A stretch of DNA of 63,537 nucleotides, filler included, from Catajapyx aquilonaris (taxonomy: Eukaryota): assembly GCA_000934665.2 (NCBI GenBank). It is 2 parts of 2 records of this genome, joined end to end, with 100 filler letters (N's around TTAATTAATTAA, not from the genome) between each part and the next. Parts side by side here need not be neighbours in the genome. Positions count along the whole stretch, not along the records: positions 1 to 31,875 come from KZ539159.1; 1 more part is not named here. One strand, given 5' to 3'. The notes beneath the pieces were generated by a model that saw nothing but the letters and a program-made list of their open reading frames with translations, was not told where the DNA came from and searched no databases. Every line of letters starts with the position of its first letter. Positions within the stretch are counted from its first letter, which is position 1. The position numbers and the translations under genes were made by a program. This document shows positions 1 through 63,537 of this stretch, one piece after another.

Positions 1-851
1 GTGGGGGGGTTGGAGGGGGGGGGGTGGGTGTGGTGAGATTCAATAAGGCAGTCAGCCACTTAACAGAAAGATAAATCAGTCTGGAAGGTCCCAGGCCGCA
101 TACAAACGGAGGCATTAGCAAAAGGGGGAGGAAGTCTGGGGGCTATGGGATGCTGGAAAAGGAGCCCTTAACACCTATGCTGGAGGATGATGCTGGAAAA
201 TGGAGGTTTTCTGGAGTTCACATCATTTTGTTGATTACACGTACTGGAAACCTGGACAACTTTTTTTCCCCAGTAAGTGAACTTTCAAGTACCCAGGTCA
301 GTGTGCCAGTGTGTGAATCAAGTGCTGGATGCGTAATGCGAGTCACGGTTTTCTCTTGTAGACGCAACTGCAGCACATGAGAGAAGCAAATCGGCGAAAA
401 TAAATTCGGCGAATAGTAAAATATATTTCACCTATATAACAGCATGTTTGTGAGGTTCTTGCACCTTTTGCGCTCTCTATTATTTCTCTTTATGCGTCGA
501 GGTATAATGGTGTCGAACTCTTCTCTCCTGGGAAATGATGCAGGGATTTGAAAGAAAAAAAAAGGAGAGGATGGGGAAGGAAGGAGGAAAAGATTAGAGG
601 GGGAGGTCTGGAGATAGACAGGATGCTGTCGAAATTTTAGGTGGAAAATATGGAGGGCTATTTCATTCCCGCTCCTTAGGGTTTGGTTCCATCAATCCTT
701 GGGATTTTCTGCTCCGAAAAAAAAAGAGGTCCGGAACTCTCACGACATGTTTTTTCGCCAACATCAAGATTGAAAATTGCTTTTATCGAATAATACTTAT
801 TCCCCTTCTTTACATTCGAACGTTCAATCCGTCCTCTATTGTTATAAAGGT

Positions 852-1081
852 AGCCTCAACTTACGTAGAGGTCATGGCGCCGGGACCAAAAGTGTTGTGG
901 TTTCGGAAAATTACATACGGTACAGTATACAGCCCCGACTTACGTAGCCTCGACTTAAGTAGATCCTGACTTACGTAAATTTGAGGCCTGGAGCCGGGAC
1001 CAAAAGTGATGTGGTTTCGGAACACATAAGGTACAGTATAGAGCCCCGAGTTACGCATAAGGTCTTACGTAAGTCGAGGCT
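852..1081. repeat. Small element with inverted ends and an internal direct duplication
   Basis: AGCCTCAACTTACGTA (852) is inverted against TACGTAAGTCGAGGCT (ends 1081). GCCGGGACCAAAAGTG..GGTACAGTATA..GCCCCGA occurs twice inside. Confidence 0.6.
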
Positions 1082-1149
1082 TTCTGCTTTCTGCTTTTAG
1101 GTTGTGTTTCTTTCTCATTGGAACATGCTGTATTGAGAAAAGCATGATT

Positions 1150-1640
1150 GGCAAATCACGTGAGCGTGATTCGAGTAGACTTTTTCCCATTGGGCAGTGG
1201 GAAACTAGGCTGGCAACTTCATTGACATAGTTTTGTGACAGATACGATACGATGCGATTCTAATTGGACAACAATGGCATAGAATGTTGTCAGTCTCATT
1301 TCCCGTGTTGCCAGGCAACCCAAGAAAATAAATTTCTAAATCGTTTAGACTCGACCTTTGGCGGATATACAGTGGACCAGGAAAACAGGAAGTGGCTGGT
1401 CACTGGGTTCAGTGGGGCTTAAATAAATATTAAATATTATAAATAAATATTAAATATGGTTAGTGGCTGGTCACTTGAAAGTTGATCATTCAACCTATTT
1501 GGGCCACGCTTAATCCGAATCCGAAAATCGCTTGTCGCTATCTCTTGCGATGTAGGCCCTGATACCTGTCCACAGACGGACAGACGGACATATCCGTTCT
1601 GTAAGACACTTTTGTAGAGAAAAAGTCGAAAAAATTATTT
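1150..1640 (-). mobile_element. Dispersed repeat, putative non-autonomous Helentron/DINE-1-like element (copy 1)
   Basis: Reverse-complement homolog of ~53195-53600, sharing the GTCCGTCTGT microsatellite, GTGGACAGGTATCAGGGCCTA and GGGAAATGAGACTGA. A GTCY microsatellite near one end is typical of DINE-1/HINE elements. Confidence 0.55.
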
Positions 1641-2624
1641 GTTGACACCTCCTTCCCTGAGACTTGATCCTTCCTGCCTCACACATATTGGCCCTATGGC
1701 ACAATCCGGGGTCCCGGATATCAGTTAGGCTCCTTCCAGAAAATCCTTATCCTTTTTCCAAGCAAGGTTCAGGTATCAAACAATGCGGCAGGATCCAATA
1801 CCCAGAGTTTCTCCAAAGTCCGCAACCGGGTTGGGTATAGGCTTCCATTATCATGCAAAGCGATCCTACCCCTCCTCTTCTTCCTTTTTTCTTTCTTTTT
1901 TGGTGTGGGGGGGGGGGGCAAAGACAGGGTCTGACAGCAGCCCTCCCGCGGCTGATGTCGTGCCGGGTTGTATAAGGCTGGAGGAACAGGAAGAAGAAGA
2001 AGGTGCAGCAGGAGGTGAATCTTCATCCCCCCCACACAAACTCTGGGAGTAGTTCATATCCTACCCCCCTCCTCCCTTTTCACCTGTCATTTGCAAATTA
2101 TTGCTTTCGCTTATGAAGAGGTGCGCTCGCTGCTTGGCACTCTTGGGAAAAACATTTTCCAGAGAGAGAGGGCGTCATCACAGTGGCCAAAACTTTCTGC
2201 ACTTCAACACCCTCTTTTCCCCGTCTCTCATCGGGGAGGGGGGGGGGGGTTCTCTTAGGGAGAGGGGAGCAAAAACGTCCCAAATATAAATTGTAGGTGT
2301 CAGAATTCCGACCAAACATTTCCTTGCGTTCAATTAGGACCTGGGAACATTCGGGAGGAAGAGTTGTCAACAAAACGTGGGCTTGAAAACTAGTTCTTCC
2401 ATATATTACAAGTGAAAATCAGCGCCTGTGATGTACACAACTTGAAAGATGAGAGCAGGCGTCAAAATATGTGGCACTAGTAGTGAATTTGGCAACACTG
2501 CCCGGGCCATTGGACGTAGGGTGATATGCCGCAACAAGATGGATCGGATCCTACCACTTGGACCTAGTAAAATGTTTCCACGGTTTCCACTATTAGATGG
2601 CGCGCACTCACCTTCTCTGCACAC

Positions 2625-2820
2625 TGCTGCCACGCCACGGGAAAAATGGTAACTACCTGCACGTTGGCGATGAGTCAACGCCTAGGGACAATAGCCTACT
2701 GTCACTTCACGGGACAAGTGGTAACTACCTGCACGTTGGTGATGAGTCAAAGCGTGTATGAACACTACTGCCACTCCATGGGAAAAATGGTAATTACATG
2801 CACGTTGGTGATGAGTCAAG
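2625..2820. repeat. Three ~70-bp tandem repeats
   Basis: Core GGTAA(C/T)TAC(C/A)TGCACGTTGG(C/T)GATGAGTCAA starts at 2648, 2720 and 2789. Confidence 0.85.
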
Positions 2821-4574
2821 GTGTAAGGACAAAGTCACGCCTAGCCAATTATATGATGTGAGTTAACCATCCGGGTGCTGTCAAAGAAAGCTGATATTTA
2901 TAGAGTCCATGACATGTGGAGAGATCCAATCGGATTTCCTTGGGTCAATAGAAATGCTCTTTGAGAGACCTAGAAGGGTTAAAAGGGGGTGGAGGAAACA
3001 CCTCTCTTCTTCTTCTTCTTTTTTTATTCTTCTTCTTGTGACGGTGAGGGGGCGACGTTGACAAAAGAGTGTCGGGGGGCGTTCCTCGAGGGAAGAGGGC
3101 TTCGTCGGCGGATTCTGTTAGCATGACGGCTCCTGATGGGGAAACGTGAGCCTCATAGACAATCACTCATTTTTTTATGGTTATTCCAGACCCCCTTTTC
3201 CTCTGTTTTATATTCCTGGCGATGCTGCTCCAAATCAATATTGAGCACTTTTTTTTTGCACGCTTTTTCTGCCTAATATCTCTTTCCCCCCTTATGCGGT
3301 TTTCTGACACGATGATGGATCCAGGACCACCCTGTAGTTCCCAACATCCAGGAAACATTACAACACTGTACTGCAGCGTTATGATTAATTTGGAATTAAG
3401 CTAATAATTCGGCGATTGTCCGCATGATTGTGACTAACCGCAAAAATATGCTCAAGGACCGCAATCAATTTGTCTGACTTACAACGCATATCGGCTGAGC
3501 ACTGACCGAACCCAGTATGTGCTCAGAACAAAGCCAAACAGCCAGCCGGACCGTGTCAATAATTGAACAACGTGCAAACTATGTAATATGACGCTAAAAC
3601 ATTGCGGTTACGTACTAACTGCAAGAGGATCTCTCGGCTTGTCTCGTGGGGATATATCGAACCGCTCACAAAATGTGGGCCGCACACACAGGAGGCAATT
3701 ATTGTCAGCAAATAATGTGGCCAAGAGTTTTTTTTTTTTTGCATATGCATTTCTTAATTGAGTTGCGTCAGGTTTAATGTATGACCAGACACTTTTTAAA
3801 GGGTTTGATTGACAGCTTCAACTTTCAAGTGTGAGCGAACTCGGAAGAAAATGAGCTGACATTATAATTGAATTGGTCTCTAAATTATAGTATTAAAGAA
3901 TGTAAAAACCGAGAAGGTTGAATTAAATTCATCCAAATTTTTGAGTATTCAAGTACGGTATGTAGGCCTACAGTTGTACACTGTACGGTATGAGAAGATG
4001 GTGTCCAGGATTCCCACTAGAATGAGCCACAAACCAGCTTCTACTGCTCCAGCATCTATCGACACATTGCTGAACTGATATAACCGCGAATTTTTGCAAA
4101 CACACGCAAAATTACCATTTGTGCAAAAATGTCTGAACTTTACACTCTGAATTTTTAGCAATTTCACATCGACACTTGCCATTTATTGCTGTTAGGGGAA
4201 CAACAGCAATAAGAATTTTTAACGACAAATAAACAGATCCTTCAATATTTTCTTAATTCTTACGCTCTATTTGTCCGGACATTTAACAGTGTTATGCAAT
4301 AAAAATAATTGGTCAGCCCACAAAAATGTCAAAATTGAGTTAAGCCCAGGAACATACACCCAAAGGATCCTACTTCATTCAGTTAAAATCACGCTGGTGA
4401 AATCTACCATAAATGACCTAAAAGAACACTGAATATTAGTTTCACATATATATGACCTTCAAAACCCTTTTTCTCAAAGCTGTTTTTATGTGGGTTGGCT
4501 CATTACTGCATAACACCGACCAATAATGGCTTTGGGTCAGCTAATTATCAGGGACATGTCATTTTTTAAGCATC

Positions 4575-4800
4575 AGATAACCTTGCCCTGATCACTTTTA
4601 TAAGCAGCTGACAGCCGATATCGGATAGCCTCAGCGTATCCTCTATAAAGTAGGCAGCTATCGCTGATTAGCCTCTTACAAACCTGTCAAACGCAATATT
4701 AGCAATGGTGCTCCGTCTGCTCATCATCTTCGCCTTAGCCTCCAGTGTTTGGTCCAGTTGTGTCGACGTACCGTCCAAACCAGACCTGGACCTAGAAAAG
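4575..4800 (+). other. Duplicated lipocalin promoter plus coding exon 1 (alternative first exon or truncated paralog)
   Basis: TATAAA at 4644. Exon 4705-4800 encodes MVLRLLIIFALASSVWSSCVDVPSKPDLDLEK followed by a GTAAAC donor. Closely similar to 6473-6700; no exon 2 or 3 copy is visible before 6608. Confidence 0.8.
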
Positions 4801-5602
4801 GTAAACTTTGTCACTTTGGCCCGCATCTCACTCAATGTTTTTCTGATAATGCCTATTAATTCGTGCTATAAATATCATCCACATCAAATACGTATGGCCA
4901 GGGCAGGGGGTGTGGAAGCTGAGAAATATACGTGCCAAATGTCGGGCCATCTTGTCTACTCTAGCCTCGCTCGGGGTCAACATCATCCCCCCCCCCCATT
5001 ATTTTTGGCGCCAAATGTCGGCCATCTTGTGCAGATCGGCGGCCATCTTGTCTACTCTAGCCTCGCTCGGGGGGCGACATGGATCCACCCAGTTTTTAGC
5101 GCCAACGTCACGCTTGTCGTATAGCCTCCTCACAATCCCTATTCTCGCTACCACCACAACCCCAAGCCCATCTTTCGCCCCGAGGCAGTACGCCCCAGCC
5201 TTTACTCTTGGCCCCAGGCACTAACCTGCCTGTCACATCAACGCACACCGGCGACACATCCAAACAGCCCCTGTGCACCCTAAAATCACGGCTGGTCTCC
5301 GCGAAAAAAAAAATGCGGTGACCTACTTACCCGCACGGTTGGCTCTTGGCTGTGGTCACCCGTCGGCCTGGTAGGGACTACTGAGGGCAGACTACTGCCC
5401 GGTACAGAGCTAGCGGATGGCGGCCCGGGGTGAGTGGCCTCCACTGAGCGAGGGGTTACTGACCTACACGAAGAGCCAGGTGCGTCCGATCCGCAAGCCA
5501 TTCCACGAAAAAAAAAGAGGGCGAAGAAGGAAGCTTCGAGAGTATATAGTTCTGGAGGCTTACGGGCGCTGATTGTCTAAAACGGGCTGACGCTTAAATG
5601 GC

Positions 5603-5603
<1 letters not shown>

Positions 5604-5701
<98 letters not shown>
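5604..5701. repeat. (AAT)n microsatellite
   Basis: Perfect AAT run, possibly the tail of a retroposed insert at ~4890-5600. Confidence 0.95.
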
Positions 5702-5815
5702 GTTGAAAAGTGACAGCCATCTTTGATTATCCATGATTTATTATAACATCTTATGCCCAAACCGGGTGTAATTAAAATGAAGTTAAATTTTAAGCTACTG
5801 TACCTTCCTTGTTAG

Positions 5816-6113
5816 CAGTGGTGGCAGTGGCGTAACCACGGTTTTGAGCTGGGGGAGGGGGGGGGGNNNNNNNNNNNNNNNNNNNNNNNNNNNNNNNNNN
5901 NNNNNNNNNNNNNNNNNNNNNNNNNNNNNNNNNNNNNNNNNNNNNNNNNNNNNNNNNNNNNNNNNNNNNNNNNNNNNNNNNNNNNNNNNNNNNNNNNNNN
6001 NNNNNNNNNNNNNNNNNNNNNNNNNNNNNNNNNNNNNNNNNNNNNNNNNNNNNNNNNNNNNNNNNNNNNNNNNNNNNNNNNNNNNNCCCCCCCCCCCTGC
6101 CGTTACGCCACTG
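5816..6113. mobile_element. hAT-like MITE spanning an N gap
   Basis: Inverted CAGTGGCGTAAC/GTTACGCCACTG near the ends; 8-bp TSD CTTGTTAG at 5808-5815 and 6114-6121. Confidence 0.75.
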
Positions 6114-6607
6114 CTTGTTAGTCATGTGTAGATACAATTTACTCGCAATTAACCGGATGCGGATTACCCGTGCGTCGCCAAAAAAAAATTACAAATGAAG
6201 TCCGAAAAAATTGCAATATGTTTCGCAAACGAAGAGAAATATAACAGTATGATTAACGTTATTTAAAGCAGCACACACTAAGTATAATAGTAATACATTT
6301 AAAATGTGTGAAGAGCTCATTTTTATACGGTGTCTGTGACCATTTTCCGATTATCCGGCGACACCTGGGCATTCATTAGCCCGGATGACCGGGAGTAGGC
6401 CTACGATGCACATGATTTCACCTTCGAAAAGCCAAACACAAATAAATAAAATTGGACCCTTTCGATAATAATCAGATAACCCTGTCCATTCCCGATCAAT
6501 TTTATCATCATCCGACAGCCGATATCGGATAGTCTCAGCCTATCATCCCTCTATAAAGCAGCCAGCTATCGCTGATTAGCCTCTTAGATACGTGTCAATT
6601 AGCAACC

Positions 6608-7329
6608 ATGCTCCGTCTGCTCATCATCCTCGCCTTAGCCTCCGGTGCTTGGTCCACCTGCGTCGACGTACCGTCCAAACCGGACCTGGACCTGGAAAGG
6701 GTAACGTTGTCACCTAAAGTGCTTTCGAAATGACCGGCCGTACCATTGCTGCCTTGGACCATTTAAAAAATTTGAAGTATTTTCAATCTGTGTCCAATTT
6801 CCGTAGTTTATTGGAACCTGGAACGTGGTGTCAATCCTGCCTGGAGATGACCGTGACCCAATCATGGATTGCGTCAAGGTGCGCCTGTCAGTCAAGGACG
6901 CGTCTTCTCTTCACGTCCAGGTCGACCAGGTGTACCTGACCGGCACAAAGATGACCGCCGAAGGGTCAGCAATCGCCCCGGATTACGAGGACACATCCAA
7001 ACTAATGGTCAACATGATGGGCAGTAAGTCTGTTGCACTCAAACTATATAACTATATAACTATATAACTAACCGCCCGTTTTATCTCCCCCCCCCCCCCC
7101 CCCCCNATCTCATCACATGACACTAATTACGTCCGATTACGACACCTACGCCCTTGTGTCCGACTGTGCCTATAGCTCCGGACAGGTGTCCCAACGCCTG
7201 CTGGTTCTGTCCAGAAGCAACAATGGACTGTCATTCGCAACAATGGGAAAGCTGAAGTCCGCAGCTCACAGGATGGGATTTGGCATCAGCAGGATTGGTT
7301 ATCAGCTGGAGAAGGTTGGGACTTGTTAG
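6608..7329 (+). CDS. Secreted lipocalin, apolipoprotein D-like; exons 6608-6700, 6807-7023, ~7106-7329
   Basis: Signal peptide; motifs DLDLERFIGTW (SCR1), TSDYDTYALV (SCR2) and LVLSR (SCR3); four Cys; TATAAA at 6552 and AATAAA after the stop. The last acceptor is hidden in a poly-C/N stretch. Confidence 0.9.
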
Positions 7330-7815
7330 AGAGATTATTGCCTGCTAATCAATGTTTGTCGCAATAAATTGATTGTTTATCCACACGCACTCGCTTGTTG
7401 TTTATTACGGTGTGCCCACATATTAATAAAAATACAAGTTAGATACCTGGCATGGAGTGAAGCAAACTACACATGTGAGTTAAATTTACAAAGAGTAATT
7501 CACAAAGTGCTCCATAATAATTTCACGTACATTTTTGTAAGTAAAAGAAAATTGGTCCCTTCTTTTTACAAAGCAAACTAAAGGTAAACATCATCATGTA
7601 TGTACGAGTAAGAGTGTCACTTTATAAGTTAAATTAACTTATAAATAACTTTCAAAATTTACCCTTATAATGCCATACAAGTAAGTGGTGTGCAAAGGCA
7701 CTAAAAGTTCACGTTTTGAGAAGAGAAATAGTGATTACTGTTTTATTTTGATTGCATGGCAGTCACCAGTCACAACGTAATGAGAATTAATTGGTATTAT
7801 CCTGAATGGATTTAA

Positions 7816-9256
7816 TTAGAAGCGGAGAGATTTCTCCCAGTCGGGCCAGAATCTTTCCTTCATCCGGATGCAGTAGTCTCTTATGTTGCTCAAGTCACCT
7901 GAAAAATTGGGTCACTAATTAGTGACATGCCTATAGCACAAAAGCAGAAACTATACATTCTCATTGGGATCAAATTTTTCTGTCAAAAAAACTACAGCTT
8001 ATCACGCTTTTTGCAGCTAATGATTGGTGACCTTACCATGGACTAGTGACTCTTGTGGTGATCCAGGCAATCCCCAAACAATCTGAGCCAGGATTCCAAA
8101 CACTGCTGTGTCATACTCGCAAGGCTGGTCTCCAAACAAGAACTTCTTGTTCCCTACAAAAAAATTATAGAGGAATATAATAACATTACGCACTACATGC
8201 ACACAATAATTGCTTCCAATGTACTAGTTATTATTAGGTGAAAGTTGTTCCTAATCAAGTTATATGAAAAGCGAAGCCCAATTTTGTCCTACTTATTCTG
8301 CAACTAGCAGGGGAACCAGTTCTTCTTGTGGGTATAAAATGGGTATGAAATTTGCAAACTTTCCTTTTTATATGTGTAGATTATTGTCGCAATTTTTGTC
8401 CATATCAAATCACAGGTGGTATGTAGGAAACTTATTCTTTATTAATTTTTTTCTGAACCTTCAGTGTACTTACCGATTGCTGTAGAGAAGGCATGAAGGT
8501 CATCGATGGTCAGCTGGTCAACTTCCTTCTGCGTGTGACGTCCAAGCCCGTGACCCCTGGCGTTGAACATGACAAGGTACTTGTAATAGTAAATGAAGAT
8601 CCATTGGTACCAAGGCAGCCTCAGGATGTTCTTCATGATTGCAAAGTTCGAGTACACAATCCGGTACAGCGGAAGAATCCTGCAAGACACTACTTGTTAG
8701 TACCAATAATTATGTACAGAGCAAGTACACACTGACCAGTAGAGATGGTTTTCGGCCATGAACTGGTACGCCCTGCCCTGTGCCTTCTCTGCAGGGGTCA
8801 GGTGATTTGAAATGTCCCTTTTGAAGTGCTGGATCAAGTACTCCATACACAGCTGAGAGTCTGCTATGTGCTCACCGTTTATGGTCATCCAAGGAGACTG
8901 ACCTTTCGGACCTTGAGGCTCCTCGAAATCGTTCTGGAAAAAATTACGCTTCAGTAAATTGTGAAAACCAATGATGGATGATGTACACTCACCTCGTAAG
9001 GTATGCCCGCCATTCTCAAGTACGTTTCAAGCTTTAACCCAAAAGGTACGACGCAAGGCAAGGTCTTTCCTCTTGGCATCTGGTGCAACACCACCATGTC
9101 TTTAGGAAGGGCACTCCATTTCTCTCTCCGCCTCACGTTCTGGACATTGTCCACTCCGGACCAGATGAGCAAGATCACTCCTACGATGATCCCGAGCAAT
9201 ACTGCGCACAGGATCCCGTTGATGGACCACTCCGGAACTTCGATTATCACGCTCAT
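7816..9256 (-). CDS. fax: Failed axon connections-like (GST/metaxin fold), copy 1, 288 aa; exons 9256-8993, 8933-8737, 8679-8474, 8153-8037, 7898-7816
   Basis: Motifs PFGLKLETYLRMAGIPYE, GPKGQSPWMTINGEHIADSQ, KKFLFGDQPCEYDTAVFG and RMKERFWPDW. All GT-AG junctions keep frame. Hydrophobic N-terminal segment. Confidence 0.92.
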
Positions 9257-12200
9257 TGTCTGCAATAATCGATGCGATGAATCACACACATAACAGTACA
9301 TTGTAGCGGTACACACACACACACAGGTTGAATGCACATGAACAATATGAATTTCCAGCTGCATAATTCATCGTACTTTTAGTTGTAACAAATGACTGGT
9401 GGATTCATGTGGCTAAGTGCAAGGATTTTGATCGCATAACAACACTGTACGTGTGCAATTATACCAACACATAACTGCAAATAATAAAGTACCAAATCGG
9501 CCAAAAATTCAGTCCCATTTTTTGTGCAAAGATGACCCCAGGAATTCGACACGGATTTATCGGATCAGACACAATTTCTGATAACAATGGCCGGGGGAAT
9601 GTCCCTCAACTTTCATTGTTGTGAGAGCAGCACGTGCGCGTTTCATCATTTATAGGCTTAAAAAAAGGAAAAGCCCATGTGTTCTTTCAACCTTGTGTTA
9701 TTCCCCCCCCCCCTGACGCGTTTTCAGGCGGGCCTTGACCTTGAGTCGCGCCCAAAAACTGGCCCTACCAGTGGAATGTAAGGATTGTAAGGGGGGGGGG
9801 GGGGGNGGGGGGGGGGGGGGGGCAACTCCGGTTTATCCCACAGCCAACTTGGGTGAAAAACATTTTAAATAAACAATCGTGAGAGGCTTCGGCGGCATTA
9901 TCAAAAATCAAAATTACCGATGGATATTATTCATCGGTAGGTTATTCTCACTTGAATTGATATTTCCAACCGCTATCCTTGTGCATCAGCAATTTCATTC
10001 AAATAAAACTGCAACTGACGTGTGCCAGTTGCATAACCTTCTCTTTAATTCCAGTGTATTGTAGGTATATTTTTAGTGAACCCTTCTAATTATATGATAT
10101 AATTCAATAGATTTGCACGGATGTGTTATTATTCTCAATTCCCAGTTTGCAAAGTGCCAACCCCAAATGATCGGTTGCACATCAGGATTGCACAGCTGTT
10201 GTTTTTTTTTTAAATTTCAAAATTATCGCAATAAAAATTCCAAGGCCTCGTGTACAGTTACGTCAATGGGAAAGTTGGTAAGGGTAAATTTGCTGACTGT
10301 ACTGAGGGAAGATTACTGATCCGGCTTTGCAATTTTGAATGCATAAACACGTTCGTTTGTGGTACCCCCAAAAAAATGAGATCTCGAAAGCTAGTTGTTG
10401 TGAAAGCAACAATGTAATCCATATAGGGGGGTTTTGCAGTGTTCTTTTCCTCTCTTTGCAAGTCCAGAACGGATATGTCGAAGTTGCTTAGCATGTGTGT
10501 GCGTTACGTCACCCTCCAGTGCGCTATGGCTTGTACTACCTAAAGCAAGGCCCCACTCAAATTATCGCAATTACAATATTAACTACTGTGGAGGCAACCC
10601 CGACCGACTTAACAGCCTGGTATTTTATTCGCTTAATTCGCACAAAACACACAAACGAAAAATTCGAGAAATTAAATTTTTCATGTGCACATGTTAAGTG
10701 ACCAATCAAAACACTGCATTGAGAAATAATGACTGTGCAATTGTTCACACAAGGCCAGTCTTCAGTTGTCTTACAACAACTTTTTTTTCGGATTATTCTG
10801 CAAATAATTTCAGCTTGCTCAATTTGCTGGAATGAACTAGTCATATGTTATGCCCACCTGATGTTGCAGGTTTGATTGATAAGTGAATACAGTATAAGTG
10901 ATGAAATGCAATATTCAACACTCTTGATTCACTGTGATCAGTTAATATGTCAATTATTGCAAAAGTAGCATCAGACAGATTAAACCAAAGGCTAACAAGC
11001 CTCTGTCTGAACCACACCGTCATATTACGCCCAAAAAAAAAGTGACTCAGCACAAAGACACAAGATATTTTCGGTGGCTGTAAACACGAATTTGCATCAG
11101 CCTTGACATGAACTTCTGCACGCAAAAAATTTTCATCGTCATTAAAAATGTATCGAGCAAAATAAAAAAATGTTGTACCATACATTCTTTTTTAAATCAG
11201 TTATTTCCAACCGCCCGACCGGACAGAGTAGGACGTTGACCTCTTAAAAATTATGTTTTAAACTCTTCAGAGTCCCAACACACCGGTTCTTCTTCTCATT
11301 AAACCCAGCTTTAAAAACCAGTCACCCACCACTTTTAAAGAATAAAATTAATTGTCGTTTTGCACCTTGATAGCATTTGAAAGAGTTACCCGACCTTCAT
11401 CCTTCGCCGGCCATGAATGACGATTTGTAATCACCTTTAGTTGCAAAAATGTTGTCCTTGAAAAAATTAATGTACCTGGAGTTAAATCCACAAAAAAATG
11501 CAGCACAAGTTCCCTGAGGGGAAGAAGCGAGCTCCTTCTTCTTTGGTTCCTCCACCTGAACTGTGAGATCCCCCAGTCCTGAAGGAAACCTGTGACTTGG
11601 CGGAGGGGGGAATTTTTTTTTTATTTTCATTTTTTTATCATGCCTTTCCCACCCACCCACCCTCCACCTTTCCTTCCTTTCCCCACCAACTCCAGTCCAC
11701 ACCACTGGCTACTGAGATGCTTTTCTAACCAGCCCCTGAGGCATCCAGTCACGCATCTCCAAGGAAAAAGAAAAAGAAAAAAAAGTAATGAGAGAAGAAA
11801 AAGGTACACGTAGGCAAGAATCAGTTGCATTGCAGAGGGGGGGGGGCACAAATCGTCATTAAAAAAGCATGGTGTCGTGCTATACCTTCCAATTAGTTTT
11901 TTTAAAAAAAATATGACTTACATTTCATGCATGATTACGCTTCGAAGGCGCCGCTTCACATTTATTTATTTTTAAAAAAACAAAAAAGAATTGCATGATA
12001 ACCAGCTTATGTGATATCTTTGCAATATTAAATTAGCTTTCAAAAAAAGGATTGTTGAAATCGTGAAGAAGAAGAAAAAAAAGGGATTGCGCATGTAACT
12101 TATTGCAAAGCTATTTTCGTGGTATGTTGAGGTTCTTATATTCATTGACGTCAAGACTTGTGCCATTTCAATATTACTTGTCGTTTTATGCGAAATCGGG

Positions 12201-13161
12201 TGAGGATTATTGCATTATTCTAAACTTCCGCAACAATGTGGATAAAACTCTTCAATGCTGTTAATACAATAGAGTGAAGAGTGAATTTTGTGTTGGAAAA
12301 TATAGTTGCACCTTCGTGCATGTAGCAGTTCATCAAAATGGAAGTTAAATGATGCGTGTATGACTCTAATTACGAGACTCGGTACCTTCACTCGCATTTT
12401 TGCAACCCGAATTGTGGGAAAACGCAGCCTCTCAAAAATCATATTCTTACAAGACAAGTCGACCTTCAGAATATTAAATTGCTTTTAACAGATTCAATTT
12501 GTGGTTGTCTAACATTGTAGTTAATTCCTTTAATGCGTGCGTGACACTATTGCATGTCATTACCTGTGTACGTATAGCAAGTGGATCACAATCCCACAAA
12601 ATTATTAAAATAATTTCTTTCAACGCTCGTGCGTTTAAAAGTGAGAATCCATATATTTAATGCTGTGACTTTCCACCTTTTATTATCAATACGATGCGCA
12701 ATCACACAAGGAGCCCAATCCTCGACAAAAGCCATGAAGAAATCTTCTTGCGACACACTGGCTGCAAATAATGAGTATAAGTATTTCACAAAAGCTGTTT
12801 GGTCCATTGTTGGGTCTTTACACCTTGACATAGACAGGCTATGAATAGAGGTGATGACAAAAGGCTCATTGAATGTTGCGTAATTGAGTCTAACAAGGCT
12901 TGAAGGCCCAGACGCAATAATGCTGTTCATATAAAGACTAAATATCTGTTGTTTGTCCCAGCAACCAGTTTCAACATGTAAGCCTTTTTTTGTTGCTGAT
13001 TACAACATGACCTTGATCGCTTAATTGGCGGCTAACTTTCACTCGTAATCTGCTGCACATTTTTGGTGACGCTGCTTGGGAAATCCGGTGCAATTTTTTT
13101 TTTTTGCAAATAATTATGAATCACCTTATCGGAGCAGGAAGTGCACATTGCAATTTTTTAA

Positions 13162-14827
13162 TTAAACAGTAGACACTGTGACATCACTTGACCTCTGCGG
13201 GTTCAGACACTTGTCCCAGTCGGGCCAAAACCGTTCCTTCATCCGCAGGCAATATTCGCGAAGATTCGCCAATTCTCCTGAAATAAAAATATTGGGTAAA
13301 AAAACAGGGACGTGTTATCTGACGGGCGGGGGAATTTCCTTTAAGAATTTCCCGCATTATTAGGCAACTAACCTTTCAATAATGTGCATGTATCATGTTA
13401 CTGTATAAAGAGTGGATTTAAACAACATGACATGTTATATAAACATGTTTGATATTAAATTATTTTTGATAGCCACTGCCACTGTTACAAAGTAACAGCC
13501 ATATTGTACCCGCTAACCTAATTATATTTATGTAATATGTACTACATGAGGCTAATATTTTCTCACCGTATAATAATGGCTGGAAAGGAGAGCCTGGCAT
13601 GCACCAAAGTGGCTGGACCAACATGCCAAAAATTGCGCAGTCCAATTCGCAAGGTTCGTCTCCGAACAAAAACAGCTTGTTCGCTGTAAATAAAAGTGTG
13701 CGCAATGTATAGTGATTTACTGGTAGTGGTTTTAAAAAAATTTGGAGGTCAGATCCTCGATATTGCATAAAATAATAATTGTGAAAATTCTAAAGGCTGC
13801 TGCAATATAAAGTGGGCAAAAAAATACTGTAGTGATGCAAATAGTACGTCACATGATTTTTTTAAAAAACATTTCTGAAGCGATGATGCAAAAATAATTA
13901 CACGCGATCATGTTTGTACCTTTGTACATTGGACTAAATTAGTATTTTATTTGCACTAACCTAGAAAATGCGATATAGCAGTGAGGTCTCTCTGGGCCAA
14001 CTCGGTGACCGTGTCTGGAGAAAGACATCCCAGTCCCTGACCTTCTGACCTCCTCCTCATGCCAAACCCCATCCAGCAGACCAGCTCCATATACTTGCAC
14101 CACGGAAGCTTCAAAATGGATGTCCAGTGACCGCACGATCCATATGCAAATCTCCACAAACAAACGGCCCTGAAAAGCATTCACTCAGCATATATTTTTA
14201 CATTATCATATATGTTCAAGTAAGGTACCAGTAGAAATGTTCCTCCATCATCATCTGGAAGGCACGTCCGATTGCCCTTTCTTCAGCTGACAAATCCCTG
14301 GAGAAATTTCGTTCAAAATGACGCCCCAGATATTCCAGGCAAAGTTGGGAATCGCAGAGTTCCATGCCATTCAAGGTTATCCATGGCGTTTTTCCTGATG
14401 GGCCAAATGGCTCCTCGAAATCTACCTAAATTATTAGCGTCATTAATTTTTTATATATTTATTATTATTATTATGATTGTGCACTGACCTGGTACGTGAC
14501 CTGGGCCATTCGCAGGTACGTTTCAAGTTTGAGGCCAAATGGTGATATGTTTGGGGATGTCCTTCCTCTTGGCATCACGTGGAGGATGACCATGTCGTGT
14601 GGTGCAAGGCTCCACCTTTTTCTGTCCATTCGACAATACATCATGTTTAAAAATAGAAATGTTGTGGATATATTTATTATATTTATAAAAAGTTACCTCC
14701 GATGTGCCATTTTGATTCGTAGGATGGCGTAGAAGATAACAATGAGGACAAAGGCTGTCACCAGAAGGAACATCAGACCCAGAAAAAACTCCTGGATACC
14801 ATCCGGAATCTCCACTGTTTGAACCAT
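13162..14827 (-). CDS. fax: Failed axon connections-like, copy 2, 300 aa; exons 14827-14697, 14621-14489, 14425-14229, 14169-13961, 13683-13567, 13277-13162
   Basis: Motifs SPFGLKLETYLRMA, GKTPWITLNG, LFLFGDEPCELDCAIFG and RMKERFWPDWDK. Splice phases are consistent. Hydrophobic N-terminal segment. Confidence 0.92.
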
Positions 14828-15699
14828 CTGTTGGACATTTTTTAAAAAATTGTGTGGAGTGCACCAATTTATTTTTATATATTTAAAAAAAAAAATACTA
14901 GCAGGATATCGTCGCACGGGAATCGAATACTTTGAAATGAATTGTACAGATGTTGCTATATGTATGGCAACCCCCATTGGCATGGCAGAGTTTAGGGTGG
15001 TACAGGGGAAGGGACATGGGACATACCGACAAACTTTCCCTTTTATAATTATACACTATAAGATATGAAGATTATCAGCGATCGGGCCATATATTGGATG
15101 CTGCTTTCTTTCCCATTGGGAAAGGTCAGTTTTGCCCGTACTTTCCCTCCCCCCCCAAAACCTGCTGACATGAGCATGACCGTTATGTAACTGGTTGCTT
15201 GACCTGGGCCGGGGGCATTAACACACATATTCTGCCTTTACCTGGATCGCGTCCGTGGAAAACCGCACTTCTTATCTTGGCCTCTGGGCAGGATGAGAAC
15301 GTGCAGAATCCGGTTTCCCAGGAGGAAGAAGGAAAAAAAGACAATGGACTGCCCCTCTTCAGAGTCCTCTACTGATCCAAACTGACCTCCAGCAGAATCC
15401 CAAAACAGGAAAAAATAATAAAAAATGGATATGGGCCACACCCTTGGTTTTTTTTAAAGTAAGGATCATTCGTGCTGTGTGATGCAAATCTGGCAACCGT
15501 GTGATCCAAAATCTGTGCAGTTTCCTCTGCCCAGATTATCACGAATCACGAAACGGAAGGAATTGAGTGTCCGCTTCAACCACACACACCCACACACACA
15601 AAATGTGGGCTTTGGGGTCAGAGACTGTGCCCACCTGGATTATAAAATGCCTGCACACACACATGTAATACTTCACATTAAAATATTGTGTGCTGCGAG

Positions 15700-16320
15700 G
15701 TTAGGACGTGACACTGCAACTATTATAAAAATTATTATTAGTAGTAATCATTGTGAAATATGAAAATGTTAATTATGAAATTATCATGTTAATTATTGTG
15801 AAATATGAAAATGTTAATTATGAAATTATAGTGTTGTTAATTATGAATTTATTAATAATAATTTTTATATTAGTTTAGTACATGTCTAATGTGTGCTATT
15901 AACCAAATTATGCCCATTTTCAAATAAATTATGCAGTGTCACGTCCTAACTAATAATACACTAATTCAATAATCAAATTTAATAATTCATTTAATAACAA
16001 TTCAATACGGTAATGATTAATAAGCTTTCATAACTTAACAATAAATTTATTCTTACTGTAAATATAATTCATTTCTAAATTATTATGTAATTCAGTGTAA
16101 AATTATTGATTATTACGGTAAACATTTAATTTCTAAATTATTAATGGAATTATTATGAAATTGTTAAACTATTCATTATTAAATCGAATTAATTTCTAAA
16201 TTACTACTCGTTAATCTATTTATTGTTAAGTTATGAAATATTATTATAGGCCTAATTATTACCGTATTGAATTGTTATTAAATGAATTATTAAACTGGAT
16301 TATTGAATTAGTGCGTTATT
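15700..16320. repeat. Two adjacent AT-rich inverted-repeat (foldback/MITE-like) elements
   Basis: GTTAGGACGTGACACTGCA (15700) is inverted against TGCAGTGTCACGTCCTAAC (ends 15950). ~15953-16045 is an imperfect reverse complement of ~16218-16320. Confidence 0.7.
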
Positions 16321-17334
16321 AAATTATTGCACAGTACCGTAATTATTACACTATAATATTAATTATTACACTATCGAATAACTTATCATTATTAAGTTAA
16401 ATTGTTATGTATAAAAATTTATTATTGGAGAATTAATTGCAGAATATGAAAGTGACATCCGGAGCATATATTAATTGCGTAATGCTCATTGCATAACATT
16501 GTGGGTTGGATTGCTTCTAGACATGTTCATGTCTTTAAAAATGTTCATGTCAGACATGCAACACCGAGCATGACGCGTTTAATGCACCTGTAACTTCACT
16601 GACATCTGTTGCGATTACATACAAAGTCCTTCATTTTGCCACCTTCCGGCCCTGGAATGAACTGCAAGTACACTGTTCAATGAGAGTGCGCGTAATCTAA
16701 ATTCGTAATTATTATCGTGTGGGCACAGAACTTGTCATACCGGAAGTATACTGCGCAATTATCGCGTACAATATCTGGACACCTTGATCTGGACGATTGA
16801 AAATGTCACCCTCGGTCACACTTCTATGAACTCTGGCGATTGTTCATCCTGGCAACCTTTAATTAATTGAATTTTTGGGGTCAACTTGTGGGTGCTGGTA
16901 CATTCCCTGAACTAATTATTATTCCACAGCATAAAAGCTGCACTTGATATGATTTCTTTCCCAGATGTCATACGCAGTGGGCGTGCTGAGAGTTGGAACT
17001 ATGCAAATTGGCTCAACACCACGTTACAATTGTACCGATTCGTGTTAGTTACACCCCTGTGTATGTCGTCGTACTGATCTCTGCTCCTAGCTTTCGTCGC
17101 CGACTCATACCCAGCACGTGCTACGAAACAGTCGGTACCGTTGATAACATTTATTTTTTTCTAGTCTTTCCACCCAATGAAAGAGTCTCTTTCAAAAGAT
17201 TTCTCTCCCTGCCTAGATTATATTAGAAGCCGGATAAAACGGGCCATAAAAAAAAGAGGGGGGGAGGTTCTCGACTCGTGTGTGGTACCAGCTTCTTTTG
17301 GAGAAACAAGTTGTCAGCGATAAGACTCAGGAGA

Positions 17335-19313
17335 ATGATGGTGGTTGTGATTGGAGCCTTCCTCTGCTGCCTCTCGATTGCTTCATCATCATCATCAGCT
17401 GAAGGTAAAACTATCTCTCTCTCTTTTTTGTTTATGCACGTTTGTAATAACAACGTGTCCGATGACAGCAGGACCATCGTTTCTGGACGTCCCAACAAAC
17501 GTGACTGTCCGAGAAGGAGAGACCATCCAGCTGCAATGCATGGTACAGAATCTGTCCAGACACAAGGTAACTTATTATTCGCAATAGTTTATGTTCGATC
17601 ACTCCGGATATGTGCATCTGTTTGTCCGCTGTATGTGGCAACGTCGCATTTGCTCCCCCCCTCCAAACGTAGCGTTGGAAATAGGTCCAGAACTTATATC
17701 ATGAGGGGGTCTCCAGATCAAAAGCGGCTAAGTCCATTTTTGGGGGGGTGTAACACAAATACGTGCAGCAATAATGTATTTTAATGTCATTAGGTATTAA
17801 TTGCACATTTGCGTATTGTAGTTGAGCCGTGGCAACTTATAGACGAAAAAAGTTTCAAGATTGTACCAGTGAAAGTTAAGTAATCAGCAGTATTTGGTCA
17901 TTTTACGACCGGTTTTTTGGGGGTACTTAGCCGCCTTTGATCTGAGACCCAAGCTATCATTGCTAATGCCAACCCTGCACGGTGCGCGAACTGTGATGCG
18001 CACTCGTATATAGTGTGTACAGAGGGCGCCATCTATGTGAGGAATTTGGTAGTATTGGTCGTGGGCCAGTGTTGCCAACTTTCTCATTGCCACTTTATCT
18101 ATACTGGAGAGTACATATTCTGGTGACAATTACAGGTGGCGTGGATTAGGTTAAAGAACAGCGGAATTTTGTCCATCGGAACACACCTGATCACTAGAGA
18201 CTACAGGGTGACTGCCACGCACGAAAATGACACCGTGTGGACACTGAGGATAACAGGGGCACTCAAAAGAGACGCTGGCTGGTATTTTTGTCAGATCAAC
18301 ACCGATCCGCTCATGGCTCAAAAACACTACGTCAATGTTGTTGGTAAGAGTCACTAATTAAAGTACTAATGTTGTCACTAATGGTTTACATTTAATTGTT
18401 GAATTGTTAAGATCCGCCGCGTGTTGCTGAACACGACGTGTCAAGAGAGCTGAAGCCGCCTGTATTCACCTCCAGATTGCAAAATGTCACTGCTGAACCT
18501 GGTGATAACGTGTCCTTTTCATGCAGAGTTGACCACATTGGTGACTTCAAGGTATAATTTTTAGTGACACAGATCATGCACTTTTTTTACTAAACATTGC
18601 ATCTTGTATAGGTGACATGGCTGTTTAAGGACCAGCAGGGAGTTCTGTTCATGGGTCACCAGAGATGGACCCATGATAACCGGTTCTGGGTGGTCAGCCG
18701 TGACCTTGACCTGACCTGGGAGCTGCACATTAGGGAGGTTCAACCAAGAGACACTGGAGTGTATGCATGTGCAATTGCGGCCAAACCCAGCTGGATTGTC
18801 CAGAATGGCTATCTGAACGTGACCCTGAACGAGACCTTGCCCATCAGTTTCAAGGGGATGCTTGGGGACATTCAGGTCACTCAGGGAGACACGGCGTCGC
18901 TGACCTGCACAGTGGACAACCTAGGAAACTACAAGGTCACAGGTCACCACCCAATAAAATTTGCCAAAATGTTAACTCCCAGTCATATATTACAGGTGTC
19001 CTGGATCAATGTGTCGTCCAGAGAGATACTGTCGGTAGGCCACACCCTGCTGACCTCTGACCCCAGATTTGACCTGCTGACCAACGACCAGAAATGGACC
19101 TTGCAGATTCGAAACGTGCAGCAACGAGACTCGGGCGTGTACAAATGCCAGATCAACACGCAACCACAAGTGGACCAAATTGGGTCACTGGTTGTCCACA
19201 AACAGGTGACCACACGTGCTCCTGTCCACGAAGGTCAAAGGTCAAACACCAACAGACTCGCTACGACAACAGTAATGATCCTAATTGCTGTAATAAGCTC
19301 ACACGTACTTTAA
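17335..19313 (+). CDS. Three-Ig-domain cell-surface protein, DIP/Lachesin/Dpr-related, probable GPI anchor, ~385 aa; exons 17335-17404, 17469-17566, 18136-18343, 18412-18551, 18612-18935, 18996-19313
   Basis: Signal peptide; three Ig domains ending DAGWYFCQINTDP, DTGVYACAIAAKP and DSGVYKCQINTQP; hydrophobic C-terminus with no cytoplasmic tail. Confidence 0.88.
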
Positions 19314-19617
19314 ATTCTTGCTTTTTTATTTTTGATCCTGTTGTTACAAGTCTGCCCCCCACAACAATCTTGCTCACAACCTCGTTAAATTTAAAGCAGC
19401 AGCCCATTTATCTTGTACTGTTTAAATCCATCAGGGGCTTTGTACTTAACCAGAGTCAATTAAATTTGTACTTTTTTTGACTTTGTAGTTTTCACCGTGT
19501 CAACTTACCACCACCAGTAAAAAATTCTTTATAAAAAAATTGCAGGAACCAGCTTAAAAACTTAAAGCCGTTTAAAAAGGAACCCAAGTTAAAGTTAACG
19601 GTGGTTAACATTCGTGT

Positions 19618-20696
19618 TCAGTACACCATTCCAAGGACAGACTTCCAGGGACTCCAGCCCTTGTCATCCTCGTCGTCATCTTCCTCTTTCTTTCCGTCAG
19701 TGTCCATCGAACCATCAGCAGTCTTGACCTCTCCGTCAGTCTTGTCCTGGTCAGTCTTGACCTCACGTGTGTCCAGCACGCTCTGGAAGGTGGTGGTCAT
19801 CCTGGCTATCTCAGTGTCGATGCTAGTAGCCTGGTATGTACTACGAAGTTGCTCTTGGTGCCACACACGGACAATGTTGTTGAAGCCCTGAAGACGCACC
19901 TCGTACTCATGGGTCATCAGCAGGTCCTGCACAGGTCACGAGTTAAAGCTTCAATGTGAAATCAGATGACCTATGAACTTACCTCGATGACCTCAGGCAG
20001 CTGGGGACACTGTCCTCGGTAGTAGTTGTCCAGATAACGCAAATGCTCCTTACAGGTGACAACATTGGCCATCAGCTCTTCCTCTCGTTTCTTCAGCTCC
20101 TTTGTGTCCATGTCCAGCAGAAGCTTGTATCGAGCCACGTTGACCTCCAGGTTGGTCATCGCCGTAATAATCTCGTACGTCACGAAGTATCTGTTCCTGC
20201 GAACGAAAAAAAAAAAATACATCAGTACCATTTAACCCCATCGTTTTGACACTAACGTACTCAAGATCATCTGAAGTGGACAGTCGATGTATGCAGCTCT
20301 GGAAGTTCTTGACCGCAGCATCCACTTGCTGGAAGTGGTCCAGCATCTTCAGCAGCTTGTCCATGACCAAGGAGACCTGAGAGGCCTGCTCTATGGTCAT
20401 CAGAGCTATGGCAGCGCGGCAGCAGGTGTAACGGTCACTTGTGTTGAAACCTCGATCTTCTCGGCGGACAACTGCAAAACATGTCAAAAGGTCACTCCCA
20501 ATAATTGAACACCCCCCAAAAAATAATGGACAAGTTGGCGTCATTGTCACCCGAAAGTCCCAGATAATCCGGTCACTTTCACTTCTCAATGACAAATTGA
20601 CCATTATTATTGCCATCCAACTTGAAGTCAACACATTTGCTCCATTTGACGAGCCTGGGTTTTGACCTTACCAGAGTTAGCTGCCTGCGCTGCCAT
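19618..20696 (-). CDS. Uncharacterised helical protein 'C', 252 aa; exons 20696-20672, 20471-20261, 20196-19983, 19926-19618
   Basis: GT-AG introns join the separate ORF pieces in frame (MAAQAANSVVRRED...EEDDDEDDKGWSPWKSVLGMVY). No family recognised; the first exon is the least certain. Confidence 0.75.
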
Positions 20697-21291
20697 GACC
20701 CCCGAAATTTGACCTGGACCTTTTTTGTTGTAGGCTGCTGACCCCCACGTCTTGCTTGTCTTCCAGCAGATCTTAACACAAGCTGTCCAAGAAGCCAACT
20801 AAGCACAAGAAGGCGGGACACGAGCCAAAAAAAAGCCTTTTGTGAGCTCAAAAGAGATAAGAACTGGTGTGACGTCTTACTAGATCACTATTGGTTTATT
20901 TTTGTGGGGTTTGACGGGAAAATCCAGCACTTAGCATTTGGGGGGAAGGGGGATTATGTTAGAAGGGGTTGGAAAGTGAGAAGTAAAATTCACCTATTTT
21001 TAGTGCAATTTTAGCATATTATTTTTTCTTGTAGCTTAAATCACCAGACATTAACTGGGAGGGGGGGAAATGCAGATTGTCAATTTTTGCAATTTTTTTA
21101 AGGACGCTGCTGCAGCTCAGTTGTGCGAAAAATTATCTTAGGAAATATTGGTTGTGCATAAGTGTAAAAATGAGCTACATATTAAAATTTAAAAAATTTA
21201 AAAATAGCTAATGCTCCTGGCCTGATGAAGTGGCGATGTTAATTTACAGCTGCTTGTTCTGCAATTTATTTATTTCTTTTGTAAAATAACG

Positions 21292-21830
21292 AATATTATT
21301 TCCTGAGATATTGCCCTATTTGCCTATTAGATAAAACACCTTGAAGATATATTGCAAAAATTCTTAATATATTTTTTTCAAAAATTTGTGGCTCAATTTG
21401 TCCATATACTGGTTCACCAAAATATTCGTATTAAATCAAAATCGCATTTTCTGAGATATTGCCGATTAGATAAAAACGTCTTAAAGACCATAGCAATGTA
21501 GTTGCAAAAAATCGCAATTTTGTAATGCATGTGGTTTAATTGTCCACACTGGTTCACCCAAAAAAAATATTTTCGTATTGAAATAAATCGCAAAATATGA
21601 TTTCCTGAGATTAGATTTCAAAAACACCACAAATTCTTTTCAAGAAAATTATACATGTGTCGTTGGTTCGCCCCAAAAAAATGTATGCATTCAAAATCAC
21701 AAAGTATTGTTTTCTGAGATATTTCCGATTAGGTAAAAACCCCCCCAAAAAATGTTAATAATTTTTAATAGCGTACATGTGGCTCATATGGTTCACCAAA
21801 AAAATATATTCGTATTCATTCAAAATCACA
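21292..21830. repeat. Four degenerate ~110-155 bp tandem units
   Basis: TT(T/C)CTGAGAT..., TGGTTC(A/G)CC and AAATC(G/A)CA blocks recur in units starting near 21298, 21446, 21601 and 21710. Confidence 0.75.
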
Positions 21831-21950
21831 ATCCATTTATTAAACAGTATGCAACCTATAAAACAACATTATTGACAAATCCTTATAAAATTAGGGCATT
21901 AAAACAACGAGGCCAAAAATAATCCACAAAAAAAATTAAAAAATTTGGGA

Positions 21951-22825
21951 TCAGTACATATTTGGAAATCGCCAGCTGATGTAAGATGGGGGCAGAGGGG
22001 GCGGTGGGGCAATGAAATTAAGAGGGGGCGGGGGCATAATTGTTGTGGGTGGGTACAGAGGGTTGAATGGGAACTGCATGTATTGTTGGGGAAGGAACGG
22101 ATCGGATTGGATCGGAACGGGTTGGACAGGTTCGGGCGGGTTTGAACGGACGAAAAAAGGTTGGGCCTCAGGGTTCAGATCAGATTTGGGAGTGACTGGC
22201 CTTGGGTTATTCTGGGGCTCGGGTTGGTCAGCTTTGACCTTCACATTGATGGCGACCCATTGGACATACCCGCACACAACTGGGTTCAACTTTGTCTCCA
22301 AAATGGACACCTCCTTTTTAGATCTGACGCGTCGATCCTCCATGCGAGGAAGCCAGTTCTCAAGAGCCTCCAAGTGACCATGAAACTTGTGGTTATCCAC
22401 CATGTATTGGACCACGAATGACTTGACCGGATCGTTCTTCCAGAGGTCAAGGTTCATGGATGCGATCATGGTCTGGAGCTGGGTGCGATTGCTCTCCATG
22501 TCTTGGCAGCCACGTGCCATTGTCTCCTTGCACATGTTCAGAATCTTCATGTTATCATCTCGCTGCTTCGGTCTGCGATATGGGGCAACAATTAATTGCA
22601 CAGACACATAAAATTGAACTATAATAATTAAACTCACGTGTGTTGCAGCTCTTTGTTGTAGTGCTCAGCGTACCATTGTTGCAGCTTGATGCATTCTTGG
22701 TGCTTGGTCTGGTACAGTTCGGACAAACACTGGATCCTGTCCTGTCCGTCTTTTATCTTCTCCGGAAGTGTCATAATCACGTCTTGGCAACACTTATTCG
22801 GGAGAACAATGCTGCTCAAGTCCAT
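21951..22825 (-). CDS. Uncharacterised protein 'A', 269 aa: helical N-terminus, PAM2-like motif, Pro-rich tail; coding exons 22825-22638, 22572-21951
   Basis: A 65-nt phase-2 GTGAGT..CGCAG intron joins two ORFs. Acceptor just upstream of the ATG and a GTATGT donor near 22893. Contains SDLNPEAQPFFV. Confidence 0.78.
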
Positions 22826-23027
22826 CACCGGCTGTAATGAGCATTGTTAATAATATAATTGCAGACAGGAGGTTATTGAGTAAACAGTACATACCAGGCT
22901 CACACCTTCACGTCTCGACTCAATTTTTGGCACTGATCATATTTTCTGTAAGACTGATGAACTCAACCCTTTCAAACAAAATGTACCCAATCAAACAGAG
23001 CACATTTTTTTTTATTGCCACATTGAC

Positions 23028-23653
23028 CTACACAATTGTTGTAATATGACGCGGTATGTCGCCATGTCCGCCGTGGGTGTGAAGCCCTGCAAAAATTACA
23101 TTACTGGCCGGTAATTATTGTGTAATAATTGTACAGCTTACATTCTGTGTCTTGCTCTTCTTCAGAATCGGAGTCTGGATACACTGCACGTCTTGAAATT
23201 CGCAATCGACCTGTCGCAAAAAAATCGCATGAATATTTATTGCCAAATTTATTTTCGCACAATTACCTCGTGGATATCTGGAGCAATTGTGGTGATAAAA
23301 TGGCAGCTGTTGCATGAAAATCCTGCGTTCATCAGCTTCCTGCATAAAAATCATTAATCGTCACTGATGGACCTGGTCTAGACCAGGTCCAGTATAGTGT
23401 GCACACTTGGACCTGGTCCTGTTCACCCCCCGAAAAATCGTACCATTCGTGCCTTGATGCATCTCTTGCTGACCAGGTGTATGAAACGGGCCAACAATTC
23501 GGTTGCGGTCACAGCGACTATCACGGCCAGCATGACCCAAGCGTAACCTTTGATGACCTCCACCAAAAAATCCCACGTGGAGAAGTCCACCTTCTGATTT
23601 TTGGTCAAATGGTACACCTGAGAATCCACAACCAGGAATTCCGACTGATCCAT
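23028..23653 (-). CDS. Uncharacterised small single-pass membrane protein 'E', 136 aa; exons 23653-23444, 23339-23267, 23210-23142, 23086-23028
   Basis: Three GT-AG introns keep frame. Hydrophobic YAWVMLAVIVAVTATELLA; ends HITTIV*. TATAAT upstream and AATAAA just after the stop. Confidence 0.72.
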
Positions 23654-23869
23654 TGTTGTCCAGGGGGGTCACCATGACATCAATTAAGTTCAATGTACTA
23701 TTATACACGCGACCTGCGCTTTTTTATTATTTCATTGAATTACAATAATATAGGATATATAATAAATGGGAGTAAATACATTATTAGAATGGGAGTTGGT
23801 GAGTACAATAATCAAAAAACACATTGTTGACCGGCCCTGCTTGATCATAAAAGGTATTGTTGCCCAAAT

Positions 23870-24942
23870 TTAAACGAGGTTCATCAGGTAGGACCGGACA
23901 TAGACTGGGTTGCGTTGTAGTACCCCGGTGCGCTGTAATGAGACAATGTGTGAGTACTGTTGCAGCATTGTTGCGGGTTGTGTAAGAATGTACCTGTGGC
24001 ATCCGTTACCGGACATGAGGTACAGTGTGGCCGGTGCGGACGGACCTCCTTGGGGTGCATCGCCGTTCATCATGAGCATGACCGGTACCTGCGGGGACGT
24101 ACCGGGAGGGCAGCAGTGACCTGACACGACCGGACGAGCGTTTGGGTTCAGGACCACGTACATCGGACCATGATCACGGTACGTACTGGACGGACCAGGC
24201 ACCAACGTCGACAATCCGGTACCTGCGTCGGTACTGTTGCACTGCCGACCTCGAAGTCTCTCTTTGGCTGTAGCACGTTCCTCCAGGTCGACCAGGATAT
24301 GACGCAGCTCCTCCAACGGCGACCTTTGACCCTTCTCAGCCAGCCGGGTCTTCAGGTCAGGGTCACTCTCCCAGATACGGCACATGGACTCCATACGACT
24401 CAGGTAGCACAGTAGCCGCTTACGACGTGTCTCAAACGCAGCATCGTCCTCCCTGCAATCAGAATAGGTCATCAAATGCACCCAGGTCATATCAAAAAAT
24501 GTACTCACTTGCACATGGCTAATGCTTCGAACGCCTCGTGGTTCCTGTCCACCCCATACTTGGCCGACGGTACCATCTTCCTCAAGGTGAGCTCGAGCCA
24601 TCCGAAATGCTCGGTACGTTCCTTCCCTTTCTGCAACCGGTCCTGCAGCTCGGTCATCAAATCCTCCAAAAACCGGAGGACCCATTTCCACAACGAGGTC
24701 GCAACCTGCAGTGCATCGTCCTTGGAGTACTCCTCAGTCAACGAAGTCTGAGCAAACGCAACGATAATGAAGCTCTCAGTGAACCGATGCGCCTGACGAC
24801 ACACGTCGCACCAACGTCTCACAACCTGGCACTGGAAACGCTCCAGCTTCAACCGCCACTGTATATTATCCAGCAGCTTCTGATGATGAAAACTCTGCTT
24901 ATTCTTGTAGTACGACCTATGACCCTTCCCGACCTGATCCAT
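23870..24942 (-). CDS. Uncharacterised protein 'B': helical N-terminus, degenerate PAM2-like motif; intron 24508-24453 and probable in-frame intron ~24822-24748
   Basis: A 56-nt GTGAGT..TGCAG intron joins the 150-aa and 273-aa ORFs (AMCK|EDDAAFE). Sequence blocks resemble protein A. Confidence 0.78.
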
Positions 24943-25039
24943 CCCGCAGACTGACACCCCAGCACTGGCCGTACACTCCTCTTATCAGCACTTCAACCAG
25001 TCTAATTGAACCCATTCAAATTGGCCGCTACACGTAATA

Positions 25040-25582
25040 AGTATCGGAATGTATCGATAAGTACCGGAATGTATCGATAAGTACAGGCAAATATCGATAA
25101 TTATGTAGCGAAAGCATTTAAAATGTTGAAAATATCGATATATGCCAAGAATATCGATTTATGTTGTAAATATCTATTTATGTTGAAAATATCGATTTAT
25201 GGTGAAAATTATCGATTATAGTTGAAAATATCGATTTATGTTGAAAAATATCGATTTGTGTTGAAAAATATCGATTACAGATGAAAAATATCGATTACTG
25301 TTGAAAAATATCGATTACTGTTGAAAAATATCGATTGATGTTGAAAAATATCGATTACTGGTGAAAAATATCGATTACTGTTGAAAAATATCGATTTATG
25401 TTGAAAAATATCGATTTATGTTGAAAAACATCGATTTGTGTTGTAAAATATCGATTACGGGTAAAAAATATCGATTACGGGTAAAAAATATCGATATATG
25501 CTGCAAATATCGATTAATGTCATAAAAATATCGATATATGTCGACAAGTATCGATAAGTATCGGCAGACGATTGTATCGAGT
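25040..25582. promoter_or_regulatory. Tandem array of ~20-bp units carrying DRE-like TATCGAT(A/T), between divergent genes B and D
   Basis: About 24 ATCGAT cores counted; consensus TTGAAAAATATCGATT(T/A)(A/C)TG; several perfect TATCGATA near both ends. The repeat is certain; a regulatory role is inferred. Confidence 0.65.
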
Positions 25583-25864
25583 AGTGTGCTACCGGCCATC
25601 TTCGCACAAAATTGTCCTGGTTTTTTGTTCCGTCCTGGGCAGCACTAGGGGCAGAACACGAGGGAGGACACCGGGGCAGGAGCACGGGCAGGAGGCGGAT
25701 GCTGGCTGGACCACACACAACTCGGGGGCTGTTACTTATGGTAATGGTTAACAAACAATTCGAATTAATCGAACACTTTTTTTTTCTTTTTTTTGGGATT
25801 GGAATTAGTGTTCGAATTACAATTAATTAGTATTGCTAAGTAACGGACTAATTACAGTTAATGA

Positions 25865-27292
25865 ATGGATAAGCTGGTGGAGAAGACACAGAAGGCGCTT
25901 CAAGCCATGGCGTCTGGATCAAACGAGAGCTGCAAGACTGATGCGGAGGTAACTTGGTCGGTTCGTACGTAGCTGGTACGTATGTTAATTACAAATTGCT
26001 TTTTAATTAACAGAAGGATCATCCGTTGCGGCGGAAGAACTCAAACCTGTGCCGCCAGGTTCATGAGCTGATGCGGAACCAACCTGCCACCGAACCGGCC
26101 GTTCAGGATGTACTGGAAGGACTTCATAAGCTACTGGAGAAATCCAGGTTGCGCTTGGAGTCCGTACAGGTCAGCATTGTGGAAGAGCCGCTTCCGCAAG
26201 ACGATGAAGTGGACGACCTGATGGACGACGAGGACGACGTGTTGGGCGGAGGAACCGGATCCGCTTTCGTCCAGAGGGAAGAACGGGTGGAGAAAGTTCA
26301 GAGGTTGCTGGACTCAAACGAGTCGCTGGAGTCCGAGGTTGCGAGGCTCAGGAAGGACCGGACCCTGTTTTTTAACATGGAGGCCAACAGGCTCAGGGAG
26401 GAACTTAGGAAGTTGGGCGAGGTCGTCAAGAAGGTTCGGGAGCTCCCGCAGGTTCAGAGGTACGTATTTCGAGTACGTTGATGAGCAGGTGTCATCATTA
26501 TGTGTGTTGCAGCGTACTGGGGCGGAGCAGCAAGTCATTGGAGGACTTTGTGAACGAGCTTATGAGCGAGGCGGGCATTCTGCTGGAGTCCATACCGTAT
26601 GTGACTGACACCAGTGTGGCGATGGCTGAAGCGAATCCGGATGTGCCCGATTTGACCGATCCGTCCGATGTGCTGGTGTCCGAGGACTTCGCCGACTCGT
26701 GGACACTGCTGCAGTCAGTCCAGGGGCTTCTGAAGGGCACGTTAGAGGGCCTGCGTGAAGCCCACGGACGCCGGCTGGCTGACGAACGGGTCCAGGTGCT
26801 GACATGCCTATGCGACTTGATGGCCAAAATGAACGAGCATGTCGAAAAGTGCATTCCGTACCTACCGTACAACCCGGACCTTAGCGTCAAGCGGAAAAGG
26901 GCTCATGACATGGTAGTCGCCGCAGCTGGTTCGCAGGTATAATATTAAATTTTTTTTATTATTACGCCATACATTTTTCTACACTAATTTGTTCCCTGCA
27001 GAAGATCCGCAGCAGCGCTCGTCTCTGGGAGAAGCGGACGGAGTGCCTGCGACAGTTCCAGCGCATGCAGCAAGGGTCCGTGATGACCCGGCTGGACAGG
27101 CAGACAATGGACATGGAGATGCGTCGGTGCCAGCAGAGAACCGCAGCCCAATCCTCATCCAACACATCCAGTTCTTCCGGTTCCTCCGCATCCTCCACCA
27201 CTTCCGGAGTAGTCGCTCCTTCCACGACCGATCCCAATTTGTCGGGTAAGAAAAAAGCGCCAAAAGTACGCGCACAAGCCAAGGTCAAGTGA
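25865..27292 (+). CDS. Uncharacterised helical/coiled-coil protein 'D', 414 aa; exons 25865-25948, 26014-26459, 26513-26936, 27002-27292
   Basis: Three 53-65 nt GT-AG introns join the ORF pieces in frame. Acidic patch, basic KRKR and KKKAPK stretches, Ser-rich tail. Probable 5' UTR intron 25741-25857. Confidence 0.82.
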
Positions 27293-27491
27293 AAAAGAAA
27301 AAAAAAGTGCCGCCCAATCAACATGTATTAATTTACGTTACGTTCTGAATTACTTTTTTTTTGTGTTTTTAACGGGCCATGTTGAGCCCGAAGTTCATTC
27401 CATTTTTTGTTTCCAATTTTTTGTTGTGAAGACTGGGACCAATCGATTACGTACATTATGTACACAGTTTTTTTCGTGAGTTTCTTGTCAT

Positions 27492-28221
27492 TTATCCTGT
27501 TTTGCGTGGCGGAGGTGGCGGCGGGGGTGGCCCGTAGTGCGGGGGCGGGGGTGGCCCGAAGTACTTTCTGAGCACGAGCGACCACTCGTACGGGTAGTTG
27601 CGCTGTACGTGAGCTATGACCTTGCGTATCTGCTGGTACTGAGAGCGTGAGCAGCGCGGGCAGTGGCCTCGCAGGATCTCAGGGGCCAGGCCTATGCATT
27701 TTCCGCAGAAAAGAAAAAAAAAGTTGTTTAAAAATAAATCGAGCAGAGTACAATGTTATCATGAGAGAGAGAAAAAAAAGGGATGCAAAACGTGGATTAA
27801 AAAAAAAGCCTGTATTTTTTTGGCTGTACGTATGTTGTTTTCTGTGACCTTTTACCATTCGCTGCGATTGTCGCGGCTTTTTCAGGCTGGCTTTTTATAT
27901 TCTTGCGTCAATTTCAGATCTTGGCGACGGCTAGGACGGACCCGACCCCATCCTGTTTTCCTTCCGACCCTTGTCGTATATTTTTTTTAAGTATGTATAA
28001 AAATATTGATACGTACGTCTCAAGTCTTGTCCCACTTTGTCGCAAGGACCGGCGTGCAATACGCAGTCCAGCTGCTGCCTCATGTACTTCTTGTCGTGAA
28101 GGGCGACCTCCAAAGCCGCGCTCTGGATGAGCTGGCGTCTGGCTCGGATTCTTGTGCCGCCCGCATCGGCGAAGGAGGTCCAGGCCACGATGAGGGCAAG
28201 CGGCAGGAGGATGCGTCGCAT
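27492..28221 (-). CDS. Chemosensory protein (OS-D/CSP family), 134 aa; exons 28221-28017, 27691-27492
   Basis: Signal peptide; exact C-X6-C-X18-C-X2-C spacing after splicing; IRKVIAHVQRNYPYEW helix. Probable non-coding first exon ending at a CAG|GTATGA donor near 28650. Confidence 0.92.
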
Positions 28222-29180
28222 CGTCTGTTGTTCGAAGTATATTAATTTCAAGGGGAAGGTTAGCAAAGCGGAGTGAGACGTTTTAACTTTCTCCTCTTTT
28301 CTCTTTTGGGTGCATGAACTTAGTATGAAATCGTGTGCATCAAGAGGCGACCTCCATATAGTGATTTTTCCGAGAATGGGCCACGCCATGTACACTTCCG
28401 AGATGTGGATCAGGATGCACCCGGAGATTGGTCTCTCGGAAGTACCGTTAGCAGAAGGGATAGGTTAGGCCTTTTTTGTATGCTGCTTGCATCGTACGTG
28501 GGTTACGGGCGATGCATGAGCATAAAAAGTGAAAATCCGCCGCCTTGCCAAATGACATATTATGCTTAAAAGAAAGTAAAAGCTGTCCTGGACCTTTGTG
28601 CGCTTGACCTGAAGTAGGTCATGGCCCTCCTCCCCCCAAAGGGTCATACCTGAAACGATGATGCGGTAGATGGTTTTTCCTGGATGGATCCGGCGGAGTG
28701 GCTGCTATTGAACTGTGTTGGCCGTTTGCTTGTTTCCCGTTGCAAGGCAAGTGGGCAACTGGGTCAGCCAGACACCGCCTTCCGTAGGGGTCGGCCCTTT
28801 TTATTTAAGAAGGTGGGAGGAGCGGCAATGGGGGGGGAAGTGACAGGTGTGGTGGCCTTGGCCTCAGGGAAGGAAGAGGGTCCTTGGCCTCCAACTGATG
28901 GAATCGGTGAAGGGGAAGAGAGGGGCCCACCGAAAATATCTTCACAACAAAGGAAAAGGACTTCAAGGCTGATTGGCTATGGCGTCACTGTGGCCTCGGA
29001 GGAGGTTGTTTATTATGCAATTGTTGTCGGCACGTGGGCATTGCAGAAGAGTAATTACGGTACGATCTGGAACCAATCCGAAGAATACATCCGTCGATAT
29101 GATGTCAAACACTGGGTGATTCGGATGAAAGATTACTAAGCACGGCTGTCCGTTTTTCCCCCCCCCTTTTCGAAAGGTCC

Positions 29181-31148
29181 TCAGGGCGTGTTATCCATGT
29201 ACACGTGCAGTCCTTGCGGGACAGCCTCGCTCCGTATGACCCGCCCAGCGTCGTCAATCTCCTCGATGGCGATGACCAGACTGGCCGGCTCGTCCGGGTC
29301 CTCCTCCCTCATGCTGCTGCCGCCTTCTTCCATCAGCTTCTCCGTCAGCTCCAGGCTCTCGTAACGAACAGTCTGGAGCCGAAGATAACCGTCGTGGTCG
29401 CACTTGTACCTGAACCGGGAGTGACCAGACGGCCACTGGTACTTGTGCTTTTTAATGAGATGCTGCGTCAGTCGTGATCCTCTTGGAAATACCTGCAATA
29501 CGCATTTTATAGCGGCGTACGTGGTTTTACAAATGATGCGACTTACCTCGTTGCACATATGGCAGCAGTACCGAGGCGGCTGCGTCTTATGCTTGACCAG
29601 CATGTGTTGGGCTAGCGTCCGCATTGACCTGCAAATGTAGGTGCATCCGTCCATCTCGCACTGGTGCTCGGTCGTGTTTAGGTGCGTCGACATATGTCGG
29701 GTTAGATCGCTCCGAGCCTTAGCGGTATGTGGGCAATGCGGGCATTGAAACGGCTTTTCCGATGAGTGACGGAACTTGATGTGGGTTGTTAGTCCGGATG
29801 GCTGCGGACAGGTCATATCGCAGTGTGGACACTTGTGGTTGTTGATGTGCTGCCGCATGTGGTCGCGCAGCAATCGCTCGAGCGCAAACGTCTTGGAGCA
29901 ATGGGAGCACTGGAAGCTTTGCACTGTAATGAAACGCAATTAGCGCATGTACACACATGGCAGCCGGTACTTACTTGTAACCGGATCCTGCCGTTTGCAG
30001 TGGTCATACAGCTTGGTTCGGTTAGCGAACAGCCCGCCACACGTCGGACAAGCGACGACCTTCTCCTGCGTATGGCTCCGAACATGCTCTTTCAACTTAT
30101 GCACCGACACGAAGTTCGCATTGCATCCGTCCCATTTGCAGTACACTCCGCCTTCGATCCTATTCCCTCTCGGGTTGGCCTCCACATGCGATTGAACATG
30201 CGCGTAGAAATGATGAGCGCTCAAGAAGGGCAGACGGTCCTCGCAGCAATCGTCCCAGTAGCATATGAGCTGCTCCGGCAACTCCGGGAGGGTATTACAC
30301 GCTTCAGGTGCAAACGAGCACCCTTTGAGACCCAGCCTGGTCAGCATGTTTGATCCGATGCATTTAAGACGTGTATGGAACGCATGGTAGTACACATGTC
30401 GCTGGGATTCGTCCGCTTGATGCGTCGTGAAGTCGCATCCGGTCCATTTGCACTCGTACGATGCGTCTGAAAAGTCGTAATGTTGCGGTTGGTACATCGC
30501 ACTTAAAGTTCGCAATAAAACAGGCCGTCAGAATTGCGGTTGGCTTCAGCTGTGGATCAGCCGGCATTTCCTATCAATTGCAAACATCACTTAGCCTGAT
30601 TACAGCTATGTACGGATCACATACTTTGTACCACACGTTTCAAGCAGCGTTTCCGTCCGCAATTATTGCAACGGATGCCATACAGATTTAACTGGGTTAT
30701 GCTGGTTGCTCGTTAGTAATTAGTTGTGACCACCCGATTCAATTGTGCTTTTTACATATTAGGATCTTACAATTTTAATGTAGTTTATGTTCCGCCATAC
30801 CTCGTACATTGAGTATGTCGGGCACGTGCAACGACACGTGCTTCACGAACTCCTCCGTGTCCTCCGTACTCTCATCGCACCAACCGCACGTCATCCGAAG
30901 CGTCTCCGCTTTAACCGGCGGACGAATCTTCTGAACAGCCCTGGTCCGATGCCGCTTCTCCGGCTGACCCGAGCTCAACGGGTCACTCTCAAACTTTGGA
31001 ACCGCAACCTCAATCAGCATCTGCAAGGAGAGGTCATACCACCGGGTCATACTCCGTACTTATTTGGAACAACTGTCGCAACAGTTACCTCCTCTTGCGC
31101 TGACTCCACCTTAAGCTGCATTGTCCACGCATCAGGTTTGGGCTCCAT
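29181..31148 (-). CDS. HINFP: Histone H4 transcription factor (HiNF-P), C2H2 zinc-finger protein, 486 aa; exons 31148-31089, 31020-30801, 30466-29975, 29923-29547, 29492-29181
   Basis: Diagnostic RSHTQEKVVACPTCGGLFAN, ERLLRDHMR and WPSGHSRFRYK..DGYLRLQTVRYESLELT. Splice phases are consistent. Confidence 0.95.
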
Positions 31149-31285
31149 CTGTAACGACAAGGACCAAAGACGGTCAAAAAAAACGACAGGGACCAACAAC
31201 CAAAGACGAACGACAACAACGAACGACAAGGACCAAAAAAAAAAAAAAACGAACGACAACGTGTGAACATACCTGTACCAAAAAA

Positions 31286-31741
31286 AACGTTCCAAAGTTC
31301 CAAACACAGACGTTCGAAAGTTCTAAAAGACAGACGTTCCAAACACAGACGTTCGAAAGTTCTAAAAGACAGACGTTCCAAAGTTCCAAACACAGACGTT
31401 CGAAAGTTCCAAAAGACAGACGTTCCAAACACAGACGTTCCAAAAAAAACGTTCCAAAGTTCCAAACACAGACGTTCTAAGGTTCCAAAGACAGACGTTC
31501 CAAAGTTCCAAAAAAACCGTTCCAAAGTTCCAAACGCAGACGTTCGAAAGTTCCAAAAGACAGACGTTCTAAGGTTCCAAAGACAGACGCTCCTCCAAAG
31601 TTCCAAAAAAAANNNNNNNNNNNNNNNNNNNNNNNNNNNNNNNNNNNNNNNCCAAAAAAAAAAAAAAAAAAAAACGTGCCAAAGTTCCAAAAGACGGACG
31701 TTCTAAGGTTCCAAAGACGGACGTTCCAAACAAGCGTTCCC
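31286..31741. repeat. Complex minisatellite of GTTCCAAA / (C/G)ACAGAC modules upstream of the HINFP start, interrupted by an N gap
   Basis: Repeated variants of CAGACGTTC(C/G)AAAGTTC(C/T)AAA. Confidence 0.9.
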
Positions 31742-31875
31742 AACAGAATATCCTACATGGCGGCCATCTTTTTTTTTCTCTCTCTCTCTTCCTATTTTTT
31801 CCCCCCAACAATTGTTAACCACCAACAATGCTTCTGTTCGCTTAGTTGCAGCAGTTCGGACAACCATGTTCCGTT

Positions 31876-31975
31876 NNNNNNNNNNNNNNNNNNNNNNNNN
31901 NNNNNNNNNNNNNNNNNNNTTAATTAATTAANNNNNNNNNNNNNNNNNNNNNNNNNNNNNNNNNNNNNNNNNNNN
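31876..31975. other. Artificial contig-joining spacer
   Basis: Exactly 44 N + TTAATTAATTAA + 44 N = 100 nt. The 12-mer is palindromic and gives stops in all six frames. Confidence 0.85.
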
Positions 31976-32862
31976 ATACGGTTCCATTGTTTGGTTAACA
32001 TATGGGGGATGTCAACATGGCAACGCCTAGCAACACGCCGCGTACGGTAGCGATACGGTAGTGTTTGAATTTCGCGGGCGGATATGACGTCATGATTTGG
32101 CCCAAACTTTGGGGACCTCGTGAGCCCTAACCAGGCCACGTAGAGCAATATGACCTTCACTTCCATATACTGATTTTTCCCAAGCAATCTCGCTACCTGA
32201 AGCTTGTCCGCCATTTACCGACCACCCTGTATAGTCTGGTGACCCCGGGTAGCTTGCCCCCTGGGGTAACTGGTTGTTTACTGCTATCCTTTTACATATG
32301 TTGCCATGGTGATTGCCCGTGGGATAGCTTACCCTGGGTCACCAGACTAGGGGCCTTAAAGGCCCAAATGACATCACTGTTGTTATCAATGCTAAGCAAG
32401 TGACAATGACAATGGTAGCAAAGGCTATTTAATTTGAACCATATAAAATTATAATATTGTCAGCATACAGGAGATATCTACTAATTGTAAGTCAAATTTA
32501 AGCGGTTGTGAGTTACTTGCACCACCAAGTTGCATTTTGAATGCTCTCTCATCACCTAGTGAAGTCGGTTGAGTCCTAAAGGTTCATAATGAGCCATCTC
32601 TGCCATCTACACCTCCCCAGAAGCTTCTTATTCCATTCTCTCGCCACTTCAAATAGCAGACCAAGGACTGACACTGTATACTGCTTTTGTTGCATGAGGG
32701 CATATCTGGTCAACAGTCACCTCCCCCCTTCCCTTGCACTATCCAAGTGGGAGTCATGCAAGCCATTGAGCAAGCAATTCTACATTTAAAACGTTCCACT
32801 GGGAGTGGAAATATTACTCAGCTGCTTGTGATGTTGAAGTATACTGTCCATCTATATAGAGG

Positions 32863-33080
32863 GAGGTGGAGTGGTGTTGCGGTAACGTATGCTCCCACGG
32901 ATGTTGAGGTCCCGGGGTTCCCCCCTTCATCTCTTGCAGAGTTGGGTCATCTCTGGCTTCGTCTCGGGTGGAAATTTCCGCTAGACTAATCCACCCGGGG
33001 GAGTTCACAATGACCAATAAACGACATTGCACTTGCACTTTGCACATCCCCTCCTACTTACCCTGGGAACAATTAAATAT
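32863..33080 (+). mobile_element. tRNA-derived SINE (family also at 61283-61561)
   Basis: A/B-box-like head; GAGTTGGGTC..TCTCTGGCTTCGTCTCGGGTGGAA..ACTAATCCACCCGGGGGAG shared with the second copy. Confidence 0.7.
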
Positions 33081-33250
33081 AAACATTATATATGATTCCA
33101 AAAGTTGGTGGTATTCCACCCCCCTAAGAGGGCCTAGGGCCATAGCACCGGGTACAACAAAAAAGAAAAAGAATTAAAAAACCTGTCGATCTATATGCAA
33201 GTGTTTTGCAAAGTAATAATTATCTTTCAAAATTGTCATTCATACTAACT

Positions 33251-33489
33251 CAGTGGTTCCCAGCCTTTTCCGGGTTGCGACCCCCTTTTATGATAGTCAA
33301 GTGACCTGCGGAACANCCCCCCCACCCAGAGTGTAAGTAGGTGTTGAAAAAAACAACCTTCGCGATGAAATTTCCAATAATAATTAAAAAATCATATAAA
33401 TTTTAGTAATTTGTTATTTTATAAATATTACAGCGGCCATGCGCGACCCCCCGGAAAAGGCTTTGCGACCCCCAGGTTGGGAACCACAG
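33251..33489. mobile_element. hAT MITE
   Basis: TIR CAGTGGTTCCCA / TGGGAACCACAG; 8-bp TSD TACTAACT on both sides. Confidence 0.85.
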
Positions 33490-33672
33490 TACTAACTAAT
33501 CAGTCCCATTGTAAAAAATGTATAAGGTGGGAGGTCCCAGAGATGCTTTCTTGGATGTCCATCAACTATACTAGCTGATTGTGATCAACAGATTGGATTA
33601 ACCAACAACAATATCTGCCTAAATGTCCTGTACAGTGGCATTCTCCCATTTATTTAAGTCATTATATTCCAG

Positions 33673-36600
33673 CTTGGCAAGAAGAACCTGAAGAGGGTGT
33701 TCACCAAATTCGCCAATGAGGGCAAGGTGACTCTACGATTTGGGAATCCACCACATGACATTCTCCTACGGGGATCCACAGACCATGTGAAGGAGTTCGT
33801 AGGACAACTAAAACAGGTCATGACCGAGATTTCAGGAGAGGGATGCTCTTCCACACCAAAGCCTAAGCCTGTACCTGTCTACCAGTACACCATTAAGAAG
33901 CTGTTGAAGGACAAAATTCATTTGCACGTGGAATCCCAAGAACGACTCCAGGGAAAAATTCCAGCAGATCTTAAGTCGCTTACTGTAAGTTTTCTATGTT
34001 AATACTGTAGCCTATTACCTTGAAAATTATATCATGCAACAGTCGAAATATTTGGATGCAAAGGTGCAATTTGCACTCCAAAATTATGATTTGCACTCCA
34101 AAGTGAGCCATGGAATGCATAGTTTGCACTCCAGTTGGACCTGTTTTTTAACATAACTAAACCCAGTAATTAAAAATTAAGCACTGAGAGTAAGCAATAT
34201 GCACTCCAAATGAAAGTCTGGAGTGCAAACTTGGCACATGGACATAAAAATTTAAGATTCGACCCCTGATGCAAGTACAAAATGAGGTTGACCAAGGAGC
34301 CAATATACATACACCAGGGGAACTGGCCAGCTAGAGTTAAATGTGGTCATTTTTGTAATTGCCTCCTCTCTTTGAAAATATTATTAGCTCTTTCGAACAC
34401 ACCATTTTGCTGCTGACTGGTTGGACCTGGACTGGGAATTTATTTACATAGTAATACTAAAACACTGTACTATGAGAAATTCGTAGGAGATCAGAAGCCA
34501 CATGTTGACAAAAACTGGCAGGAGGGAGGAGCTATATTTAGCTCAATCTGGAAGGCGGAAAAACTTATTACCATATGCCATGGTAGTTGAGCCCCCTTCC
34601 ACGAGGTCGTAGGAGGAGTTTGAGCCTCAAACTGCTCCATTTCTGTCTACACTCTAGCGCGCCCAGTTCAAAAGCCTGCAGTACACCATATGATCCACGT
34701 AGGCCTCAAAGGGTTAAAGTTTTCTTTGCTCCTTAGATTATCCGACCTTTTTTGTGTTCCGACCATGCCCCAGTCTCATGGATGATGGATAATCAGGGTT
34801 CTACAGTATATTTTTCAGGTGAAATGTAGGCAAAATTCCATTTTAAACTGGCATACCCTTCTTTATACCAGCATGCTAATAGAACCACCAGAAATGCAGT
34901 TTGTAAAATATGGCCACTCCAGTTTTCACTGGCCTTCCACTGTTTGTGATACAAGGTGATCCAAAATACTAATCTCATTGCTGTGGCTATTTGTGTGCAT
35001 ATTTTGAAGTATTAACACTAACAAGACGGGCGTATCATATGCTGATACGGTGGCTCTAAAAAATTCTGCTGGCAAAACTATAGCGTTTTCCCACTATGTA
35101 ACGTGGTTTCTGTGTGGCTTTTTAAATTTTCTCGCGCGTAAAAAATCTCGAGTTTTGGCCTACAAAATCGTGCATAAATAAACCGCATTAACCAGATTAA
35201 CTTGAATGAAATAATCTTTTTGCGGCCGCTGGAAGAAAACTTCAAAAAAAAATCCGACCTTGACCGGCAAATTTTTGGCATACATAGTTGCCCCCAAACC
35301 TCCTCAAGAGATTCCACCCTGAAATTAGTGCAAAAGATGATTCAATAGTTTTAAAATAAATAATGTTCGTAAATGCCAATTAGCGGCTGGCGGGAGTCTG
35401 TGCACTTCAACGCCGGCCTCAGGCTGGCTGGAGGGCACATGCTCCCCGCGCCTTTTGAATGGCTGAATGTTTACATTCGTGAGGGGTTGTTTGTTTATGA
35501 CTGCTGCGAGTCTCGCAGTCCTGTGACGTAATTCATGCCATGCGCTTATGAACGGCTTTGTTCAGAGGTGCCAAGGCTACATACCGATAATTTTTTGTCA
35601 AGCAGGCAGAGTGACAAAAAAATGGAGTAGGTGCGAAACATACCCCTGTGCCACCTTGTTTGCGTGTTTAAGACTTTACATCTCCGTATCGTATGAGAGG
35701 AGGGTCACATAGATGGCCTCAGGATCAAGCCTGGACACTATATGATCTTATTCACTAGTGTTTTCAAGTCTTGTCCCCCAAGTCCCAGAGAAAGCAAATT
35801 TTTTGCAGATACTTACAAAAACAAGAAAAACCACCCGTCTTATTAGGGTTACTAGTTAGTTTTGCAGTTTAGTGCCAAAAATAGCTGTAGCAATCAGACA
35901 AGTATTTTGGATCATCCTGTATACAGGGTGCAGACATTTAAAGTACCGTCGCTTTGGGGGATGGTGAAGGGTTCTAGGCGATCATGTTAAGTATGCGTAA
36001 TCGTGGTTATCCGAAGCATAGTTACCAAGACAATGGGCATCAAACACAAGGTATAAAATATCCTGGGAGGTATGCGTCCCTCCATGCGACCTTACATTTT
36101 TTATTGAAATTTAATGTTATCATGAAATATCAATTTAATATAGGATCCCATTAGGCATCGCCGGCAATGGAAGTGCCATAGGCGGTATCCGAAACATACA
36201 CACTGGTAGTATAATGCACTTTTTATTTAATGCTAATTTTCTTGGTAACTAGGCTTTGGAGACCCATGATTCCTATACTTAAAATGATAGCCTAGAATCC
36301 CTCTACCATCCCCCAAACCGACTGTACGTTAAATTTCCGCACCCTGTATAAAGGAGAAGGGCTGCCTGTCCAGTGAAGTGGGGGTAAGGGAGGGCTGGGA
36401 GTTGAAGGAGCTGCAGCCAATGATGTCACACTACACCAGTCACACCCTAGGGCAGGGGTATTCAACTAGTTTATGACAAGGTCCAGTATTTACCTTTCCT
36501 GGGCCATGGAAGGTCCGGACCCCCCCCCACGGTAAAGATATGGAATTTATATGGTACAACAGGGAAGGGCGACACGGTGGCGGAGTGGTTAGCGCCACAG

Positions 36601-36818
36601 CCTTCCACCTGTAAGGTCCCGAGTTCGATCCCCGGGTTGCGCAAAGGATGCTTATGTGGATAGAGTTTCGATGGGTTCTCTCCGTGTTCGCGTGGGTTTT
36701 CTCGGGGTTCTCCCATTTCCTCCCGCAATCAAAAATCCATCACACGCAGGCAATGATTAAAGATGGTTCACGAAAAGATGATCCCCTAAGATGCCCAAGG
36801 GGCCTATCACGGGGTATC

Positions 36819-36884
<66 letters not shown>

Positions 36885-39800
36885 GGTACAATAGAGTTCA
36901 TTTTTGAAAATAGAAACATGTGCAGCAAGGGTAGAAGGGCTTATTACGACATTTTCGGCCTTTATGAAGTCCTGTACAGGCATGTAGGCAGATTTTGTTT
37001 TCGGAGGGGCGCTAATTTCATAAGCACATGGGGAACAAGCCGTAAAGGGCAGGGAGGCAGCCCGCCACAGGCGAATTTTTTTTTTAGGGGTTCAAGGAGA
37101 TTTGAAGCACTTTTTCCAAAAAAATCAGGAATTAGTAATCTCTAATGCTATTTCAAACTGTCCTGTATATCGTCGCGGTCCGCCAGTTGAATCGCCCTGC
37201 CCTAGGGGGATATTATATAACCAATCATGGGGCCCAGTACATTACCCAGGAATTTCTATACAGGGTGTTTCTTACTAGTAGGTCAACCAGAAGTCAGCAT
37301 ATTCCTTGGCCCAAACCAGGTCTAAAATGCAGGGGGGAGAAATGTCAAGGGACCAACCGGTAATGTGATAGACGATCAGAAACATTGGCCTACCCCTAGA
37401 CCAGTGGTTTTCAACCGGGGGGTCGTGGACAGGGTCGCGGGGGGTCGCGAGCCTTGGTTCAACTGTTTGTTTTGTTTTGCAATTTCTGGGTAAATTGGAC
37501 CATTTCTGCGGCTGTACAGAGTGTATGTTTCCCTGGAAAGGGGGCAGTAGTAGAAGGGACCGGGGGAGGGGAGGATGGTGGGGGCGGGGGGTGGGGGCGT
37601 CGCACATTTTTATGGAAATATGTTTAGGGGGTCGCAGTTGGTAAAAGGTTGGAAACCACTGCCCTAGACACATGCTGCAAAACACACGAAACCTCATTGT
37701 AGGGAGATCTGGCAGACGGACTGTAGCGCCTTACAGGGGTTGCCTAGGGAGCAGGATATAAGCATGATAATCACTTTTGCAAAAGATGTGATCTCCCAAA
37801 ATCCTATCGGTCATGATTATCACTCATATTCTGCTCCCTAGGCGAATGCTGTAAGGTGTGCAAGTCCGTATGCCAGGAGAGCTCCCTACCGAGCGGGGCA
37901 GTGTGTTGCCATATACGCCTAGGGGTAGGCCATTGTTTCTGTTCATTTACCTTGTTACCAGTCAGCCCTTCGACATTTCTCCCCCCTACATTTTAGACTT
38001 GGTTTGGGCCAAGAAATATGCTGCCTGCCATGCCAGTTGACCTACTAGTAAGAAACACCCTGTAAAGAGGGTGATTCAAAGTACTTGTATGATTGGTGTT
38101 GCAATTTTTAGCACTAACTGCTTGTTATCAGTTACTCTAGCATAGTTACTTGTTATGCTATAGATGTAAAGCTACTACTATTAGGTCAAATTGAAAGCCA
38201 TGGTCTTAGAATACGGAAGTCTGGAAACTCCCCCGCCCTTTTTGTGTGCCATTAGATGGTCCCGCCTATGCGCTGGTCTATCTCGATGTAGCGCCTCACT
38301 CAACATCGCAACGAGTGGTGATCCTGACGGAGACAGACGAAGCCTCCCAACTGCCAATTCAAATCTGTTCTAGTCTCCAAGTAGTGAGACTTCGAACCTC
38401 TTCAAACCGTCAAACCATTAGTCACACCCAATGCAAACCACTAGGCATCCTAAATAAGGAGCAGCTTGCAGGCTTATAACACTTGCATAGTTCGCAATAC
38501 CACGACCTGGTACTTGTAGTGCTGCTTGGCCCTACAGAGCAGTTTCGTGTTCGCATCCGCATTCAGCCACCAATCTATGCCGATTGTGATGCTGGTACCA
38601 TATGCAAAATCGTTGTCATAAGTGCTTCTAAATACAGAGTTGTCTGTTAGGATCACTACCCATTGCGCTTGGTCTGAAGGTCATGTTAGGTATGGGCAAG
38701 CTTGGTCTACACGGCGGTATATTTATCTTTCGGATGTTGCTTTTAGTTTTGAAGTTATAAGACGAAACATTATCACCCATTTTTGTAACGCGTTACGCTT
38801 GACTTTTCTTGCATGACCCCCAGTACTGATCCTATTTTGAAGATGTATTCACATCAATACCAGCTAGTGTGCAATTGGCTATGGCCATAATTGGTGCAAC
38901 CACCCTATTGATACATATCCAGGAGGTGACCATGGGCAACCTTTTTCCTAAATAAAAACCTGTAAAGAATTTCAGGGGTGATGTGGACTGGCACAAACCA
39001 CAGAAATACTGCTAGGATGGTAAAGAAGCAAGGATCTTGCTTAGGCTGGGGTAGTAAGTAAGGTAGTAAACAGGGAAATCTGCAGGATGATTGTTTTGCT
39101 TTGGAGATTCACATTTCTGGTATTTAAAAGAGATGAATAATAGTGTTCATTTAAAAAACTTCAGACTTTCTGGGTGCAAAACGTCATTATATCATAGTGG
39201 GGTCATTTTAAAATTGCCAGCCTGTAGTAACTGGCAAGTGCTCTCTGATATGAATAAGTTTATAATATACAGTATTATACTACGTTTCCTGGACCTTGTC
39301 TACCCCTACCAAATTCCTGACTCTTGGAAGTTAATGATTATGAAATCAAGAAAATGTGTGCATTTCCATGGCATATACATGAGTCAACATGTTCCACTTT
39401 CCTTCACGGCTGCAATTTTTCCGCCATTTATTGGTGAGCACATGGCTTCTCACCTTGCTTTATATTAACCCCTTCGCTACCAGCTAGGCCGAAAACGCCT
39501 AGATTTTGGCTTATGCGTACGCTGAAGATACAGACAAAATATTTTACCAATCATAACAGCTACACCTACCTGTTCAGGGAAAACACTATGAATGTGTTGG
39601 GAACTATTTTACTCCTCTAGAAATCCTTAAATTAATTTCCAAAAAGAACGCTGCAGAGTAGCTATACTGAAAATCCCTAGATTTTTGCTTACGCATACTC
39701 AGACAATAATGACAAGATATTTTACAAATACAGGAAGTCCCCGGTTTACGAATGACCCAGCTTATGGCAATCCGTACTTATGAACGGGCTCCCAAGGCTC

Positions 39801-42800
39801 CACAGAAGGATAATTTTAATTTATCCCTCCACTTTCATCACTTCTGCGTACGTTAACCGACACCAAGTTCAACATAAATACTGCATAATAAATAAATAAT
39901 TGGGAAACTATGTTCTTCGGCTCATGTAAACAAACAAACATGACATACTTGGGTTGATTCATAAGTCGTGGCGTGTATGTTTTAATTAAAAAATGGTAAC
40001 ACATACAGAGATGACCTTTGCAGAGTTTTGAAGCTCCGGTGATTACATTTTGATCTGGCATATAGATGCCGCCCATATCGCACGGGGGACCGGAAAACAA
40101 AAGGGGATCGTGAGTGGACTGCACCATTGCCCTAAGACAGCTCCAGCCTGATGCGCTTGGAGCTGTTGGAAGCTGCATGCGGGACACTCAGAGATGGACA
40201 GCACGGGAGTTTGCTTTCGAGTGTGGGACAAGTCAGAGCACTGTGACGCGAGCCTTGTGTCATCCATCGCCACAAACAGTTCTCTAAAAACCATTACCCT
40301 CAATGCGATAGAGTTCCAAGCGAAGGCAAAATGGTGGCTCTTTTGCACCTCAAAGAGATGGTGAGGAACCAGTGAGGATGCCAACTTCCTGAGACCTTTC
40401 AGTCTTTCAGAGTCCTAAGCATAGTGCTCTGACATGTTCCACACTCAAAATCAATCTCCCGTGTTGTCCATCGGCGAGTGTCTCCCATGCAGTGTCAAAC
40501 AGCTCCAGGCGCATCACACTCGGGCCGTCTTAGGTGCGGGGGGGGGGGGGGNNNNNNNNNNNNNNNNNNNNNNNNCTCCCCCCCCCCCCCAACCACCATA
40601 TGGGCGACATCTATATGCCAGATAAAATTGTAATCGCTGGATCTTCACAATGCAGCAAAGGTCATCTCTGTATGTGTTTTTGAATAAAAAAATATGTGCC
40701 ATGATTTATGAATCAACCCACATATAAGTAGTTTTTTGGAGCAACATATGTACGCTGTATATATGCGCTGTTCCTCGGGGATCCAAGTTAACATGCAATC
40801 CAACTTATGGACATTTTCAGGAAAGGCGTAACCCACTTCATATACCGGGGACTTCTTGTAATAACAGATATACTTACACGTTCAGGGAAAACACTATGAA
40901 TGTGTTAAGAACCATTTTCCTCGTCTAGAAGTTCCTAAATAAATTTTCAAAGATGTTGCTGTAAAAACTAGAAATTCAAGTACTACCAGCCAAGTGTTAG
41001 GCTGATTTAATTATAAAATACATTAACACATACGAATCATCTACCTTGAAAACCATGCCAGATGAATTTGCTGAAATCGTTGTACTTCACCAGAAATAAT
41101 GAATTTGGGAGTTTTCCGAAGTTCCAGCAAGTCGCAGATAATAATTAATTTAATTCTCGTGAAGTACAACGATTTCAGCAAAATCGTCTGGCACAGTTCT
41201 CAAGGTTGTTAGTCCATGTGTTTTAATGTATTTCATAATTAAATCAGCCTAACAGTTGGCCTGTAGTACTTGAATTTCAAGTTTTTAGAGCTATCTTTTT
41301 GAAAATTAATTTTGGGACTTCTAGGCGAGGAAAATTGTTCCCAACACATTCATAGTGTTTTCCCTGAATGGCTAAGTATATTTGTTATGATTAGTAAAAT
41401 AACATGTTGTCATTATCTTGAGAGTACGTGTAAGCAAAAATCTAGGTGTTTTCAATATAGCTACTCTGCAGCGTTCTTTTTGGATATTAATTTAGGGACT
41501 TCTATAGGAGTAAAATATCTTGTCTGTATCTTCCGAGTAAGCATAAGCTAAAATTTAGGCATTTTCGGCCTAGCTGGTAGCGAAGGGGTTAACTCCTGCC
41601 ATTAATATGACTGCATTTGTTTAGAGCAGGAAAAATGTTTTATGAACTCTGATCAGTTATGGTTTATTGATAACGCTTGTTTTATAACATTCGAACATGT
41701 TGCATCTGAGACCTGGTGAGGCCTCACTGTGCAAGCATACTCGTAATTCTTATTGCTAAATCCACCTTGGTTAAAAAGATCAGGCTTAGGAAGAGGCCTG
41801 TTTCCATGTAGGTTCCCAAGCCAACCTTACGACTTTGCAGTGAGAGTTAGGAGTAAGTTAGTAAGCAAGCCAAGAAAACAGGATATTATACCAGATCGAG
41901 ATCAGAGCATTCATGTAAAGAATATTTAATCTGGGGGTAGTGTCTAAAGACATGTTGACATACTTGAAGCAATAGTATTGGATAAAAATTGTGCCGTAGA
42001 GAGTAGTGCCACAGCCTTCCACATCTGAGGTCCTGAGTACAATCCCCAGGTTGGGAGAAGGAACATCTCATGTGGAAAGAGTTTCGTTCCCATGGGTTCT
42101 CTGTGGGTTCTCCCATTTCCTCCTACAAGCAAAATCCGCCACAATGCAATCAATGCATAAAGTCCATTCATTTAAAAGGTGATCCTCCTAAAATGTCTCC
42201 AATGGATCTTTGATGGGATATTGCATTATTGTAATAAATTATTCTGTATAAAAATCAAGGCAGCATTATTATACAGGGTGTTTCAATCATTGATGTGTCA
42301 TTATTTTGTGACTTTTCTTTTTAACTTTATTCTCTATTGAATTTAGGAGGTAGGTGGGTAGCGTGGCAGCTCTGGCAGATGGTAGGGATGAAAGAGTTGT
42401 GCACAAATATTATGTGTCATTCCTGACCGCATCCAGTCACGTGTGGCGGGTCTGCCGGTCCCTGCTGACCGGTTGTGTGTCGCCGCGACTGATATCAGTG
42501 ATATGTAAATGATTGATTAATCGTGATTAATAAATTGCTACATATAATTGATTTCGAAGCTTGTGAGGTGATATTCTACTCGTTCGCGCCACCCTATACC
42601 ATGCTACAGTCACTGCGACCAGGACCTACGACCCGCGACCGGCTGCTAGTGTTGTAGCTTCGGAATATCGCCTTTTGCCTTGTATTTTGACGTGAAAATT
42701 AGCAGCAGAGGTGATGTTTGCACAACACTATAGGCCAAGCAGCATTAGAAAATCCAAAAAATGTCAAAATTTAGGCAGGTAAAAAGAGTGAGTTTGCTTG

Positions 42801-44641
42801 TAAGGTCTGTTACATGACTAGTAGGAAGAAAAACTTTGCAATGCTGGTTTTATGCCAAGAAATATTTGAATGCGATATTCCTCCATATTTCTTGCCTACA
42901 TGTTTGGTTCCCAAAATCTGATGTGCATTAATTAGTGAGATGTATCCTAACACACTGGAACATTCCAACAGAGGTTGTTTGAGATGTGTTTGGCAACAAT
43001 TTCCTAGCAATATAACTATTTGTGAATGACAAATCATACACTGTATTTTCAGTTCATTTCCATTGCGACTGAAATTTTTCATCGGACGTATGCACCATCC
43101 CTTTATTCATATTACAAGTGTCTGAAAAACAAGCTTGTAATAGGGAAGTAAAGCTGTGGTCATTCTCTTGCAGGCATCTGGGATTGGACTGACATCCCTG
43201 GATTCCCGTGTTATGAGGCTGAAGGACCTACAACTCCTCGACCTGTCCCGAAACAACCTGAAGGAACTTCCTTCTGGCTTTGGATTGGCATTCCACTGGC
43301 TTAGCGAACTCTCCTTGGAGGGGAATAAACTTACCCAATTTCCAGGAGAAGTCTTAGCTACAAGTCTGGCAAAAAGTCTGAAGGTCCTCAATCTTTCTCA
43401 CAACATGGTATGCATTAATTTTAATCTATTTTTTAAATGTTGATCTGTTTTCCTGGGCAAGCATGTGCTCTTGAGTGGGGAGATGTCCATTTAAAAAGTT
43501 ATATACCAGCCCATGGCCTGTTACAGAGCAGGATCATGGAAGTGGAGTATTAACCCTTTGTCTCCTGTGACCATGTGAGTTGTATGATCATACGACCACA
43601 TACAGGGTGAAGAGAAACTCGCGGACAATTGCCAGGTAAACTTATAGTACTCGCAAAACTAATATAGGGATGTGCAATTAGATTTTGGCTCCGTTGCGTA
43701 GTTAATGCATACGGCACATGTAAAGTGTAGAGGGTCGGATGGTAAAATACGAGGTAAAAACGACAACGTGCACAGGTGTCGTACCCGGATTCTTACTCTG
43801 ACGGGATTTGATCACCTATTGCACATGGACGATGTGTTACGGGACCAAGGCAAGGGACCGGAGGCCCTCGAACTGACTTTTACTTCTTTGAAGCTGACGG
43901 GACGGATGTGACATCACAACACTTTGGCGGTGTCATAAGCATTAACTATGCAACGAAGCCCAAAACTAATAGCACATCCCTATGTTAGTTTTTATCAGTC
44001 TACCTGGCGATTGTCCGCAAGTTTCCCTTCACCTGTATAATAAATTTTTTAAATTAATTGGCATCACCCTGATGGAAATGTTTTTGGCCATAGTCGTAGG
44101 AAAATAATGTTTGTAGTTTAAATGTTCAGGCATATTTACGCCACTCCCGTGATATTTTTAATGGCATGATGTCATAGTCCAAAGGTCTCATTCATTTTAA
44201 ACAAACACTTACTGTATGAATTTAAATACACAGCTCCTTGCCGTAAATTTCCAGGTAAGTGGACGTGCAGCAGAAAACCGTAAAAAAAAAGAGAGAGAGA
44301 AAATACCCTAAATTCTGCGACTTACTTTTCGCCGCGGAAAAAATCAGAAAGACCTGGGCAACACTACGCCTCCTCTCCTGCTGCCATTGTGGTCGTGAAA
44401 GTGGCCTCACTCCTAATTGGCCTGGCAGACTGCTGGGAGCTCTGGGCAGTGGCCACTTGCCACCTGACAGCCTTTTTTTTGCACCTTCCTCCTTTTACGA
44501 GTAAACTTGACCTTTAAAAAAATTTTAACGGACACTTGATGTTTTCATAATTTATTAGACGGAGTGGGCAATCATGTAGAATTATCTTGGAAATTTACGA
44601 GTGGAAGTCCCTTTTTAAAAACCGCGTAGATGTCGCAATAG

Positions 44642-44690
<49 letters not shown>

Positions 44691-47600
44691 TCTGTATGAA
44701 AATGGTATCTTATGTGATAGGAAGTTAGGTAAGGTAGGTGTACCAGTAGTGGACGTGGTCCCAAAGGTGGACGTCGGAGACTTTGAACCTAAATAACAAT
44801 GCAAATGAGACATCTCGTTGTTGTGTGTCCAGACCGTTTAAACAACCAAAACCTTAAATCTCTTGCTATGTATATTTTTTACTGCTCTTTGAAACTAGGG
44901 ACATTCATTTTGGACACCCTGTAGTTCTGGTATTGCACATAAAATATGTCCACACACGCACTTGCACAACCCAGTCACTATGCCACAATGCACAAGATAC
45001 CGACACGGAAGTACAGTGCTGGCTATATATCGAGGTAACCGCCAGCGACACTTTTCCGAAGCGGCAGAAGAAGGAATCGAAGATAAGCATGCTACAAGCC
45101 GGGCGAGCAAGATTCCTTCTTCTGCCGCTTCGGAAAAATGTCGCTGGTGGTTGCCTCGATATATGGCCAGCACTGTACCAAGCACAGTAAAATAACAACT
45201 CTACTATGCACACAGCTGAAGAAGAGCTATGCAGAGGCATGCCAGCTCTAGAATTGGTCGAAATAGGAAACCACATCTTTGGACCAGACAATTGTGAACA
45301 AAGACTGTGCCTGTATGTGTGATTTCACATAACCATAAATAAATTACAATATTTCACAGTATAGGCTGAACCACATACGTTCTAATGGTGTAAATTTTAA
45401 ATTTACCTTGCTCGAGGGGTTTTCTAGTCACTCCATTAACCCTGAAAAAAATACCCATCCGCTAATCAATAAGGTCGAGATTTCAATGACACAGTAGTAG
45501 TCTGTATTTTTTTTCACCCAGAAGACATTTCCTAATTAAAATTAAACTTATACATGTGTATACAACAGAGGTGTGGGTATCAGTGTGTTTATTCTCAAGC
45601 ATTTCAACCGATGGACATGGGCAAGGTCAAAGGTCACAAAACTTGACCTCGCGAAAATGATTTTCCTTCATTGAAAAATTCGTTTGATGCATCCATCGTC
45701 TCCTCCACACTATTTCGAATCTATCGACATGCGAAAAGTCGCGGTAGAGTAAGTACTTACCGAGATGCGATTTTTGAGTCCATGTTTTGGATTTTCTTCA
45801 ATTTTGACCATGGCATAACTCTTGATCTATTGAACGTAGGTGTCTGAAAATTGGGTATTTACTTACTTGTCCAGTTTGGGACCTGCGTGCAAAATTTCAT
45901 CAAAAGCAAAAAATGGAGGGTGTTATTCTGAGGAAAGAAAGGGGCGTTTTGTCCTGGAATGACCCTGATGTGAAAAAATGAATATCAATTTTTTCCTACT
46001 ACTAGTATTGCCAAATCTGTTTGAAAGGTGTTGGGCTCATGTAGATGTTCTTTATTGATAAGTGTTGTTTTTACTGCTCTGCCTTCAACAATGTATGCCT
46101 TGTTTTCAAACCAGAGTTATGTATTATAATGAAGCATTGTTTCCTTGCTTTTCATTGAAACAGCATTTTTACACAGTAAGTTATTTTGACTCTTGTGGAA
46201 AATGCAATGTGCTAATAAATTGATAAGAGGAGCCACTAAATTTTTTAAACAAAATCCGATTTACAGATGTGCACTTTATTCTTATACCACTCCAGTCAAG
46301 AAGGTTAATCTTGTATGTCTTGTACCATTTCAGTTACATTACCTACCTGATGAGCTATGCCAATTATCAGCACTACGATTTCTGAGGGCCGGCCACAACC
46401 GTCTTCAGCACCTTCCACTCAACATAGGCCAAATGCCAAATTTGAGAGAGGTGCACCTGAACAACAATGCCCTAGTGGCCCTGCCAATTAGTATGGTGTA
46501 CCACCAGTTTGTCACTATTGATGTCTCTCACAATCCTTTCAATGCACCTCATGGACTTACGAAGAGTATGAACCAGGTGCCGTCTCTGCTGGAGTGGGCT
46601 GCAAAATCCGTCAAGGCCAACAAGTATGTATGTTGAAGAAGGAAAGGACATGGCACAAAATGTATGGGCCAGTGGCCTTCCGTTGGATTTGCCTGAAAAT
46701 TGGATATGTTGTAGCCCAGACCGTCCTGATCAATGTTAGATAGGGACATTTCGAGGTAGGACCTACAGGGAGCGTGCTAATGACCTCCAAAGGTAATATG
46801 GGACATGGTCTGGTTTTCCGTTCTATTTACCTGAAAATTGGATATGTTGCAGCCTGGACTGTCCTGATCAATGTTGGATTGGAACACTTCGAGGTAGGAC
46901 GTACAGGGAGTGTGCTAATATAATATGGGGAGTAGTTGCTACTCCCCATATTACCTTCTGAGGTCATTAACACGCTCCCTGTAGGTCCTACCTCAAAATG
47001 TTCCAATCCAACTGATCAGGACGGTCCAGGCTGCAACATATCCCATTTTCAGGCAAATGAAACGGTAGGCCACTGACCCATACATTTTGTGCCATGTCCT
47101 TTCAGAAGGGACAAGCAGCCAGGGTTGTACTGTAGAATGGGAAGGGAAAAATGATGAATGCATGGATTTGTGGTTATTTTGCATTATGGAAATGGGTTTT
47201 GGGTAAATGGGCAAAGTCTTTAATGGGATTAGATGTTGATTTAGTAATAGAAATAAATTTGTGTCCATTATATTCATGCTCTTATATAAAATGTAGGTTT
47301 TGCGCATGCATTCTTAGAGCTGAAGGACAGGTTATATGATCGAAGGTCAATTCTCCACAATTTGTTAATCTCAATATGCCAATTTGGTTTACTGTGGCAA
47401 GTGGTAGATGCAAAACAAGTTGATTGACTATTACTTTTAGTCTACCCTCTGATTGTCAGCATGATAATTCCGAAAGTGCTTTTTTGGCCGTCCTTTGCCT
47501 TGGCTGCAATTAAGAGTGCATCAACTCCGGCCTTTTGTGATGAATGTAAACCACATTTCTTGGACTTAGCGATCATTAATATATTTAAGACACAATGCTT

Positions 47601-48348
47601 GCACCCCATTGGTTGCTTTGCTTACCATTTTATGCCATGAAGCAAATGTTTTCTTGGTGAAGCAAACAATCGCTGCAAAAATGGAACCTCCTTGCCCCTG
47701 TTTCAGAGGAAAGCCCCTAAAAGAGTAGCTGATCACTCTTTTTTGATAGAGTGGTTAGGTCTGGGAAGTAAGATGGCGGCCCTAGTAGGCCCATTGCTTT
47801 CGAGCATTGCTGGTGGGTGTTTGGGTTGCAGGTCTTGTCTCATCCCCTTCTAGTCGACCATCAACATATTTTTTTCCAAATGGATGGTTAACCATTTGTC
47901 GCGAAACTATCACATCTACTAGCTCCACCTCATTGTTGTAGATAGCATCTACAATCCAATTTATTATCAGTCATGCAACTGGCCATAAATCTGTCATTAA
48001 CAAGGGAATAAGAAGGTCAATTACATGATAAATTAATTTTACACAATGAATTGGATCATTTTAATAAGTTCGGTTAGAAAATGATTGGGATGTTACATTT
48101 TTCTGTTTTGATTTTGCAGCATGCACCCCTCATCTGATGACATTCCTGCAGTCCTGGTGAAGTACCTGCAGAGTCCCACTCTTTGCATCTGCGGGAAGTA
48201 TTGCTTTGATACATGCCTGGAAGGTGTGAAACAGCTGAAAGTCACTAGCTGCAAGATGGTACTAGTCATGTTCACTTCAACACAGGCATCTGTTGAAGGC
48301 AAGTTCTGCTCTCATGAGTGCTGGAACAGCAAGGAGTTTTTGCCGTGA
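33673..48348 (+). CDS. LRR1: Leucine-rich repeat protein 1 (CRL2 substrate receptor), 5' end unresolved; exons 33673-33984, 43174-43407, 46334-46623, 48120-48348
   Basis: PH-like VFTKFANEGKVTLRFGNPPHDILL, LRRs, BC-box-like PSLLEWAAKSV, C-terminal CICGKYC...FCSHEC. Phases 0, 0, 2 are consistent. Confidence 0.88.
34952..35919. mobile_element. TA-flanked MITE containing a nested inverted-repeat element (~35015-35848)
   Basis: Ends CAAGGTGATCCAAAATACT / AGTATTTTGGATCATCCTG; inner CTAACAAGACGGG / CCCGTCTTATTAG. Confidence 0.7.
35924..36346. mobile_element. Tc1/mariner-type MITE
   Basis: Long imperfect TIRs CAGGGTGC.../...GCACCCTG with TA on both flanks. Confidence 0.8.
36453..37199. mobile_element. 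hAT MITE carrying a nested SINE
   Basis: TIR CAGGGGTATTCAACT / AGTTGAATCGCCCTG; TSD CCCTAGGG on both sides. Confidence 0.8.
36563..36883 (+). mobile_element. tRNA-derived SINE with a V-domain-like core and (TTA)n tail; older copy at ~41985-42235
   Basis: A box GGTGGCGGAGTGG, B box GAGTTCGATCC, core GTTCTCTCCGTGTTCGCGTGGGTTTTCTCGGGGTTCTCCCATTTCCTCCC, TSD ATGGTACAA. Confidence 0.8.
37261..38062. mobile_element. TA-flanked MITE with a nested hAT MITE (37402-37661)
   Basis: Outer CAGGGTGTTTCTTACTAGTAGGTCAAC is inverted at the right end; inner CAGTGGTTT..AAACCACTG has TSD CCCTAGAC. Confidence 0.85.
39469..41588. mobile_element. TTAA-flanked (piggyBac-like) non-autonomous foldback element with a nested TA-flanked element (39731-40858)
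   Basis: TTAA|CCCCTTCGCTACCAGCTAGGCCGAAAA ... TTTTCGGCCTAGCTGGTAGCGAAGGGG|TTAA; inner CAGGAAGTCCCCGG / CCGGGGACTTCTTG. Confidence 0.85.
43603..44035. mobile_element. TA-flanked MITE
   Basis: CAGGGTGAAGAGAAACTCGCGGACAAT / ATTGTCCGCAAGTTTCCCTTCACCTG. Confidence 0.75.
45011..45178. repeat. Near-perfect hairpin (MITE-like)
   Basis: Arms of ~68 bp, GTACAGTGCTGG...GAAGGAATC / GATTCCTTC...CCAGCACTGTAC. Confidence 0.85.
46642..47103. mobile_element. Inverted-repeat element with internal duplication at the start of the last LRR1 intron
   Basis: GAAAGGACATGGCACAAAATGTATGGG / CCCATACATTTTGTGCCATGTCCTTTC. Confidence 0.75.
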
Positions 48349-50403
48349 TCTGTTGACGTGTATGTTATCTCACATACTTAAGGTGTTGTACCTTGTCACC
48401 TGGAAGAATAAAAAAGATCATAACAGGGATTTGAAATTACTGTTAGCATAGCAACATTAGGCCTCAGCCCCCTCACATACAGGGTTCTAAGATGCACCCT
48501 ATTTTTTCCCGTATTTTTAATGACAAAAATGCATCTTAGATTCGAGTAAATATGGTATAGAGTTTAAGTAAACAGTGTCATATTCACACTAATGAATACC
48601 CAAGGTCTTGGCAAAAAATTTAAACTATTGCATCCTGATGTGTATGTAACCCATGTTTCTGTTATTGATTATTTATTGGGGAGGAAGCTGTCCTCTCTCC
48701 AGTAAGACAACAAATTACAGCAAGGCTTGTATTCTAGAGGCCATTCGCAGCACCCTGGCATTGGGGACAGTTACTTGCTACTCTCATATGGTAAATTGGA
48801 AATGATCTGGCCACCAATACCTGGTCAGCCCAAAACCAGTTCAAGAAATGGCCAAGGTTGGAAATGTGTGCTGTACGCACATGTGAGGCCAGTCCACACC
48901 CTTGATCAGTGGTCTAGAAACCTTGTTTGGTTGCCAAAAGACAGTGTCTGCAAGGTCACCTTATATCACCAAAAACACATCCAAAAGAAAAATGGTAATA
49001 CTCTCTGGGAATTAATCTATTTCCACTGTGTGGTTAGTAGAGTTGGCGTTATGACTTCTTCAGTAGTTTCTGGGCCACATAGATTATGGGTTTTCACCGG
49101 CTCTTGAACCACTGGAAGAGATCACCATTGTCAACAAGGAGAATGTGATAAGTGATTGTATGGTCCATTCTACAGTAGCATCACATGTCATCCAAAAGTA
49201 TAAAGTGATACTTACAGGGTGATTGCAATGGTTGTTGAACTTAAGGAGCATATACTGGGGTCGGAGTAGTGCAACTTTGGTACAGGAACCTGTGACCTCC
49301 AAAGTAATCGTGAGTTAGTATGAGCCTGTGATTGTGGAACGTTGTGCACATAATCGTCTGCATATCTGCCTTCCTAAAGAAAAAGGCCCTATCTACCTGC
49401 ACGCGACCTTTGTCCTTACCAGTTTTGCATGCAGGGTTTTTTTCCCCTTGGAACAGCAGATATAGGCAGATACATATTACAGTAACCTGTACTGCTGTAA
49501 CATTGGATTTCCAACAGTACAGGGATTCAGGTTTCAGAAGAGCAAACATTTTCTGATAATAAACAGGGTTGAAGTTCTAATTCACATTGACCTCTGGCTT
49601 TTTCTGTGTAACATTTTCAACTTTTTTCAAAAAAACATATCACCTAATATTCCATTAATATAGTCCGGATTTTTAGGCACGAAAAACCTCAAATAGGCAC
49701 AAAAATTTTACTTTTTTGGGAGTATGGAGGATAATGTTACAGAAAATATAAAAAGCTAGAATAATTTTATAGGCCTAAAGTATAAATATAAGATCACAAA
49801 CCAGAGCAAAACCTGAATAACAACGATAAACGGACCGGAAATTACGAAACTTGGGCAAGCAAGTATCACTTGTGCTGGACTCTACCACTGATAGCCAGTT
49901 TTCACTTGCACAATATGTTACCAAATATTTTTCTAAATTTTCTTCTGTTTGGAACAATAAGAGAAAAATTTAGAAAAATATTTGGCATACATGTCACAGA
50001 AACATGATTCGTAGTATTACTTCTGAACGATTTTGGTCCTTTCAGGAGCGCAAAAAATACTCTGCTAAAAAAAACCAACATGCCTGTGAAGAAATAGGCC
50101 CAAATAAGCATGAAAAGTCGTAAGAAGCCAGAATAGGCAAAATAGTTCCCAAACCACAAAATATACCATTTTAGGCACTCTAAAACCTACATTTTCCACA
50201 TCCTGCACTTATGAAATGGATAGATCTCTTCACAAAACCATCCCAAATTCTGTTAAGGATCTAAATAGGCACTTGCCTAAAAAGCCGGACTCGATCCATA
50301 AAATACCCCATGAGTTAGATACGCAAGCATGCTGTGCTATCCTTGTGCCACTTTTTCACGTGACCTGCTTCACATGTGAGCCTCAGGTTGTCCACCCTTA
50401 ACC

Positions 50404-50512
50404 AGGGATGGAAAAAGAACCGCTTCTTTGGGCGGTAAGCGGTTCTTTTTCTATCCCTGCACATGGAAAAAAGAAGCGCTTCTTGGAAGGAAGCGGTACT
50501 TTTTCCATCCCT
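50404..50512. repeat. Short double palindrome / mini-MITE
   Basis: CAGGGATGGAAAAAG...CTTTTTC(T/C)ATCCCTG, with the right end present twice. Confidence 0.65.
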
Positions 50513-53194
50513 GCCCTTAACACATCAGCAAAAAATGTACACTTCATCACATAGCTTTCTGATATGCCACAATTTACCATTATAGGGTGTTAATAAGTTC
50601 CTGAGAAGAAAAAAATACAGTATGTGACACTCATGATTCCTCTCCCCTTCACTTTACAAATCTCTCCCTTTAGTAACTAATTTTTTCCTGTTGTTATCTG
50701 CCTAGGAACTAGCATATTATCACTTGTAATAGACCGATATGATCAAGCAGTAATACCATTCTGCAATGGTACCATCATTGTAGTGATGCAGGTTTTGATT
50801 TTCGTGTTGGTGTATCCTGCAAAATAATGCGACTTTCATACAGGTTGCATGATCCTACTGATGCAGTGAACATGGAATTGAGTGACTGCAAGAAGGTCCA
50901 CTAACGTAATTGACAGATGTGCAGTATGATACAAGTCTAGGATGAGTACAATATTGTCAACCCCTGCCACCATTTACCTGACTTCAATGTGCAATGAGAG
51001 CATAACTTTTTCTGAACCTCTCATGGAAAGGGACTATGTGATGACATACTGTATAAGTGGAACAGGGAAAACGACTGCTGCTTGAGCCAATCTCCAACTC
51101 CCTCAGCTACAAATTGTGACAACTCAGGATATGTAGGCCTACTCATTTTTCATAATGCCTTGCCAAGCAAACAATTCCGTTTCAATTCTGGAGAGGAAAT
51201 TCAAGATTGCTTTGCAAAACTTGACGACAGATTTGTGTCAGCAGTAATAATAAAAGAAACCCAGCACCTCCATCGATTCAAACCCATACGCAATTGGGAG
51301 TATTCCACCCATCCTCTCCAAAACTCCTACAAGGACAGTCAATATTGTGTGCCAGAGTAGAGTGAAAAGGAAGACCAATGTGACATCAGCATTGGAACCT
51401 TTTTTTGCTTGCACTGGTGACAGAAAAGTGCAGATTGGTGTCTTTGAAGACACCTCAGAAGAATTTAGTGACTATTGAGTTAAACTTCTGCGCATGCAGT
51501 GATTACCTAAAAAAATTATCATTGGCCTCCTTTCCAGGACACATGGTGGATCCCAGCTGCGTACATTCTGTGTACTGTCATCAGTACAGTACATTCAATG
51601 CATCAGCAGGATCATAAGACCTGCATGAAAGTGGCATTTGCAGGATATGCCAGTATGAAAATCTAAGCCTGAATCACTACCATGATTGTGTGATTGGGGA
51701 ATGGTAATATTGCTTGATCAAATTCCACCTATTACAAGTGATGTGCTAGCGCCTAGCAGATTATTATCCCATGAGTGCGCACTTCTACCTGGGCCGCATA
51801 ACACATTTCAATTTCTTTCTTGCAAACCATGGGAAACTCTCATGGGGTATTTCATGGCATGTTTGGAGGAGGGCATGTGCAGATATATTTTTTTTCTATA
51901 AAATCGAGAATGTGGCAGTGGAAAAGTCAGATCAACATAATTTATCTTGAACTTGGACTGTGTTTATTGTTGGAAAATGTTTGCTATTCCGGAATCTGAA
52001 TTCCTATACCATAGTGAATCCAATGGCATGTCATTCACACCAGCACATACTAGTGTAACAGCGAGATACCTGCCAATATATGTTAACGATTATGTCTGCA
52101 ATGTGTACCATACATTCACAGGCTCATACTGACTCAGGGTTACATTGGAGGACACTGGTTCCTATACCAATTTGCTCTACTCCAACCCCTATATAGTATG
52201 TGCTTCTTATGACTGTCAACAACCTTTGCAATCATCCTGTATGTGTTTACCTACAAAATGAAACACAGTGTTCTACCCCCATAAAATCAAGAGTTAGTTG
52301 TCTGCTCAGTATGGTTTTGAATAGCTCAACAGCAATCGTCTGTGGCAGGCATTCAATGCATTGATATTTTTGATAATGCCCATGAGCGTACTTCTGAAAC
52401 TGTGGCATTGCTACTGACTGTAGATCATGATTTTCACTGTAGATATCAAAAAAGTCCCTCATCACAACGTATTTCAAATACACATTATGCTGGTTTGAAC
52501 ATGTATGAATTAGGCTGATGCAACATCTCCTGTGCTGTGGCCTCAAATAGTGGCATATTGCATGTGCAATGAATGTAAACTCAAAAAAATGTCAAGAAAA
52601 TATTATTTCCTTTTTCATGCAAGATGATGGGACACAGGGTGAGGTATGTAAGAGGGCCACTTACCTGCATGATTACGTTGCCAAGTATGAAGATTCCTTA
52701 ATGCCTTCTAACAGCAAAAGAAACAGACAAAGAGGTACCAAGAGCTAATAACAATTATAGCTCTTGACGGTACATAGGACTTCAGTTTTAAAGTGTGGGA
52801 TTGCAGAAGGCCTGCTCTCATGAATTTGTTAGGGTGAACCTTGAGGAGAACTTACAGACACTGGATGATAGCAGTGCTGCACTCATTTCCAATCACTCTC
52901 CTCACTTACAGGTGCTGCAGTGAGTCATATACACTATATATCTATTCAAAGCTTGTTAATGACCTTACTGATGAGTACTTAAGTTTTCGCGAAAGGATGT
53001 ATTGCAGAATCGGTTTCAGCTCATTTCAAAATGCTATTTAGTCAGGTTGTTCCATATAATTTTATGTGTACACGTGAAACTCAGATTTAGCCTGCTTTGA
53101 TCCATAACTGGCATTTGGTTTCCAAAATCGTGAATGTTCAATTTTTTTCATATTTAAAATGGCTGCAGAGAGCATTAGGAGTAAATTGGAGCAT

Positions 53195-53600
53195 TTTAGA
53201 CTTTTTCTCATCGAAAAAAAAGTATTATAGAATGGCTCTGTCCGTCCGTCTGTCCGTCCGTGGACAGGTATCAGGGCCTAAACCGCAAGAGATGTCGACA
53301 AACGGTTTTCATATTCAGATTCCGCGGACCCTAAATAGGTTTCATGGTCAAATTCCGGTGGCCGGCCACTTCTGGTTTTCCGGGTTCACTCTATCCACCA
53401 GGATCAAAGCTACACCTTATAAATTAATTCTCATGCGTTTCTTGGCAAAGGGAAATGAGACTGATAACATTCTATTCACTGTTGTCTAGTTAGAATCGCA
53501 TCGTGTCGCATCGTATTTTATTCAACGAAGTTGCCAGTCTTAATTTCCCAATGCCCGATGAGAAAAAGTCTACTCAAATCACTCGCGTGATTTGCCACTA
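53195..53600 (+). mobile_element. Putative Helentron/DINE-1-like element (copy 2)
   Basis: Homologous to 1150-1640 in the opposite orientation; CTGTCCGTCCGTCTGTCCGTCCGT near the 5' end. Confidence 0.55.
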
Positions 53601-55057
53601 ATTTATTGCCACGGTAATTTATTCTGCTAAAGTTAGAAAATGCTAAAGATAGTGTTCTTGATTGTTCACAAAAAGTAACGTATTTCATAAAATAACACAT
53701 GTGCAGCCTATTTACACAATGTGGCTATGACCTTAAAACGTGGCAATGCATTGGGAAAACAGTAATTCACACACATTATCCCAAGTAATGTCAATTTTAG
53801 GGAACAATATGAGATTCTAGAAATTGCCTACTTTAGCACTTTCACAAATAAGAGAATGGACAATGTCAGGGGTTATCCCTTAAAAAGTAAGATGTTATGG
53901 ATTGGTTTTGTGTATTATACATAATTGTGTAAGTTCAGTCCTTGAATTTAGCCGGTCGTTAGTCGCATTTCGCGACTTGAAGTCACCTATTGGCGACCCA
54001 GTAAAGATATTTTGGCGACTGGCTTTTTCCTCCCAATATTGCATTTCTGTCATTTATTTCTCGGATTCTGGTCACGCATTTTTGATTTGTTTCCTGTCGA
54101 CGCTCTTGGTGACTGAGTGGTGCTTGTTGTGCCCAATTAACAAAAAAGGAAGGACTTTCATATCGGCTGACCGGATTTGGGAGGGGTAGTAGTGCACTCT
54201 GTCAACATAACCCATGACCCAACTTTCCTTCCCGGAGGATACAGACCTCTTTTCAGCGTATACAATCCTAGGAAAGTACGTAAAAGTACTGCGTCAGCCG
54301 ATATGAAAGTCTAGCCACAAAAAATTCATTGTTGAAAATTGTTGTACGGTCTTACTTAGGGCCTACAGCCCCTAAAATACACAATTGCCATTTAAATTGT
54401 AACATTATAACATTTATGTCATTTATTTCTTGGATTATTGTCACATATTTTCGATTTGTTTCCTGTCGATGCTCTTGGTGATTCTGAGGTGTTTGTGTCC
54501 AATTAACAGTATATTGCCATTGAAACTGTAACATTGTGACATTGCTGTCATTTATCTCTTGGATTCTGGTCACATATTTTCGATTTCGGCCCAAATTTGC
54601 CGAAACACAGTATCTGTATATTTTCAAATTTTACAGGAGATGCCAAAACACAAATAGGTTCAGCACAGTGACTGTGGTGGATACTAGGTTTCAGCCCTTT
54701 CAGCTTTTTCCTTCTCATGGCGTCAGGCATGCTAGGGATTTTTAAATGCATGTATTTCCTCCCTGTATGCACACACGCTCATAGGGTGTCTGGTGTGGAG
54801 TGGAGGGATATAGGCGTCGCCTAATTCCTTTTTTGAGAAGTTATTGCTGTGGGTACTGGACATGATGAAGTCTGAATTTCCCGCCAAATATCAGATACTG
54901 GGTTTCGGTGAATTTGGGCCTATTTGTTTCCTGTCGATGCTCTTGATGACTCTGTGGGGTTCGTTGTGTCCATTTAACGATTGCTAATGTAACATTGTAA
55001 TTTATTAAGAATGTGTTACTGATGTGATTTGTGTATAATTGTACAGTAGTTAACGTA

Positions 55058-55781
55058 CAGGTAGTCCCCGGTCTACGAACGGAGTTACGTTCCTGAAAAT
55101 GTATAGTACATAAATCGGATTTGTACGTAACTCGGATCCCTGAGGAACAGCGCATATACACAGCGTGTTCATGAATTAATCTGCCAAAATAATACTGGTG
55201 ATATCATGGGCTGCATATGGAAGAAGCATGGCGTGGGTCCGAAAGGCCGGCGACGACGTCGACGATGCCTATTCTGACAAGTATGGAAACCCCCGTGCAT
55301 GCATGCATCGCTGGTTGCCGGAGTCAGGCGTGTTGAGATCCGGCAACCAGCAATGCAGGCATGCATGGGGGTATCCATGATTGTCAGGATAGAAATCGTC
55401 GTTGTCAAAGGTCGACATCTCCTATAGACGTAGCGTCGACGGTCTTTCCGGCCCATGCCATGCATCCACCATACGCACCCCTACCACCAGTATCATTTTG
55501 GCAGATGAATTCCTGAACACACTGTATACAGCATGAAGATGCGGCTCCAACGAACCGCTTGTTTGTCGGTTTACATGCGCGGAAGTTTCCTAATTATTAA
55601 TTAATTAAACACTATTAATGTTGAACTTGGTGTCGGTCCAAGTTAGCAGAAGTGATTAAAAGTGGAGGATAGGCTAATTATAAATTATAGTCTACGGTAT
55701 ATAATTCTGCGAAGCCTTGGGATCCCGTTCGTAAGTACGGATAGCCGTGAGTCGGGTCGTTCGTGAACTGAGGACCACCTG
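55058..55781. mobile_element. pogo/Tigger-like MITE with a nested palindromic MITE (55161-55524)
   Basis: CAGGTAGTCCCCGG / CTGAGGACCACCTG with TA flanks; the inner element has TCTGCCAAAAT / ATTTTGGCAGA arms. Confidence 0.7.
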
Positions 55782-56197
55782 TATTTTGAAAAAGAAAAAA
55801 AAAAAAACTAGAAAAATCGGTTAAGTCTGCTTCTTAATATTGTGAAACATACTTGTATTAACGTTGACGCTATATGTATGTATACAACTCAATGTGTACT
55901 TTGGAACAGTAGACTAATGTTTAACACAAGAATGGCGACTAGACATTCAGTTTTGAGTAACACGGTTTCAGATGCCATTTGGCGACTTTCTTATACAAAT
56001 ACAGGGTCATCGAAAATGAATGCTCCGATTTTAAATTATTATTATTACTCGAAAATTTCAAACATTTCTTATCATTTCAAACTTAAATCGTGAAGATAAA
56101 ATGTTTACAAGTTTTCCAGTTATATGATTTTAAAATCAGGGTATTCTTTTTGTATTACCCTGAATATCTCATCAGTTTCGAACTCTGTAGGCCTATA

Positions 56198-56629
56198 CAA
56201 CGTGTTCCCGAATTCGTCTGCCAAAATGAAATGGGTGGTAGAGGGGTGCGTATGGTAAAGGCATGGCATGGGTTCGAAAGGCCGTCTACGCTACCGCACA
56301 TCTAGAAGATGACGAACTTTGACGTTGTGTATCCTGACAAGTATGGATACCCCAGTACATGCCCGCGTTGCTGGTTGCCGGAGTCAGGCGGTTGTGCAAC
56401 TGTCTGGGTGTGCGAGCACCTCACCCCGGCAACCAGCAATGCAGGTATGTACGGGGGTATCCATAGATGTAAGGATACACATCGTCGATGTCAAAAGGTT
56501 ATCCATATAATATTGTCAGGATAGTCATCGTCAACGCCGTCGCCGGACTTTCGGGCTCATGCCATGCTTCTTCCATACGCTCTCCCTACCACCCATATCA
56601 TTTTGGCAGACGAATTCGGGAACATCCTG
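56198..56629. mobile_element. Palindromic MITE, same family as 55161-55524
   Basis: TGTTCCCGAATTCGTCTGCCAAAATGA / TCATTTTGGCAGACGAATTCGGGAACA with TA flanks. Confidence 0.8.
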
Positions 56630-56680
56630 TAGGCTAGATTAAGAACTAACATTGTAGGCTACCCCTAAACCAAACAACAT

Positions 56681-56906
56681 TATAGATGAATTTCTTTACG
56701 AACGCAACCGAGTGCGTACCCACACTCGCGCAAGTCCATTGTTCCGACAACAACGTTGCCACAGTTACTCGTCAAGGTTCCTTTCAGAGCCTTGGCAACA
56801 TCGCAAAAGTCGGCCATATTGTTACTCCCTCAAGCTTAGTGTTGGAAACAATTTGCGCATCCTGTATTGCGCACTCGGTTGCGCTCATTATACAATTCAT
56901 CTATAG
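56681..56906. mobile_element. Inverted-repeat MITE, related to 60999-61217
   Basis: TATAGAT..GCAACCGAGTG / CACTCGGTTGC..ATCTATAG in both copies. Confidence 0.65.
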
Positions 56907-57968
56907 TTAGTCTGTGTTTACTGTTGCCATGTAGGGCCAAGGGTCAGAAAAACTCGTCGTCAATCTGACAAAAGGACGAATACGACATTTTTGCTAAAAT
57001 CGGATTATGGCCTCTTCCAGCCCCATCAAGATAGTGTTGGGTCACATTCTAACAAAACGGCGAACCCAATGGGACAAGTGTCGTGAGAGTTAGAAGGGAA
57101 AATCAAAAGGCCATCCTGTGTATTTGTATAGCGGTTTGCAGATTTATTTTGGCTCGCCTGTAAAATTAGGAAAATGTTGAATTTGTCCTTTTGTCAGATC
57201 AACGACGACCTATTATATTCCATTATTGTGAAACGTTTATTTGTCAAAGCGATGTATGATCTGTGTATGTATTGTAACTGTGTGCTTCTGTGGAAAATAA
57301 AGTGTAAGGAAATGACAAACGTCACAAAATCTCTATCCATATTTTAGGAAGTAGTTTGTTCGCTATAAAAATCCAGGGGAATGCACGTAATGCAGCGTCT
57401 TAAACTAGTATATCAGGTGTTACTTTTTACGAGAAATACGCTTCTGATCACAAAGTAACCGCTCCTGAGAAAGAAATTATATAGGCTAGCCCCTGAAAAG
57501 TGGGCAGCCCGGTATGTGAATATCAGTCTCGTTTCCTATTCACCAAAACAAACGGAAGGACTTTCATATCGACTGACAGAATTTGGCATGGGTAGGGGTA
57601 CGCTGTACCAACATAACCCATGACCTAACTTGCCTTCCCGGCAGATACACACCTATCCTTCAGCGAATACAGGCCTATCTTGAGCAGATACACACCTATC
57701 TTTAAAGACCACATATGCAAACGCAAAATAATAAGATTGTGAAGTAGTTAGGCAAGAACAATCATCCGGTTTGAATTTCAGTTTATACATACTATTGAAG
57801 GAACCGAGGCGACTAAGGCCACAGGGCATAGGAACAGGGTGAGGGCAGGAAAGGAAACGTTCTTGCAGAAAAAGGATGCTACCAGATTAGTAAGTTTATA
57901 ATAATCAGAATTTGAGAAAGATTGGACGTCAAGTGAATTCCTGACTTATGCCATGACAGGTGCTGTAT

Positions 57969-58117
57969 GTACTATCGGGTTCAAATACTTTTGGCCACTT
58001 TATCCTGGTTTTGAGCAACCCTTCGCACAGACCACACGTTAAGGATGTGTGGGTGTGTGTGAAGGGTTGCTTCAAGACCAGGATAAAGTGGCCAAAAGTA
58101 TTTGAACCTGATAGTAC
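57969..58117. repeat. Near-perfect hairpin (MITE-like)
   Basis: GTACTATCGGGTTCAAATACTTTTGGCCACTTTATCCTGG is inverted at the right end. Confidence 0.85.
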
Positions 58118-58599
58118 GGTACTGTACAATTTTGTTGACATCGCCTGAAAATATCCTGATACTGTGCATATCGCATAGCGCATAGGCCTATAGAATTTTT
58201 CATACCTTCCCGGGTAGGGGGAACCGCATGATCGGGGGTCATCAATGGGGGTCATGCAGAGCATGTCACGTTTCAGAATATCTCCTAAAGTCCTAAACGA
58301 AACATATTCTTACGGGAAAACCTGTTCTCCTGCAAGTAATGCTGGAGTCTAAATGCATGTAGAATTTTTTGGAGGCTTTATACCCTGAGCCATAATCGAA
58401 AGATAAACGGTCAAAGAACTATATTCTCATTGCAACACCTTATATACATACGTATCAACGTATGTTGTTTTTTACACAAACAGGAAAAAATAATTGATAT
58501 TTTGCTCTCGTTATATTTAAAGCGATCTAGTAATATCTATAAACATTACCATGCGTAATTCCAGTAATTTTCTTCCGGCGCCAGTTATTAAAGAAATAG

Positions 58600-60562
58600 G
58601 AGTACTGTACAACAGTATGCATTATTAAACGTTATCCATTGTGATTACCATCGCTTTCAAAAGCTACACAATCATGTAAATGCTATAATAATAATGAAAA
58701 CCTAAACGGAATGCTCCTTCCTCTTGGGAAGAAGGTGCTTTGGACCGTCATAATCATGTACTGTATGATACATACGTAGTCACAGTACAATGCTTGTATT
58801 TAATCTAGCCACTCTTTCTTCAATTCTTGAAGGACACTAACCGGGTTCCCCTGACTAGAAACAGTATATGAGGCAAGGTATGTCCTCATCAAGAGCAAAA
58901 AGATGGCTACAGCTGGTTGCAGTCTTGGTTTATTATTGTATGAGAAGAGGAGGAAACTAATACAGACACATAGGAGCGTCAGGAGGTGTAATAACTATGG
59001 TATTCAGGTGTTCTTTCGGGTAGTGTACAGTAGCTTTCATCTTTTAACTCGCGATGGTACATTCTCACGGGTGCGATGGACGAAAATATAGGACAAAAGA
59101 AACTTATAGTCCTTTGAGTTTCTAGGTGTGTCAAACCAGTTTTAGTCCTCTGTGTCTCATACGGAGGGACGGTTTTGTCTACTCCGATCAGCAAAACCGC
59201 ATGTATTATTGTCAGTAAAGTCGCTCTTTCCGGAAGAAAGACAATAACCCAGGATCTGCGACGCCGAGTGTGACACGCAGAACAAGTGAGTACGTTCTCG
59301 TATCATACCAGTGCGTATTTTTTCCCTTCGACGAAGATAGGCTGTCTTTATTCGCTGTAAAGTTAGACCGTAGATCATATTCTGCACTTACAAAAGCTGT
59401 TTAATACTTTAAGAAGGAAAAATTGAAATTAAGTTTGGCAAAAATAAGGGTGGAAAAATGACACGAAGGGAGAAAATCTACATTTAAGGCGACCATATTG
59501 AAGCTGTTTCGGAATATAAATACCTAGGCGTCCACTATTCCTCATATATTAAGGTCACTAAAAATTTGACGTCCTTCTTAGTAAAAGTGAGAAAGGGGTC
59601 AAATGCGACCTGGTTGTCTCCCACATATTACAGGTGCAGAAATTTCGTAGTTGCTATATCGACAGCTTTCTACAATGCACATAATATTATGTGGCATATA
59701 AATCATTGGACCACCCTGCTGGATCCCGAACAACTGTTTTACATTTAAAATATTCTATACGGTCACCAAAAAACTTACCCAATTATTTTGCGCTCCTGTA
59801 GAGACTGGATAGCCATGGCTGGAAGCCTGCTGAAGCATTTTTGTACAAACGAGAGAAAATATCAGAAATGAGAATAGCAAAACAGGTGTTCATCAATTAT
59901 GCAAAAAAAATATATACTTTTGGGTTGTAAGGGAGACAGTAGAAGTTGATAAGATATTAGTTGATAAGATATTGGGTCTATTGGAATTATAGACCACATA
60001 CGGTATGTAGAATATGATTGAGTTGATGAATAGCTTTAGAGGCAACATTATCCAAAATGAGATGGCGAGTTTGGCATCTTAGGCAAGGCATAAATCGTGG
60101 TATAAATATTACGATCGTATCTTGAACCTGTACAGAGCTACATCGATGCAAATTACCCAATGGAGGGTGTTCGTAAAATAAGGGTGGGGTTCACAAACGT
60201 GTTACTTTGTTAGTTTCAGGAGATGAAATATAATACATACGGTATGTAAGCTATTTATATTATAGGCTCAAACACCGAAAACGCCCATCGAGCGAAAAAA
60301 AAACAACAACACCGTTATGCGTTCTGGACTAAACGAAAATGCCCTTTGCCCTTGGTGCGATGGTTAAAAAAAATAATTAAGCGATCTGCTGAAGATCTCT
60401 GCTTTCTTTGAAATTACAGGGAACACTCTTAAACCTGTAGGCTACCTCATGTTTATACGTGATTGTTCTTTTTTGTCTCATCACGCAAGATACTATGAGA
60501 TAAACCTCGAGTATCCGTAGATTCTCTGCACTTCCTGTTTGGAAATACTGATCTGTTTTTTT

Positions 60563-60604
<42 letters not shown>

Positions 60605-60839
60605 TTAAAAAACGGCTATATTTTTTAAGAGAGTGGTTAGACGAAATAGATTCTTCTGCAAAGTAGGCTACTTTTTGAGTTTTCCAGTAGGCCTACCCTA
60701 TCCGCCTATCGTGTGTTGCAATGTAAGCTGTAAAAGGGATCCACTCGACGTAATTATGTGCAATTCATGTCTAATGGGAGGTCCCGTGTAAGGGCCATCG
60801 GCCCACCGGATAAAAAATCAATCAATCAATCAATCAATC
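58600..60839 (+). mobile_element. Decayed non-LTR retrotransposon (RT and 3' end), interrupted
   Basis: Residual KGGKMTRREKIYI*GDHIEAVSEYKYLGVHYS (~59447-59541), LQKLFNTL, RQG (~58870), CPWC (~60347) and an (AATC)n tail. The 5' boundary is approximate. Confidence 0.6.
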
Positions 60840-60998
60840 TGCCCGATAAAGTAAGTAAATTATACAGCAGAAAATGCACTCATGAGAACGTGACTAAATT
60901 TGGTCCATCTCACTCGTCAGAATAACGTAGCCTACCTTAACATGATTTTTTTGAAAGGTAATTATTTAAGTGTTCATGGGGGTGTTGTAAGTCACATG

Positions 60999-61217
60999 CT
61001 ATAGATCGGTTAACATAAGAACGCAACCGAGTGTGCATCGCCGTGGCGCACAGGATACAATACTGGCATCAGAAGTGATCTGTATGGCCATGCCCGTGTC
61101 AGAAATAAGTGTAACCTACAACAGATCATATCGTGCTTACGAACAGATCACTTCTCATTCCAGGATTGGATCCTATGCGCCACACTCGGTTGCGTTCTTA
61201 TGTTGACCGATCTATAG
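60999..61217. mobile_element. Inverted-repeat MITE
   Basis: CTATAGATCGGTTAACATAAGAACGCAACCGAGTGTG is inverted at the right end. Confidence 0.75.
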
Positions 61218-61282
61218 CCCCCATCATTTATGAAAATTACGAATTTTAGCTTTCAAAAAAAAAAAGAGAGAAAACATGGGTA

Positions 61283-61561
61283 GACAGAGTGGTGCAGCGG
61301 TAACGTCCCGGGTTCGATCCCAGCCCGGGGACACCCTTTTCATCTCGTGCAGAGTTGGGTCGTCTCTGGCTTCGTCTCGGGTGGAATTTCCACAGACTAA
61401 TCCACCCGGGGGAGCTCACAAAATGACATTAGTAACGACATTGCACTGCACTTTGCACATCCCCTCCTGTCATCCCGCCCGTGGGCCCGTGCGCTTCGAA
61501 AATGGTTCCAACGTGTACGCGTACGGCGTACGCAATGTACGATTGTATAACAATAAATAAA
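61283..61561 (+). mobile_element. tRNA-derived SINE (same family as 32863-33080)
   Basis: GGTTCGATCCC B box, shared body, AATAAATAA tail. Confidence 0.7.
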
Positions 61562-62559
61562 GGTCCGTGCTAGATACCGGTAGATACCGGTAAGGTGATA
61601 AAACACTACCGCACGATTATTATTAAAAAGAGAAAACATTGAAATAGATAGGTTGAAAATTGGTGTTTCAGAATCCGATCAGTTCTATAATGTTATTCCC
61701 ATTGGGAAGTTTTCTCGACGCAACTGCATCGTCGTAGAAAACTCACGTCACAACTCGGTATCCGCAAGCAGGCATCTATCAAAACCAAAAGACGCACTCG
61801 TCAATAAATAATATTGTATGCACAACTGGATGCCCTCCATTACCCACCTATATAGGCCCAAAATGTGATGTTCCTACGTCATTATACAGGGAAAGGGGTG
61901 GTCAATCCAAAGGGGAGGAAAAAACGCTTCCCAAAACATTAGCTTTATTAGGTCAAGGTCGGAGTGAGTACCGGTATATGTTACGGTGCAAGCTCCTTTC
62001 ATTTACTACATCTTTTACATGCGTAGCTCTTTCATGCCAGTAGCAGGTGCAGGAGTACAGCCAGGAACAATGATCTAGTATTCCAGCTTGAATTTCAGTT
62101 TACAGTTGGAGGGAGCCGAGAAAACTAAGGCCACGGGGCACACGAACAGGGTCATCAGGGTAGGAAAGGAAACACCAAAGGGAAACACTCTCGCGGAAAA
62201 AGATGCTACCGGATCAGTATTAAAAATCAGCTGTTTAAGAAAGGTTGTAGGCTATGTTACGTAACTGACATATGCCACGATGTGTACTGCATATGTAGGT
62301 CTACATTTTGTTTGTTAGGCAGTGGTGAAGGCGGGTGAAGGTTGGATGATCGGGTATGGTATGACTTCATATGGAAGCGTTTGAAGGACAAGGACACCAT
62401 ACGGAAGGTCCATGATGCCGCTTCTTCCCGGGAAAGGCGAGGTAGGCTACTGTTTCGAGGTCGGAGTGCTTGGTTTTCATTACACATACGGATTCAACTC
62501 CACCCTGGGTTCAACCCTGCCTTGTTCGCGCGGTTATTTGCGCAATAATATAGGCCTAA

Positions 62560-62796
62560 GAGCCGGTTTCACCGAGCTTGGTATATGATAAAACCAGGTT
62601 TCTTTAGGAAAATCCATACAAATAGATAGGGATTTTGAGAAATACCCTGGTTTTATCATATACTGAGCTCGGTGAAACCGGCCCTAAGAGCCGGTTTCAC
62701 CAAGCCCGGTTTTGATAAAACCCTGGTTCTTTCGGAAAATCCCTGCAAATAGCATAGCGATTTTCTGAAAGAACAGGGGTTTTATCAAAACCGGGC
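62560..62796. mobile_element. Two tandem PIF/Harbinger-type MITEs (62560-62684, 62688-~62796)
   Basis: TAA|GAGCCGGTTTCACC...GGTGAAACCGGCCC|TAA gives a 3-bp TAA TSD; the second copy is truncated. Confidence 0.75.
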
Positions 62797-63219
62797 ATCG
62801 CCGCCGATAAGGTTTTTCAAAATCATAAGCCGAGATATTCTCATACATTAACTAACTAACCATAACTTACACGAAATTTTGTGCCTCTATCTTTTCTTCT
62901 TTTTAAGCTTTTTTAAAGTCTTAATTTGCATTTTTATTACACTTTCCACACTTGGGACAACGTACTGTACTTGCATATCCGAGGGACTATCATCAATTCA
63001 CAAATCCTGTTGACATCTAAGCCATCATGGGTTAATGCCTCTTCATATTGTAACCCACAAATATGACAAACCGGAATGATCGATTCCTTCTCACTTTCGT
63101 GACACGTGGATAGAAAATGATCTTATACTGAGTACCGCTCACACACCTACTGCCAGTGCCCGAACCATCTTCCTACAATGTTTCACTCGCTGTCGCTCTT
63201 CCACAGCTGCAGCTTGGCT

Positions 63220-63537
63220 GCCGGCCTTGGTGGACTAGTGGTTAGCGCTCTCGCCTCTTGGTCCCAAGGTTGTGGGTTCGAACCCGGCCAAGGTGGGTGA
63301 CTTTTCTCCGGGTGGTAGAAAAGCGTGAGTGCGCCTTCCTTCGGAGGGGAAGTAAAGCCGTCGGTCCCGTGTGCTTGTGACATTGCGCGAGTACGTACAC
63401 GTTAAAGATCCCCAGAGTGGCCAAATTTCCAGGAGGAGGACACAAACGTCTGGCCAGAGGAACATGGCTCTTCTATCCGGCCAATCACAGACAGGCGCTC
63501 CCCCGCGCCACAGGAGAAGTGTGGCATGCCCTTGTAC
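63220..63537 (+). mobile_element. tRNA-derived SINE with a Nin/Deu-like core (3' end uncertain)
   Basis: GGTGGACTAGTGGTTAGCG A box, GGTTCGAACCC B box, core CCTTCGGAGGGGAAGTAAAGCCGTCGGTCCCG..CACGTTAAAGATCCCC. Confidence 0.7.

Follow-up and report, generated by a model that had tools for sequence, protein, structure and literature searches.

Between two divergent genes of Catajapyx aquilonaris, the palindrome ATCGAT recurs about every 20 bp over half a kilobase. Is this array a promoter element that has been multiplied, or a repeat that happens to lie between two promoters? We conclude that the former is probable, with an ordinary repeat that merely took up a factor site close behind in likelihood. 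The window referred to below is the whole stretch of DNA analysed, 63,537 nucleotides with filler, which consists of two parts of assembly GCA_000934665.2 joined end to end. The array lies in the first part (positions 1 to 31,875, KZ539159.1).

By exact motif count, the window contained 30 copies of ATCGAT, 24 of them within 25053-25555. Dinucleotide-preserving shuffles gave a chance level of 11.3 on average and 19 at most, and none of 100 shuffles reached 30. The 23 intervals between the array copies were of 20 bp in 17 cases, 19 bp in three and 21 bp in one; the remaining two, of 41 and 38 bp, each contained a unit in which the palindrome has decayed, to AGCATT at 25113 and to ATCTAT at 25172. 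About 26 head-to-tail slots of a 20-bp unit were recognised in this way, of which 24 retain the palindrome. The sequence-only reading, which had claimed about 24 phased TATCGAT-type sites 19–21 bp apart, was borne out by the 24 copies and by the 21 of 23 intervals in that range, and TATCGAT itself was present at 23 of the 24 sites. That reading had also seen phasing at two helical turns. The spacing stood but the special phasing did not, because 19–21 bp is the length of the repeat unit and needs no selection.

Tandem Repeats Finder reported two arrays of period 20, one at 25037-25100 (3.2 copies, 88% match) and one at 25123-25555 (21.9 copies, 82% match, 3% indels). With a head-to-tail unit of 20 bp in many copies, the array falls among the minisatellites, whose units are of 10–100 bp. 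Two types of unit were distinguished: type A (GTATCGATAAGTA), found at both array ends, and between them 21 AT-rich units of type B (GAAAAATATCGATT followed by a variable linker). The 24 sites comprised seven perfect TATCGATA, 16 TATCGATT and one CATCGATT, and 21 of the 24 twenty-mers were distinct. Perfect sites had been claimed for both ends, and both have them: four on the left (starting at 25052, 25072, 25092 and 25133) and three on the right (25489, 25529 and 25549). In runs X1, X3 and X4, the DNA contigs end inside the array. Its parts, and the exons that flank it, are as follows.

24508..24954, minus strand: first exon of the left gene, with the ATG at 24942-24940; an X5 contig reaches 24933.
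25037..25100, plus strand: left array edge, 3.2 type-A units with consensus ATAAGTACCGGAATGTATCG and three of the perfect TATCGATA (25052, 25072, 25092).
25101..25122, plus strand: decayed unit slot, whose in-phase hexamer at 25113 (AGCATT) has three mismatches to ATCGAT; it accounts for the 41-bp interval from 25093 to 25134.
25123..25547, plus strand: central type-B units, 21 slots, of which 20 have an exact ATCGAT and one is decayed (ATCTAT at 25172).
25548..25582, plus strand: right array edge, one type-A unit GTATCGATAAGTATCGG with its site at 25550, then a degenerate half-site TATCGAG (ATCGAG at 25576).
25658..25740 (at least), plus strand: first exon of the right gene, non-coding, from a spliced X5 contig; a GT..AG intron at 25741-25857 follows.
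25858..25948, plus strand: second exon of the right gene, with the main ATG at 25865-25867 (MDKLVEK...); coding continues from 26014.

At the left edge, GTATCGATAAGTA matched at 25051, 25071 and 25091, the last copy with two mismatches, and an exact GTATCGATAAGTA was found again at 25548. The right-edge unit GTATCGATAAGTATCGG is identical to the left-edge unit at 16 of 17 positions and has the same orientation. Linkers of the type-B units vary (TTATGTTG, TACTGTTG, ATATGCTG and others), and 22 of the 25 matches to AAATATCGATT in the window, at one mismatch or fewer, fall in 25123..25547 or at 25089. The central units contain 18 A-tracts of at least four A, spaced at 19–21 bp, and their A+T content is 75%.

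The genes on both sides were delimited with contigs of X5, a sequencing run of unrecorded kind whose contigs were used solely for what they join or cover. The divergent genes claimed from the sequence were borne out by the spliced contigs, which place them about 80–100 bp beyond each array end. The left first exon reaches at least 24933 and the right one begins at 25658 or before, with the array (25037-25582) between them; contigs cannot show exact transcription start sites, and these are exon limits. From these limits, the array occupies the larger part of the gap that separates the two 5′ ends. The lack of X5 contigs over 25008-25655 is a gap in contig cover and not proof that the array is untranscribed.

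Coding sequence of the left gene runs on through 23994-24451 and ends near 23880 on the minus strand, with X5 splice joints of the form CT..AC at 24451/24508 and 23932/23994. Its TCAGTC at 24954-24949 is presumably initiator-like. Translation of the joined exons gave an orphan protein of about 325 aa. In the right gene, X5 joined 25739/25857 (cut +1; shorter side 82 letters), 25946/26012 (cut +2) and 26932/26998. An upstream ORF of three codons (ATG AAT GGA TAA) starts at 25861, and the product is an orphan, coiled-coil-like protein. Apart from coiled-coil noise, no Pfam family was found in the proteins of the two flanking genes with E cut-offs of 0.01 and 10, searches with the left and the right gene for longer homologues found none, and Atlas look-ups returned only scores of 0.77 or unspecific coiled-coil entries. 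Since both genes are orphan, no tie to proliferation or housekeeping can be made. The array had been supposed to control a gene cluster; an all-against-all BLASTP of the window ORFs showed no paralogy among the neighbouring genes, and this idea was dropped.

The array lies in a stretch of normal CpG content. CpG observed/expected was 0.98–1.12 over 24–33 kb, which includes the array, compared with 0.34–0.62 over 33–53 kb. An unmethylated array, as suggested earlier from its many CpGs, agrees with such a CpG-normal stretch of an otherwise CpG-depleted genome, and judged by base composition the stretch would fit an unmethylated promoter domain. The other suggestion, that the array is recent, is unlikely, its copies matching at only 82% and most of its twenty-mers being distinct. 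The array is of low copy number: DNA-contig depth was 10–58 inside it and 18–31 in flanking single-copy contigs of the same runs, and no further copies of the unit motifs beyond chance were found in the window. Contig depth, window searches and an inverted-repeat test of the flanks all failed to show a dispersed or transposon-borne array, the case that would have told against a promoter element. None of the six ATCGAT outside the array is preceded by T and followed by A or T, so the other promoters of these 63 kb, which are few, have no site of this kind. No Rfam family was found in the window.

Conservation across the units was measured by counting all 26 in-phase slots, a set which is therefore independent of the choice of motif. 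Mismatches were found in 4 of 156 cells of the core and in 100 of 364 cells of the flanks (Fisher p = 5e-13). In a column-permutation test over the 26 slots, a 6-column window as clean as the core was obtained with p = 0.002. When the 21 central units were taken by motif-blind fuzzy detection, the core window ranked 1 of 20, with one of 24 extra alleles (binomial P = 0.002), while column permutation in these units gave p = 0.038 only. No change in the core is of the kind that decay of CpG to TpG or CpA would leave. The claim that the core is invariant while the flanks drift was thus upheld for the core and found incomplete in extent: the conserved block exceeds the palindrome and covers about 12 bp, AAAATATCGAT(T), that is, the 12-bp block AAAATATCGATT, after which a variable linker of 7–8 bp follows. 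The A-tract (columns 4–8) is conserved nearly as well as the palindrome. One core is shared by unrelated sequence contexts (GTATCGATAAGTA, AATATCGATAATTA, AATATCGATTTATG and AATATCGATATATG), which is expected of a homotypic site cluster.

The reading that we favour, at a little under an even chance, is that the units form a homotypic array of binding sites for a factor that recognises ATCGAT, in the first place a DREF-like one, and that unequal exchange built this array out of the few TATCGATA sites of an ancestral bidirectional promoter. Its starting point would have been a small cluster of GTATCGATAAGTA-type sites, which still forms both edges and would have been split and enlarged to about 26 slots by unequal exchange or replication slippage of the AT-rich unit (GAAAAATATCGATT with its 7–8 bp linker). 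The palindrome and its A-rich 5′ flank have stayed constant as the linkers diverged. The sites may be bound by a dimeric ATCGAT-recognising factor, for which a DREF-like BED-finger protein would be the first candidate and a CUT/ONECUT-class homeodomain protein the second. Binding would keep the region of about 700 bp between the two start sites open, and would promote, or at any rate allow, transcription of the two orphan genes.

The first candidate is suggested by the DRE (Drosophila TATCGATA; hDRE/ZBED1 in man), which according to PMC7471704 works with DREF at promoters of housekeeping and proliferation genes. For Drosophila it is stated that DREF needs no more than the central 6 bp of the DRE to bind and activate, and sequences that match at 7 of 8 positions are counted as DRE-like (PMC2475616). 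The central ATCGAT is present at 24 of 24 sites of the array; the full 8-bp palindrome occurs in seven units and a 7-of-8 match in 17. As DREs do, the sites lie in 5′ flanks near transcription starts, here 100–600 bp from two start regions. The array differs in number and layout, since Table 1 of PMC2475616 lists between one and three sites of DRE or DRE-like type per Drosophila promoter, compared with 24 in strict tandem here. It also differs in that its conserved block adds an A-tract foreign to the DRE and its host is not a Drosophila. Among the matches listed in a search of literature titles and abstract openings, no long tandem TATCGATA array at a promoter was found.

A/T runs flank the core of ONECUT motifs, and the array units likewise have an A/T run beside the core. 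The ATCGAT core itself, by sequence also that of a candidate CUT-homeodomain site, is given as the core of the CUX1/2, ONECUT1-3 and CEH-48/CEH-38 motifs and of the Miz-1 motif Mizm2 (PMC4077741). In C. elegans, a single ATCGAT is central in CUT-factor ChIP peaks and was tested by mutation (bioRxiv 10.1101/2021.12.10.472091), and by these two sources CUT-class use of ATCGAT spans C. elegans to man. CUT-class sites differ from the array in being single or few and often in distal enhancers, and the accessible text of these sources describes no tandem array for them. The earlier identification of the sites with DRE/DREF is accordingly kept for the sites, all 24 of which hold the hexamer called sufficient in PMC2475616, and given up for DREF as the sole candidate, CUX/ONECUT and Miz-1 being others.

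Should the array prove to be bound and active, promoter design could be studied in it as in a natural experiment, with one site present 24 times at a fixed pitch between two genes; it would suit asking how site number and spacing set the output in both directions and the opening of chromatin. DRE-type (or CUT-type) promoter logic would then also extend to an arthropod far from Drosophila.

The strongest competitor to the homotypic binding-site array is a passenger minisatellite, which we regard as a serious possibility though a tentative one. A few edge TATCGATA sites of the promoter would have seeded a 20-bp repeat, which slippage or unequal crossing-over then enlarged in a neutral manner; the added units would have no effect except to push the core promoters apart, and the intact cores would reflect shared subfamily descent, not selection. 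Minisatellites are abundant here, Tandem Repeats Finder giving 33 rows in the window. These include a 23-bp array at 31287-31730, beside the 5′ end of another gene; a second minisatellite, of about 14 or more copies, lies immediately upstream of a HINFP-like gene. Differences among the units of the array are concentrated in a small number of columns, by which unit subfamilies are distinguished, and in the central units the permutation test reached only the p = 0.038 quoted above. The spacing, being simply the unit length, also agrees with neutral growth. A metagenomic satellite of 149 units that shares the TATCGATA core shows no special conservation of it (the core ranks 9 of 20), which indicates that such arrays can occur without visible constraint.

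Promoter minisatellites and VNTRs, together with homotypic clusters, resemble the array in being head-to-tail promoter repeats, here of 20 bp, which grow by slippage or unequal exchange and have a factor site per unit. Work in yeast reportedly connects unstable promoter repeats with evolvability, and by literature titles and abstract openings promoter tandem repeats are a studied class. The array differs in that its core is kept far better than its linkers and in its placement exactly between divergent genes. Neutral growth is harder to reconcile with units that are mostly distinct and match at 82%, yet whose cores hold so few of the mismatches. The conserved block is moreover contiguous and centred on a palindrome bound by known factors, and spliced contigs are obtained from both flanking genes although an insert of 0.5 kb separates their 5′ ends. 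Were the array a mere passenger, it would be an ordinary promoter minisatellite of little importance.

A bolder version of the binding-site reading, which we consider improbable, would have selection maintain the array as a 'super-DRE', an amplified platform on which a BED-finger (DREF-like) factor lands. In this arthropod, which is not a drosophilid, it would be a bidirectional promoter and at the same time a domain boundary, and also a living intermediate of the origin of DRE/DREF from hAT transposon ends; the hAT-like MITEs described below carry the same ATATCGATAT repeats.

Very improbable is a structural role of the DNA itself, by intrinsic curvature or by nucleosome exclusion or positioning between the promoters, for which no sequence-specific factor would be needed. 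The 18 regularly spaced A-tracts, the high A+T content and the conservation of the A-tract close to that of the palindrome are what it would lead one to look for, and the power of W/S content was greater at period 10 than at period 20. However, the 10-bp harmonic was unremarkable, being reached by 8.5% of column-shuffled units. A purely structural role also leaves the invariant CG-containing palindrome unexplained, and the edge units keep the core without having an A-tract.

Equally doubtful is a transposon relic: a hAT-type element or MITE would have inserted between the genes, and its subterminal repeats, to which transposase binds, would later have been expanded into the array and perhaps co-opted by the promoter. 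BED fingers of hAT transposases bind subterminal repeats of this kind (PMC10368747), and DREF and BEAF are themselves BED-finger proteins of transposase origin (PMC7471704). A metagenome scan for the phased-TATCGAT pattern returned at least 119 loci, that pattern alone being scanned, with no rate relative to other 20-bp repeats; 43 of the 119 loci among the matches listed contain an element of about 262 bp. The array shares with hAT subterminal repeats such as the Hermes STRs multiple short repeats that a BED finger could, by analogy, read (PMC10368747), and with the metagenomic element ATATCGATAT typically every 20–21 bp. It differs from both in having no terminal inverted repeat or 8-bp target duplication at its borders, in its approximately single-copy contig depth with no further copies in the window, and in a unit sequence other than that of the element. 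The best inverted alignment of the two array flanks scored 14, a value reached by 546 of 1000 shuffles. Inverted pairs within the array are the palindromic cores only, and the edge units are direct, not inverted. No metagenome relative close enough to the window's unit was found among the matches listed (at least 119 loci).

Least probable of all is a BEAF-type insulator or factor sink, in which the array separates two regulatory domains or titrates a factor and is not an activator: it has 26 TATCG (CGATA on the minus strand) and seven plus-strand CGATA within 546 bp, and CGATA clusters in Drosophila bind BEAF at high affinity near the start sites of closely spaced genes (PMC2605929), but the host is not a Drosophila, which makes BEAF-32 itself unlikely. 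The accessible text of PMC4208683 gives BEAF-32 as restricted to Drosophila, and the host genome is not Drosophila-like, with its mosaic CpG depletion and a HINFP-like protein at most 55% identical to anything among 5.8 billion proteins; the earlier proposal of BEAF-32 binding is weakened on these grounds. BEAF dual-cores consist of two clusters of three (or 3+2) CGATA around an AT-rich, CGATA-free spacer of about 200 bp (PMC2605929). The array resembles them in its many CGATA near start sites of closely spaced genes, its AT-richness and the overlap with DRE sites, whereas it is continuous and lacks the dual-core layout: nowhere in 25037-25582 are neighbouring CGATA-type motifs separated by such a spacer, the gap being 40 bp at most.

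The metagenome contigs also revealed a hAT-like MITE family that carries phased ATATCGATAT repeats. Several of the metagenome matches are GATA-type microsatellites. The MITE is the element of about 262 bp and has inverted ends (C)AGAGTGACAAGATAT and 8-bp target duplications (for example at loci L053, L066, L076 and L101). Its copies contain 3–14 ATCGAT, typically spaced at 20–21 bp in those of full length. No Pfam family was found in the 30 ORFs scanned, which were drawn from 56 ORFs of at least 130 aa in 28 of the 43 MITE-bearing loci. The ATATCGATAT repeats are presumed to be transposase-binding sites, and a hAT-like MITE with the same phased palindrome offers a concrete, testable link between BED-finger recognition of transposon ends and the DRE/DREF system.

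The phased ATCGAT array described by the sequence-only reading, which had counted about 24 DRE-like TATCGAT sites, is present at 25037-25582. Exact ATCGAT occurs 30 times in the window, and 24 of these copies lie within 25053-25555. Dinucleotide-preserving shuffles of the window contained 11.3 copies on average and 19 at most (30 or more in 0/100). The 23 site-to-site intervals were 20 bp (17 cases), 19 bp (three), 21 bp, 41 bp and 38 bp (one each), that is, 21 of 23 at 19-21 bp; a single decayed unit lies inside each of the 41- and 38-bp intervals (AGCATT at 25113, ATCTAT at 25172, respectively). Tandem Repeats Finder divided the period-20 array as follows.

25037-25100, left part: 3.2 copies, 88% match
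25123-25555, main part: 21.9 copies, 82% match, 3% indels

Perfect TATCGATA was found at seven array sites (four on the left, three on the right), and the remaining sites read TATCGATT (16) or CATCGATT (one). The array is made up of two kinds of unit. Type A, at the edges, is GTATCGATAAGTA followed by C/T-CGG; three such units stand at the left edge and one at the right edge, all in one shared orientation, with the 13-mer exact at 25051, 25071 and 25548. Type B fills 21 slots in the middle and has the conserved block AAAATATCGAT(T), then a variable linker of 7-8 bp. The array has the appearance of a few clustered type-A sites between which an AT-rich unit with the same core then expanded, an order of events that is our reconstruction. 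GTATTGCTAAGTA at 25830-25842, in intron 1 of the right-hand gene, is two core bases off the type-A unit; either a decayed outlier of the array or chance (about one match per window is expected) could explain it.

Core and flank were compared across the full set of 26 in-phase slots, which were selected by their phase regardless of motif. Almost no change is seen in the six core columns, with 4 mismatches in 156 cells versus 100 in 364 in the 14 other columns (Fisher p = 5e-13), and when columns were permuted over the 26 slots, 0.2% of trials produced an equally clean six-column window. The 21 central units were also detected by fuzzy matching blind to the motif; there the core window ranked 1 of 20, with one of the 24 extra alleles falling inside it (binomial P = 0.002). 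Column permutation on the central units alone gave p = 0.038 only, because most of the variation lies in a few subfamily-marking columns. No CpG deamination product was seen among the core changes. Variation among the copies argues against the recent origin that had been suggested as one possibility, and the array is not young: the match between neighbouring copies is only 82%, and of the 24 twenty-mers taken around the sites, 21 are distinct.

Contigs from X5, a sequencing run of unrecorded kind, skip short GT..AG or CT..AC intervals. These contigs are spliced transcripts, because the skipped intervals are read through in three DNA runs of another sample. They bear out the divergent arrangement of the flanking genes, the left on the minus strand and the right on the plus strand.

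24508 to at least 24933, minus strand: left gene, first exon (X5 spliced contig)
24942-24940, minus strand: left gene, ATG
~24452-24507 and 23933-23993, minus strand: left gene, introns; stop near 23880
25658 (or further upstream) to 25740, plus strand: right gene, non-coding first exon (X5 spliced contig), then an intron to 25857
25865, plus strand: right gene, ATG, with a 3-codon upstream ORF ahead
25949-26013 and ~26933-26997, plus strand: right gene, further introns
~24942-23880, ~22900-21970 and ~20800-19500, minus strand: genes left of the array (spliced contigs)

The left gene carries TCAGTC at 24954-24949, which we take to be initiator-like. Roughly 80-100 bp separate the array from the known 5′ end of each gene, and it fills most of the ~700 bp between them. 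The upstream ORF in the spliced leader of the right gene (25861-25872, ATG AAT GGA TAA) overlaps the main start codon at 25865. The proteins of both flanking genes are orphans: they matched no Pfam family, had no homologues among longer proteins, gave no useful lead in Atlas look-ups and showed no paralogy by BLASTP with each other or with neighbours. To the left, 19500-24950 (minus strand) holds three successive genes with 56-65 bp introns and spliced-contig support, which have no Pfam families and are not mutual paralogues by BLASTP.

Several known systems read this palindrome. TATCGATA is the DRE bound by DREF, and the site of human ZBED1 overlaps it; BEAF binds CGATA nested in the DRE and may compete with DREF, and both proteins have transposase-derived BED fingers (PMC7471704). 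The central 6 bp of the DRE are said to be sufficient for DREF binding and activation, and one to three DRE or DRE-like sites per promoter are reported, counting matches at 6-7 of 8 positions (PMC2475616). ATCGAT is equally the core of the CUX and ONECUT motifs and of the Miz-1 motif Mizm2 (PMC4077741). In C. elegans, CEH-48 and CEH-38 ChIP peaks are centred on ATCGAT, and the sites were mutated as a test (bioRxiv 10.1101/2021.12.10.472091). Among the literature titles listed for TATCGATA, none names a long tandem DRE array.

Given its observed position, conservation pattern and single-copy status, we tentatively read the array as a homotypic binding-site array, with putative binding, factor and effect on expression, and hold this to be somewhat short of an even chance. 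A dimeric ATCGAT-reading factor would occupy many of the 24 palindromes and would keep the upstream region that the genes share open and bidirectionally active. Unequal exchange would have enlarged the array from a handful of type-A sites, and the copies would stay competent through selection acting on the core and the A-rich flank. The first candidate for the factor is a DREF-like BED-finger protein, because the T of TATCGAT is present at all but one of the 24 sites (23) and seven are perfect DREs; a CUT-class protein is the second. The earlier interpretation is partly supported, namely in the promoter-embedded multimer of a DRE-like site. The array belongs with promoter minisatellites and homotypic site clusters, among which its copy number and its core/linker contrast are unusual. 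It would gain significance if a factor and activity were shown, or if a link to hAT ends held.

The main rival, which we rate as possible and less probable, holds that the ancestral sites alone are of consequence and that the expansion is a neutral passenger. It is favoured by the many minisatellites of this genome, including a 23-bp array at 31287-31730 adjoining the 5′ end of an HINFP-like gene, by the structuring of array variation into unit subfamilies, and by the lack of any other such site within the window. On the other side stands the almost unchanged core.

Derivation from a hAT transposon is improbable. The regulatory reading was to be refuted if the same array occurred inside a transposon or dispersed away from promoters; contig depth and window searches, which test this indirectly, found neither at the locus. 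Depth in the three DNA runs was 10-58 for short contigs within the array and 18-31 for long flanking contigs, a modest excess that fits repetition inside the array itself and not a multi-copy family. AAATATCGATT with at most one mismatch has 25 matches in the window, 22 of them in the array; the three outside are AAATATCAATT, at chance level (2.0 expected). Inverted similarity between the two flanks was not significant (best score met by 546/1000 shuffles), and the inverted pairs found by repeat search at the array are palindromic cores only. Related repeats were sought in metagenome contigs as three TATCGAT at exactly 20-bp pitch; at least 119 loci matched, a count that was made with no control motif and so shows no enrichment. 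Several are GATA-type microsatellites. One ~262-bp non-coding element family occupies 43 of the 119 loci listed. Its ends, (C)AGAGTGACAAGATAT, are inverted, its target duplications are 8 bp long (e.g. L053, L066, L076, L101), and it carries 3-14 ATCGAT inside CCATATCGATATGG repeats, typically 20-21 bp apart in full-length copies.

L066:68-329, L053:1420-1639 and L038:1377-1625: examples of the ~262-bp element

Elements of the hAT type characteristically have CAGAG-type ends and an 8-bp duplication. The element looks like a hAT-type MITE with putative transposase-binding repeats containing the DRE palindrome, which points to a possible path by which transposon ends gave rise to the DRE/DREF system; ORFs flanking the element matched Pfam families in 0/30 cases. 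In Hermes, a hAT transposase, the BED fingers bind cooperatively to multiple subterminal repeats (PMC10368747). Core conservation was also compared in six long arrays picked for length (L024, L056, L020, L058, L095 and L113; L054 was omitted as it overlaps L024). L024/L054 is one 54-kb metagenome contig with a ~149-unit satellite of 20-21 bp units (TGTTGTAGTATCGATATTAT) and the same TATCGATA core. Its core window ranked 9 of 20 over 149 units, no better conserved than the rest, with one T-to-C core variant in 23 units. The core window ranked 1-3 in the other five, partly forced in short arrays by the detection pattern. From the MITE-like family and these long arrays, 20-bp repeats bearing TATCGATA exist in two settings, within transposons and as plain satellites.

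A structural AT-rich element is an account of similarly low probability for an array whose A-tract 5′ of the core shows near core-level constancy in the central units and is missing from the edge units.

Least probable of all is a BEAF-type insulator or sink. The BEAF dual-core is two clusters of ~3 CGATA around a ~200-bp AT-rich spacer near start sites (PMC2605929), and BEAF-32 is described as confined to Drosophila (PMC4208683; compare the title of reference 26 in PMC6827083). BEAF-32 itself is unlikely on phylogenetic grounds, and this part of the earlier interpretation is not supported.

The neighbour gene at 29181-31059 (minus strand) is a homologue of histone H4 transcription factor (HINFP), with best matches in sharks, a priapulid, hemichordates and molluscs (41-55% identity) and no Drosophila protein among the 120 matches listed. 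The exon at 27931-28230 (minus strand) matches the OS-D/A10 chemosensory-protein family PF03392 weakly (E = 0.0065, 17 bits, under the Pfam cut-off of 25), which hints at a possible arthropod origin. CpG o/e is 0.75 over the whole window and mosaic, at 0.98-1.12 over 24-33 kb and 54-63 kb and 0.34-0.62 over 33-53 kb; TpG and CpA are in excess (1.19 and 1.18). Mosaic CpG depletion is typical of invertebrate genomes with partial DNA methylation. The source genome is probably that of a methylating, non-dipteran arthropod with the array inside an unmethylated domain, and the values over 24-33 kb support the earlier suggestion that the array is unmethylated.

A second promoter-side minisatellite lies at 31182-31730, with 40-bp and 23-bp repeats (core GTTCCAAA..ACAGAC) in ~14 or more copies. 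It is broken by an assembly gap at 31613-31651, and what is probably the first coding exon of the HINFP-like gene (30775-31059, minus strand) follows immediately downstream. Both long arrays in the window are sited at gene 5′ ends.
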